DNA of 64,000 nt from Cladosporium halotolerans (lineage: Eukaryota): the NCBI RefSeq assembly GCF_011745625.1, contig NW_027191486.1, positions 1-64,000 of the forward strand. The letters are read 5' to 3'. A program made the position numbers and the translations under genes. Below the pieces are notes generated by a model. The model saw nothing but the letters and a program-made list of their open reading frames with translations. It ran no database searches and was not told the origin of the DNA. Shown piece by piece: positions 1 to 64,000 of the stretch (its first letter is position 1; every line of letters begins with the position of its first letter).

Positions 1-96
1 CTGATTGCTGATTGATTTCTGATTGAGCGCCCACCTGACTGATTTGATTCCTGATTGAGCTTCACCTGATTCTGAATATTCAAGATTCAAGATCTA
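1..96 (-). mobile_element. Putative end of a DNA transposon (hAT-like subterminal repeat array), continuing off the left edge
   Basis: Six CTGATT copies lie in bases 1-71, with a duplicated ctgattgagc..cacctga unit and tandem TTCAAGA. The minus strand begins TAGATCTTGAATC exactly where the adjacent ORF stops matching its paralog. No transposase is visible in the window. Confidence 0.45.
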
Positions 97-795
97 TGAC
101 TCTGAGAGGCCGCCGATCTCGATGCCGGAGCTGTATTCTTCCGGAAATGGCACGAGGTTGTTGGTATCCGCCCATGCGGATGGAAGTCTTGAAGGGGAGT
201 TCATCCCATGGAAGGTCGCGTGGAGCCAGTGGTACGACTGTTTAGTACGCAGCAAGCGACTGGCTAACAGCGCGCAAGGGGCGATGACGCCTGCGTAGTC
301 GATGTCTCCTTCGAAATTGAAGTGGGCAAAGATAGGGTGAATGCGAGGATCATGATAAAGCTCCCAGGCGGAGAGGTTCTTCTCGGTGAGGATCCTGCCG
401 TTGGTCAGAGTGGGTTTGCTTGTTTTGGGACGGAATAATGCAGCGGTGGCATGGAAGGTAGCCTTGAACACAGAAAGGGTGCTCGTTGCAGGTTCCACGT
501 TGGCATTCGCCTTTCCGTTGGTATTCCTCTTCTTACTGGGAGTTTTCTCGCCGTTCAAACCTTTCTGGCGGTCCGCTTCCTTTTTCAGGAGGGAGTTTCT
601 CTTCCTGTTAGCGTCTCTCTCCCTGTGGGAATCTTTGTGCATCTTCTTCTTGGGACTCTTCCTCACATTGTTGATCCCGGCAGCGCTCTCCGTAGGTGAA
701 GAGGATGGTACGCTGGGATTGAGGGTGGCCTTCAACCCAGATGCGGTACGCGGAACAGCTCCTATGAAGACGTTGTTCTTCCAACGCTTAGCCAT
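94..795 (-). pseudogene. Truncated paralog of the HExxH protein at 2339-3694, with a basic N-terminus
   Basis: PRIHPIF..IDY..V..P.ALLASRLLRTKQSYHWLHATFHG..P..LP aligns by eye with PRVHPIF..LDY..V..RPALLASRLLTTQQSYHWLEATWFG..P..LP. The ORF ends at TAG before the HExxH region. Confidence 0.65.
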
Positions 796-1540
796 GGTTG
801 AAAGGTTGCAAGGTTGCTCGAATGGATCGAGGGGGCCTTGCTACAACAACCCCTGCAAATATAGGGACCGGTGCCTGCAAAGCATTGTGAACTGTGGCTT
901 GTGTACTGAGGTGAATCGGACTGCTGTCAAAGACAATGTCATTCAACTTCGACGTCTATTGATCGACATTGTGGAATCCTCAGTTGCTGTGAATTCTTGC
1001 TTGGACTGTCAATACCTCACGTTGTCTACAGAGGCTCGCATCTTCGACTTGAGCAGCTCCATTATTCGTCAATGGTTCGTACACGAAATATCAATATCAT
1101 TCTTCCAAGGTTCGACTCCATTTCCCAACCGTGGGCCCAGTGGACGACATCTTAGCCCCCAAAAAGTAGCAATCTCGATCCGCGCCGATTTCGGGCGATC
1201 GAATCATTTAAATCGACCTACCCACGTCGTGATATGAGATAATAACATTCTAAAATGATAATCAGAGTAGCTGGCGCGACCTCCTGATCGCTATCTCCTT
1301 TGTGGATACTTGGGCGAATAATGCTGACAAAGACTGCACAGTTGGAGACAAAGCAATGTTTCAATGGTAGGTTTGGCGGCCGGCCGTACATCCACATTCA
1401 ATCTCCTGGGACTACTACGTGTTGACATGGGATTTGATGTTCATGGTGATGTGAAGCTCACCGACAGCGATTGAATGGGCATCAACGAAAAATGTTGCCT
1501 GTGTAGTCAGGTCATCAGGATTTCATTCCATCGCATTGAC

Positions 1541-1568
1541 AGCGTCACGTGACATGTCACGTGACGCT
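1541..1568. promoter_or_regulatory. Perfect 28-bp palindrome holding two GTCACGTGAC (bHLH/Cbf1-type E-box) sites
   Basis: AGCGTCACGTGACA|TGTCACGTGACGCT. Confidence 0.6.
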
Positions 1569-1598
1569 CCAGCCAGAATCGCGCGGCCTCCGCGGAAG

Positions 1599-1618
1599 TT
1601 AGGGTTAGGGTTTAGGGG
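1599..1618 (+). repeat. Interstitial telomere-like repeat, possible Tbf1-type site
   Basis: TTAGGG TTAGGG TTTAGGGG. Confidence 0.7.
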
Positions 1619-2338
1619 AAGAAGTATCTTCACTTTGGATGCGAGTCAACTTACACGTCATAAATTTACTGGGCAATCGCATGATTCACTTGATCAATGG
1701 TGAAGATGACAGGTGAAGTCATGTATCGCTGGAAAGATGCTACGTTGTGCTTACCTCAGCAAACTATTCCGTCCGTGGCCTTGTGTAACCTCAATGCAAT
1801 GCAACCTCTACCAAGCCAGACTCGGCCGCTGGAACATGATCAACTTGTGACAAGTCGATTGGTCAATTTCGATGGAGATTTTCATTCTGGTACACAGGTC
1901 GTGGCGCGATGGTATTGAAGACGCGAACGAGAAGCTGAAAGTCCACGACAGAAGGGCACGGGAAAATGGTCACAAGGAAGTGCGCAGGATACCATAAAAG
2001 TTCAAGGCACAAGCAAATGCATTGCAAATTTGTAAAGCGAAATTATTAAAACATGCGAACATTGAACCCCTTCCAGGATCTCGATCGAACTGTGAAAAAA
2101 AGAAGAGGCATCTGGCCTAACGAAACCGCTCACGCATAAAATCGTCGATTGAACATCTGAATAATACGAGACTTCCATTCTCCGCACTGATGAGTCTACT
2201 TTACAATTGGTTGAATACACGAAACCTTCAAAAAAAAACTCCAATTCCATCAGCAAGGGGAGGATCATTCTCCCAGCGAATTTACACGCTTTCGCTTCAG
2301 TGTCGTATTCCAAAAAACAGCGGTCGTCTGTAGAAAGA

Positions 2339-3694
2339 TCATCTCTTCTGCCGAGATCCGACCTTCGAGCGAGAGCGAGTAGCCCTAGCATGAAGGCTTG
2401 AGGCATGCGTGATAACGGCAGCGGCAGCGGCAGCAGTGATAGCAGCAGCAAAAGCAGCACCAAGAGCACGTCGGGAAGCCCGCAGACCAAGACGCGCAAA
2501 CGCAATACCCGTAGCCGAACGTTCACGCACACTACGGTGCAATGTGGCCATCTTGGACCTGATCATCGACTGAGACGCAGCCCTTTTCGCCTTCCGAGCC
2601 TTTTCCCGATTGTTCTTCTTCTTCTTCTTCTTCTTCTTCTGAAGGGCCGACTCATGGTCAAGATACCAGGTGCGAAAGCTCATCGGAGCAGCATCGAACA
2701 GCCACCGGTGCTTTTCCTGGCGTAGAACTGTCGGGACAACGTCGAAGCTGCGGTCGCGCTTCCAGAAGTTGTGGTTGAAGAGCATCTGAGCATACTCTGA
2801 GTCCACTGGAACAGATCTCCCACCCATGGGCAGGTTGATCTCGTCGCGGCACTTCTTTGTTAGCGAATAGCCAGCGGGAATAAGGAACCGCTTCGTCTGC
2901 CAATCTTTCCAGCAAGCCTTGTCCGGACTGTCATAGCTGAGAACAGAGAGAGAGGCGCCGAAAATCCGACTCTCGTATTCGAAGCCCGCCTCGGCCACCA
3001 ACGAATCCTCGAAAAAGTCCTCAGGATGATGACCTTTGACGTGGAAGCAAGCGGCGTGCGCGAACTCGTGCAGTAGGGTGATCGCTAAATCCAGTTCGAA
3101 CATCGCGCGCCTGCTCGGAGTACTCTCCCTGCGAATGGCCTCGTATAACTTGGCATTGATCCAGATAGCGCTGGCGACGCCTCTTTCACCTTCTTTTTGC
3201 CCCTCCGGTCTAGTGTAGGCAATAAGCCCGGGCTTCATATCGGGGCAGACACCGAAAGCGATGCGTTCAGAAAGTCCAATGAGCTGCTCTTCGACGGCTT
3301 TCTTAGCGGCTCGGGAAAGCGAGCCGACCGCAAAGTTGGATTTGTAGTGCATTGGTACTGGAATCGGTTTCGGCTCATTGTCGTATGCAGTTGGAAGGTG
3401 ACAAGGGCCGCGAGGGCCGAACCAAGTTGCTTCGAGCCAGTGGTACGACTGTTGGGTTGTCAAGAGACGGCTGGCGAGAAGAGCCGGCCGGAATAAGACG
3501 TTGTCGTAGTCGAGGTCACTGTCGAACTTTTCGCGGCTGAAGATAGGATGAACGCGTGGGGGTTTGGAAGGTCTTGCTGCTTTCTTTGAGGAAGGTTTGG
3601 CTATGGTTTGCATTAGCGGGTCAGTCATTATTATTGTTATGTCCGAACAAAGATTACTATTGAATGTCCTCTTCCCGTTCCGTAATTGCACCAT
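2339..3694 (-). CDS. Uncharacterised fungal protein with HExxH zincin-like motif and Lys/Arg-rich tail
   Basis: 451-aa ORF with AITLLHEFAHA, then EAGFEYESRIFG, and a poly-Lys run. Has a tandem paralog. The extreme C-terminus is uncertain. Confidence 0.8.
   Translation of the reverse strand: MVQLRNGKRTFNSNLCSDITIIMTDPLMQTIAKPSSKKAARPSKPPRVHPIFSREKFDSDLDYDNVLFRPALLASRLLTTQQSYHWLEATWFGPRGPCHLPTAYDNEPKPIPVPMHYKSNFAVGSLSRAAKKAVEEQLIGLSERIAFGVCPDMKPGLIAYTRPEGQKEGERGVASAIWINAKLYEAIRRESTPSRRAMFELDLAITLLHEFAHAACFHVKGHHPEDFFEDSLVAEAGFEYESRIFGASLSVLSYDSPDKACWKDWQTKRFLIPAGYSLTKKCRDEINLPMGGRSVPVDSEYAQMLFNHNFWKRDRSFDVVPTVLRQEKHRWLFDAAPMSFRTWYLDHESALQKKKKKKKKNNREKARKAKRAASQSMIRSKMATLHRSVRERSATGIAFARLGLRASRRALGAAFAAAITAAAAAAVITHASSLHARATRSRSKVGSRQKR
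2613..2639. repeat. (TTC)9 microsatellite encoding poly-Lys on the minus strand
   Basis: Read directly from the sequence. Confidence 0.9.
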
Positions 3695-4257
3695 GGTCGC
3701 GATCGTGAAAGACTTCCTGCAGCTAAGTTGTGGCGAGCTGGGATGAGGTTCTGTCTTTGTGTCTCTGATGTGTACTACTCATGGTACCGAAGTGCGGACG
3801 TTGCAGCCTGCCAGGACCCCAGTATGGTGCTGTGCCGCAGGTGAATACGGTGTAATTCACTGCCGGCATTGAAGTCGAATCTTTGTGTTCCACGAATCTT
3901 GCGAGCTCTGCGTATGCCATCGCGGGAGATGTATTCACATTTCTTGACTGCTGCCTGGTAAGACCGATGAGAGGCAGACATGAGGGCGGATACGGTTGAA
4001 GGAGGTACGGCCGATCTGAGACAAAGTCTTGACATCGAAGTGACTGCAATCTTTCGCCTGCTGATTCTCGTCAGTAAATGTAGACGCCCGGGAATAGCTC
4101 TGATCGATCTAATATGAAATGGCTGTCAAGCATCTACTTTCCGTTTCACTGCCCAGTATGGAATCAGCGTACCAGCAGTAGCAAAGAATTCACTAGTATG
4201 AACACTCCCTGAACCTATGTACCCAGCCCAAAACGCCCTAAACCATCCTCTCGGCCC

Positions 4258-7095
4258 TCACGGCACATACAGCCTCGAATACGCTGCCACGTCCGTCCTG
4301 CAACAAATACACTTCGTGTAATTTCTCGCGGCCAGCCCCACGCGACAATCATCGCACATGCTCAAACAGCCGCAAGGCCAGACCAGAACCGTGCGCGGCG
4401 TGGTCTGACAAACAACACACTGCGGGCCGCCCTCGCCCATGCCCTCGCCGCCGTTCTCCCAGCTGCTCGAGGGCTTGTGAGCCCTGGCTTTCGCGCGCTG
4501 GGCGATGATGAATTGCTCGAGGTCGCGCTCTTCGTCTTCGGAGGAGTGGGCGCTGCTGCGGAGGAGCTCGGCGCGCTGGCGGTCGGTGGTGCGGCGGAAT
4601 TGGGAGCGGGTCAGTGGGCGGTTGGACTGCAGGGTGTAAGAGAGGAGGCGGGCTTCTTCACGGTCGGCTGAGGACTGGGGGTTGAGGAGCCTTGAGAGGA
4701 GATTGACGTCTAAGTTGCCATCGGTCATTGGCGTGATTTCTCTGCTGCGGTCGCCGTATGGGTCGCTCTGCGTGGGTGTTCTCCGGCCACTGTCTTCTTC
4801 GACGTCTGACCAGGCGTCTGACATGCTTGCGTTGGAAGACATAGAGATCATGCTCGTTGTGTCGTCATCATCGTCGTTGGTTGGTCGTCCCTCGTAGTCG
4901 CCGCTCGAGTCGACGTCTCCAAACCAGCCGCCACTTCGCCACCAGCTGTAGACGTTATCTCCTAAGGCCTCTTCCGTTGAATAGGTTCCAGTCCGCTGAT
5001 GCTTGCGACGCATTTCCGCCTCAACGTCTACGTTGCGATCTTGCGGAAGACCTAAATCACCGTCCGGGCCAACCATCCAAAATTGAAGGTTATCTGCCGT
5101 CCTGTCTGGTTGCGAAGCATTACCCATGTCCGGACTGTCCGAAAGCCCAGCGGCACTCAATAACCATTGGGGACGACGTTGGACGCCAAGTCGACGGAGA
5201 GCTTCGAGCATAAATTGTGCATTAACACTGACTAAGAGCCAGAAGATGCCGTTCATGAAGTCAAAGCTCAGATGCATCCTGCTCCTCTTTTGCTTGATCC
5301 CGAGGCCGCTGTCGATTTCAGTAGCGTTGGCCCGTTCAGCTTCATTTCCTTTCGGCTTCGACCTGCGCTCGCGTGCGTATGGTGACTTGCTGAAAGCGGC
5401 ATTATCGTGATCAACGAAATCGACGCCCTTTGCGATCTCTTCGCCCAGCAGCTCGGGCGGAATGATCGCTCTCTTCCGATCGTTGAAGCGAACAGCAAAG
5501 TCGTCGATCCGCTTCTTCTCCAGCCATGTCATTTGAGCGACCTGTATCCTGCTGCCCTCGTTTAGGTAAACGGCTTCACTTGCCGCAGTCATGACACTGA
5601 ACCCTATCTTGAGTAAGGTCGTGTAGAAATCCTCCGACATCTTGATGCGGATGGCAGAAGCTTGCGAAAATTGGACGTTGGCTTGCAGGTTCCGATAAGC
5701 CCATTGGAGCCGTTCTTTGAAACTCATCCTCGAAGAGACCTCATCCGGAACGTTGAGTGCCGTGAACCACAGTGCCATGCCGTAGATTAGACTGCAAATG
5801 ATAATACCGACCGAGATGACGAGATGCGGAATAAAGCCGACCACGCAGACGGTTGGGAAGCGCAGCACGCCGAGATCATTGACACTCTCGATCGGGTACA
5901 TGAACACCCTAACGAAGCTCCAGACGAAAGCGGACATGTAGCAGCAAGCCCAGACACCAGTACTAATCAGTCTAACCTTCTCGCGTATACCAGCAACAGC
6001 CAGTGTCGCGCTGGTTAGATGGCTGAAGCAAGATATCACACAGACAAGCAGGACTTCTGGTGGAACGTTTAGCCGCTGTAATACCTCTGCCCTAGTGAGC
6101 ATTGGTCCAGCGGACTCTGACGAGTTGCTACTCGGAGCGAGTTCTGGGCGTGGAAGACCGAAAAAACCGAATCCGAGAGCGCTACTGATCATAGCCTCGC
6201 ATTCGGCGAAGGCAAGTGAATGCTCGAAGATAGTCATCCCGGTCTCTGGCACTGGCTGTCTACCCTGCAAGGCGCATGCTAGAGTTTCGAAAAGTTGACT
6301 CGCACACAGAGTCAGGAAGAACACGAACAGCAACGACATGGAGCCGCGCAACAAAGATGTGTCGCCGTCCAGGACAGGTAATGACATGCTTCGATTGGCG
6401 CAGCAGGCAGCGTCATCTTTCCAGAACAGAAGATTGGAGCTGAGCTTGTACAGGAAGTCTCCGTCGCCTCCAAAGTCGAGGGACAACGACTTGAGTGGAT
6501 CGCCATAACGGAGGAGCGCGAAGTCTGGGGAGGTCTGGCAGCGGAGGGCCTCAAGTAAAATGACCAGCTGGCGCAGGATCGAGCCGATAGGAAAGGCATA
6601 GATGCCTAGTCGGACATACCATTTGAGGCGTAGATGTTCGCGGGACGAAGCGTAGAATTGTGCCCGATTAAGAATGATAGCGGCAGCAAATGTTGCCAGT
6701 GCCCATCTGGATGTGAGGTATGCGAAGATTCCTCCAAAATTCTTGATTCTTCCAACGACCTGCAAGACCATTCCAAACAGCGATGAGCCGTCTGATGAGG
6801 TCCCCTGCTCCCAAGCTTTCTGAAACACCGCTTGTACGCCTTCCGCTGTACTTTGGGCAAACGCCTCTTGAACCGCCGCGCTTGTGGTGTTGGCTAGGGT
6901 GGCATTGATCGCTGCGTCTTCGCCAGTAGCCTGCGCGATCGTACTTCCTCCGCTCCAGACTTTGCCCACAACATCTTCCACCACTTCCGGTACGTGTAGG
7001 TATAATCCAGCTCGTTGCGCTAGGCGAGGGAAGACGAGGAGGAGGTCGGTCACTGAGGGTATTATGGTTGTGTTCGAAGCAGCTGCGATATCCAT
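4258..7095 (-). CDS. ASI3: Asi1/Asi3-like multi-pass membrane RING E3 ubiquitin ligase
   Basis: Several TM segments and a C-terminal RING CVVCQTTPRTVLVWPCGCLSMCDDC..CICC..YSRLYVP. First ATG at 7095. Confidence 0.85.
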   Translation of the reverse strand: MDIAAASNTTIIPSVTDLLLVFPRLAQRAGLYLHVPEVVEDVVGKVWSGGSTIAQATGEDAAINATLANTTSAAVQEAFAQSTAEGVQAVFQKAWEQGTSSDGSSLFGMVLQVVGRIKNFGGIFAYLTSRWALATFAAAIILNRAQFYASSREHLRLKWYVRLGIYAFPIGSILRQLVILLEALRCQTSPDFALLRYGDPLKSLSLDFGGDGDFLYKLSSNLLFWKDDAACCANRSMSLPVLDGDTSLLRGSMSLLFVFFLTLCASQLFETLACALQGRQPVPETGMTIFEHSLAFAECEAMISSALGFGFFGLPRPELAPSSNSSESAGPMLTRAEVLQRLNVPPEVLLVCVISCFSHLTSATLAVAGIREKVRLISTGVWACCYMSAFVWSFVRVFMYPIESVNDLGVLRFPTVCVVGFIPHLVISVGIIICSLIYGMALWFTALNVPDEVSSRMSFKERLQWAYRNLQANVQFSQASAIRIKMSEDFYTTLLKIGFSVMTAASEAVYLNEGSRIQVAQMTWLEKKRIDDFAVRFNDRKRAIIPPELLGEEIAKGVDFVDHDNAAFSKSPYARERRSKPKGNEAERANATEIDSGLGIKQKRSRMHLSFDFMNGIFWLLVSVNAQFMLEALRRLGVQRRPQWLLSAAGLSDSPDMGNASQPDRTADNLQFWMVGPDGDLGLPQDRNVDVEAEMRRKHQRTGTYSTEEALGDNVYSWWRSGGWFGDVDSSGDYEGRPTNDDDDDTTSMISMSSNASMSDAWSDVEEDSGRRTPTQSDPYGDRSREITPMTDGNLDVNLLSRLLNPQSSADREEARLLSYTLQSNRPLTRSQFRRTTDRQRAELLRSSAHSSEDEERDLEQFIIAQRAKARAHKPSSSWENGGEGMGEGGPQCVVCQTTPRTVLVWPCGCLSMCDDCRVGLAARNYTKCICCRTDVAAYSRLYVP

Positions 7096-7740
7096 GCTGG
7101 CGGTCGCGTCGCGCAAGTCGTATTGTCTACACTACGGACGTTGTATCGCCAGGCCCTATTTAAAGCTGTGTTTTTCGGATCGGTTGGTGGATGGGTTGCT
7201 GCTCCACGCCAGTGAGCAGGAGCATCTCGTGTCTTTAGGGTGGCATGTCCATGGGTGTTCGGTGATGAAGTATGTCCTGAAGGCTTTGTTCGCGTAACCA
7301 CCCTCTCTTTCACTGAAGATGGAAGCTGGGAAGTGAATGTACAGATTGGAGTCTCACCCACGCGACAACCATCGGCATGTGAATCCCCCGGCAGGCGCCA
7401 CCCCGCTTCCGCATCCGCCCGCTCCACCACCAGCCGGGCCGTTTCACCCAAGCGACGACTCGAGTTGCCAACTACGGGAAGGCGTGCATACGGCTCGTCT
7501 TCTGTACAAAGGCAGTGTTCAGGGGATTCTCAAGGCAAACTATCGACAGCGAGGGCGCTTCTTTTGCAAGGAAATACCACAACTCTAGTTAGGCGAAATC
7601 ACCAAGCTTTGCCGACGCTGGAACATCACCCTATTGCGTTTGGCCACCAAAAAACAAAGGATTCATCTATGCCATCATAGCAAAACATATGGAAGCTCCC
7701 ACGGTCAGCACTCGCCGTGGGTAGCTAGGCAATAGCAGCT

Positions 7741-10700
7741 ATGGATCAAGGCCCCGTGGATGCTGGCCCGAGTACGCATAGTGAATACGAGCCCCCCAGC
7801 CGTCCTGAGTCGCCGGAATATGACAAACCGGCATATGTGAGAAGCTCCTCTACTCGGCGTTCGGAAGGCGAGAGATCCTACGATTTCAACGGGACGACTG
7901 CGGATGGCTCGACTTCGGACTTTCCTGGCGAATATGGCGACGATTCCGTGGACCCATCAGATGATCCACCACTGTATGCCCGTGTAGGAGCCACCACAGA
8001 GGACTTCACAGGCGGTGTTTCCCCGGAAGACAGCGGCCACACAAGCACCAGCGTAGAGGATACCGATGAAGGAGTGAAGTCCAGTGGCCCTCACCATCAT
8101 CGGATGCACAAGTACACACTCTACGAAACGAGCGCTCGATATTGGATCGTTGGGGCTGACATAACCGAAACCCTGTTCAAACTCCTACGTGTGGACCGCA
8201 CTTCAGCACCCGGTCAGATCAACATCTTCGAAGATGACACGGTGTACGAGCGGCAGCAACTCAACGAGGTCTTGACCAGTATTGATGTCGGCAACAAGGC
8301 TACTGGTGGCCTGAAGCTCAAATGCGTTTTCTGGGGTCTTCTCGGCTTCATACGTTTCACGGAGTCCTACTACATGTTGATCATCACAAAGCGCCAGCAG
8401 GTCGCCATGATTGGTGGTCATTATGTATATCAAGTCGAAGGAACCGAACTTGTACCTTTGACGACTGGCTCGAGCTCGCGGTTCTCGAGTAACAGAAATC
8501 CCGAAGAAGCTCGCTTCTTGGGCATCCTCAACAATCTCGACCTTTCGCGATCTTTCTATTTCAGCTACTCATACAACATTACCAGGTCGTTACAGCACAA
8601 TATCATTCGCCAGAGGACATCGCTCAATGAAGGCAAATATTCTTTCGGTCATGATTTCAACGGCATGTTCGTCTGGAATCACCATTTACTGAAGCCAGCA
8701 CGACACGCTCTGAAGCTCCCCCATGATTGGTGCGTGCCCATCATCCATGGGTTTATTGACCAAGCCGCTCTCGATATCTTCGGACGCGCAGTCTATATTA
8801 CCATCATTGGCCGCCGATCACGCTTCTTTGCGGGCGCTCGATTCTTAAAGCGCGGCATCAACGACATGGGCTATGTGGCCAATGACGTAGAAACCGAACA
8901 GATCGTTTCGGAGATGCTAACAACATCGTTCCATGCTCCCGGCCCTCGCCTGTTCACAAATCCCAATTGGACATCTTACGTACACCACAGGGGAAGTATC
9001 CCGCTGTATTGGACCCAGGATAACAGCGGTGTAACGCCAAAGCCGAACATCGACCTCAACCTGCAAGATCCCTTTTACCAACCAGCCGCCCTACACTTCG
9101 ACAACCTCTTCGAACGCTATGGCTGTCCCATCTACGTCCTCAACCTGATTAAGTCACGCGAACGTACGCCTCGCGAGTCAAAGCTGCTGTACGAGTTTCA
9201 GCACTGCGTAGAGTTCCTGAATCAATCCCTGCCCGAGGACAAGAAGATCATGTACAAAGCGTTCGACATGAGCAGAGCATCTAAGACCAGAGGTGGGGAT
9301 GTCATAGGCAATCTCGAAGTTATTGCGGAAGAGATTCTCCGCACCACGGGTTTCTTCCACAACGGCGATTCTGACTACGATGAACCGCATGTTCAAAACG
9401 GTATCGCACGAACGAATTGCATCGATTGTCTAGACCGTACAAATGCAGCACAATTCGTCATTGGCAAATGCGCATTTGGAAAGCAACTACAAGCACTTGG
9501 TGTCCTTGCCGCAGAAGAAGTCGACTACGACACCGACGCGGTGAACATCTTCACGCACATGTTCCATGACCATGGAGACACCATCGCCGTGCAGTACGGC
9601 GGCTCCCATCTGGTCAACACTATGGCGACATACCGGAAACTGAATCACTGGCAAAGCCACTCGCGCGACATGGTCGAGAGCTTCAAGCGCTACTATCACA
9701 ACTCCTTCCTAGACAACCAACGCCAAGAAGCATACAACCTCTTCCTAGGAAACTACATCTGGGCCAAAGGGCAGCCCATGCTATGGGACCTCGTGACAGA
9801 CTACTACCTCCACCACTCTGACCCTCGCGCATGGCTCGAACGCCAACGCCGCGACTACTTCCTCTGGTACACACCAGCCTTCCTCGAACCCCGCGCCCTC
9901 CCACCAGTCCTCTACCCACCAACGAAACAATTCACCTCCAACGTCTACGACTACGACGACTACTGGATGGAATACTACCGGCCCTACACGCTCTCCTCCT
10001 TCCTCAAAATGTACCCCTTCCGCATGAACAACACGAACCGCTACCTCCCCGACCGCCCGCACAGCCGCGACAGCAAATCCTTCGACTTCAGCCCCTTCAA
10101 ACCACGCCTCGACCCGCACCGGCAACCCCCCGGCCCCGAATCGCCCGAGAAACCCCGCCCGCCCCGCAAAGGCGTCAAGATCCTCGACCCCTACGACGAA
10201 GCGCCGGAGCCCAACTCCCCGCGCGACGCGCTGCGCCCCCCGACCGCACCGCGCGAAGACAAACCCAGCATCCTGCGCGAGCCGAGCGCCAAGCTCTCGC
10301 TCTCCCTGCCCTCGTCGGCGACCACGAGCAAGACCTTCGACTCCGCGAGCGGGATGCCGGCCGACAAAGCGCAGATGCACCTGTGGACGCTGAACCAGTA
10401 CCACACGCAGTCGCTCAACCCGAGCGTGACGGACGCCGAAGCGGCGGAGTACAGCCGGTACATCGCGCACCCGCTGACGCTACCTTTGGTGACGACCTCC
10501 GACGTGCCCTCGGACGCGAACATCGAGTACGTGGAGTACGTGCAGCGGGCCGGGGGGTTCGGGGGCGGGGACGCGATGGGGGAGGAGCTGCGGTGGGAAG
10601 AAGGGGACGGGGACGACGGGGTGGACGAGCAGGAGGTGCGGGAGTTCGAGGAGTTTGTGGCGGGGCGGGAGGAGCCGTTGACGGTTACGGACGAGGATGG

Positions 10701-10797
10701 CGGGAAGAAGCGATATAAGGCGTATAAGCAGTGGTTGAGGGGGAAGAGCCTGTTTAAGCAGAGTAAGGTTGACCCGGAGTATACGGCGGGGGTTTGA
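7741..10797 (+). CDS. FIG4: Polyphosphoinositide phosphatase Fig4 (SAC domain)
   Basis: Catalytic RTNCIDCLDRTN, plus GARFLKRG, ANDVETEQ and RGSIPLYW motifs. Confidence 0.95.
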   Translation: MDQGPVDAGPSTHSEYEPPSRPESPEYDKPAYVRSSSTRRSEGERSYDFNGTTADGSTSDFPGEYGDDSVDPSDDPPLYARVGATTEDFTGGVSPEDSGHTSTSVEDTDEGVKSSGPHHHRMHKYTLYETSARYWIVGADITETLFKLLRVDRTSAPGQINIFEDDTVYERQQLNEVLTSIDVGNKATGGLKLKCVFWGLLGFIRFTESYYMLIITKRQQVAMIGGHYVYQVEGTELVPLTTGSSSRFSSNRNPEEARFLGILNNLDLSRSFYFSYSYNITRSLQHNIIRQRTSLNEGKYSFGHDFNGMFVWNHHLLKPARHALKLPHDWCVPIIHGFIDQAALDIFGRAVYITIIGRRSRFFAGARFLKRGINDMGYVANDVETEQIVSEMLTTSFHAPGPRLFTNPNWTSYVHHRGSIPLYWTQDNSGVTPKPNIDLNLQDPFYQPAALHFDNLFERYGCPIYVLNLIKSRERTPRESKLLYEFQHCVEFLNQSLPEDKKIMYKAFDMSRASKTRGGDVIGNLEVIAEEILRTTGFFHNGDSDYDEPHVQNGIARTNCIDCLDRTNAAQFVIGKCAFGKQLQALGVLAAEEVDYDTDAVNIFTHMFHDHGDTIAVQYGGSHLVNTMATYRKLNHWQSHSRDMVESFKRYYHNSFLDNQRQEAYNLFLGNYIWAKGQPMLWDLVTDYYLHHSDPRAWLERQRRDYFLWYTPAFLEPRALPPVLYPPTKQFTSNVYDYDDYWMEYYRPYTLSSFLKMYPFRMNNTNRYLPDRPHSRDSKSFDFSPFKPRLDPHRQPPGPESPEKPRPPRKGVKILDPYDEAPEPNSPRDALRPPTAPREDKPSILREPSAKLSLSLPSSATTSKTFDSASGMPADKAQMHLWTLNQYHTQSLNPSVTDAEAAEYSRYIAHPLTLPLVTTSDVPSDANIEYVEYVQRAGGFGGGDAMGEELRWEEGDGDDGVDEQEVREFEEFVAGREEPLTVTDEDGGKKRYKAYKQWLRGKSLFKQSKVDPEYTAGV

Positions 10798-11219
10798 GGG
10801 GATGTCTTTTGTTTTATTTTTCCATTGTTTGAGGGGCTGGGTAATGGTGTTTGGACTTATTAGCATGGCGTGGTTTTGGAAGTCGATTGCATGGCCGGAA
10901 GTTTTGGTTCAACTTTCAATGGATTGACAAGGTAAGCGTGTTGTGCTGTTATACATGTTTGTGGTCTTTGAGATATGTAAAGCTCGAAATGAATCCGTCC
11001 GTCCTTGAACCAGTCACTTCATGCGATTTCAGCTAAGAGGAAGTCAATAGAATGGCAGCCTACCTGCCTCTTCCGTAATCTTCTTATTCCTTTATAGGTC
11101 CGATTTTAGCTATGTACACGTGAGTCTCTGCACGAAAACGCGCCTGCACATTGGCGTCAAGACCCCAAGCCTTCAGCGTCAGTTCAGAGGATTGAGTTTT
11201 TCCATTATTACACCCACCC

Positions 11220-12257
11220 CTACGCCTCCTTATCGCTCCCCGAATCATCATCCTCCCCCTCGACCTTCACCCTATGCCCTCGAACCCCCCTCTCGACCTC
11301 CTGCACCAAACTCTCCATAAACTCCTGATCCCTCCCCACCAGCGTAACAGTATTCCTACTCTTGCCCCACCTAGGATAACTCCCCACCTTGACGCCCCTC
11401 GGCTCCGTCTTGGCCGACAACTCCGTCAAAAACCCCGCGACCTCGCTCTCAGCCATAGGCGTGCTGAACAGGATCCTGTGAACTCCCTTGCCCTCCGGGT
11501 CCGTCAGCCGCGGCAGCAAGCGGGGCTTCAGGCCCGTGAGCATCTTCTCGAAGAGGCGCGGGATGCCGGGCAGGATGTGGATGTTGCCGTTGACGACGCT
11601 GACGGGGACCCAGAGGTCGTCGGCGACGAAGACGACCTGGTCGGCGTCCGGGAGGGCGGAGTCGTAGGGCAGCTGGACCATGCGCAGCTTGGCGGTCTTC
11701 GCGGGGGAGTCGACGTTCCAGTCGAAATTGGGGTTGGAGGGGTGGGGTTTGCTGAGGGCCTTCATTTTCTCGTAGGAGGCGTCGTGCAGGACGAGGGGCA
11801 GGTTGAAGGCGCGCGCGATGCTCTGGTAGGTGATGTCGTCGTGGGTGGGGCCGATGCCGCCGGAGGTGACGACGAAGTCGTAGTTGGAGGACATGCGGCG
11901 GGCGGCCTCGACGATTTCGCCTTCGTCGTCGGAGATGACTTCGACGCGCTTGAGGTTGATGCCGAGCGAGAAGGAGTATTTGGCGAACCAGGCGGAGTTG
12001 GTGTCGACGGTCTAGGGCTGGGGTTTCAGCTTTCAGCGTTCGGGTGCGCTTTGAAGGTGTTGTACAAGGGTGATTTGGCTTACCTTGCCGCCGAGCACCT
12101 CGTCGCCAATGATCAGACAGGCTGCGGTGTTCATCATTCTCTTGCTCCGCTCTTGCGCCATTGTTGCTGCAGCCGGGCCTGCGAAGGCCGAATTGTGGAG
12201 GTAGTTGGGAAGGGGGCGCGTGAGGTGTCTGGCCACTTGGTTCAGTCGCGAAAACAT
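11220..12257 (-). CDS. Molybdopterin-binding (MoCF_biosynth/CinA-like) protein, FPY1/YMR178W-like; intron 12012-12083
   Basis: IIGDEVLGGK|TVDTNS across the intron, with TSGGIGPTHDDIT, LPGIP and KVGSYP motifs. Confidence 0.9.
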
Positions 12258-12557
12258 AAGGCGTTTCGGTTTGAGGCGTTCAGGCGGATAGGTGCAGGAG
12301 TGCAAGGGTTCAGAGCAGACGCCGACGTCGAAGAGCTCCCAGGAACAGAGTCGATGAGGCAATGGCTTGACGCAACGCGGGGTCTGCCCTGGCCCGTGAA
12401 CCGCTCGAGCAGTGCAGTCCGACCCCACGTCACACCATCCAAGCAGTGAGAGAGCAGCAGCCGCAAAGCCAACCGGTATTTTGATAATCTTCCCGACCGA
12501 GCAATACAACCCTCCACCTTAGCAACCACAGTCGCCCTACAGGCTACAGTCGCCAAA

Positions 12558-12782
12558 ATGGTCAGAACATCCTCCCAACTCAAAACCAACCACAGCTAAC
12601 ACTCAACCCCAGGCCTCCGAATCCCGCCTCTACACCTTCTCGCCCGAAACCAAAGACGCCCTGCGCAAATTCCGGCTGAGCACCTCGCGCGCGAAAGACC
12701 CGCAAGCCGTAATCTGTACGTCCCCGCCAGTCCCTGTCCAGCTTCGAAAAGAAAAGACAGACAGACAGAAAGAAAGAAAGAA

Positions 12783-12843
<61 letters not shown>

Positions 12844-13241
12844 CGGGCCAAGACACGCGAAGCCGCGAAGCACCATAAGGTACAACCCCACCAGGCTGAC
12901 CACGCGCCACGGCCACAGACGAAATATCCAAAGACCTCGAGATCCGGCCCTCGACGCCGCACGAAACCTACAGCAACATGGAAGACCTCTCCGACGCGCT
13001 GCCCGACAACAGCCCGCGGTTCATCCTGCTCTCGCACCCGCTCACGCTCGGCAGCGGCCGGCTGAGCGTGCCCTACGTGATGCTGAACTACCTGCCCGCG
13101 ACGTGCAGCCAGTCAGCGCGGATGCTGTACGCGGGGGCGAAGGAGCTGATGCGGAGCCAGAGCGAGGTGGGGCGGGTGGTGGAGATTGAGGATGCGGAGG
13201 AGGTGGTGGGGATCGAGGGGGTGTTGCAGGGGGAGGATTGA
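12558..13241 (+). CDS. AIM7: Glia maturation factor (ADF-H family); introns 12561-12612 and 12716-12918
   Basis: Spliced M|ASESRLYTFSPETKDALRKFRL..AVI|YEI..LPDNSPRFILLSHP..RMLYAGAKE. Confidence 0.9.
12757..12840. repeat. Compound microsatellite (CAGA)/(AAAG)/(GA)~27 inside a GMF intron
   Basis: Read directly from the sequence. Confidence 0.95.
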
Positions 13242-14071
13242 TCTTGCGGAGTTTTTGTTCTTGTGGGTAGGGGAGGGGGGAGGGGTGTGAATGGGCGTGG
13301 AGAGGTGAGAAGGAGGTGAGACGACACGGCATGGCACGGCATGGCACGGCACGGCACGGACGCACTGGACGATTTGGACGAGGAAAGAGACGGCAAGTGA
13401 AGTCAGAGGAACAGATGAGAATACTAAGGTCCACGAAGACAATCGGGGGAGGAAGAAGAAGAAGTAGAACACAAACAAGGAAGCACCTCTCTTTGAATCA
13501 ACGCCGTCCGCCCCTATCATGAACTAAAACAGCTTGTGCTTCTAAACGACGTGAGACTCAGACGAAGAGAAGGAGAAGAAGTGGAAGGAGAAGAAAGGTA
13601 GAGAGAGGGATTGGAGAAAAAAAGGAATAAGAGAAATAAAAAGAAGTTTGCAAGAAAGCGAGGCTTGCCACGCCCGTTGCTCTCTCGAGAGAACCAATGC
13701 CACAGTAGTAAAAAGTGAAAAAAAAAGAAAAAGGATATAATGCGATAAAGTCCCGGTCCCAGTGGCCCTCTTTTGTTCTCGTGTCGAGAGGTCCCTTTCC
13801 CTTCCTTACTTCCTTCCTTCCGTCCATCACCTTGCTTCCCTGTGCCCTCTTTTTATTTTTTGCTTGCGGAGACCGAGGAGCTCGCGTGTCTCCCGCTCCT
13901 TCCTCTCGAGTAATGAGAAGAACGTTTACGTCGCGCGTGATTAATAAAAGGCGCGAATGATACCCAATGCAATCCGGTACTTGAGTCGCCTTGCAGTCGT
14001 CAATTGCCGCAAGTCGTGGGTACTGGATCCTCAACCTTCTCTCTTCCGATCGGCGATGGTGGACGCCCGTC

Positions 14072-15023
14072 TTACATGACCACGCACTTGCAGCAGCCAC
14101 CGTCCTGCTCGCCGTCCATGTCCAGGTTCTCCTTAGGCTTCTGACCGGAACCGCTGCCGCCGGGGTAGGATGACATGTCCTTGTTGTATTTCCGGATCTC
14201 ACGGACAATGTCGAAGAAGGCGTTGTCGACGTTGGTGCGGGTCCTGGCGGAGGTCTCGATGAACTTGCAACCGAATGAATGCGCGAGCGCGGCGCCCTCT
14301 GTTGATGATAATGTTAGCGGGGTTCCGGTGGCGAGCGCGACAAGATGCGCGACAGCACACGGCTAGCTAGCGCGACGGCATGCGCGTGGCTCGCACGTGG
14401 ATGACCGTTTCAAGGAGTGTTTCGAGACGAACCTTCTGTGCTCACTTGTCGCTCCGACTCCAGATCGCATTTGTTGCCGACGACGATGATGGGGAAGTAG
14501 TCCTTGTCCTTGACGCGCAGGATCTGGTTCTGGAATGTTTGGATCTCCTCGAAGCTTTGTCGCGACGTTATGCTGTAGACGAGCAGGAAGCCTTCACCGG
14601 TCCGCATGTATTGCTCGCGCATGGCAGAGTACTCCTCCTGACCGGCGGTGTCGAGCACGTCGAGCAGCGCGACCTCCTCGTCGATCACGCATTGCTTCCT
14701 GTATGAGTCTGGCGGGAAAGGAGTGTCAGCGGTGTGTTTTGCGGCGGGCGGGGCCGGCGGGGGTGTTGCGCACCTTCAATGGTCGGGTCGTACTCGTCTA
14801 CGAAGTGGCTCTGGATGAGCTGGATGGTCAAACAACTCTTTCCGACACCACCGCCGCCGACGACGACGAGCTTGTATTCCCGGAGGAACTGCAGAAGGGA
14901 CGGTCAGCCAATTGGCGCGGGAGCGAGGGGAGGGAGGTCGCGGGCGCCCGCGGTCGCACAGGGCGGCGTGGCGAAGGCGTTTGACAGGCGGCGGGCGGCG
15001 GGGATGCATACTTTTGACGCCAT
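14072..15023 (-). CDS. RAS1: Ras GTPase; introns 14889-15011, 14709-14773 and 14299-14432
   Basis: [48 protein letters not shown]-terminal CCKCVVM CAAX box. Confidence 0.97.
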
Positions 15024-15630
15024 TGCGAAGGATTGGAGGGTGCGACGAAGGGCGAGGGGAGAGGGCGAGCGTGGGAGCTGGACGGCACGGGCAGCTCAGA
15101 GTCGGGGAGTTGGATAAGGTAGAGCGCGTGGAGCCAACGATGTAAGGGATGCGGCAGCAGCAAGGCGTGAGGGCGCGACGGGGTGCGACGGCGGACGGAG
15201 GGAGGCGGCGGGCGTGCGACCGGGGAGGGGCGGGCGGGAGCAGGTGGTGGTGGTGGAGGTGGTAGTGGTGGTGGTGATGCCGAGCGAGGGTGCGGGCGGA
15301 GGCTGCTGCGGTGCGGCGGCGCGGTGGTGATGCGGTGGTGCAGTCGTGCAGTCTTGCGGTGCTCGTTGCTTGGGTGCAGGACGGCGCGGGTTCTGGATCT
15401 GAGGAGAGAGGGAGGGCGGGTAAAGTGCCCGGAGCGGCGCCGGCGCTGGTTGGCTGGTTGGCTGGCTGGCGGTTGGCTGCACAAGCGACCGATCTCCGCT
15501 GCTCTTAACGTCTTCGGCGCGCGAAGTGGAGAGGGCGAGGCTGGCGGCGGGTGCGTGCTTTGGCGTGGGTGTGCCTGTGCCTGTGCAGTGTGTATGCGAA
15601 GATGCGTGCGCGAACGGGCGGCGGATGTTC

Positions 15631-15780
15631 GATTGATTGATTGATTGATGGATGGATGGATGATTGACTGATCGATCGGTTGATGGGAAGCGTGGTGTTT
15701 TGGCGAGGACCACATGGAGAGACTGAGGTGCAGTAGGGGCGCGAGAGGGATCAATCACAAACACACACACGCACACACAC
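15631..15780. repeat. Microsatellite cluster (GATT)n, (GATG)n and (CA)n upstream of RAS1
   Basis: Read directly from the sequence. Confidence 0.85.
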
Positions 15781-15999
15781 GCTCGCAGCAACGAACCGGC
15801 GCAATCACGTGGGCGGGCTGCAGCGAGTGATGAGGTTGGGCGCTAACGGTGCTGTCCACTCGAGCCACTACCACCCACTATCCGCTACTGTACCTTACCT
15901 ACTATCCACCGTGGCCGGGGCAGGCGTCTTTGGAGAACTCGCGACAGGGCGGCGTGGGCGGCAGCAGGGCGTGCAAGCCTCGCAGGGTGGCAGCCCTCG

Positions 16000-16159
16000 C
16001 AGCGCCCGTCCGTGTGTCCGTCTGCAGCCTGTACAGCGCCCGTCCGTGTGTTCGTCTGCAGCCAGCCTGTCCAGCGCCTGTCTGTGTCTCTGTCTGCCGT
16101 GTCTGCAGCCAGCCTGTCCAGCGCCTGTCCGTGTCTCCGTCTGCAGCCTGTCCAGCGCC
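16000..16159. repeat. Minisatellite, about four degenerate units of 34-47 bp
   Basis: Recurring cagcgcc(c/t)gtccgtgt..gtctgcagcc(agcc)tgt(a/c). Confidence 0.8.
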
Positions 16160-18749
16160 GCCGCGCCGGGGCCCTCGTCCGTTGTGGAGTGGGCATCAAA
16201 GGATGCCCGGCCGCTAGAAGGCGCACAGAAGACGGATGCGAGGCGCCCTGGCCCCCTACCACGCCTTCGCCGTGCCAGCCCACGCTCCATGAGCCTCCAT
16301 CTCCCGTAGCCCGCTCGCTCCCAGGCTCCCAGCACGCGCAATCAAACGACCTGCTGTCGCCATCATCTCCCGTGCTTCTCCCGCCCAAGTCCACGCCCCC
16401 TCCCATCTGCCGGCGAGTCACGCAAACAACCTAAGCTTGCATCGCGCCCGGTCAGGAGAGCGTGGCGCGAGGGGCAGGCAGGCACATACGCGAAGTGAAG
16501 CTCTCCCTCCCTGCCAGCCCTGCTCCCACTCGCCAGCCCTCTACGCAATCACCGTCCCCAAATGTCACCTCTCGCCTCACGGTCCTCACCTCACCTCACC
16601 ACTACTACTCCCCAGCAGGAAACAATTGCGCCCTGCACGCCCGCCCACGCGCCGATCGGCCACGCGCGCGCTGACCACCGCCTCGGTACGGCAGGCCCAT
16701 CCGCGCCTCGCCTCGCCGATCCCACCGTGACATCTGCTGTCTTGCCCTCCAAGTGTCTCGTCGCCTCATCAAGCCTCGCTCGTCGCACGTTGAACCACTA
16801 CCGGGCGCGCCCACCTCAGCCACGGCCCATTTTCTCGAAACGTCCCCGGTGGCCCATCCTCACGCACGACCGTTGCACCCATCTAAAATAAAAACAAAAT
16901 TACACCCCAATCACCCAGCGCCAGCCCAGCAACCTGCAAATTGCGGAGCGCAGCCTACCCATCGCGCGAGTCAGCGGGCCCCAGCCATGCGCGCGCAACG
17001 GCCGCCCGGTCCCACCCTCTCTCTCTCGCAAGAAGCCCCTGGACGGCCGCGCGAAAACGGGGGCCCTCGCTTTGACACCTGAAGACCGAACCGTGGCTCG
17101 CGCGGTCTGCCCTACGCGCGCACGCGCGAGCGACTACTCCTGCACGCCGCATATCGACATCTTCTTCCCGTTCGAGCGGGAGGACTACTGTAAGGTAGAA
17201 ATCGGAGGCCAAGGATCGGGTGATCGCACGGCACGCGTTCTCCGTTGCGGTCGTCTCGCGGTTCGCCGTTCGTTCGTTTCTGCGCGGGCAGCCGGCCAGC
17301 CCTACATTTATGTACGCGGCGTCGCGGGTTGAGCTCGACGCTATCTGCTCTGATGAATTATGCTTTGGGGCCCTGAGGCCAGCCAGCCGTGCCGATATGA
17401 GCCTCGGGCAAGGCACGCAAGCGGCAGGAGCGTCGTTCGCGAAGTGCAGGTCACATGACCGGGCCGCCATGCGAGGTCGGCTCCTACTCCGAGCTTGTCG
17501 CTGCAGGTGTGAGCTGTGCCGCTCGCTCGCTGCTGACCCCTCGCGAAGCTGGAGCTGGGCTGGAGCTCAGCGGAGCTGGCTGACGCTCGCGTATCGGATC
17601 GCGTCGCGCGCTTCTTTTCTATCCGACGTGCATGAGCGCGCGCCCCAGCCGGCTCGATAGTTGGCTGTGGTACGTATGTACGTACATGTACATACGGGAT
17701 CTAGCGATCTCGGCTCGCCAGGAACAATGCTGATGCGGCTGTGTCGCTCGTGCAGGAAGGATTCGGAAGGCTTCCGAGGTTCACTTGTATGAATGGGCGG
17801 AATGATGTATAAACCACGGCGGACGTGATGATACAGTATTTGCCTTGTCACGAAGTGCTCGCATTCTCCCATCTCGCGATAACGGCCCAGGACGCACCTA
17901 TACTGAGGAAAAACCCGTGCTCCACCCGCCAATACCAGATGCACCCCGTCCCACCCTCAAGCCACCCAACCCCAGAACCATGACAGGCACGCCAACGAGA
18001 ACATAGCTCCTCAAAACTAATGCATACTCCACCTTCCATTCCACACCCACCTCCCACACCAGCTCCACCTCCCCACCAATCCACCCGTTCACGCACCCCA
18101 AACCGCAGCAGTATTAAAGCAGCCGCCTGCCGCCACGAAGTATGCTCTCTCGCCCCGGCGGGCCGGGGAGGCATAAACGCAACTGGTGGTGTCTCGTGGA
18201 CCAACCTGTTGGCTCCGGGCGTGACTTATCCGGTTTCTGCTTTTTTTTTTCTCCTGCCGTGCTGACGTACATATGCATGCAAGCGCAACGCGGGTGGGAG
18301 AGCGGTAGCGAGGCGGGTGGATGCACGTCAACAGCTAAGTATGGAAACGGCCCTTCGGCTCGGGTGGAAAGGATGGATGGGTTGTAGGGTAGGATGGTTG
18401 GTTGGTTGGTTGGTTGGGCTTGAGGACGGAAGAACGAGGGTGTGTGTACGGTTAGAATCGATAGTGTGACATTGTCCATCATGCCGTGAATTTTTCCAAT
18501 CGCGGCGTTCGCCGTTTTCGGGCGATGCTAGGCATGCAAAACATTGTTGATAATGAGAGAGAAAAGCCTCCAAAATCGGCTGTCGTTCCTCGCGGACAAT
18601 CTAGATAGCTCGTGAGAAGTGTAACTCGATCTCCAAAAAAAAAACAAAAAAAAAGTTCATAACTTCATAAAATCATCAACGCATCAAGACATCCAACCCA
18701 TCCAACGCCCCAAACCCCCAGCCTAGCCCACCCCACTTCCTCCCACCAC

Positions 18750-20463
18750 CTAAGCAGCACCCACCGCCCTCCCCTCCCCACTCAACAAATCCCTATCCAT
18801 CAGCATAAAACTATCCGACCGCCTACTCTCCACGCCCTCCTTGATACTCTTCCCCTCGACCTGACCCTGCGGCATGCCCAGATTGCTCGCGATCTCGGCG
18901 CCCGCCAGCCGGCCGAAAGTCATGCTGCGCAGGCACGAGGTCGCGGGCGGGTACTCGTTGTAGAAAAGGCCGGTCATTTCGCCGGCGGCCCAGAGGCCTG
19001 GGATGGGCACGTCGTTGGTGCTGAGGACGCGGGCGTGGAGGTCGGTTTTGACGCCGCCGTAGCTGGTGATGGTCAGTGGACTGGTTAGGAGGGGCGAAAG
19101 GGAAGGAGGGATGGGGATTGGGGGGCTTACGTGAAGGTCAGGTTGGACGTCATCGGGTAGCCGTAGAAGGGGGCTTTTTCGATCTTGGAGGCCCAGTTGG
19201 TCTTGTTGACTTTCAGCCCGGTGGTGGCTTTGCCGTCGAGTTTCATCAGGTCGAACTCCTTGTCGTTGACGGCGGCGTTGTACTCGTCGACGGTCTTCTT
19301 GAGCAGCTTGGGGTCGAGGTGCATTTTGTCAGCCAATTCCTCGATGGTATCGGCTTTCTCCGGCGGCTGGTCAGTCGTGTCGTAGACCCAGGAGCCCTTG
19401 AACTTCTGCATGATGTCGTCGTCGGTGACGAAGAAGCACGACATGTTCTGGTCGCGCCAGCATTCCAGCGCGATCATCTCGAAGGTCGCGAAGAGGTGGC
19501 GTTTGCCTTCGTCGTAGAAGCGCTCGCAATCTTTGTTGACGACGATGCCGTAGTTGTGGCCCCAGATGACGGCGTCGGGTTTGGTGGCGCGGGTATCGAC
19601 CAGCTCGCAATGCATGCCGTCGAAGGACCCTGCGGTGCCGGCGCCGACTTCGAGGCACATGCGTAGACCTGCGCCCCTGTTGTATTTCAGGCCGGGAGCA
19701 ATGAGGGGAAGCTTATGAGAGTCGCGGCCGATGTATCTTGCTAGCATCTCTTGGTTGCCTAGTATCGGCAATGTCAGAACCAGCAAAAGCAATGAATTTG
19801 TCTGATAGCGTACCTTCGAAGCCACCGCAAGCCAATACGACGTTCGGAGCAAGCAAGTCATGCAGGAGACCGTCGGTCTTGCGAACCTTCAGACCTTTGA
19901 TCGCGCCGGACTCTTCGGTCAGCAATCTAATAGCTTCGGTCTCATAGTGGATATCACAATTCTTATAGCCACGGATGTGCTCGAACAGCTTCGCGATGAT
20001 TGCCTTTCCGCCGCCCTCGGGGAAGACAAAGTGCTGTGCAGTCTTGAATTCCAGAAGAACATTTGGCTCATCGTGGTGGACCCATTTTACACCACGCTCC
20101 TGAAGGTACTTTGCAGAGATGGGCGCTTCTCTCTCAAGCTTGTGGCAGTACTCCTCATCAGCCATGCCGTTGCTGACGAGTCGCATCTCCTTGACCCAGT
20201 CCGAGTCGAAGTTCAAGTCCTTGTCGAGGCGGAGGTACGCCTTTTGTGACTGTTAACACTGTCCTCGAAGGGCTCAGAATGATCGGACGTACCATCGTCC
20301 ACTTGCTAGCGCCCGACCTCTCTCCTTCCTTGCCGACTTCCACGAGCGCCACTTTACCTGGCTTGTTGTTCTTGGCACATTCCTCCAGGAAGCTCAGCGT
20401 AGCCATACAGCCCGCGAAGCCGCTACCAACGACGACAAGATCATAGTCCGAACTAGAAGCCAT
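18750..20463 (-). CDS. FAD-dependent oxidoreductase (FAD_binding_2), TcuA/CobZ-like; 3 introns
   Basis: VVVGSGFAG, LACGGFEG|N, TFT|YGGV, PGLWAAGE..FY..YP..FGRLAG. Exons splice in frame. Confidence 0.85.
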
Positions 20464-21680
20464 GTTGTCAATGAGCTTGAATGATATTTGCCGGAAATAT
20501 CAGCCACCCTGAAACCGAGTACCAGGAACCGATGATACCAATACGCGTCTCTCAGGCTCTTAATATACCTTGTCCTTGCTCCACCTCAATCGAGCTCCTG
20601 ATGTCCGAGGAGCTCGCATGCGGGGTTTGGGTCGATCATGGACTGTTCCTGAGATTCAGGGTGTCTCGCCACTCCTTTGGCAGATCTTTCTGACAGTCCT
20701 AAAGCTGCTCATCGATGTCTTCTGGACCGGAATATGCTTTGAGGAAGTTGCGGGGTAAGTTCACTATAGCACTATAGGTAGCTTCTCCAGAAGCGAAGCT
20801 GAGCTCCAATGTATAATTCCCGATGGTGCACAATTGCTGGACCGTGATGGCATGCCCTTTGCAGCCTTGCAGGTTGGGAACATTGCTTTATGGGATCCTT
20901 TGAGCGATTCGAGACGCAATGGTGGGGTCATTTTCTTACAAGAATGCATCAAGCACTACAGTTGGAAAATAAGCTATGGGAGCCCCTGGAGAGTCCCTCT
21001 GCACCGGACGTTCCGGAAATAGCTCAAACGTGTAGCCATCCTCTCGTGACGAAGGATCAGATGATTTAGGGTCCCCGGGTATAACGCACGGCTAGAAGCA
21101 AAGTGGGACAGGTAGAAGACCGGTGCCTGTCGAACTGCCACTAACCTCAAGGCGAGGAAACCCACACTCCTCGACTTGACGTGGTTTCCCACCAGATCAT
21201 AGCGCTGGGCTTGTCCATGATTAGCTTATTATGACCTAGGTAGCATTATTATTAGTCGTGCGTACCAACAATTAGTGTTGTTCGGCTTGAGCAGCCGCGG
21301 TGTGATGGAGCACGGGTCGGCCCGCCAGCCGATTATAGCGAGTGCATCATCGCGAACTTTGTCGCATTGCGCGAGCCATCAGATTGGCCGTTTCGACGTC
21401 AACCACCAGCCCAGACCAACTGCAACGACTACCGCACCCTTTTTTCACGCCTTGCATACCCCAAGGAAAGCAGTATTACGCCACCCAAGCAGATAGCCGA
21501 TTACCGCGCGCCACAACAGGCCACGCCGAAGCCCACTATCGAATCGCCGCAGCCTCACGCGCAATCTCGAAGGGGGAAGAGTCAACCGGAGAACTGTTCA
21601 AGAAAAAGCGCGGGAAGGATATCGCGGGGTGACAAGAAGCCGGAACTTACCCAGAAGCGCCGCTAGGCGCGGCCCTGAAG

Positions 21681-23118
21681 ATGAGTGACTTGGACAAGTA
21701 TGGACACGCGACCAGATACGCGATACGGCTGGTGTTCTGACTAGGCGCAGGCATATTGAGCAGCTACGAGCATGTCGTCCGATACCAGAGGCCCAAGTGC
21801 GCGAAGTATGCTACAAGGCGCGAGAATTGCTTATCGAAGAGGGTAATGTGGTGGGCGTGGATGCGCCGGTGACGGTATGTTTGCTACACGGCATCTGTCT
21901 GGATTGTCGCTGACCTGGTCTGGTGGTAGATATGTGGTGACATTCACGGGCAATTTCATGACCTGATGGAGTTGTTTCGCGTGGGCGGAGATGTGCCCGA
22001 CACCAACTATCTTTTCATGGGTACGCTTTCGCGAATACCACAAGGCAGAGCTGCGCTGACTTGTCGCAGGCGACTTTGTCGACCGCGGATTCTACTCGCT
22101 AGAGTCTTTCCTTCTACTTCTTTGCCTCAAAGTTCGATACCCTGACCGCATTACCCTTATTCGGGGAAATCACGAATCACGACAGATAACGACAGTCTAC
22201 GGTTTCTACGACGAGTGTTTGCGCAAATACGGCAGCGCCAACGTATGGAGATATTGCTGCGAAGTCTTCGACTACCTGGCGCTCGGCGCTCTCGTCTCCG
22301 GCGCAGCCACTGATCTCGAACCCACCGACTCCTCATTTGCTGCCGAGCCCTCGCAAACACAGAATTCGATGTCCGAAGACCAGGCCGAATGGGAGATCGA
22401 AGTTCTCAATTCCACCGGCCAGGTCATGAACCGATACCCGCGCGTGCGAACACAGAACGAATTCTCACAACTATCAAACCCACCGTCTTCTCCCGGCCAA
22501 TCCCCCTCACGCTCCGGACCACCGGGCTCCGGCGCGTCAAGTTCAGCGAAAGGCTCGAGTGGCAACTCGGGGGGAGCGGTCTTGTGTGTCCACGGCGGTC
22601 TTTCGCCTTTAATCGATAGCATCGACAAAATCCGGCTTCTCGACCGCAAACAAGAAGTGCCACACGAAGGCGCCATGTGCGATCTGCTGTGGTCGGATCC
22701 AGACGAAATCGACGGCTGGGGCCTCTCGCCCCGCGGCGCCGGTTTCCTCTTCGGCGCCGACATCGTCAAATGCTTCAACCACAAGAACGACCTCAGTCTC
22801 ATCTGCCGAGCACATCAGCTCGTCATGGAGGGCTTCAAGGAGATGTTCGACAGCTCCATCGTCACAGTATGGAGTGCTCCCAACTATTGCTACCGCTGCG
22901 GCAATGTGGCTGCTATTCTCGAGCTGGGCGAGGATGGCTCGAATGCAGGGTACAGCGCGCGTGGTAACGGCGATGCAAACCGCTCGCAGGGCGTGCTGCA
23001 GCCCAAGGATCAGGAGAGGGCATTAGGGCCTGGCAGGCGGTACAGAGTCTTCGAGGCGGCACCGCAGGACTCGAGAGGCATGCCTGCGAAGAAACCAGTG
23101 GCGGATTACTTCCTGTAG
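21681..23118 (+). CDS. PPH3: Protein phosphatase 4 catalytic subunit; three 5' introns
   Basis: GDIHGQ, GDFVDRG, RGNHE, HGGLSP and SAPNY motifs; PP4-type C-terminus KKPVADYFL. Confidence 0.93.
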
Positions 23119-23316
23119 ATTGCGGCGTGCAGGCTGAGTATATGTGCATACTCCTGGGAAGCTGATGTATGCATTATAGAGTAGTCATACCTTATTTGAA
23201 CAAACGCACCATGTCAAGCGCCAACCAAGAAATCTTAGAGAGACAGAATTGACCAAAGCTAAGACCCACGAAAGGAACCGACAAAGGAACTGTTACTTTT
23301 CTATCGATGTGATCTA

Positions 23317-24629
23317 TCAAGGCGTCGGACTCTGCTGATGCGTGCTCGTCGCATTACTCCTCTGCGACGACTTCCGCCCACTCCACCGACTCCCAGACCA
23401 CGAGAACCCAGCACTCGACCCACGCGCCTTCACCTCCTCAGGTACATTACCACCCCGATCTTCCTGGTTAAGCAGCCCACCAACATCCTGGAACGTGACC
23501 TCAAAATCTCTCGAATACGCGATACTGTTGCTCGAGTGCTTAGAATTAACCAGCGAAGCTCTGTGACTCTCCCCTCGTGAGGACACGGGCACATGTTCAG
23601 CAGTCGCGAACGAGATGCCCCTCTCCGGCCTCAGCTGGAGTCTGTGGACCCCATAGCCGTAATCCGCACTCCCTCGCGGGCTCGTGGGAACGCCTGTATC
23701 CTTCCGCATTGTCGGCCTCTGCACAGGGAGGATCGAAGTCCTCGGTCTGCCTAGGATCCCGCTCGCGAATACCGAGAAGAACGGTTTGGCGCAAGGTACC
23801 GTGGCGGAGATGACGCTGATCTGACACGCGAACAGTGACATGACTTGCAGTCTGACGACTACGGCGGCAGGGTCGGAGCTGAAGACGCTGGAGTGGAGGA
23901 TGGGCAGTCGTACGGCGCTGGGCGGAATGATGAAGAGCCGGCAGGCGAAGGCGATGAGGACTTTGGCTTTCGTTTTGCGCGACATGGGGATGCCCCAGAC
24001 TAGTCGGACTGCACCAGCGAAGAGGGCGAGCTCCAGGACCCAGGAAAGCACTGCGGTGGCGAGCCTATGGCCCCACTTGATAGAAGTAAAGTCAGAAATA
24101 GGTCTTGCAAATGTGGACGCGGCAAGAGTGAGCTTACTCGGTCATGGCAATGTTTCCTAGACGAGGTGTCCCACGGATGAGGATAGCTGCACTGGAAGAC
24201 CGCCGAAACCTGCGCCTGGATCAACCACATGGTCATGGCTACCATCAGCGCGTAAGCCACCGCGAGGTGCTCTCTTGTCCTGGTGATGCGAGCTAGCAAG
24301 AAGCATGCCGAGATCTTGGAGAAATAGCCGGCGAAAGTGAGCAAGAAGCCATTGACCCAGCCGATGATGGCCAGGTTGTTCTTCTCCACGGATGATAGAT
24401 GGCGGAGTCGGAAGCCTAAGCCCAGAAAGACTTGCACCACGACAATCACCGAGTAGAAGAGCCCAAAGACGGTGCTTATCGCGCATGCCCAGTCATCTTT
24501 GCCAAATGGTCCGTTGACTTTGAGACGAAGGAATAAGCGGATGGCGAAGACTAAGATGAGATAGATAGCGGAGGTCACGGCGAGTACGATGACATACGCT
24601 GGTCCGGTCTCCAATCCGAAAGCAGGCAT
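23317..24629 (-). CDS. PTH11-like (fungal rhodopsin-domain) integral membrane protein; one intron near 24076-24137
   Basis: G.DDW motif, AVFQC..PHPWD..C, about 7 TM helices, VPCAKPF and a Ser-rich tail. Confidence 0.8.
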
Positions 24630-25083
24630 CAATCGGCTTGAATGACTAGTTTCATTTCCTAGGGGTGTAAAGGAGCTAGGCTGTGGAGAACATTCTGAAG
24701 TGAAGCTAGTCAAGCAATGAGCAGGCCCTCCCATGGTTCTTTCCGGCTACGTCTCTAGGATATCGTGCGCAAGTTTTGGTCCGTCGGGCTCAGGTGATGT
24801 ACCTTGTAGTGTATCCGGAAGTCGAATCTCGCGTGGCGCAGTATAGACGCACATGCACACAAGGGAGGAAGGGGCATCCTCGCAACTCGGTCCGACTTGC
24901 TCGGCGAAGAAGAACAAGATAAGCGCATGTGGTTATCGCATCAGAACGCACTCACAATCAACAACCCTCCCTCAAACTCCATACCCATTTACTATAGCCT
25001 AGCCTCGGCAGTCTCGTATCATTCACTCAATAATCCTATCTGGCAGAGCCGTATGGAGCACCTGTAATCCATCCATTGCGATC

Positions 25084-27012
25084 ATGGCCGACACAATCAA
25101 GCAACGGTCAATCTCGACCCGGCCGGAAAGCCCTATTCGATTTCGAAATGTTTTCGACGGAGAAGACGAAAAGGACCATGACGGTAATCATCATGACAAG
25201 ATGGATATGCAGCGGATGGGAAAACCGCAGCAGCTCAAACGAAACTTCGAGATGGTCTCCACTATCGGCTTCACGTCATGTGTCATGGGGTCCGTTACTC
25301 CTCAAGTTGTCCGCGATAGAAGCTGACTTGTTCGCAGAACGTAGGAAGTGCTTTTGGCAACAAGTGGTGTCAGCATGAAGAATGGCGGTCTTCCTGGCCT
25401 CTTCTGGTCTATGGTTTAGGTGACAATCGGACAATTCTTTGTAGGCCTTTTCAGCCCTAGAAAAGCCGTCCAAGCATTAACTTTCCATGCTGATCGCTCA
25501 ACAGGTAGTGCTCTCACTGGCAGAGTTGGCATCCTCCGCACCTACTGCTGGTGGACAATACCACTGGGTTTCTGAGTACGCCCCAGTCCGATGGCAGCGA
25601 GTTCTGTCCTACTGCTCTGGATGGCTTGGTATGGTGTCATGGCAGAGCATGATTGTCATCGACTGTTACATGGTTGCCGACATCATCCAGGCAGTTGTCC
25701 AGATTGCCCGGCCAGATTATGTCGCCACACGGTGGCGTGGGACGTTACTTACCATGGCTACTGGACTCGTTGTTTCTTCTTTCCATATTCTGTTAGCGAG
25801 CCATCTCTCCTGGTGCGAAGGCGTCTTTGCCACAATCCACTTCTTTGCCTTCGTTCCAGTTCTGGTGGGGCTCTTCGTCCTTGCTCCAAAACAGAGAGCG
25901 GCCGACGTCTTCCTCAATTTCACCGACGTCCACGGGAACTGGCCCGATAGGAGCATCGCAGTGCTAGTTGGCCAAGTGTCGAACTTTTTTGTCATGCTTG
26001 GAAGTGATGGTAAGATCCGCACGACGCAATCCATGAGTGGCTCACATCCGTATCTGGCGCTACTTTGTTGACACAGGTTGCTGATGTACGAACAGGCGTT
26101 GCTCATTTAGCAGAAGAAATTGAAGACGCGGGAATCATTCTTCCGCGGAGCATGCTCTACTCCTACTTTGTCAATGCCCCATTGACAGTACTGATGGCCG
26201 CGGTCTTCTGCTTCAGCGTCACCTCACTTCCGAAAGCGCTCGCAAGCCCGATGCCTTTCGTCACTGTGTTCCATGATGTGTTCCAAGAGCGAGATGCCGC
26301 AATCGCATTCTCAGCTGTTGTCTTGGCCCTGGTGACCATGGTTGCAGTGAGCGCCCTGGCGGCAACCTCACGCCAGATTTTCGCCTTTGCGTAAGTCTTG
26401 CGGTGCCTGACATACCCGCCAGCACAATGGAAGGGCAAAACCGACATAGACTCGAGCGCTGACTACGTTCTCAGTCGTGATAAAGGCCTTCCATATTCGG
26501 ACTGGCTCGCAACGATCGATGGCCGCTTTGACGTGCCCGTCAACACCATTATCATCACCTTCCTTTTCACATGCTGCATGTCCCTAATCAACCTAGGCAG
26601 CAAAGTCGCCTTCGAAGCCATGCTCAGCCTTGCAACCGTCGCACTAATGGCAACATACCTGATCTCAATTGGCTGTGTTCTCCTGAAACGAGTGCGAGGC
26701 GAGCCACTTCCGCCCGCGCGGTGGTCTTTGGGCCGCTACGGAACGGCTGTCAATGCGATTGCTGTGGTTCATACCGCTTGGTCGGTGAGTCTGCCTCAAT
26801 CCAGTAATAGTAGGTCATAGCCCACTGACATCGTCTTGCAGTTCTTCTGGGCCTTCTGGCCCTCGACATCTGACGTCCACAGTGGCACCTTCAACTGGTC
26901 ATGCGTGCTGTTCTTGATCTTCCTTGCATGCGCATTATTGACTTACCACCTTCACGCGAAGCACACCTACGAAGGACCAGCTTCTTACATCACGGCACGG
27001 GAGGAAGAATAA
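25084..27012 (+). CDS. APC-superfamily permease (HNM1/UGA4-like), six exons, with two in-frame TAG codons in exon 2; either recoded or a recent pseudogene
   Basis: LKRNF..STIGF..VMG|T*E..NGG..GLFWSMV*..GQFF|VVLSLAELASSAPTAGGQYHWV, AHLAEE, RQIFAFA|RDKGLP, YEGP. Introns 25290-25337, 25441-25504, 26010-26095, 26390-26474 and 26785-26841. Confidence 0.85.
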
Positions 27013-27268
27013 GGGACTGCTACAAGGGAGGCATTGCGCGAAGACATCCTTGATTGAATTGAGACCTACCGGCTAGTGCTTGCATGATGTCCCGCTTTTT
27101 TCTGTCGCCTAAGAACCTCCTGCAGAAAAGAAATTGGCACCCACCTGAACCTACCTTGCAGTCGAGCACGATGAAAGGGAAGCTTCCAAAGTGACAGCAT
27201 CTCAGGTTATTTCAACTGCCGACCATTATTTCTTTCCCAAGGCAGCGGCCCAGCGGCACTGAGCTGAT

Positions 27269-30200
27269 TTACTGGGAAAAGTAGTCGAGCTTCGGCTTCT
27301 TCGACATCTGCATAGTGGCGTCCGTCGGGGTCTTCGCCTCAGAGACAGTAGCCGGCGTATGAGGACCAGAATCCGCGGAGGATGCGGCGGCAATAGCAAC
27401 AGCCGTGAACCGCTCGTAGTCCTTCTCGATGCGCAGTTTCTCTTTCTGCATGTGCTGAAAATCACTGTTCGGATCGTTCTCCCAGTGCCTAACACAGACA
27501 TGACAATCAACAAAGAAGCCGTGGTTGGTGTGATAGCCCAGCATTTCCAATTCCGGAATGGATTCGTCGATCAAGCGAGCTGTATCCCATTGAAGACAAT
27601 CCTCGCAGAATCCCTTCTCACACCAACGGCAGCGATACATCAGGCCGCCGGCTTCGGTCGTCTTCTTCGTGCAGTCGAAGCATTCATGCTGAGGGCAATA
27701 GAAGTTGCCGGAAGAGATTCCCGCTTTGCCCTGCATTTCCTTGCTCAGGCAATCAACGTGGTAGCTGCGAGGGCAGCCACTGCAGCAGACGAGATCGCCA
27801 CCGTCCCAGCAGACTTGACAATGGTCCTGGCTGGTGATTGGTTTCTTCTTCGCCTTCTTAGGCTCAGCAAGACGCGGGTCCTTTCCAGCAAAAGTAGGCA
27901 CAGCCTCCCAATCAGCACATTCCATACTTTCCTTATTGATTGCAAAGCCATCTACCATTACGGTAGTGTTCTTGCCCAAACGGCGGTCAGCATGGTTGAG
28001 ATCCAGGGGCGCACCCACAGCCGAAGCAGCTTTGCCATGGTGTCTCTTGCCTTCGAAAATCGCTGTCTCGACCTTCTCAACGTTGTTGAGCCAAGCCTCC
28101 TCGTCAACATCAGGCTTCGCATCGGTATCCAGGTTGGTGGCAAGCGGATCCTGCTGTCTATCCTTGCACTTTTCCAGCGTTGTCTCCCAGTCCCAACCGA
28201 TCATCTCGTTGACATCGATCTCTGGAGTCACAAGAGTCTGCGCGCCGCGGCGAATCAGAGACTTAAGCTCAGACTTGTCAAGTTGCGGCGTGTCATCTTC
28301 GCCAGAGAAATCCTCGCCATGCTTGCGCTTGTTGCTCTGGCGGTCGGTGTGCAAGTTGCGCATGTTCCCAGTGACCTTGACAGACAAGTACATTTTCTTG
28401 CGAATGCGGCTCATCATCTGTTCTTCGACCGTGCCTTGAGTGCACAGCTTGTAAACGGTGACTTTCTGGGTTTGACCGATGCGATGCGAACGTGCCTCTG
28501 CCTGCAAAGTGACCTGCGGGTTCCAGTCTTCGTCCATGAATACCACCTCGGTGGCAGGTGTGAGGTTGATACCAAGACCACCGGCTCTAGTAGAAAGAAG
28601 CATGATGTTGCAGTTGGACTTCGGATCGTTGAACATGCGGATCGCAAGATTTCTCTTCGCGCGGACCGTGCTACCGTCAAGCCTCAAGTACTTGAGCGAG
28701 CCGGAACCGCTAGCGTTGCGAATGAACGCAAGGAGATCTTCGATAATATCCAGGGTCCTCGTCCAACCAGAGAAAATGAGGATCTTCTTTCCTTGCTTGA
28801 TGACCAACTCTTGCAACAACTTATCAAGGACAATGAACTTACCGGAAGCAATGCGCACGTGATTCCCGATCACGTACGGCTCAGGGCATGATCCAGGTAG
28901 CAGATACGGGTGAGAGCAGGCCTTGCGCAGCTGAACGAGCAAGTTCATCAGCTTGCGGTAATCCTTGTCGGATGATTCTGACGCCTGCATAGCATCGACC
29001 ATGATGTTCTTGCTGTCGGCCCAGATGTCGAGGTTGCCAGTATTCGAGGCGCCGTTCTGCGCGAGCGTCGGCTTCTGATCATCCGCGCTCGTTTGCTTCA
29101 CATCCTCTTCCGCCTTGACCTTACTGGCTTTGAACAAGTCTTCCAGTAGCAAAGTGTCGACTTTTGTTAGAAGTCGAGTATACCAAAATCTCTGCATCGG
29201 CGTGAGCGGAACGAACAGCAGGACCTCTTCCTTCGGCTCTAGGTCAAGATCCACACCTGGGCTGCTCTTCATGCGCCTTAGCATAATGAGCTCGAGTAAG
29301 CGGCGGGCGCTGTCCATGAACGATGTGGACGCTCTTCCTTTCGTCAGGTCGAACGCCTGCTGAAATCCTGTGGCAGTATCGGCGGTGAACACCTCGGGAA
29401 ACAGCCAGTGCAACAGCGACCATAGCTCTTGAAGGTTGTTCTGAAGCGGAGTTCCGGTCAAGATGAGGCGATGTTCGGCTTGCAGTGATTGCAGTGAGGT
29501 TGCCACATTCGTCCTCTCAGACTTGATCTTGTGTCCCTCGTCCAGAACAACGTAGCGCCAAACGAAAGCACTCTTGAACCAAGCCTGTTCAGACACGAAC
29601 ATTTCGTACGACGTGATGACAACGTCTACCGGGTTCGGATCCTCAGACAGGTCGATTGCATCGTTTTTGGACGTGCCCTTGGTTTGAACTCCGTATCTAT
29701 CGATAGCACCGAGAATCTCCCGCTTCAAACGGTCGCGTACTTGTTTCGTGCCGTGGAAAGTGATAGCTTTCAGTTCCGGGACCCACTTGGCCACCTCGGT
29801 AGTCCACGAAGGGAGGACACTGAGCGGGCAGATAACCAGAAAGGGTCTTTCTTCTTCCGAGGTCACCGGATCGGTGACCTTCAAGTATTGAAACAAGGAC
29901 AGTGTCTGCAGGGTCTTTCCGAGTCCCATTTCATCGCCCAAGACAGCTGACATGCCGTTGCGATACATGTGAACCAGGAATGACAAGCCCTCCATTTGGT
30001 ACGGCTTTACGATGGCTTTGATCCCTGTCGGCTGTGGCGATAGCGGATCTTTGGGAACGATCTCGGGATCTTGACCGTTGATCGCACGCTGTTTCTCCAG
30101 TCTTGCAATGTAATTGCTTGCTGGGAGAAGCGGTACAAAGAATTCCTTGTGCGCTAGTAGAAAGGTGTCGCGCTTTGGCTTAGTTTGGCTTGCAATCTCA

Positions 30201-30770
30201 TTTCTGATGAGATTGCGGGCAGTGGCGCGCTTCTTAGACTCCATTGGCGAAATACCGGTGCTAGGCGTTTTGGTAGTGAAAGGGTTGTTGGCGTCGGAGG
30301 CTATGGATTTCTTGTAGGTCCGATGGGTTATCGCGTAGCTGACAGTTTGCCTAGCGGCGCGCGTTGGCAATTGGCGAGTGGTAGGTACGGCTGGAACTGG
30401 AGCGCTGCCTTGCGGAGCGCCCGCAGCTTTGGCCTCTGTTAGTCGTCATTTTCCCTATATAGATAAGCTCAAACTTACCAGTGGCAGAGCCCTCAGAGGT
30501 CAAGGTCCCAGTGGTATCAATATTGGCCTTCGCGGGCGTTGGAGACTTAGGCAAGCTGGCGAAGCTCAATGGGCTTTCGCTGCTCACGCTGCTGGCCTTG
30601 TCGATCTGATGCTGCATTTCCTTCCTCATTTTGCTGACCGAAGCTGGCGAGGGTGAGGCACCAAAGGCGACGAGAAGATCCGAAAGCTTGGTAGGAGTCC
30701 TGGGTGTCCTTGGAGGAGACGCGCCAATGGACGCAGCCTTGCGCTGGTCGGGAGACTGTGAGTTCTCCAT
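27269..30770 (-). CDS. SNF2-family helicase with C-terminal PHD finger and second Cys-rich zinc module; intron 30436-30478
   Basis: LGDEMGLGKT, LDEGH, LTGTPLQNN, STRAGGLGINL, QAEARSHRIGQ; then CQVCWDGGDLVCC..CPRSYH..C and CPQHECFDC..CRWC..FCEDC. Confidence 0.9.
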
Positions 30771-31307
30771 AGTCGTCAATTGTTCACAGTATGTCGGTGT
30801 GCGGAGTTAGAAGAAGAAAACCGCGAACCATCACGAGTAGCCACGATAAGGCATGCATGCATTTTGGCATGTGATACTCGTCACATTTGACATGTGCCTT
30901 ACTGAGGGCGACTTTACCATGTCGACGACGTGTTGCTACAGCCTACATTGTGGTGATAATGGTTCAATTGGAACAATAGAGTATGACTTTGACTTACAAG
31001 CGGATCTTTACTGTTTCTAAATGCACATACATATGCATTGGATTGCTGAAATAAGAGATGCCAACTGAAGTGAACGGTTTCCTCGACTGTGAAGTGTAGA
31101 GCCTCGCGGATGTCTCCGGCGCGTGGTTGCCTGAGGCTTCAAGGCCCTTGACTCAGCCGAACTACAAATAGCGACAACGACCTCAACCTCAATACTCCCC
31201 TGCGCCTTGCGACCGCCTCCTGGCTCCAGAACAGCTTTACCAGACAACTCCGGGCTTGCCAGGAGGTACCATAGGCAGACAGAAGTACCCCTTGGACGAC
31301 CGACAAC

Positions 31308-31766
31308 ATGGCTACCGCAACCAACGCTACCTTCTACGAGCTGTACCGTAGCTCTTCGTAAGCATACATCTGTGGAGCGCAATTTTCCTTCAGACAACTG
31401 ACTGAGAACGCACAGTATTGGTCTCGCCCTTGCCGACACGCTCGATGACTTGATCTCGTCCCGCCGCATCGAGCCGCAGCTCGCAATGCGCATTCTCCAG
31501 AACTTCGACCAGAGCATCTCGACCGTGTTGGGGGACAAGGTGAAAGCTAGGATGACATTCAAGGTATGAACACATCTAGTTGCGATGCCTGAATTGTGAC
31601 ATGGCGCTGACAAGTCGCGCAGGGACACCTCGACACGTACCGCTTCTGCGACGAAGTCTGGACTTTCATCATCAAGGATGTCAAGTTCAAGCTGGATAAC
31701 ACCCACAACGTCGAGGCAGAGAAGGTTAAGATCGTCGCCTGCCAGAGCAAGGAGAAGGCTCAGTGA
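31308..31766 (+). CDS. TOA2: TFIIA gamma subunit; 2 introns
   Basis: [44 protein letters not shown]. Confidence 0.95.
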
Positions 31767-32409
31767 GCCCGTTGCTTGAGAGACGGATGGGAAAGTTAAG
31801 ACCATGCTACGAAAAGTCCAATTTCAAGGGAGGATGGTATACGACAACATCGTGGCGGACGATGTGAATATTGGCCGCTGAAACATAGAGCGGGCTCCTG
31901 TCTTCCGTATCGCCGGCACCGAGCGAATACCTTCAACAAGACTCAGAACGGAGTGGCACAGCATAAGAATATAATAAGCTGCTCGGTAGACAAGCACTGC
32001 CCTACGGTTTCATCAATGAAGCTTAAACGGACACATGTGTGCAGCGAAGGGGGAGCAGAGACTAGAACAAGATAATGATACCCATGCAGACCACGTCAAT
32101 CAGAGATGAAATGAACCAAGAGATTGAATCGAGAGCGTTCCAAGTGACAAAGTTCCTCCTCCATCACATTCATTTATTCATTAGCTTCTTCAGAAACATC
32201 CTTTTTCAAGGGCTTGCCCAACACTTCGTTTTTCGTGGTCCTCTGTACACATACATGCCAATGATGAAGCGCCAAGCGGCAGCGGGCTGGACTTCATCGT
32301 GGAACGTGGAGCCGACGCCAACAGCCATCGGGCTACAACACCACATCTCTCATATTACAGTCTATCCGCCCGGACGATCGAGCTCTCACAAGAGACACCA
32401 CTGAAAGAC

Positions 32410-33141
32410 ATGCCAACTCCACAAACGCAATGGCTCTTCTACGCCATCTCCTCCGGGGCCTGCGCAGCTCTCAACGGCGTCTTCGCCAAATTGACAACCA
32501 CCCAACTCACGACATCATGGGCAACAGGGCTCTCACACTTCTTCGGCCTGAAAAATGAAAGCATAGTATTCGAGCTGCTCGTTAGAGGCGTGCGTACTTC
32601 CTCGACACCTTACCATCTCTCAGCCCCTCTGACCTTAAATGCACAGTTCTTCTTCGCAATGAACCTCCTGTTCAACGCTATCATGTGGGGCCTTTTCACG
32701 CGCGCTCTCACGCTGGCGAGTAGTACGGTGCGCGTCAGTGTCATCAACACGAGTGCCAACTTCATGCTTACGGCGTTGTTGGGGCTGATCATCTTTCGCG
32801 AGACCTTACCCGGTAAGTCATCTTGATTACACATTTCCCTCACAACCGGACCTCAGGTTCTAACGCTCTACAATCCAGGACTATGGTGGCTCGGCGCAAG
32901 CTTCCTCGTCGCTGGGTCCGTGATCATCGGACGACGAGAGGAAGGCAAGGAATCCGGCGACGCAGGCACCGCTGGGACCGAAGCTACTGTCGCTGCGGGA
33001 GGTCAAGTCTACAGTGATGAACCGGACGCGCCGCTTGGGAGCCGAGCAGGTCAAGCTGTGGGCGGCGACCTTGAGTTGTCAAGTAGTGACAGACCGAGGA
33101 GCAGGAGTGCTGACAGAAGCGGCCGTCTCGTGGACGAGTAG
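32410..33141 (+). CDS. TMEM42-like small membrane protein; 2 introns
   Basis: SGACAALNGVFAKL, NAIMWGLF..AL, NTSANFMLTALLG..FRETLP|GLWWLG. Confidence 0.8.
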
Positions 33142-33390
33142 ACATGATAGATTTTGGCCTGCAAGCTCGCGAAAGATGATATTTACCCAACACATCCGCG
33201 CGTGCGAACATATTCCCAAGCTATACACCCGACACCGCGCACAACGCAGAGTGGGGGACATTACCGAAAGTTGAACCATTGAGAGAATGCACTTTTGCGC
33301 CACAGAATCGAACTCCGAGTGTCCATCTCGCATCCCAATTTCCCAGCGCCAATCTTCAATCCCTCGATCCAACTCCAATACCTCGCGAGC

Positions 33391-33893
33391 TCACGAGCTC
33401 TGCACCTTGTGGTCGCCTTGTACCGCCTGCGCATAAGTCGGCGGGACATCCGTGCTGGGGCGCGAAGACTCAGCAGGCGTAGGCGCCGAAGGGCCAACAA
33501 AGCCGTTCTGGTGGCCGGGGAACTGCGCGTTCGGCGTGCTGCCGTTCACGGTGCCGTATCCTTGCTGGCGAGGGCGCTGGCCGCCGGGCGCATATTGTGG
33601 CTGACCTTGCACGTAGTAGTAGGTCACACTGCCTTGCTCTTCGTCGCCGACTTGCTCATAGGTGGGGTCAGGTGTGATCGCGATGATGTACCAGGCGTGG
33701 AGGAGGCCGGGGAGGAAGCCGAGCACTGTCGAGTTTGTCAGATACGTTCGAAGATGTCCCCCTAGAGAGATGGCTTACTGCAAAGCGCGATGTTGATGAG
33801 GCTGTCTGCTGAGCAGAGGCCTCTCTTGACCCAAACCGCAATGGGCGGGAACAAGATTGCGATAAGGCCGAGAAAGATGTCGCTGCCGCACAT
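33391..33893 (-). CDS. Pmp3/SNA (UPF0057) proteolipid; 1 intron
   Basis: MCGSDIFLGLIAILFPPIAV..INIALC..LGFLPGLLHAWYII, with a PPTY motif near the C-terminus. Confidence 0.9.
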
Positions 33894-34691
33894 GGTTGTT
33901 GGTGTCGCTATGGAATCTTTTGGTGTGGTGTAGTCGCAGTGGAGAGGAGCGTCAGGTATGATTACAGAGGTTATTGTCCAGGTGTGTGGCGCAGAGCGTG
34001 AATGCTTCTGCCTTGAAGCGCGGCGCGGCTGTGCTGAAGAGGATGACGAAGGCGCAGCGCCAGTCGCAGGGAACGCGGGGGTGGAGCTGAAGGGCACGCG
34101 AGGCTCGGCGAACTGCGTTTGAGAGCGATCGTAAAGTAATGAAAACATCGCTCATGCGACCATGATTCTTTGTTTCGGACACAGGATGAAAATACGAACC
34201 GTCCAGGTTTTTCACCAATGCAAATCAATCGATCCCTAATTGTAGGATGAATGAGCTTGCACCTCAGCTATTGCGATTAATATTCTCCTAAGGCAATCTA
34301 ACAGTTGCGGTTTCGCTCAATCAAACGAACAAGACGATGTTGTCCGGTGATTTTTAAAGCATCGTGTCTTCAATCGTACCTTTCTGAATATATCATTAAT
34401 AAATATTACATCCATCTTGTAGACGCACGGACAATGATGAAGTGAACGGGCACGCGCTCTGTGTCAGCAAGCGCTGACGCTCGCCGCTCGCAAGCGTGGG
34501 GTTCGACGACCCTCCATCTGCACCTAAAGAAATTCTGCCCGATGAATCACGGCTCCATCTTCAGATCGCTCGCCCGAGCTACCCCGCCAAGAAGATATCC
34601 AAAACCACATCGTCTGCTGCATTGGCCGCGAGTTGTCCGACAGCAACGTACAACACTTCAAACACCCTCTCCAGTCCCTACCAGAAGAACC

Positions 34692-36050
34692 ATGGCTTCG
34701 ATCCACGTCGACGACAAGGTCAAGGACCTCATCAACAAGTCTTACCCGCAGGCCAAGGACGCCGGCGACGACCCTCACAAGCTCTCGACCACCGCCTTCC
34801 CTCACGTCGAGGTACGCCATAGAAAGACTGCAACGCTTCCCTGAGCGCCCTACTAACACCTACATCAGTACACCCAGCCCGAGAAGGCCGAAATCGAACA
34901 ATGGCTCATCACCTCCTCACACATCGCCTCCGCGACCGAAGACCCCGCCAAAACCGCAGAGCGCCTCTCCTCCCTCAACACCCACCTCTCTACGCGCTCC
35001 ACCCTGCTCGGCAGTAAGCCCTCGATCGCCGACGTGGGCATGTACGCGCGCCTGGCGCCTATTGTGAAGCTGTGGTCGCCCGAGGAGCGCACGGGCGAGC
35101 AGGGCTACCACCACATTGTCCGCCACCTGGACTTCGTGCAGAACGCGCCGATGTTCAGCCTGCAGGTTGCGCAGGACGAGAAGGTCGCGGTCGACCTCGA
35201 CAGCATCGTTGCGCCCGTCAAGACCTTTGACGCCAAAGCTGAGAAGGAGAAGAAGAAGAAGGAAAAGGCCGCGGCGGCCGCTGGTGAGGCTGCGCCGGCT
35301 GAGGAGAAGAAGCCCGTGAAGGAGAAGGCGAAGGAGGCTGGTGAGAAGGTCGCGGGCGCCGTCGCGGGCGCGGTGCAGGGCCAGAAGAAGGAGAAGAAGG
35401 AGAAGGCGCCGAAGCAGCCCAAGCCGCCCAAGGCCGCGGCGGTGGAGAAGCCTCTGTCACCGGCGATGATCGACCTGCGCGTCGGCCACATCCTCAAGGC
35501 CGAGAGGCACCCGAACGCGGACTCCCTGTACGTCAGCACGATCAACTGCGGCGACGCGCCCGGCACTGAGAACACCTCCGAGTACGAGGGCAAGATTGTC
35601 CGCACCGTCTGCTCTGGTCTCAACGGTCTGATTCCCCTGGAGGAGATGCAGAACCGCAAGGTCGTCACTGTCTGCAACCTCAAGCCCGTGACCATGCGTG
35701 GCATCAAATCGTGCGCCATGGTACTCGCTGCATCGCCCCGTCTCGCGCCTGGTGTTGAGGACAACCACGCCGGACCCGTCGAGCTCGTCAACCCGCCTGT
35801 CGCCGCTGAGGCTGGTGACCGCGTGTACTTCGACGGTTTCGAGGGTGAGCCTGAGCCTGTACTCAACCCGAAGAAGAAGGTCTGGGACTACTGCCAGGTT
35901 GGTTTCACGACGACCGAGAGCAAGGAGGTTGCTTTCGACGTTGCAGCCGTCGAGCAGATGAAGGACAGCGGCAAGACTGGCATCGCCACTCTTAAGACCA
36001 AGTCCGGCGTCTGCACTGTGCCTAACCTTGCTGGTGCCACCGTCAGGTAA
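34692..36050 (+). CDS. ARC1: tRNA-aminoacylation cofactor Arc1 (GST-like domain, Lys/Ala linker, EMAPII-like OB-fold); intron 34812-34868
   Basis: IDLRVGHI..HPNADSLYV, RTVCSGL, NLKPVTMRGIKS, LNPKKKVW. Confidence 0.92.
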
Positions 36051-36220
36051 AGGGAAAAGATAGAAGTGTGTCACGCGATATCATAGAAAACGCGCAATGA
36101 AATCAAACGAATGGAAAGCTAAGCTTCTGAGTCAAATAGCTAGTCACAAAGCAACCACATTTATCGTGACCACATCAAACTTATGACACGGCCGCTGGGT
36201 GTACCGGTCAATGTCCCTCC

Positions 36221-37086
36221 TCAGTCTCGGCGAGTCACCGCCGGGCTCCTGAAGGACAAGCTACTCTGTCGATGCACCGCCTGGCTCAGTGTACCGTGTC
36301 CCTCGCTCACCATCCGCGTAAGCTGTCCCAAATCTGTCTGGCGAGGCGGGACCACCTTCGACATCCACACCGCCCCAGAGTCCCGCCTAAGCGTGTGCAT
36401 CTGACCCACTTGGGAATAGGCTACTCTGCCGGGAGAAGTCTCCGGGACGAAATCGTCGCTGTAAGGAACCTCTACGTAGCGGCTGTGAGATTTCTTGCGG
36501 ACGACTGGCTGTGAAGTCTCAATGGAATCGAGGCGCTTTGTGGCAGCAGCAAAGTAACGACTTTCGTGGACCTCGACCGCATGGCTATTCCGCCGCGTGT
36601 TTGCAGCGGTGCTCTCCGGTCTGTTGCGCTCGCTAGAGAGGTGAGGCACACTGTTCTTGAGGATGGACCTAGGCTGTGCATTGTCGACGCGATCGGCCTT
36701 CAAGGGGCTCATGGGTTGTTTGATGATGCGATCCAAGTGCTCAATGCAGGCAGTGTCTTCCAGAAGCATATCATCCACTTGAAAGTCGTCCACGATCGGT
36801 TCATTGAGCTCCACTGTTAAAAGCTTGCCTGATATCGAACGAATGTTGCCAGCAGGTAATACTAGACGACGAAAGTCCGGTGCGACACCATTGTGATTAT
36901 GTCGTGGCTTGAACGAGTTCCGTCTGTTGCAATAGGAAGGTCTGGTACTTTGGGGAGTGCTGGGCTCTGGGCTGTGCTCAGGCGAAGAGGGCGAATCGGC
37001 ACGCCCGTCTTCATCCGATATGGAGGCACTATCAGCTGCTTGGAGACCGTCTCCATCGATATAAGTATCTGCTGCTCCGTCGTCGC

Positions 37087-37134
<48 letters not shown>

Positions 37135-38299
37135 ATTCTTCTCCTTCCTCCTCTCCGGTCTCGAGGGAAATGCTAGACTCTCTACGTGGAGCAGAGATTG
37201 AAGAGAGCTGAGCTTGGACAATATGATCGTCCTGATCAAGAAAACTCACGCTCATCGAGCCTCGACTGCCTGGCTGTCGTGACGGCGGAATGATGTTCGA
37301 GGCGTCAATTACGCGGCTTGATCTTTCGTGTTCTTGGATTGCCCTTTGGTCCCCATCTACTTTGAGCTCAAGTCTTCCTTGGGTATTGGGAGAAAATTCA
37401 ACATCGGGCAGTGGGCCACTAACAAGGGTGAGTGCTTGCATTCCCTCGAAGAGGTAGTCATGCTGTCTTGGCTTCCGCGCATTTCCCTTCTGAACTGGGC
37501 GTTCGCGTCTTGAAGTGAGCTCATTGCTATCAAACCCATCACCAATGACCTGTAAGGCCTGACTGCCTGACGCGGTAATCTTTGGGGCGCTCTGATTCTT
37601 TCGCAGGTGCTGAACGGATTTGTATGCCGACGACGGCATCCGAAATCGTTTTCGAATCGCACTCAGCGACACATTGCGTTTCCGTTTCTTTGGTGTTGCA
37701 TCTGAGCCGCTAGAGATGGAGGCGTCTAGCGGCGTTTGTGCTGCAGAAGAGATTGGATCCCTGGCCTCAGTTTTCTTGGGATGCCTTGGAAGTTTGCCTG
37801 TGTGAGTATCTGAGCCGTTACCAGCCACCAAGATGAGCTGGTTGAGAGGAAGACGCCCCTTGCTGACACGATTTGATCTGGGCTTGGCCTTCTTTTTGCT
37901 CGGTTGGGCAGATTGCGGCTGTTTCGAATGTTCTGTCGGAGAGTCTCTCCCTCCCGATGTCAACAAAAGCGGGATAAGGCTCTGGTGAATTGGCTCGGCA
38001 TCAGACAGCGGCAGGTCCTCTGCGTCAGGAAGTACTTGCAACGCAACTGGTGCACGGTCGCGCGCTGGCGAAGCATTTGGCCTTTCATCAGGCCGGTGGA
38101 ATTGATTGCCGCGCTTGAATTGGCTTCCAGTCAAAGGCAGGAGCTTGTTGTTGTGCTTTCCATACGTCGTCTTCGGGGCCGTTGCTGCGATCCTCGCTCG
38201 GGCTGCTGTACGAGTCTCTCTTTGCGCGCTTGTCTGCGGCCGCGAGCCAGAGGTCCGTAACTGCGCTCTGTGACACGGCTCGCTAGCAATCTCTGCCAT
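36221..38299 (-). CDS. Hypothetical low-complexity protein with a basic N-half and an acidic poly-Asp tract
   Basis: 692-aa ATG-initiated ORF filling the intergenic space; no domain recognised. Confidence 0.7.
37087..37134. repeat. (CAT)16 microsatellite encoding poly-Asp on the minus strand
   Basis: Read directly from the sequence. Confidence 0.95.
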
Positions 38300-38685
38300 T
38301 CCGATGTGGCTTATGCACCGCGTAGACCAAATACCTTCAATGCCGCGTGGGCGTCATGAAAGGGGCGGCACATGAGGCGTGAAGTCGAGATAGGCTTTCA
38401 ACATCTTAAGAAGGCGCGCGTCAGCCATAGCCATAGGCTGGATGCCACTTGCCATTCTCAACTGTCCAGTCAGCGAATTGCATACCACCATGTTTGGGAA
38501 ATCTAGCGCGTCAGAGGCTGGTGAGAAAGAAATCTTGGAGATATAGGCGTTTTGTACTAAAGTAAAATTGGCGGAAATCGCACAATTGGTATCTCAAAAT
38601 TAAAAGTCAGCAATAAACGCCCATATATGCCGCTAGCATGACAGCATCAACAATATCCCCAGCCTTATGCTGACAGGTATCTTCT

Positions 38686-39477
38686 TTACATCCTCCTGAT
38701 CTCCGTCTCGCCCTTGTACTTCTCCAAGCCGCCGTTCAGGTGCTCCCACCATTCGAACAGCATGCTCTCGCAGATGAGCTTAAACCACGGAGTGAACTTC
38801 AGCGACGAGTCCTTGAACATATCCTTGAGCTCCTGCGCCGCGACGTATTTCGAGTCGCGCACCTCGTTGGGGTTGATATCGAGGTCGACGTCGGCCTTGA
38901 TGAACAGGATGTAGTCGATCTCGTGCTCGCCCCACTTGCCGTCGCTGGGCGCCTTGTAGTGTATCCTCGTCAGGAAATCGAACTTCTCAATCGGTACCTG
39001 CGCAGGGTTGATGCCGAGCTCCTGCTGCAGCTTGCGCTGCGCCGCGCGCTTCACGCCCTCAATGGCCGCGGGCAGAGTCGCGCCTGTCTCAGTGGGGATG
39101 CCCAAAGGGTGCGAGCAGCATGTGTTTGTCCAGAGGTCGGGGAAAGTGATCTTTTCAGACGCGCGCTGCTGAAGCAGAAGACGGTCCTGGGAGTCGAAAA
39201 GGAAAACGGAGAATGCGCGGTGAAGGAGGCCTTTGTTGATGTTCTCCATCAGATGGCAGATCTTCTTGCTGGCGCTGCCGATAGGAACGTCATTGTCGTC
39301 GAGAACAATGCAGACCTCGTCCATTAGCCGGATCTGCTCCTCATCGTAGCCAGCGAGGTCATCGTCCTGGGTAGCGCTGTTCTGTGTTTGAGCGGCGAGC
39401 TGGGTGTTGATTTCAGGGAAGAGGCGCAGAATGTTGTTGGCACTCTCAGACTGAGTGACGGTAGTAGTGGCGCTCAT
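38686..39477 (-). CDS. IDI1: Isopentenyl-diphosphate delta-isomerase type I
   Basis: LHRAFSVFLF, WTNTCCSHP and WGEHEIDY motifs. Confidence 0.96.
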   Translation of the reverse strand: MSATTTVTQSESANNILRLFPEINTQLAAQTQNSATQDDDLAGYDEEQIRLMDEVCIVLDDNDVPIGSASKKICHLMENINKGLLHRAFSVFLFDSQDRLLLQQRASEKITFPDLWTNTCCSHPLGIPTETGATLPAAIEGVKRAAQRKLQQELGINPAQVPIEKFDFLTRIHYKAPSDGKWGEHEIDYILFIKADVDLDINPNEVRDSKYVAAQELKDMFKDSSLKFTPWFKLICESMLFEWWEHLNGGLEKYKGETEIRRM

Positions 39478-39676
39478 TCTGGTAAGTTGTCGCGTGTATG
39501 TAATGTGTGGTCGTCGTGGGTTGGCCTCCGCAGTCAAGGAGAGTGGCTTGCCCCTCAGTTGAGAAAATAGTGGTTCGAGGCCGATCCAGGAACCGGCTTG
39601 ACTCGCGCAGGGTCCTCATGCAGCCACTTTACCATCTGCGCGTTTGCTCCTTGTAGTCCGCCGTAACTGCAGGGGG

Positions 39677-39682
39677 ACGCGT
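39677..39682. promoter_or_regulatory. MCB element (ACGCGT) in the IDI1/MCM6 divergent promoter
   Basis: ACGCGT followed by ACGCGCGCG, about 140 bp upstream of the MCM6 ATG. Confidence 0.5.
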
Positions 39683-39819
39683 TTCACGCGCGCGCTTCTG
39701 GCGTCGAATTTCCGTAGCAACCCAACAGCCCCTCCTCCGAGACTTGTGTATACCGACTGCAGAAAGGCAACGAGGCAGTCACATCGGACTCGCACGCATC
39801 GCACACCACTTAAACCGCC

Positions 39820-42800
39820 ATGTCTTCGATCGTGGACGGCTATGCCTCGACGCCGCGCGAGCCGCGCAGCGATGCCCCTTCACAAGCGCCTTCGCAAGCT
39901 CCTTCGTCCAGATCAAGACAGAATGGCCGTTCCTCGTCACGACCAAGAGCACCGAACTCGATCATGGGAACACCAGCTGCATTCAGCGATGCGCCGTTCG
40001 CAGATGATGAGGTTATTGGAAGAGTACCGCGAAGACAGGTTCCGGGAGCAGACATCCCCAGAGTTGTAGACGCTACAGGAGAGAGTTTGTCAGACAGGTT
40101 CCAGGAGTTCCTTGAGGAGTATGCGCGATCGTCCGAGAGTATTGAGCTCAATTGACAAATGAACAGGTTCACCGAAGACCCTACACCTTCAGCAGCGCCC
40201 GCCTCCAGCGCGGTGACAACGAACAGATACTACATTGCGCAGATCCACGGCCTTGCGCAATTCCAACTGTCGACGCTTTATATTGACTTCACGCATATCA
40301 TGAACCACGGAGAGGGTGTTCTGTCAGGCGCCATCCAGGGCGACTTCTACCGATATCAGCCCTACATGCTCAGAGCTGTGCACAACTTGATTGCAAAGTA
40401 CGAGCCGCAATATTTCAGAGAGCACAGGCAGCCCGGATCTACGACCGCAAGAACCGATACCTCTTTGGCCAACAACAGCATGAGCGAGGAGGACGACCTT
40501 CACAAGAAGACGCCCAATCAGCAGACGGACAAGATATTTGCGCTCGCGTTCTACAATCTGCCCTTGGTCTCGAGGGTGCGACAACTTCGCACTGAGCAGA
40601 TCGGCAAGCTGGTCTCGATGTCTGGTACCGTGACAAGAACTTCCGAAGTGCGACCTGAACTGCATTTGGCAACCTTCATCTGCGAGGTGTGCAACAACGT
40701 TGTACCAGACGTTGAGCAGATTTTCAAGTACACGGAGCCAACACAATGCCCGAACGCGACTTGCATGAACCGTCTGGGGTGGAGACTGGACATCCGACAG
40801 AGCACATTCATCGACTGGCAGAAAGTGCGCATCCAGGAGAACAGCTCTGAGATTCCGACAGGAAGCATGCCCAGGACAATGGATGTGATTCTGCGCGGCG
40901 AAATGGTCGACAGAGCCAAGGCTGGCGAGAAGTGTGTTTTCACGGGAACTCTGATTGTGGTTCCGGACGTTAGCCAGTTCAGAGTGCCAGGGAGCCGGGT
41001 ACAAGCAGTGCGCGACACCCAAGGCGGCAACAGCGACGCCGGAGGCACCGGTGTAGGTGGTCTGAGGGCACTTGGTGTCCGCGATCTGACGTACCGTATG
41101 GCATTCCTCGCCAACATGGTCACGCCGGATATGACCACTCAGGGACAGAAGCCCAATCAGAACCTGAAGGGTCAAGCGGGCAACATCTTGACGTCTCTGA
41201 ACCAGATGGTGGATGTCGGCGATGGTACCGGTGACGAGGCTCAGCAGGCGTATCTGGATACCTTGACGCCTGCCGAGATTGAGGATCTGAGGAAGATGGT
41301 GCAGATGCCCAACATCTTCATGCGACTAGTGGACTCGATCGCTCCTATGATCTACGGTCATACCGTTGTCAAGAAAGGTTTGCTGTTGCAGCTGATGGGA
41401 GGTGTGAGCAAGGTGACACCTGAGGGCATGGCTCTTCGTGGAGACATCAACATCTGCATTGTTGGTGATCCTAGTACCAGCAAGTCGCAGTTCCTGAAGT
41501 ACATCTGCTCGTTTCTTCCTAGAGCTGTGTACACCTCTGGAAAAGCTTCTTCTGCAGCTGGTCTCACAGCTGCTGTGGTCAAGGATGAGGAGACCGGCGA
41601 ATTCACCATCGAAGCCGGTGCGCTCATGCTTGCAGACAACGGCATTTGCGCCATTGACGAGTTCGACAAGATGGATGTTGCCGACCAGGTCGCCATCCAC
41701 GAAGCTATGGAGCAGCAGACGATCTCCATCGCAAAGGCTGGCATCCAAGCCACCCTCAACGCGCGCACCAGCATTCTGGCTGCAGCCAACCCCGTTGGCG
41801 GCCGCTACAACCGCAAGACGACTCTGAGAGCCAACATCAACATGAGCGCACCCATCATGTCCCGTTTCGATCTGTTCTTCGTCGTCCTCGACGAATGCAA
41901 CGAGCAGATCGACGACCACCTCGCCCGCCACATTGTCGGCATCCACCAATTGAAGGACGATGCCGTAGAGCCCGAATTCAGCACCGAGCAGTTGCAGCGC
42001 TACATCCGCTTCGCACGCCTGTTCCAGCCCGTCTTCACGGACGAGGCCAAGGTGACGCTTGTGGAGAGGTACAAGGAGCTCCGTTCCGACGACGCGCAGG
42101 GCGGCATCGGCAGGAACTCATACCGCATCACGGTCAGACAGCTGGAGTCGCTCGTCCGGCTCAGTGAGGCCATCGCCAAAGCCACTTGCGTCGACCAGAT
42201 CACGCCCGAGTTCGTTGACGAGGCCTACAGACTTCTTAAGCAGAGTATCATCAGTGTCGAGAAGGATGACGTCGAGTTCGAGGATGAGGAAGACGCCGTG
42301 CTGGCCGACGCCATCGAGGGTGCGGACGGCGACCTGGACGACGGTGATTCTCCTATGGCTGGCGATGACCCCGAGGAGGAAGCTGGCCCATCTGGTTCTG
42401 TCAGGGCATCCGCCACACCTGCGCCTGCACCCAGGCAAAGGACCCAGATCAAGTACGACGACTACATCAAGATTCACAACATGCTCCTGCACAGGGTCAA
42501 CGACGACCAAAGCGCAGCAGAGGACGGTGTCGAAGAAGAGGATCTGCTGGTTTGGTACCTCGAGCAGAAGGAAGCCGAGCTGCAAAGCCAGGAGGACATG
42601 GAGACGCAGAAGAGCCTGGCCAGGAAGGTGCTGAAGAAGATGGTGAAGGTATGTTTCTCCCCACCCTCCAACATCTCATGTCGATCAAAGCTAACACACT
42701 TTCTCGCAGACAAACATACTCCTCCAAATCAGAGGCGAAGGTCTAGCCGACGAAGCCGGCGACGGCCTGCAAGAAGACAGGGTGATGTACGTGGTGCATC

Positions 42801-42832
42801 CCAACTGCGTCGTTGACGATATCGGATCATGA
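39820..42832 (+). CDS. MCM6: DNA replication licensing helicase subunit Mcm6; introns near 40119-40167 and 42649-42709
   Basis: GDPSTSKSQFL, IDEFDKM, MSRFDL, zinc finger, C-terminal YVVHPNC. Confidence 0.96.
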
Positions 42833-43152
42833 TTCTGGCGTGGCTTGCATAAGTGGAATTGCAGCGAGGTGTTACGGGAGGGAAAGTATAGGATCATGAC
42901 TGAACGTGTGGGCTTTGTGATATCCGATGGCGTTTGCGGCGTATGGAACTGTCAAATTTTCAACATTGAATATATCCCGAGTTTATCTTCCACCAGGCAC
43001 TGAACCCACTTTCCGTGATCATGGGCGAACAACTCACTACAACACGAAATAACCAACACTGCAGAGAGCAAGATTGATCACAGACAATGGTGATTTTCAT
43101 ACAAAGTCATAGCCAGTCCGGCGTAATTACCTAAGCACCAAAATCCATCATC

Positions 43153-43501
43153 TTAGGAGGACTGGCCACCCTTTGCACCAGCCTCCTTGGCCTTCTGGCT
43201 GCCCTTCTCGAAGCTGCCACTGCTGGCCTGGCCACCCTGGGAGGCGATATCTTGCTATAGATATGGTCAGGCACTGTGTTGCACACCAAAGGTCGCTACT
43301 CGACTACTTACCACCTTCTCCTTAGCCATGGAGGCCTATGGGTTACTCCACGTTAGTATTGACCTAGGCTAGCAACAAGACTTCGGATACACCTACAAAT
43401 CCGGAGTTCTCGGTTCCGGTCTGGCCGCCCTTGGAGGCAATGTTGGAGACCTCCTCCTGGGGACGGTTGGCGAAGTTACCGGGGTTGGAGTTGTCGGCCA
43501 T
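43153..43501 (-). CDS. con-10: CON-10-like conidiation/stress protein with KGG repeats; 2 introns
   Basis: MADNSNPGNFANRPQEEVSNIASKGG..GF|ASM..IASQGGQASSGSFEKGS..EAGAKGG. Confidence 0.88.
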
Positions 43502-44218
43502 TGTGAAAGTTGCGTTGATTAGAATTCGCTTGCGTTTTTGATCGAGTGATGAAGAGCAGTTTGTTGCAGTGTGAGGAAAAGGCATCGAATTCAGCGACCT
43601 TTCCTGTCTATTTATGGGCGTCCAACTCCTCCAGAGAGATCAATGATGCCATGGGCTGGACGGCATCATGACGAGGACGTTGACGTACAATTGACGGGAG
43701 TTGCTATGAACATCGCGCTTACACGCATTGTTGATCCATGGGATCCAAACACCAACTGCGGCTGGCATCTAAAAGGGCAATCATCGACATGATGCATCTG
43801 ACGCGTGCTATGCGCTATGTTTGCGATGTAGTGGTGGTGATGGCATAAGCGCGTAAAGTGCTCGCGTCTGGCCCGCGATGACACGATGACTTGTGGGGTG
43901 AGATCCGGCGATTGTTGCTCCGCCCTGTTGAAATGCCTACACCTGAATCAAATTACTGAGTGGCTCATTGGTCAGTATCGATGGTCTGCTGTTACTCACG
44001 TGTTCGACATCTCGGCTGATGTTCACGGGCAAGCATAGCAAAGATGTGCTTTGCCCGTTGGTGAGTGACTGTCCCTCGTGAGAACAGCCGAATGATCGAG
44101 CAATGTTTGTTTCGTCATCAAGGGAACATATTCAAATGATGAACCGATTCGAAAGGCCCTTGCAATGCATTCGCCAACATCGCGTTGCCGTGTCGCATGG
44201 CAGCCGGATGTGATGCTG

Positions 44219-44235
44219 CCCTAACCCTAACCCTA
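44219..44235 (+). repeat. Interstitial telomere-like repeat
   Basis: CCCTAA CCCTAA CCCTA. Confidence 0.7.
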
Positions 44236-44876
44236 CTTACTCTCCCCTAGCTCTTGGATGCCCCTATTGTTTCCTCGTGGCAGGGTCAATGTATAAACTT
44301 CTGTCGTACAAAGGCATCTCGACTTTAATTATTAGTCAAACTAACCAAGGTTCACCGTATCGCTCCTCGTTTTATCTCCTAAAGTGAGCGCTTGCTGCCG
44401 TTAGCACGATCATTCCGAACGCAAGCAGAATCGCCGTTTTGAATGTCCATCGCCCCTCGAAAGCACTGCAGACGGGTGTAAATGGTAGCAAAGATTCACC
44501 AGGGGAGTCACGGAGTGTCACATGTCAATTTCGTTGGGTTTTGTCGCGAGACGATTGCCTTGTTAGAATTCGGCGATATTGAGCATCTGTCTGTCGGCGC
44601 TCACGGCCCTTGCGGAGGATAACGCTGGCCATCAATGATGCCTAACATGTATACGCAGGAGGGTATGTGCCTTGCACGAGAGCTGCTTGATCGATGTGGC
44701 TTCCAGTGACTCTAGTGGAGACGTTTCGATAGCGAGCAGGAGAGTTGAGATGAAATCTTCGCAAACCTCTCTCACACCTCAGTTACTCAAAACGAGACAA
44801 TTCTCCCTCGAGTTGCCCGAACACTCTGAATATCACCGCAAAGGCAAAAAAGATGGGTTATATGCACCGTTGTGGA

Positions 44877-44974
44877 TAGTCCTACCCGGGATCGAACCGG
44901 GGTTGTCGGAATTCTGATGTTCCTGCGAACAGGATGCTTCAAAATCCGAAGTGCTGCCCCTACACCATAGAACT
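44877..44974 (-). tRNA. tRNA-Gln(UUG) with a 27-nt intron
   Basis: Acceptor AGTTCTA/TAGGACT, anticodon arm TCGGA-TT-TTG-A..T-TCCGA, T arm CCCGG-TTCGATC-CCGGG, T6 terminator at 44846-44851. Confidence 0.93.
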
Positions 44975-45771
44975 GAACTGATGACTATGCCCTGTCATAA
45001 CCACATATATACCTTGATCAAAACGATCGAGCGCCGGATAGGTCGCACCTGATGACCGCGAAATGTCGCGTCTACATGGCTTCACCGTTGAGATATTCCA
45101 GTCCAAAGTGAGAAGCATACCCGAATTCAGTTCGGAACTCACGTGAAGCCTGCTTTGGCATCCGTCTTTGCGGGCGGCTGTCCCCGAACATGATGGCTAC
45201 AGGTGACCCTTTTACCCACCTTTGCGCTATGGCTTGTTCCCTGGAGCACTCGGGGGGACGTGAGCTCTGCAACACCATCTCGGTCATCCAGCACGATATG
45301 ACACAAAACTTTTGTTATGGCGTTCATATACATGGGTGAAGCCTCGGTTCAGCGAACACTAGAAAGCACTCAACACCTACACCAGAAAGGAGTGATGCCC
45401 ATAATGGTCTGCTTACGAACGAGGTAGCTAATGCCTACGCAGGTATTAACCCTCATGGTCCGTGGCTGTGCAGGTGGATCAGGAATGAAGGTGCTGTAGC
45501 CTACCCAGTGTCAACGTCCACAGACACTTGGCAGGAACGCGATTCTCGCAGCTGGCGGTGGTTGGTTGAGTCAAGCAGAATGGACGCATGCGTTCGAGTA
45601 TGAATTTTCTGAGCTTGAGCGCTGGTGAGGTTGGTAGCTTTTGTCAGATGGTGGTAGTATCTAGAGTCCCGGCGCGATGCCTATGCACGTATGTCATATG
45701 TCTGTGTGTCTCCATGTCGACGTACGATTGTTGCGCCTCTTTGTGTGCTAGCATGACCGATCAAACCCTTC

Positions 45772-47336
45772 TCACAGCTCTCCGTGTGATGAAGAGGCAC
45801 TAGAAGCAACACTAGCAGCAGTCTCCGTAGCGCTCTTCAGCAGCTCTTCCGCCGCCTTAGCCTGATCCGTGTCGATCGCCCACCACATCACCTTCATCGT
45901 GAGCGCAATAGCCGGGATAGCGATAGCCAAGATCCAAAGAAGCGCGTACAGCCACTCCGGCATGACCTTCGGCCGCGCATCTGTGCTCTGCACGACTCTT
46001 TGGATCTCGTGATCGAACAGCTGAGTCATCTTCGTCTGGCTGAACTCCGCGAGCACTCGCTCCCTGCCGCTCTGGCCCATCTTCTTAAGGCCATCGGCGC
46101 TGGAAGGAATGAGCGGCTTCCGCATGACGTCCGTCCACTGTTCAGTCTTGCTGGGGCTCCTGAGCCAGCCGGTGCGACCGTCGTAGATCGTTTCGAGCGG
46201 GCCGCCAGTGTTCGTCGCAAGGACTGGTACACCAGCAAGCATGGCCTCGAGCGGCACGATGCCGAAATGCTCATTTGTGGGCGTATAGACGAGGAGGCTT
46301 GCTGACTGAAGCAGGCGGGCCTTCAGATCTTGCGGCACGGAAAGCAGGAAGAGAACATCCACGTCTTCGGTTGAGAGGTCGGTGAGAGAGGTGTCTTGCG
46401 GCTTGAATGTGGCGTGCGTGAGCTTCAGTGACTCTGCAAGCCCCTGCAGAGCCTTGTGCGTCCGCACGTTCTCGTGAATAGCCGAGTCGTAACCTCCAGC
46501 AATGACGAGGCTCGCTTTGCTTCTCTCCTGCGCGGAAAGACCAGCATAAGCCTCGACTGCTAGCGACAGGTCTTTCTTGCCTTCGAATCTGTTGATGCTG
46601 AGTAAGAGCTTCTTGTCCGGCCACAGGGATTGCGCGTCGCTCGGCTCGCTTGCCTTGGTGTCTACACAAGGGTAGATCACGCGAAGCGCGCGAAGTCGGA
46701 ACCAAGGGAACGTCGAGCGGTAGACGCTTCGAGTATATTTACTGTTGACCACGATAGAATCCGAGCAGCCAGTGCTCCATTCCTCCACCGCATCAAATGG
46801 CACGCGGTAGGCACGCTTAATGTGCTTCGTCCAGCCTTGGTCTTGCTTGACCAGAAGCCGATCAGGGTAGTGACCGTAGAAGAGTACTTTCGCCTGGGGA
46901 TAAATGATGCGAAAGAGAGGGACACAGACGCTCAGTTGGTCCACGAAGATCACATCAGGCGCCAGCGCCTTCAGCTCCGATGAAAACAGACCGGCACTGA
47001 GAACCAATGCGATCTGTCTTAAGATAGCGCACAAGATCATGAAGCGTCCGCCAATGGACTGTGGGAAAATGCGATCTCCGCGTACGCGAACATCGAGGGT
47101 GCCTTGAAAATTATACTTAGCCTTTGATTGCGTGGCTACTTGCTGATACCGCTTGACCTACCATCTCTAGCTTCGTCGAAGCAATGGTTGGTATCGCGGT
47201 AAGAGGTCAAGATCGTGACCTTGTGTCCTGAGGATTGCAGTCCTACGGCCGCATCGATGACCAAGCGTTCTGCGCCTCCTATACCAAGGTCAGGATGTAC
47301 GAAGACAATACTTTTCGGGCCCCCAGGCGTTGTCAT
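45772..47336 (-). CDS. ALG2: Alpha-1,3/1,6-mannosyltransferase (GT4); intron 47103-47161
   Basis: HPDLGIGGAERL, HCFDE, LSINRFE, EHFGIVPLEAM. Confidence 0.95.
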
Positions 47337-48079
47337 CCTTGCGAGCACCAGCGGGGTCAGGTCTGCGGCAGGATGGTAGGAGCGTGGTTGGCGCCAGAAG
47401 TACTGCGAAGTTCTGTTCTCAGTTCTGGTTCGCTGCGCCATCGGCCAAACAGCTGTCTACAACTTGGCGGGTGCTACAGCCGTTCCAGCGAGATGGCGCT
47501 AAGCCGAATGTGGTAGGGAGACCTCGTCCTCTGCAAGATTGACGACCACGATTTGACATGCTTGAGCCCGCCATGCCTCGCGTGAGCCTTTTCTTCTTTA
47601 CCTACAGCACCTTTATCTGACGGCCGTATTAATTTCAGCATGCGAGTATAGAATCTAGTCGTCGTTGACGCAAGATGCTGAAGAATCCACACGTTCATTG
47701 GCACCACCTGAGGCTGGAGGCTCGGCCGAAACCCAAGGCATTCGCATCTCCTGGGACCGAGCTATCCCAGGCTCACCGCCATGATGTGGTAGATGCGTGT
47801 CTTATATCCTTCATCATGGTAGGTATTGCTGCCCACGAGGCTGAGCACAATGCGGCCAAGCTCATCCTGCAGGTTAGATAACCGCAGCGTTCAATGCGAC
47901 GAGAAATGCTCACGCAGTAAATTTTTCAGTCGAAGGTTCCCATATATATTGTGTGCTCTTCATTGTGTTCCCTAGACTCGCCAGCCCAGTTCAAGCTTCA
48001 TGATTGATCACTGGCCTATACGGCAACTTAGTATCTCCATTTACTTTGTGTATATGTTTGTCACTGCAAAGGCCTCACA

Positions 48080-48585
48080 ATGGCGATCCACAAGCACAAC
48101 GATAACTCAAACGTAATTATCCGCTCCCTTCGCAAATTAACAACCCAGTTGGCTTCATGGAAAGCTACAACGCAATCCCGGCCTTCATCTGCCTAGGCTA
48201 CCTCTTCGCATTTTGCCTGGCCGAAGTCCAGAAATTCAGCGTAGGGAGCTCCTAGGCTAACGACAATACTCCTGGGGAGGCTTGGGCTTATAAATCCCAC
48301 TGCTCCTTGTACAAGTTCTGCCTGACTATGCACATCATCGTAGTGATCCCAGCAGGACTCCTCGCCACGCTGCAATTCATCCCGAACATCCGCTACAAGC
48401 TCTTCATCTTCCACCGACTAAATGGCTATATCGTAATGCTTCTTATGCTTCTATTGTCAATCACGGGCATCATCATCAGCAAAGTCTCCTTCGGCGGCGA
48501 CTTCGCGAAGCAAGTCTTCGCGGGCTTCTTCGGCATCGTGGTTATGCTCAGCATGGCGCTGGCATACACGAACATCAATCGCTCC
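48080..48585 (+). pseudogene. Decayed DUF2306-family membrane protein gene
   Basis: RK.YNPVGF-like N-terminus with a frameshift near 48138 and TAG at 48253-48255. H..IPAGLL..QFIP.IR..FHRLNGY follows, and similarity ends after LAYTNI. Confidence 0.65.
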
Positions 48586-48704
48586 TTCTTCACTGTAGTC
48601 GCAGATGGCGCGCGCAAGGTCACTTGCCAGCAGTCAATAAGAATGTAGCTTCTCAGGCGAGCAATAATCTGCGCCAAAAACTATTCTATTGCATCTTTAT
48701 CAGT

Positions 48705-50498
48705 CTACTTGTAATATTCATGGACATGGTGCTTGCTCTTCCACCTCATGAAGTAGCACGCAAATGGGAAGAGAGCAGTATTGACCGCTCCCCAGGCAAT
48801 CAAGACGCCGAAGTCTAGTCCAATACGCGAGTGAAGATCGAACAGAATCTGTCGGCTTCCTTCGACGACGTAATGCAAAGGCCACGCATAGCCCCATTGG
48901 AAGAAACCTGGCTCTATAAAGGAGTCAGCAATGGGAAGATGAAAACGAATACCAATGGTACTTACCAAGTCCAACATCGTAGAAAGATGTCGAGACGTTC
49001 GTGATGACCCAGAAGATTAGCCATAATCCAGTCCTGTAATGCGATCAGTCTCTGTAGTGATGGCATGTCATGTTTCTGTTGATACCATGGCTGTCCAATT
49101 ATCATCGCGACATTCTCACAAGCAAGGCCGAGCGCGATCATGCCTGAGAAACCACAAGTTAGTACGCCACGAGTTCGGCAAGCATCGATCGAGTCATACC
49201 GAAGAAGTTGAGCATCCAGTAAACCGGGAATGCACCGTGGCCGTAAGCATTTGCGTTTTTGTAACCGTCGACAATTGGTGTCACCTGTGTCGGGTCGCCT
49301 GTATGTGGGACTCCACCGTAGAAGTTGATCTGAAACGCGAGGGAGATCAACGAGTATGCAAGCGATAGCATAAAATAGGCGGAAATAGTGGCGCACCACC
49401 TCCAGAGTACAAGTTGCCAAAATTTAAGAGGCGGGTGGCCCTCCGGCTTGAGATACTTGAAAGATGTCAGCCTCGCATTTTGGCTTCATGGCTCTCTGTG
49501 CACGTACCTTGAAGTGAATAGGCAAGTAAAATGAAAACGAGAAGAACGAAACGATGATCAGATAGATCAGACCGATCGATACAGCCGGGGTTGCCACGTA
49601 GGGATAGAAAGGGCGCAAGTTGTACATGCTGAAACCTATGGCTGGACTGACCGCCTGTGGGGCTTGTGACATGCTTTGGAGCAGTGTCTGATTTGACGTG
49701 GCATCTTGTAGTGTCTGCCTTGCCCACACCTGACCAACCGTAGATGTTGCCTGGGTCAACAGCTGCGATATGTGAGGGAAGAGGTAATTGCTCCAATTTG
49801 TCTCATCGCGCGCTTGTAGGTATACCAACTGGCAGGCTCCCATGGGATCGTAGCTTGCGTTGCCATTTTGCACCGCAGAGTAAAGCATCGAAGTGGCATT
49901 TGGGTTGACAATTATCGCAACCCATGCATCCCAATCGTATACAGCCTGGCGTACGAGGAGAGGATCGTAATTGAAATCTGATGGTGGCAGGCTTCTATAC
50001 CCAAGGTTTGGCGTAGGGCTTGCAACCAGCTGCTGAGCAAGCTGAACAATCTGTGGTCCAACAACCGGCTGGATACCAGATGTGTTGAAAGGAGCAGCCT
50101 GCGCGTCGAAATCCACGACGTAGACAATCAGGGTCGAAAGGTTTTCTTCGATGTGTGTAAAAACGCCCCAGTAGAGTGAGAGACAGCCAAGGATGAAAGC
50201 CATTAGAAACCCGGTCGTGATAGTCCATTTCGTGAAGGCTTCTTTTCGTACGTGATGGAGCCTGTGGTCCCAGAACCCGACGCTGTGGAGAATAAGTACG
50301 GCACGGTCGGACTCAAAATGCTGCCATCACCTACGATGCTGGAGGCCCGCCGCCTTGCTTCTCCTGATCAGATCCATTTTGGCTCTCTTCGCCTTTCTGG
50401 GCCTCGCCACTCGTTTCGTCGCTCCCCGCTTCGCGCTGAGCCTGGGTGTCTCCTTCGGCCACCCGCTCTGTTCTCCGATCCTTGAGGTTGGTAGACAT
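48705..50498 (-). CDS. SNG1: SNG1-like (DUF3533) membrane protein; about 5 introns
   Basis: VGFWD, LSLYWG, VVDFD, SIGLIYLII..FFSF, WLIFWVITNVST, FFQWGYAWPL. Exons splice in frame. Confidence 0.85.
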
Positions 50499-51300
50499 CG
50501 GCAGGGTTCACGGTCGATATTTGACGACAATGAGACCAACTGCGAATGGGGCGTGACAGACTCAAAGATCGAAGGAAGAGAAAAGGGTACAACTACCACT
50601 GTGATATGCATACATTTCCGCGGCTCGCGCTCGAGGCGATTCTGGCCTGCCGTTGACGTACCAATAGTCGACTTGCAAGCGCAAGGATTGCCATCGAAAT
50701 GTCGCGATATGACATCTACGATTGGCATCTAGCACAACGTCGACGGCAGTCTTCGTGCCGAACCAGCCGAGACTTATCCCTTGGACCACGGAGGCGGAGC
50801 CATCTCCGTAGAAACAACGACCCAACATGTGCATTAATAATCACTACATCTTGATTCTAAAGGTGATACTCACACTTCCTGTGCATGGGAAATCCTGAAC
50901 GATGACCTCATTACTTTTGCGACGGATCACGGTGTCCTGCTTCATTCTGCCCTTTGTCTGAAGACGTGAATGTCGGAAGATGTGCTGTGCTGAACACTGG
51001 CAAAGTGACCCTGTGTCAGAAATGTATGTTGTTCACAGGTCTCACGGCCATCAAAGGCGTTGTGAGGTATGATGAAGGTGAGCCGCAAGGTTGCGGGAGC
51101 AAAGGGGGGCGGGCCCCAGCTGCGAGACTCGCCAATCAAAAGCCTTGGGACCAACGTTGGCTTGCCCACCACGACAACCACCTCATCCTATCCACGAACA
51201 GAAGCAAGCCTGAAAGCAGAGCACATTGAACACGCAACCAGGCCTGTCATGTAATAAGGTGCATCCACATGAGCAAGGCGCCCCAGGTAGTATTAGAAAT

Positions 51301-52027
51301 ATGAACTCCCGCGTAGCCTCGGCCTCCGACCTCGCCTTCCTAAACGAGCCCTATCACCCAGTATACAGCCCTCTCGCAGCCAAGCCGGTGCTCGTTCATC
51401 AGTAAGTGCTCGTATCTAATGATACATTGGGTTTCGTCCAGGAGATTAAAAGCGGGATACTCACCACCGCTCAGACGCAATACCTACGCCAGACACGTCT
51501 TCACCGAGCGCCCACTTTTCGGCCCTCTGTTGTTTGACAATAACGATTCCGATGCCCGCGATCACTGCGCAGCAGAGCGAAGTACGTCAAATTATGAATG
51601 ACTCTCAGTTTAGCGCAGTGAGCTAACGTAACATCCAGCTTTTCTCTCATGGCTCCGCCTCGCTACGTACATGGCGATAGTCGCAGTCGCAATCCTCATC
51701 TCCTTCCATCTCAAGCAAGAAGCCTCCTCGCTTGAGAAACGGATTGCGCTACCTTTCGGACTAGTCTTCTGGGTGCTTGCTATAGCCTGCTTGGCCGCAG
51801 GACTCAACAATTATGTCAAGACAGTAGCCAGGTATTCTAGACGGCAGGCGCTTGTACAGAGTGGTACAGGCACACAGATTGTAAGTCATTCTTCAACAGC
51901 AGTCTCCACGTACGAGTGTAATGCTGACAAGGACGTCACACAGGTGTTTACAGTAGTAGCGACAGCAATCATCGCAGCGTGTGTGCTCTTCCTCTCAACA
52001 AATGGGAAGGATAGATCATCGAGTTGA
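51301..52027 (+). CDS. DUF202-family small membrane protein; 3 introns
   Basis: DARDHCAAER|TFLSWLRL followed by three TM helices. Confidence 0.85.
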
Positions 52028-52092
52028 AGACGATAGCCATGAACAAGACGTCCATGAAATGTAATGAATTATGTGAGCTTGCCTGCTCCCGT

Positions 52093-54843
52093 TTACTTCT
52101 TCCGGCTAGGCCTGGCGTTCTTCTCTTTTCTCTTCTGCAGATCTCTCCTACCCTTCCGCACATCGTCCACGCTTTTGATCTCCGACTTACCCTTGCCCTC
52201 CGCGAACCTACCACGCCTCTGCTCCTTAGCGGCTTGAACCTTCTTCTTGCGCTCGTGGTAGTCGTCTCTGTATTTGTCTGCTTCCTTAGGTGCCTTGTCT
52301 TGCTTGTGCTTGAATCTCTTGCCATCGCCGTTGTTAGCGAAGTGGTTATTGCCCTTCTCCATCTCACCGACACGCGGAAGGTGGTTGACCTTGTTCGCCT
52401 TCTTCCATGCATCGAAGCGACCGGATCGGAATGAAGCGGCGATCTTCTGTCCGCTCTCGCCAGTGATGTAGCGCTGTCCTTTGCTTCCATCCACATCGTT
52501 GGCGCGAGAGACGTACTTCTTGTTCTTCTTGTCCCAACGCATGCTGTTGATCTTGTTTGCCGTGGCAAATGCCTTGTCTTCGTCGTTTGCAAGGTCCATA
52601 GTTGCGCCAGCTGCGTCTTTAACGAAGTTTCCAGAGTTGACACCTCCAGAGTGCACGCCGTAGCCACGGTCTTCCGCGACATTGATGGTTGTAGGATTGT
52701 ATGACATGAAATGTTCCGAGTCTTGCCATTTGTTGGCTTTCTTGCCTCCAGGCATGCTCTCGGGCTGTGTGAAAGTAAGCTCCAGCTCGCCGTCAGACGC
52801 TTCCTCCATATCAGCACCGGGCCGAGTGAGAACCAGCTCGTCGTCCGAGCCCTCGTCATCTGATTGCGCATCGTTCGCCGTAACGATTTTCTCGGGTGCA
52901 GCATCCAGTTCTTCCGCAGCAGCCTCCTTTGCCTTCTGCTCTTTGATCTTCTCTCTCGCCGCGACTTGGTTACGACGCTTCTGCATCACCTCCGACATCT
53001 CGGTTGCAGCGGCTCCACGCTTGCCGACTTCAAAGACAGTCTCTTGAGGCTTGAAACTGCTGACGCGAGCAAGCATCGCTAGGCGCGCTTGTTCTTCGGC
53101 TGCACCTTCATCCTCCTCGAACAATAGATTGGAGCCCTTGGATGCCTCGGTTGCTGTAAGCGCAAGGTTCTTTGCCCTCTTCACGCTTTCGGCTGACGCT
53201 GGGTTCCTTGTGCGCAGATACTGTTTCTCACCCTTTGCCGCAACATCTCTCATGAGCGCAAGATCGCTGTCGTGTTCAATGGTCTTCGCAGTCTCTTCCA
53301 TGTACCGCTCGAGCTTGTCACGGACCAGCGTGCCTACTACGATTGCATCCTTGAACATGCCATCCTCTGGCTGAGCGCGACCTTGAAGAAGCTTACGGCC
53401 AAGGAAGAGCTGCAAGTCGACGAGATACGGCATGTCGTGCTGGCCGATCAAGCTGTAAGCCCAACCAGACTCACCGGCACGGGCAGTTCTTCCGACCCTG
53501 TGGACGAATACCTTCGGTTGCGGCGGGAAATCATAGTTGATGACGTTGGCAAGCACAGGAATGTCGAGACCACGGGCTGCGACGTCCGTGACGACCAGAA
53601 TGTTCGTCATGCCTGTTCTGAATTCTTGCGTCTGCATCTTGCGAGCCGTCTGATCAAGGGCACCGTAGACAAAAGAGGTTGCGTAGCCGACGTTCTTCAG
53701 GAAGGCGGCCAGATATTCGACGTGGTGTTTTGTCGAAGCGAAGATGACCGTAGAGTGTGGCGTAGGTGTCTGCTTTGCTGAAGGGCCGTCGCGCTTGCGT
53801 TTCTTATTGTCAGTGGTCTTCTTCGCCTGCTTGGCGGCTTCGGTTTCTCCAGTAGGCATCTTGATCACTTCCTCCAAGATGTACAACAGTGATGCTTCTT
53901 TCTCTGCAAGTTTGACTGTGAAGAAGGCACTCTGAAGGCCAGGGGCAATCTTGCTTTCTGCGTCCAATCGGACTAGTTTGGGGTCTTGCAGACCCGCACG
54001 GGCAAACTCAACGAGAGATTTTGGCAACGTGGCGGAGAACAGTAATGTTTGACGAGTTGTCGGGAGAGAGTGCATGATTTCAGTCAATTGCGCGGCGAAA
54101 CCCATTTCGAAAAGACGGTCGGCTTCGTCGAAGACCACATATTTGACGCTGGACAGCTCAAGCCCCATCTCGACCTTCAAGTGCTCAAAACGTCCGGGAG
54201 TAGCGATGATGATGTCCGGGTTCGACGCCATGCTGCTGAATTGCTCTTCCAAACTGTCACCACCAACCAACAGGATACACCTGAGGTCTGTGCCTCTACT
54301 CATCTCTTTCACGACCTTGAGTGTCTGCAGAGCCAACTCTCTTGACGGAGACAAGATGATACCGCGAGCGCCCACCTTTGCAGAATGCGACTTCAATTTC
54401 TCGATCATGGGGATAACGAAGGCAGCAGTCTTTCCAGATCCAGTTCTCGCCATGCCGACAACATCCTGGCCGTCCAAGATCAGAGGAACCGTTTTCCGCT
54501 GAATCGGTGTAGGCACGCTGAAGCCTTTTCGTGTGATCGCCTTGAGAAGGACGGCGTTCAAGCCCATGCTCTGGAATGCGCCGGCCTTCTTCGCCACTTT
54601 GTTCTCGTTCATGCGGTTGGCTTTGACTTGTGTCGCGGCAATAAACGCCTCATCCTCATCATTCTCATCCTCGAAAGCGTCCACTACATCCTCCGTCTTC
54701 CTCTTCTTGTTCTTCGGCCTGCTGTTTGGTGCAGCCTCTTGCTCCCAGTCCTCGGCGTCGCTTCCAAAGGCGTCGTCCTGGAAGAGACTCTTCGAGATAT
54801 CCACCTCGTTCTCCGACAGCGCCGGCGACGCTGCTCTGCCCAT
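52093..54843 (-). CDS. DBP10: DEAD-box RNA helicase Dbp10
   Basis: [23 protein letters not shown], and C-terminal [19 protein letters not shown]. Confidence 0.95.
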
Positions 54844-54997
54844 TTTCGGCGAGTTCTGACAAGTGTAATGTAACAATAGGACCATCGACTTGGATCTTCA
54901 CATCGCATTCGTTCGAGACTTTTTTTGAGCTGGGAAGGTATAGCGAGGGGCTTGCACCGAAAGCCTAATTTGCACGTGTCGGCGCGCGACTTACGAG

Positions 54998-55003
54998 ACG
55001 CGT
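54998..55003. promoter_or_regulatory. MCB element (ACGCGT) in the DBP10/RFA2 divergent promoter
   Basis: ACGCGT flanked by further CGCG cores upstream of RFA2. Confidence 0.5.
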
Positions 55004-55160
55004 CCTGCCCCGCGATTTCACTAACCAGACCATCGGCTGCCTACGACATATAGACATCCGCACGAAAGAAGAGTACCATCACCAGCGACTGACCGAGGAA
55101 ATCGCTGCTCTCTACAAGCGCTTGGTTTCCTAGAGCTAATTGCGCACGCTCATTATCGCC

Positions 55161-56034
55161 ATGGGTATGTCATACAACATTGTTGCAGACGAATTGACAC
55201 TGACCGCTTGCAGATTACAACAATCAGTACAGCACGACTTCCTATGGGCAGTCTGGCGGCATGAACGGCGGCGGTTTCATGCCCGGGAGCCAAGGCGACA
55301 GCCCCAGTGGCAAGAAATCATACGGCAAAGACACCCTCCGCCCCGTCACCATCAAGCAGCTCCTCGACGCCTACCACCCCAATCCCGACGCCGAGCATTT
55401 CATGATCGACGACGCAGAGGCAACGCAGGTCACATTCGTCGGACAAGTCCGCAACATCAGCCAGCAGACAACCAACGTCACATACAAGCTCGACGACGGA
55501 ACTGGTATAATAGAGGTGAAAGTCTGGGTGGATACGGACGCTATGAATGATGAGGGAGAGAGTAAGACGAAGGTCGCGGAGCAGGGATACGCGCGGGTGT
55601 ACGGCAGGCTGAAGGCGTTTGGCAACAAGCGCCACGTCGGCGCCAACGTGATTAGGCCGATTCAGGACCACAACGAGATCCAGTACCACTTGCTGGAGGC
55701 CACTGTGGTGCATCTGCACTTCACACGCGGTGCACCGGAGTCGCTGCAGCAAGGCAAGGGTGGCATGAACGGTGCTGCGAACGGTATGGGTGCACAGCAG
55801 GATGGTGGATACGGAGACCGATCGATGCCTAGCCACATGAGTCCTGCGGCGAGGAAGGTGTTTGCGTGCATCAAGACCACACCGCAGACCAACGAGGGTC
55901 TGCACATGCAGGATATCGCCACCAGAATCAACTTGGATGTCAACGACGTGCTCAAGGCTGGTGATGAGCTGCAGGGTCTGGGCATGATCTATACCACGGT
56001 CGATGACCACACCTGGGCAATTCTGGAGGTGTGA
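55161..56034 (+). CDS. RFA2: Replication protein A 32-kDa subunit; intron 55165-55213
   Basis: GGGFM, LRPVTIKQ, YKLDDGTG, C-terminal IYTTVDD. Confidence 0.94.
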
Positions 56035-57263
56035 GTGGCGTATCGGAGATGACTTTGACGGTACGAGTACGGTCCTGAGAAGGCTTTGGCTAAAGTGTGC
56101 ATGGGGCACATGCCTGTCCGATGCTCAAGCTTTGCGATTGGAGGCTTGAGACTGCTCGGCGTAGAATTTCAGAGCCGCAGACATGCAAGGGATTGAGACC
56201 TGTCACGACGGAAAAGGGCACCTTTGTGTGACCCTCGCGCAACAGGGCTGCTGTATACTATCACGAGATGTTAAAATGACGATTATGCAAATCCAGCGCG
56301 TGAGACGATCTAAATATGGCACCGACAAAGTACGTATCCTCACTCGTACATTTCGCTGCACGCTACTCGGCAGTGGCGCATCAGCTTGCTGCGGCAGCTG
56401 AGGCGTGGCTTATGAGAGATCGCCCTCCCCGAGATTTATTTATTCCGAGTTGTCTCAAAAGTGAACAGAACACTGTGTAGCCAAAAGCGAGGGTTTGACA
56501 ATGCTGTTGTTTGTGTCTCCAGTCCTGAGCCGCCATCGGAGGTGGTGTAGCTCATCCCCTGTATTAGCGTAGACAGATATCTACAAGCGCATCGTTTGTG
56601 AAGTCCAATGCTCCATCGCAATTTTGTGTAGTACATCAGCCGGCCTCAGCCCTTTCGAGAACGGTTGATTTGTTTCTGACCTGAAACACAGGGATGGCTA
56701 CTATCGTCGCCCGCATCAAGTTTGGTGACACCTTTCGCTTAGCCGCGAACACGATAGCACCTCTTCGTTTGAACCCGACAACATTCTCCTGTATCAATAG
56801 AAGCGAGGACATATACAGCGGAAAATACAAGGAAAATTGTTGGAACTTGCTGCAACGCGCTGCCGAGAGTGCTCGTCCAAAGTTCAGCCCTGGCCGCGTC
56901 AGTTAAGTTCGTCTCCACCTCCTCTCACCAAGCGTGCCCCGGCGTCACGGTTTGGCGTGCACGACATGTGGCCTGCCCTCTGCTGACATCGCGAACAGGC
57001 GACTTGACTCGACTGCCCGCATACAACCCTCTCTCTCTCCACCTCTTGCCCGCTAGACCACATCACCACCCACCTCCGCCTCGCCGCTCGCTATTCCTTT
57101 CCACCCGCACGCGACTCCCCACGGCTAGGAGAAAGCCACGTTCCTCGCCCTCCCCTCGCCCTACGCGGCATTGTTGCAAACGCCTATCAACCTCCTGGCT
57201 TCCAAGTGTGGGCGGTGTGTGTGAGAGGACAGCGAAAAGCCTTTGGGCTCAGCTCTAGGACAT

Positions 57264-58890
57264 ATGCTGCCATCATATGCCTCCTCGGCGCACCGCGAGA
57301 AGATGAACCGACATGGCTACGGTGCGGGCGCCAATGGCCATTGTTCTTCGGGGAGGAACTTCAGCATACCAACGGACAAGTACGACAAGTAAGTCTCGTG
57401 ATGCGGCCTCGCGCGAATCCAGCAAACAATGCCATCGGCTTGCTGCAGGCTCCGCCGCGCTCAGGAGGGTTGCTGACAGGAGCCAGATATCAACCGCGAT
57501 CGAGAAATGCCTTCCAACGCCGACGAGGCCTGTTCATACGCCTGAGTGGCGCCATCGCCGCCCTGCTTTTCATTCTCATGATTTTCATCCCTTCAATACG
57601 ACCGGCGGCGATCTTCCCAGCGCTCTCCCTCGGTCTCTTTGGGTCTGACGAGGCCTTCCAACTCGAGACGGTCCGCTACTACGACCTCAGCAACGTAGGT
57701 GGTACAAGCCGCGGCTGGGAACGCGAGGAGCGCATTCTCCTGTGCGCGCCGCTGCGCGATGCCGCACCGCATTTGCCAATGTTCTTCTCCCACCTGCGCA
57801 ACCTCACATACCCGCACCAGCTTATCGATCTCGCCTTCCTCGTTGGCGACAGCAAGGACAACACCCTCACGCTGCTCTCCGACTTGCTCGCAGACCTGCA
57901 GGTGAACCCGGACATCAAGGGAACATTCGGCGAGATCAGTGTGTTGGAGAAGGACTTTGGACAGAAGGTGAACCAGGATGTCGAGAGCAGACACGGCTTC
58001 GCTGCCCAGGCGAGCCGCAGAAAGAGCATGGCGCAGGCGCGCAACTGGCTGCTGAGTGCGGCGCTGAGGCCGACGCACAGCTGGGTATACTGGAGAGACG
58101 TGGACGTGGAGACCGCGCCATTTACCATTTTGGAGGACTTGATGAGGCACAACAAGGATGTTATCGTACCGAGTACGTTCCGAAACTGTGGTCTATGAAT
58201 GCGACTATGACTAACCTGCATGCAGATGTCTGGCGCCCTCTTCCCGACTGGCTTGGTGGTGAGCAGCCGTACGACTTGAACAGCTGGCAGGAGTCCGAAA
58301 CCGCTCTAGCTCTAGCCGATACTCTGGACGAGGATGCTGTCATTGTCGAGGGCTACGCAGAGTACGCTACATGGCGTCCTCACCTTGCCTACCTCCGCGA
58401 CCCTTACGGCGACCCTGACATGGAGATGGAGATCGACGGTGTTGGAGGTGTTAGTATTCTGGCGAAGGCAAAGGTGTTCAGGAGCGGCGTGCACTTCCCT
58501 GCATTCAGCTTCGAGAAGCATGCTGAAACTGAGGGCTTCGGAAAGGTAGGCAACACAACCTGAAAGTTGAGGCTATGGACTCTCTGCTGACGATTTCTAC
58601 AGATGGCCAAGCGCATGAAATTCTCCGTCGTCGGTCTACCCCACTACACCATCTGGCACTTGTACGAACCCTCTGTCGACGACATTCGGCACATGGAAGA
58701 AATGGAGAACGAGCGCAAGCAACGCGAGGCCGAGGAGAAGGCGAAGCAGGAGCGGATGGAGAAGATCCAGAACGACTTCGACGACGGCGCAAGCCAGTGG
58801 GCAAAGGACAAGGAGGAAGTCAAGAACATGCAGAAAAGCTCCGAAGCGAAGCAAGCCGGCGAGGCAGACGAAAAGTCAAGCGATGTGTAA
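57264..58890 (+). CDS. ANP1: Golgi mannan polymerase subunit (GT62); 3 introns
   Basis: TM anchor, PLRDAAPHLPMFF, WRDVDVE, PYDLNSW, HAETEGFGK, WHLYEPS. Confidence 0.9.
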
Positions 58891-59784
58891 GTCCCGAGAG
58901 CATCAATTTCTCACGAGTTTGCGCGGTGTTGCTTTTGTTGCGGGGCGGACGTTGTTGACCTTCGGTTGTGTTTCAAGGGGCAAGGACTTCGCTGACTCCT
59001 TCGCGCTCCAGCAAGAAGACGGAAAGCAGCAAAAAGGAGAGTGACGACAGCAGCAAGGCTGAGTCTCCGTCGAAGGGCGAGAAGGGCAAGCAGGGGGGCA
59101 GCGAGTAAGGAGCATGTTTCATCGTGTGAGCTTTCGGATTTTGGACGGCGTACGACGGCGCAATCCCTTTACCTCTACATCTGGGACGGACTGGATCTTT
59201 GCGGTGTACAAGTGTATTGCATAGCAGAGGCGCGAACAATGAGGCGCTTTACCTCTTCGTTTTTCGAGCTGGGAGAAGCTGGGTGGTGATGGTGGCTGCT
59301 GAGTAGGTTGTATAGACGCGAAAGGCAACCAATATATACATGTGCCTCACTGGTGAAAAACCCTTTCTCTGATATCTTTTGACTTCTTAATGTTATCGAC
59401 GTACTAGTCGATTGAACGAAATCTTATATGTAGAAATCGGACCCTCATGCAGTGTTGACCGAGGACTTTACTTCGTTCGTCCATCGTCGGCTGACGGCAG
59501 ACGTTCGATGTCGGGGACTGCCTTCGCCAGCTTGCGGGCATGGGCAACAGGCCAACTTGCGCCATCATAGACACAAGACGTTGCCTAACGGTAATTCACG
59601 CCACTGTTGCGATATTCCTCGGGGAATTGAGGATGCGCTCTACTGTCTCGTTTGCTTTTTAACGATTGATTGTCGCGCGGCCAGAGCAGGCCGTTACTGT
59701 TGATCCAACCTCGAAACTCCCCCGTACACCTACATATACCCAGCGTCGGCCTCTCTCTGCGCTCCCACGACATCACCAACCACC

Positions 59785-62700
59785 ATGGCCGACATGGACC
59801 CCCTCTCCCCTCGCCGCGCCGGTAACATCACCGTCGCAATCGACCCGGTGTCGCTCGTGGTCACAGAATGCATCACCGTCACCTCGGCGATGCGCAAGCA
59901 CGCCCGCTGGGCTCACAGTTCCATTTCCTCCATTCTGGGCTCCTCGGCGCCCTCGCCGCGCCTCACGCCCTCGGACGCCCGCCGGACAGACCGTAGCACC
60001 TCCACCATCGACGTTACCGACGACAGCGACTCGGCCCTTACCTCAAGATGGGGCCTGCGCGGCCGCAAAGGTCAGAGCATGCAGGACAACCCGCTCATGA
60101 GCGCATTTGCGAAGCTGCGAGTGGATCTGAAGAGCTGCAAGGATATCCGCGAGTTCGACACCCCGAGCCTGCTGCAGCCTTTCCTCCAGGTCATCCGCAG
60201 CAGCAGCACGACGGCGCCGATCACGAGCCTGGCGCTGATCGCCATTACCAAGATGCTCGCGTACGGCGTGGTCAGCCCGGCGAACCCCCACTTTGGCTAC
60301 GGGATGCAGCTGCTCGCGTCGACGGTGACGCACTGCAGGTTCGAGGGGGACAACTCGCCCTCGGACGAGGTGGTGTTCCTGCGGATACTGAAGCTGATGG
60401 AGGACATGATCTGCGGGCCGTCGGGCGAGGTGCTGGGGGACCAAAGCGTGTGCGAGATCGTGGAGTGCGCGCTGAGCATTTGCTGCCATCTGCGGATGAG
60501 CGAGGTCTTGAGGCGGAGCGCGGAAATTAGCATGGTCACGATGTGCCAGACGATCTTTGGGCGGTTGAAGCAGCTGGAAGTTGAGTTTGGGGAAGAGCCT
60601 GGCGCACTGCAAGATACTGTTCTACAAGCGGATATGGACAAGGCGAAGATCGATTCGAATCCCAATGGCAAGGCTGGGGTGGACAGCATGGCGCAATTGC
60701 GGACGGGAAGCCTAGAGGTGCCTTCGGCGGACGGCAGTGCGAGCGCGCGGACGAGCATGGACGTGAATGGTAGCCAATTGGATCTTTCGAAAGCGCCTGA
60801 AGAGGAGGATAAGAATGTCAGACCTTACGGACTGCCTTCGATTGCGGAGCTGTTTCGGGTGCTGGCCGATCTGCTGGATCCGCATGACCGCGCCAGGACG
60901 GATACATTGAGGGTGATGGCACTACGGATCGTTAATGTCGCTCTGGAAGTAGCTGGACCCAGTATCGCGAACCACCCGAGCCTGGCAAGCCTTGCGAAGG
61001 ACACAATGTGCCGAAACCTCTTCCAGCTGGTACGGTCTGAGAACATCGCTATCTTGCACGAATCTTTGCGTGTTGCTGGCACACTGTTGGCGACTTGTCG
61101 AAGCGTCCTGAGGCTCCAGCAGGAACTGTTCCTTTCTTACCTCGTTGCATGCTTACATCCTCGGGTTCCAATTCCTGAAGAGCCTAACATTGATCCGTCG
61201 CTTTACCAGGGTGTTCCTCAGGCCCCAGCTCTCGTCAAGCCTGTCCCCAGTCCAGGCACGTCGAGTGGTCGCTCCACACCAGTGCCCGTCAAGGACCGAC
61301 AGAAGCTTGGTATGGAGGGCGGCTCCCGCAAACCCGACGCAAGAGAAGCCATGGTCGAGTCAGTTGGTGCTCTGGTCCGAATACCTAGCTTCATGGTCGA
61401 GCTTTTCGTCAACTACGACTGCGAGATCGATCGCAGCGATCTCTGCGTCGACATGGTGGGACTGCTGGCCCGCAATGCTTTCCCGGACTCAGCGACATGG
61501 AGTACGACAAACGTGCCGCCTTTATGTTTGGACAGCTTGCTGGGCTACGTGCAATTTGTGGCGGAGCGATTGGACGATGCGCCGGTTACCGCTGGACTTC
61601 CCAGCGTTGAGCTGCTGCAAGATCAGAGACGGCGGAAGAAGGTCATCATCAAGGGTGCTTCCAAGTTCAACGAGAGCGCTAAGGGCGGGATCGCTTATCT
61701 TGCTAGCCAGGGAATCATTGAGGATCCGAACGATGCACGCAGTGTTACCAAGTTCCTCGGGGGAACCACCAGAATTGACAAGAAGGTGCTCGGTGAATTC
61801 ATATCGAAGAAATCCAACGAGGGCATCTTGAATGCATACATGGAGCAGTTCGACTTTACCGATCAGCGCGTCGACGAGGCCTTGCGACAGATCCTGAACA
61901 CATTCCGTTTGCCTGGAGAGTCAGCCTTGATTGAACGCATCGTCACCGTCTTCAGCGAGCAGTACTTCAACTCCGCGAAGCCTGAAGGGATTGCGGATAA
62001 GGACGCCATCTTTGTTCTGACTTACGCGATCATCATGTTGAACACCGATCAATACAACCCCAACGTCAAGACGGCGAATCGGATGAAGCTGCAGGATTTT
62101 GCGAGGAACTTGCGCGGTGTGAACGGCGGCAGCAACTTCGACGACCAGTACCTGGAGGACATCTACAACGCGATCAAAGCACGAGAGATCGTCCTGCCCG
62201 AGGAGCACGACAACAAGCACGCTTTCGAACACGCCTGGAAGGAGCTTTTGATCAAGACACAAACGGCAGAGGACCTTGCCATCTGCGACACCAACATCTA
62301 CGACGCAGAAATGTTCGCAGCCACGTGGAAGCCGATTGTCGCGACGTTGAACTACGTCTTCGTGTCAGCGACCGAAGACGCCGTCTTCCAGCGCGTTATC
62401 GCTGGCTACAACCAGTGCGCGCAGATCGCCGCTCGCTACGGCATCAGCGAGTGCTTGGACACGATCATTGAGTCTTTGAGCAAAATCAGCACTCTGGCTA
62501 CAGAAACTCCAAGCGACACCAGCCTCAACACTGAGGTGCAAGCGGGCGGTAAGAGCATCATGGTATCGAAGTTCGCTGTGGACTTTGGCCGAGATCAGAA
62601 GGCGCAGCTCGCCACGGTGGTGCTGTTCAGGATCATCAATGGGAACGAGAAGGCGATTCGAGATGGTTGGACGCACGTGAGTTTCGCATTGATCGATATG

Positions 62701-64000
62701 CGCAGGGTGTTCATGTTGCTAACGATGTTGCTCAGATTGTTCGCATTATCATCAATTTGTTCGTCAACTCTCTCATCCCGACAAGCTTTACAAGCATTTC
62801 AAGAGATCTGGACCTCCCACCCATACCCCTGCAATCACCTGCCCAAGTAATCGAGCGCAACGACAAAGCCGGAGACGTCGGCCTCTTCAGCGCATTTACC
62901 AGCTATGTTAGCAGCGTGATGAACGACGAGCCTCCTGAGCCGAACGACCAAGAAATCGAGTCCACACTCTTGACGGTAGACTGCATCACAGACTGCCGGT
63001 TCGAAGAGATCTTGGGCAACGTCAGCGAACTCCCGGTAGACTCGCTGAAGTCTCTCACGCTGGCGTTGCTTGGGTCTCTGCCGGAGAATGAATCTCCGAG
63101 AGTCATTACGGTCAAGCCAGAAGTGCCATCCCCGCAACCCGTCCGAGGCTCTGCCGCCAAGGCCGCTGCTGATGCGCCCGTCTACGACCCATCTCTCGTC
63201 TACGTTCTGGAGCTGGCGACGATTCTGGCGTTGCGCGACGAGGAAACCATCGCAACCCTTGGCGCTGACGCGGCGGAGGCTTTACAGGTAGCTATCCGCG
63301 ACGCGGAACATCTGCACCCCGTGGCTCTTAGCCGCGCGGTCTTCTACCTGCTGAGCCTGCTGCGCGCAAGCAACGACCACGGCTACATTCGCGTCCCTGT
63401 CGTTCTGCACGCCATCTCCTCCTTCCGCCCCGAGCTGCTGAAGCAGTGCGCTCAGCCCATCCTCAAGGGCATTCACGGCTGTATCAGCGGCCCTCCGGAG
63501 CTGAGGAACGAGCTGGCCTCCAGCCCGGACTTTTGGGCTGTGCTCCATATCCTGCAGCCGCACCCCGAAGCGGCGGATCTGGCGTTCGACATTGCAGAGT
63601 CCGTCGCCACTGGCCAGCTGCCGGCGATTACTGCAGACAACTACGAGCCGGCGGTTTCTCTGCTCAACGCTTTCGCCACGGCTGGTAGCGCCGGCGCCAA
63701 GTTCGAGCAACAGCAGCGCGAGCAGCCCGTCCGCAGAGGCCAGCAGCCGCCGCCGGAGAAGAAACTCACCAAGAAGCCTGACGCGGTGCCACGTGCGACC
63801 AAGGCCATCGGCATAGTGACGCAGCTCGCAGGCCGCGTGCCTGCGCTCATCGAGCAGTCCCACCTCGAGACCCACGAGGCCTGGAAGGCATACTGGTCGC
63901 CGATATTCCGCTGTCTTGCCACGCAGTGCGTCAACCCGTGCCGCGAGGTCCGCTACCATGCCTTCACCTCCCTCCAGCGCTGCCTGCAGGCCCCCGACCT
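59785..64000 (+). CDS. GEA2: Large Sec7-domain ARF-GEF (Gea/GBF1 family), incomplete at the 3' end; intron near 62677-62736
   Basis: HCRFEG, VNYDC (HUS box), FRLPGES..IERI, YAIIMLNTDQYN. Confidence 0.92.

Follow-up and report, generated by a model that had tools for sequence, protein, structure and literature searches.

In fungi, mRNA editing has been reported only for Sordariomycetes and Pyronema; genome-wide editing was not found in Aspergillus nidulans or Botrytis cinerea, and how mRNA editing is distributed among the classes of filamentous ascomycetes is still to be determined (2024 review, PMC11156358). The A-to-I editing of fungi prefers a U at position -1 of the target adenosine (PMC11156358). 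A 2024 study (PMC11087585) traces the interaction of Ame1, the Sordariomycete activator, with Tad3 to an origin within the Sordariomycetes, and the interaction is said to be absent outside them. Its targets include the premature stop codon correction (PSC) genes of Fusarium and Neurospora. PSC sites in Fusarium undergo recurrent gain and loss (PMC10776026), and gene-model artefacts have been reported at a conserved PSC site (PMC11169179). PMC11169179 also cites rare editing of mRNA hairpins by ADAT-type enzymes without a cofactor, by E. coli TadA and in the hyphae of F. graminearum. A search of the literature found no report of mRNA editing in Dothideomycetes.

Here we describe a permease gene of Cladosporium halotolerans, contained in a stretch of 64,000 nucleotides that we call the window, in which two TAG codons stand where tryptophan is expected. 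The locus resembles the Sordariomycete PSC genes in several respects: the in-frame TAG derives from TGG and is conserved among species within a constrained ORF; gains and losses at one site are independent, and the target A is preceded by U; transcripts are unedited outside the editing stage (here, the A of the second site is seen in RNA contigs of unstated stage); and gene callers either take a later Met as the start or insert a false intron. It differs from them in its host, a Dothideomycete, and in that editing of the window gene is deduced from sequence comparison. It differs as well in its product, a permease, in the number of TAGs, at most two to an ortholog, in the four Trp codons affected across the clade, and in a turnover specific to lineages. 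An earlier note on this DNA, made from the letters alone, had held that such a gene would be new if the organism lay outside the lineages known to edit, and Cladosporium, among the Dothideomycetes, does. The features of the locus are collected in Table 1.

Table 1. Features of the permease locus; positions are those of the window.
Feature	Position	Strand	Description
AA_permease_2 gene, APC superfamily, amino-acid/choline type	25084..27012	+	6 exons, 529 codons + TAA
Exon 1	25084..25289	+	N-terminal tail and start of TM1, last residues ...VMG; donor GTCCGT
Intron 1	25290..25337	+	48 nt, GT..AG, CTGAC branch-like motif; outside RNA contig coverage
Exon 2	25338..25440	+	103 nt; both TAG codons inside
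TAG site 1	25342..25344	+	codon 71, G-T-W-E motif of TM1
Main RNA contig 5' ends	25357..25368	+	X6 at 25357 with 29-nt loose end; X5 at 25368
TAG site 2	25417..25419	+	codon 96, S-M-V-W
Intron 2	25441..25504	+	64 nt; removed in X5 and X6 RNA contigs
Exon 3	25505..26009	+	gene model, Pfam, RNA contigs
Trp codon 249 (site 4)	25940..25942	+	TGG in window, TAG in ortholog L016
T6 run	25985..25990	+	inside exon 3; one T more in X5/X6 RNA contigs
Exon 4	26096..26390	+	gene model, RNA contigs
Exon 5	26475..26784	+	gene model, Pfam, RNA contigs
Trp codon 453 (site 3)	26722..26724	+	A-R-W-S-L-G-R; TGG in window
Exon 6	26842..27012	+	ends in TAA terminator

The joined exons amount to 1590 nt (529 codons plus TAA), and the spliced ORF contains just two in-frame stops, both of them TAG (25342-25344 and 25417-25419). 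Each of the five introns is bounded by GT..AG. Introns 2-5 were verified by spliced RNA contigs from two runs, in which exon 2 is present from 25357 or 25368 to 25440 and is joined to 25505, and at the corresponding place 7 distinct orthologous loci have a conserved GTNNGT donor and a YAG acceptor, which supports intron 1. The coordinates, the reading frame and the canonical introns given in the earlier note, which had described an otherwise intact permease interrupted by two TAGs, were correct. It had also argued that neither exon skipping nor a later start avoids the stops, and this holds: exon 2 is 103 nt long, so that its skipping disrupts the frame, and translation from the in-frame ATG at 25375 would run into the second TAG. 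Pfam family PF13520 was recognised in exon 3 (43.6 bits, E 2.5e-11) and in exon 5 (49.8 bits, E 3.2e-13), with a cut-off of 27. Outside the Cladosporium clade, named fungal permeases (APC, AA_permease_2; "choline transport protein", "GABA permease") are 29-59% identical to the window protein and have the motifs G-T-W-E and SLAE..APTAGGQYHW in common with it, but encode Trp directly at the positions that are recoded in the window gene. The product is, by homology, a permease of the APC superfamily, putatively of the amino acid/choline/GABA type. The TAG-for-Trp codons lead to mis-annotation of this gene in public Cladosporium genomes: the database model P0002 starts at a downstream Met and is N-terminally truncated, and the C. 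fusiforme model P0001 reads VMGSEVLL, as would result from an artificial intron with the AG of the first TAG as its 3' end. Behind the odd models of this gene in C. fusiforme and in Sphaceloma murrayae we suspect a TAG.

In a set of 32 homologous proteins retrieved by database search, W occupies site 1 in all 24 that have a residue there, and codon 249 in 31 of 32. At site 2 it is found in 8 of 29, among them the closest relatives (P0001, the C. fusiforme protein, P0003, P0005, P0006 and P0008). Judged from these homologs, Trp is the ancestral residue at both TAG sites, in agreement with what the earlier note had given for this permease subfamily. The change of TGG to TAG makes up just 9-19% of the single-step nonsense opportunities in the permease CDS, yet it is found at four different Trp codons across the clade; the pattern of TAGs therefore goes beyond chance. 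Repeat-induced point mutation (RIP), which the earlier note had thought an unlikely source in view of the remaining TGG codons and dinucleotides, was rejected: against limits of TpA/ApT above 0.89 and (CpA+TpG)/(ApC+GpT) below 1.03, the gene has 0.53 and 1.35, and 14 TGG codons are still present in it.

We identified 17 orthologs in metagenomes, with an amino acid identity of 68-78% in exon 3. Where the locus extends far enough, synteny is kept, with the SNF2 gene downstream in 11 of the 17 and the gene with a rhodopsin domain upstream in 6. Codon 71 is TAG in all 10 loci that cover it, which represent 7 distinct sequences. Codon 96 is TAG in 5 of 11 covering loci (L003, L008, L009, L010 and L013) and TGG in the other six (L001, L002, L004, L005, L007 and L011). 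TAG is also found at codon 453 in 6 of 15 (L001, L002, L006, L011, L012 and L014) and at codon 249 in one of 17 (L016). Neither TGA nor TAA was found at a Trp codon in the aligned exons of the 17 orthologs, and none of these loci has a frameshift in an exon. A further TAG, at codon 43 of L001, was rejected as a stop, being the acceptor of an extra intron, and L002 has a non-editable TGA at Arg457 (one of the 17 loci) that is absent from the near-identical L006. Parsimony on the gene tree places 1, 3, 2 and 1 changes between TGG and TAG at sites 1-4, 7 in all, a turnover like the gain and loss at Fusarium PSC sites (PMC10776026). On this distribution, site 1 is the putative ancestral recoded site of the clade.

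Between TAG-bearing orthologs dN/dS is 0.06-0.11, at dS 0.5-1, and ahead of the first internal Met, across codons 60-143, it is 0.025-0.07. Purifying selection on the ORF is strong before the stops as well as after them. The same is seen at shorter distance. The DNA contigs of run X4 differ from the window at 11 positions in 2101 nt (99.5% identical), none of them 25343 or 25418, and those of run X8 at 66 (96.9% identical); neither position is among the X8 differences listed, in a list of all 11 X4 differences and the first 29 specific to X8 that we take to be complete up to 25930. By these contigs, the two TAGs are common to three DNA lineages (the window, X4 and X8) and are not private to a strain. 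Over codons 1-245 the window and X8 are separated by 19 synonymous and 3 nonsynonymous differences (pN/pS 0.048), and 19 of the 22 coding differences fall at third positions (binomial P 4e-7). Conservation of the TAGs in relatives and a low dN/dS downstream of them, which the earlier note had proposed to look for, are found both among the orthologs and within the species complex.

The RNA data consist of Logan contigs from runs X5 and X6, which belong to one study and bear the same organism label as the best DNA match. The codon 96 TAG reads A at 25418 in the contigs of both runs, in which minor variants are dropped and whose stage is unstated. Coverage begins downstream of 25343, leaving site 1 outside. 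The 5' ends of the main contigs, at 25357 and 25368, may mark a vegetative transcript that is 5'-truncated and has neither the start codon nor the first TAG; the 29-nt loose end of the X6 contig had no match in the window with up to 3 mismatches allowed.

Taken as a comparative pattern, the TAGs of this gene are the signature of the restorative editing of Sordariomycetes, in which A-to-I changes turn UAG into UGG, and at the TAG sites an A-to-I change would restore exactly Trp, matching the ancestral residue. The reading that we favour, and hold to be probable, is that the gene encodes a functional permease whose mRNA is recoded at UAG by Tad2/Tad3, with the TAGs serving as a switch for a stage or condition. 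In this reading, the TAG at codon 71 would predate the split of the sampled Cladosporium-type lineages, codon 96 would have turned to TAG in the lineage of the window and in part of another clade, and sister lineages would have placed TAG at two further Trp codons. In each, U-A-G would be edited to U-I-G by the tRNA deaminase Tad2/Tad3, as in the PSC genes of Fusarium and Neurospora, and read as UGG (Trp). Unedited transcripts would give no transporter, and the TAGs would thereby restrict its production to stages or conditions with active editing. The earlier note had proposed a stage-gated transporter switched on by recoding. The recoding part of this has fared well, since the comparison points to an intact gene that needs its TAGs at Trp sites to be recoded; for the mechanism, as for gating by stage, the data gave no support of their own, and it is from the likeness to the known systems that we infer that the TAGs are decoded by editing, which enzyme acts and that expression is gated.

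Predicted folds of the RNA around the sites give a mixed picture. In clade I, site 2 is predicted to form a hairpin with a stem of 5+5 bp and a 7-nt loop, CUAGGUC (z -2.2 and -2.4), which is like a tRNA anticodon arm with the bases equivalent to U33-A34 in the loop. Predicted loops are also clear for site 4 and for 4 of the 6 site 3 sequences. Compared with the deamination of tRNA A34 by Tad2/Tad3 (ADAT2/3), however, site 1, predicted to be paired in 5 of 8 sequences, does not share this hairpin, and neither does site 2 of the window, which folds no better than shuffled sequences (z -0.3). The UAGG, UAGU and UAGC of the permease sites presumably resemble the anticodon loops of tRNAs with A34, and the U at -1 of the target A is present at all sites by definition of UAG. 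We lean slightly towards the wider proposition that Cladosporium, and with it at least part of the Dothideomycetes, edits its mRNA A-to-I, either as a third independent origin besides those in Sordariomycetes and Pezizomycetes or by Ame1-independent action of Tad2/Tad3 on hairpins like anticodon arms, and that this permease has stood behind one to three UAG "locks" since before the sampled Cladosporium-type lineages split, the locks being gained and lost lineage by lineage.

Compatible with editing is the possibility that the ancestral recoding is real in the clade and that the C. halotolerans copy in the window is now decaying, which we consider rather unlikely. The terminal branch of the window carries a single synonymous change and 3 nonsynonymous ones, N197H, I352T and Y469H, all specific to the window and at residues invariant in all orthologs. 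In addition, the RNA contigs of both X5 and X6 have one extra T at 25985-25990, which would shift the frame into a TGA. These two observations suggest that the copy of this strain may be under relaxed constraint, and the degraded hairpin at site 2 of the window fits with them. Nevertheless, the polarised changes number only 4, the run is T6 in the DNA of the window, X4 and X8, and the older changes within the species complex accumulated under strong constraint.

The TAGs could instead be decoded at the ribosome, where a suppressor tRNA, such as one with the anticodon CUA, or programmed near-cognate readthrough would yield small amounts of full-length permease; this we regard as improbable. The conservation of the TAGs and the purifying selection say that they are decoded, by whatever route, and the A at site 2 in the RNA contigs matches what ribosomal recoding predicts. 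Against it, the four recoded sites are all ancestral Trp and all TAG. In yeast, the residues put in at a read-through UAG are mostly Gln, Tyr or Lys, so that such a preference for Trp sites is unexpected. Low efficiencies would moreover multiply across two or three serial TAGs. The base after the stop differs between sites 1-4 (G, G, U and C), and the bases 3' of the four TAGs (GGA/GGU, GUC/GUG, UCA and CUG) include no conserved stimulatory context. A scan of the 64-kb window for tRNAs returned 0 genes, which speaks against a suppressor tRNA encoded within it. With TAG translated as Trp, the window has 66 ORFs that reach 150 codons or more and extend across a TAG; no Pfam match crossed a TAG in the 63 that were scanned (the 3 overlapping the permease were left out), a weak test in a window of about 20 genes. 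This result suggests that TAG is not broadly reassigned here.

It is very doubtful that the TAGs are kept from the ribosome, whether by alternative splicing, using the AG of the first TAG as the 3' site with a +4 donor, or by making an N-terminally truncated protein from the internal Met at which model P0002 starts. The +4 donor together with the +7 acceptor is in frame and yields the VMGSEVLL of C. fusiforme, and the main RNA contigs begin downstream of the first TAG. Yet correctly spliced RNA keeps the second TAG, sites 3 and 4 lie inside exons, and the canonical donors are all GTNNGT, which the shifted donors (GTTACT, GTCTGA and others) are not. The acceptor of intron 1 lies exactly 7 nt ahead of the AG of the first TAG in all orthologs, and the Thr codon between them is kept with synonymous variants (ACC/ACA/ACG). 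As to a truncated product, codons 60-143 would be left untranslated despite the constraint on them, and loss of TM1-TM2 would deprive a permease with the LeuT fold of its substrate site.

Equally remote is an ordinary young pseudogene, in which two G>A changes to stop codons, either spontaneous or of the RIP type, disabled the permease and the remainder has not yet decayed: TGG>TAG is a common transition (TpG>TpA, RIP-type), and the excess of nonsynonymous changes on the window's terminal branch, the frame-shifting T in the RNA contigs, the additional TGA in L002 and the truncated model P0002 would fit with it, but site 1 is TAG in every covering ortholog across synonymous saturation with low dN/dS and intact frames, two TAG-bearing lineages differ with the low pN/pS given above, the stops at Trp codons are all TAG and never the TGA that is equally likely by mutation, the RIP indices are normal, and the signals of relaxation touch at most the latest history of the window strain. 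At the level of the clade, a pseudogene is already contradicted.

If the permease is indeed edited, at least part of the Dothideomycetes edits, and editing would either have arisen again or work without the Sordariomycete innovation. The conserved TAG-for-Trp gene of Cladosporium provides a concrete and cheap test case for this, with two named adenosines. More generally, where the sexual stage of a fungus is difficult to get, comparative genomics alone could point out genes that depend on editing, by the signature of a low dN/dS combined with stops at conserved Trp codons that are always TAG and never TGA.

When the exons of the permease gene were joined, the coding sequence contained only two in-frame stops, the TAGs at codon 71 (TAG 1, site 1) and codon 96 (TAG 2, site 2), and every intron was GT..AG, as the earlier note had described. 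Its two further points on structure were also borne out: skipping exon 2 breaks the frame because this exon has 103 nt, and the ATG at 25375 runs into TAG 2. Elsewhere in the window, about 12400-13400 is a GA/CT dinucleotide-type repeat, where the ORF listing shows (RE)n or (LS)n runs.

Features of the permease locus, with codons found in orthologous metagenome loci (L001-L017)
Feature	Position	Strand	Remarks
Upstream neighbour	23317-24746	-	divergent; fungal-rhodopsin-domain membrane protein
Permease gene	25084-27012	+	6 exons joined, 1590 nt, 529 codons plus TAA
Exon 1	25084-25289	+	
Exon 2	25338-25440	+	
Exon 3	25505-26009	+	Pfam AA_permease_2 match
Exon 4	26096-26390	+	
Exon 5	26475-26784	+	Pfam AA_permease_2 match
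Exon 6	26842-27012	+	
Site 1, codon 71	25342-25344	+	TAG in 10/10 covering loci (7 distinct sequences); TGG in none
Site 2, codon 96	25417-25419	+	TAG in L003, L008, L009, L010, L013; TGG in L001, L002, L004, L005, L007, L011
Site 3, codon 453			TAG in L001, L002, L006, L011, L012, L014; TGG in the other 9 covering loci and the window
Site 4, codon 249			TAG in L016; TGG in the other 16 loci and the window
N197H	25784		window-derived
I352T	26336		window-derived
Y469H	26770		window-derived
Downstream neighbour	27269-30445	-	convergent; 1058-aa SNF2-type helicase ORF

A metagenome scan returned 22 loci, 17 of them with 68-78% amino acid identity to the permease in exon 3. Among these 17, the downstream SNF2 gene was matched in 11 and the upstream rhodopsin-domain gene in 6, so the loci with these matches are syntenic orthologs; both neighbours share 47-68% amino acid identity, less than the permease. 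Ortholog codons were read directly in exon 2 and by tblastn. The earlier note had raised conservation of TAG in relatives, and at codon 71 it is found in every covering locus. Neither TGA nor TAA was present at Trp codons in the 17 loci, and no exon frameshift was found in them, since matches were interrupted only at intron positions. Their only non-TAG in-frame stop is a TGA at Arg457 of L002 (L002:1696-1698), CGA in the near-identical L006, so the L002 allele may be truly dead, or its assembly may be wrong at this point. Intron 1 has GTNNGT donors and YAG acceptors in all 8 sequences, its acceptor always lies 7 nt 5' of the AG of TAG 1, and the intervening Thr codon varies synonymously (ACC, ACA, ACG), which makes TAG 1 an in-frame codon of the mature mRNA; on these grounds TAG 1 was rejected as a splice site. 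Introns also turn over: metagenome clades carry an extra intron directly 5' of R-M-G-K, in clade I a further one interrupts exon 1, and loss of intron 3 of the window has fused exons 3 and 4, clade II has one within exon 4, and L015 one within exon 3.

Between TAG-bearing orthologs dN/dS was 0.06-0.11 at dS 0.5-1, far from the value near 1 that, by the earlier note, would have refuted its proposal; between the window and other clades, synonymous sites are saturated. In codons 60-143, the stretch around the TAGs and 5' of the first internal Met, dN/dS was 0.025-0.07 in 4 of the 5 pairs with defined dS and 0.32 in L001-L011. A quick ML tree, with some weakly supported forks, had the window branching first, followed by C. 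fusiforme and then by two metagenome clades; by parsimony on this tree, the TGG/TAG changes needed number 1 at site 1, 3 at site 2, 2 at site 3 and 1 at site 4. A search with exon 3 as query found 32 homologs. The earlier note expected Trp at both TAGs; among more distant homologs, site 1 has W in 24/24 with a residue there and site 2 in 8/29, the closest relatives among these 8. Site 3 has W in 11/29 and F in 17, and site 4 W in 31/32. TGG>TAG makes up only 9-19% of the nonsense opportunities in the permease coding sequence, and TGG>TGA is equally likely.

Part of the permease stretch was contained in 23 of the 24 public sequencing runs listed, and four were compared in detail with the window through their assembled contigs (X4 and X8, DNA; X5 and X6, RNA). 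A single X4 contig spans the stretch with 11 differences in 2101 nt, all listed, and a single X8 contig with 66 (about 96.9% identity), of which the first 29 X8-only differences, up to 25930, are listed; from these, the X8 comparison is taken as complete for 24950-25930. None of the differences listed for either run falls at 25343 or 25418. Over codons 1-245, window and X8 differ at 22 sites, 19 of them synonymous (pN/pS 0.048), and third positions account for 19/22 differences (binomial P 4e-7). Synonymous differences at 25416 and 25440 flank TAG 2, so it is unlikely that the segment with the TAGs was recently transferred from one lineage to the other, and both have evolved under constraint while bearing the stops. 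Against such constraint stand four differences that X4 and X8 share and that are thus derived in the window's lineage. A single one (25251) is synonymous; the three nonsynonymous changes each alter a residue invariant across all 17 orthologs, which hints that in this strain constraint has recently been relaxed or function altered.

The RNA contigs of X5 and X6 splice out exactly introns 2-5. The main contigs start at 25368 (X5) and 25357 (X6), leaving intron 1 and TAG 1 outside their span, and at TAG 2 no other letter was seen. X1, DNA from the same sample as X6, contained 1.00 of the sampled words. Low-depth separate RNA contigs span 24950-25119/25135 and may represent the 5' UTR of the divergent upstream neighbour. 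The X6 contig extends 5' of 25357 by 29 nt without a counterpart in the window, and no AG acceptor stands at this point; the added sequence could stem from a chimeric cDNA or from non-canonical joining of an alternative 5' exon. At 25985-25990 the X5 and X6 contigs have one T more than the T6 run of the window and of X4 and X8 DNA. T7 would put the frame into a TGA within 8 codons; either the RNA-seq strain has this frameshift in its DNA, or RNA and DNA differ here.

Judged from genomic sequence, these patterns show UAG at former Trp codons to be tolerated, conserved and repeatedly re-created, and the TAGs are very probably decoded by some mechanism. We consider A-to-I editing a fairly likely one: it would convert UAG to UIG, decoded as UGG (Trp). 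A 2024 review describes a strong preference of mRNA editing for U at -1 and for hairpin loops (PMC11156358). The folds predicted for the permease sites give a mixed picture. In clade I, site 2 is predicted to form a hairpin resembling the anticodon arm of a tRNA, its 5+5 bp stem closing on the 7-nt loop CUAGGUC (z -2.2 and -2.4); in the window itself, the fold predicted for site 2 does not surpass those of shuffled sequences (z -0.3). Of 8 sequences, 3 have site 1 unpaired in the prediction, and sites 3 and 4 come out mostly unpaired. Conserved TAGs, and the unedited RNA as well, would also be expected under ribosomal readthrough or with a suppressor tRNA, but both leave the restriction to Trp codons unaccounted for; the contexts 3' of the stops also differ among sites, and the 64-kb window has no tRNA gene. 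Of the 66 TAG-spanning window ORFs, 63 were scanned, and in none of these does a Pfam match extend across a TAG. A plain pseudogene at clade level is excluded by TAG conservation, TAG-only stops at Trp and low dN/dS taken together. RIP as the origin of the TAGs was rejected, the RIP indices of the gene being normal.

The permease is thus best read, on sequence grounds, as a recoding-dependent gene of the premature stop codon correction (PSC) type known from Fusarium and Neurospora. Fusarium PSC sites derive mostly from TGG, with independent recurrence at the same site and with loss and regain (PMC10776026); this supports the likeness to the permease TAGs, which stand at former TGG with recurrent TGG/TAG turnover. 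The 2024 review (PMC11156358) gives editing as known in Sordariomycetes and Pyronema and as not found in A. nidulans or B. cinerea, with the classes that edit still to be determined. According to Feng et al. (PMC11087585), the Ame1-Tad3 interaction originated in Sordariomycetes, and they suggest that the origin in Pezizomycetes was independent. In the literature searched on Dothideomycetes, we found no report of mRNA editing, and the permease is the first PSC-type candidate found for this class.

Some public gene models may have been drawn around such stops. The Cladosporium halotolerans protein P0002 (384 aa, 100% identical to the window permease across the covered part) starts at a Met within exon 3, 3' of both TAGs. 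P0001 of C. fusiforme (573 aa, 71% identical) has VMGSEVLL in place of the VMGTWEILL of other homologs, and because window DNA yields this peptide by a 4-nt donor shift with the AG of TAG 1 as acceptor, its model looks like a spurious intron around a TAG. These matches assign the window to a Dothideomycete. The CHE1 paper describes models of both kinds, with a downstream start and with an invented intron, at a Fusarium stop that is conserved and edited (PMC11169179). The model of P0006 (Sphaceloma murrayae) is without 12 residues, CVMGTWEILLTS, exactly around site 1 (the G-T-W-E motif), which are present in its relative P0003 (Elsinoe fawcettii). This gap could be another model drawn around an in-frame stop, and if so, the phenomenon would extend to Elsinoaceae.
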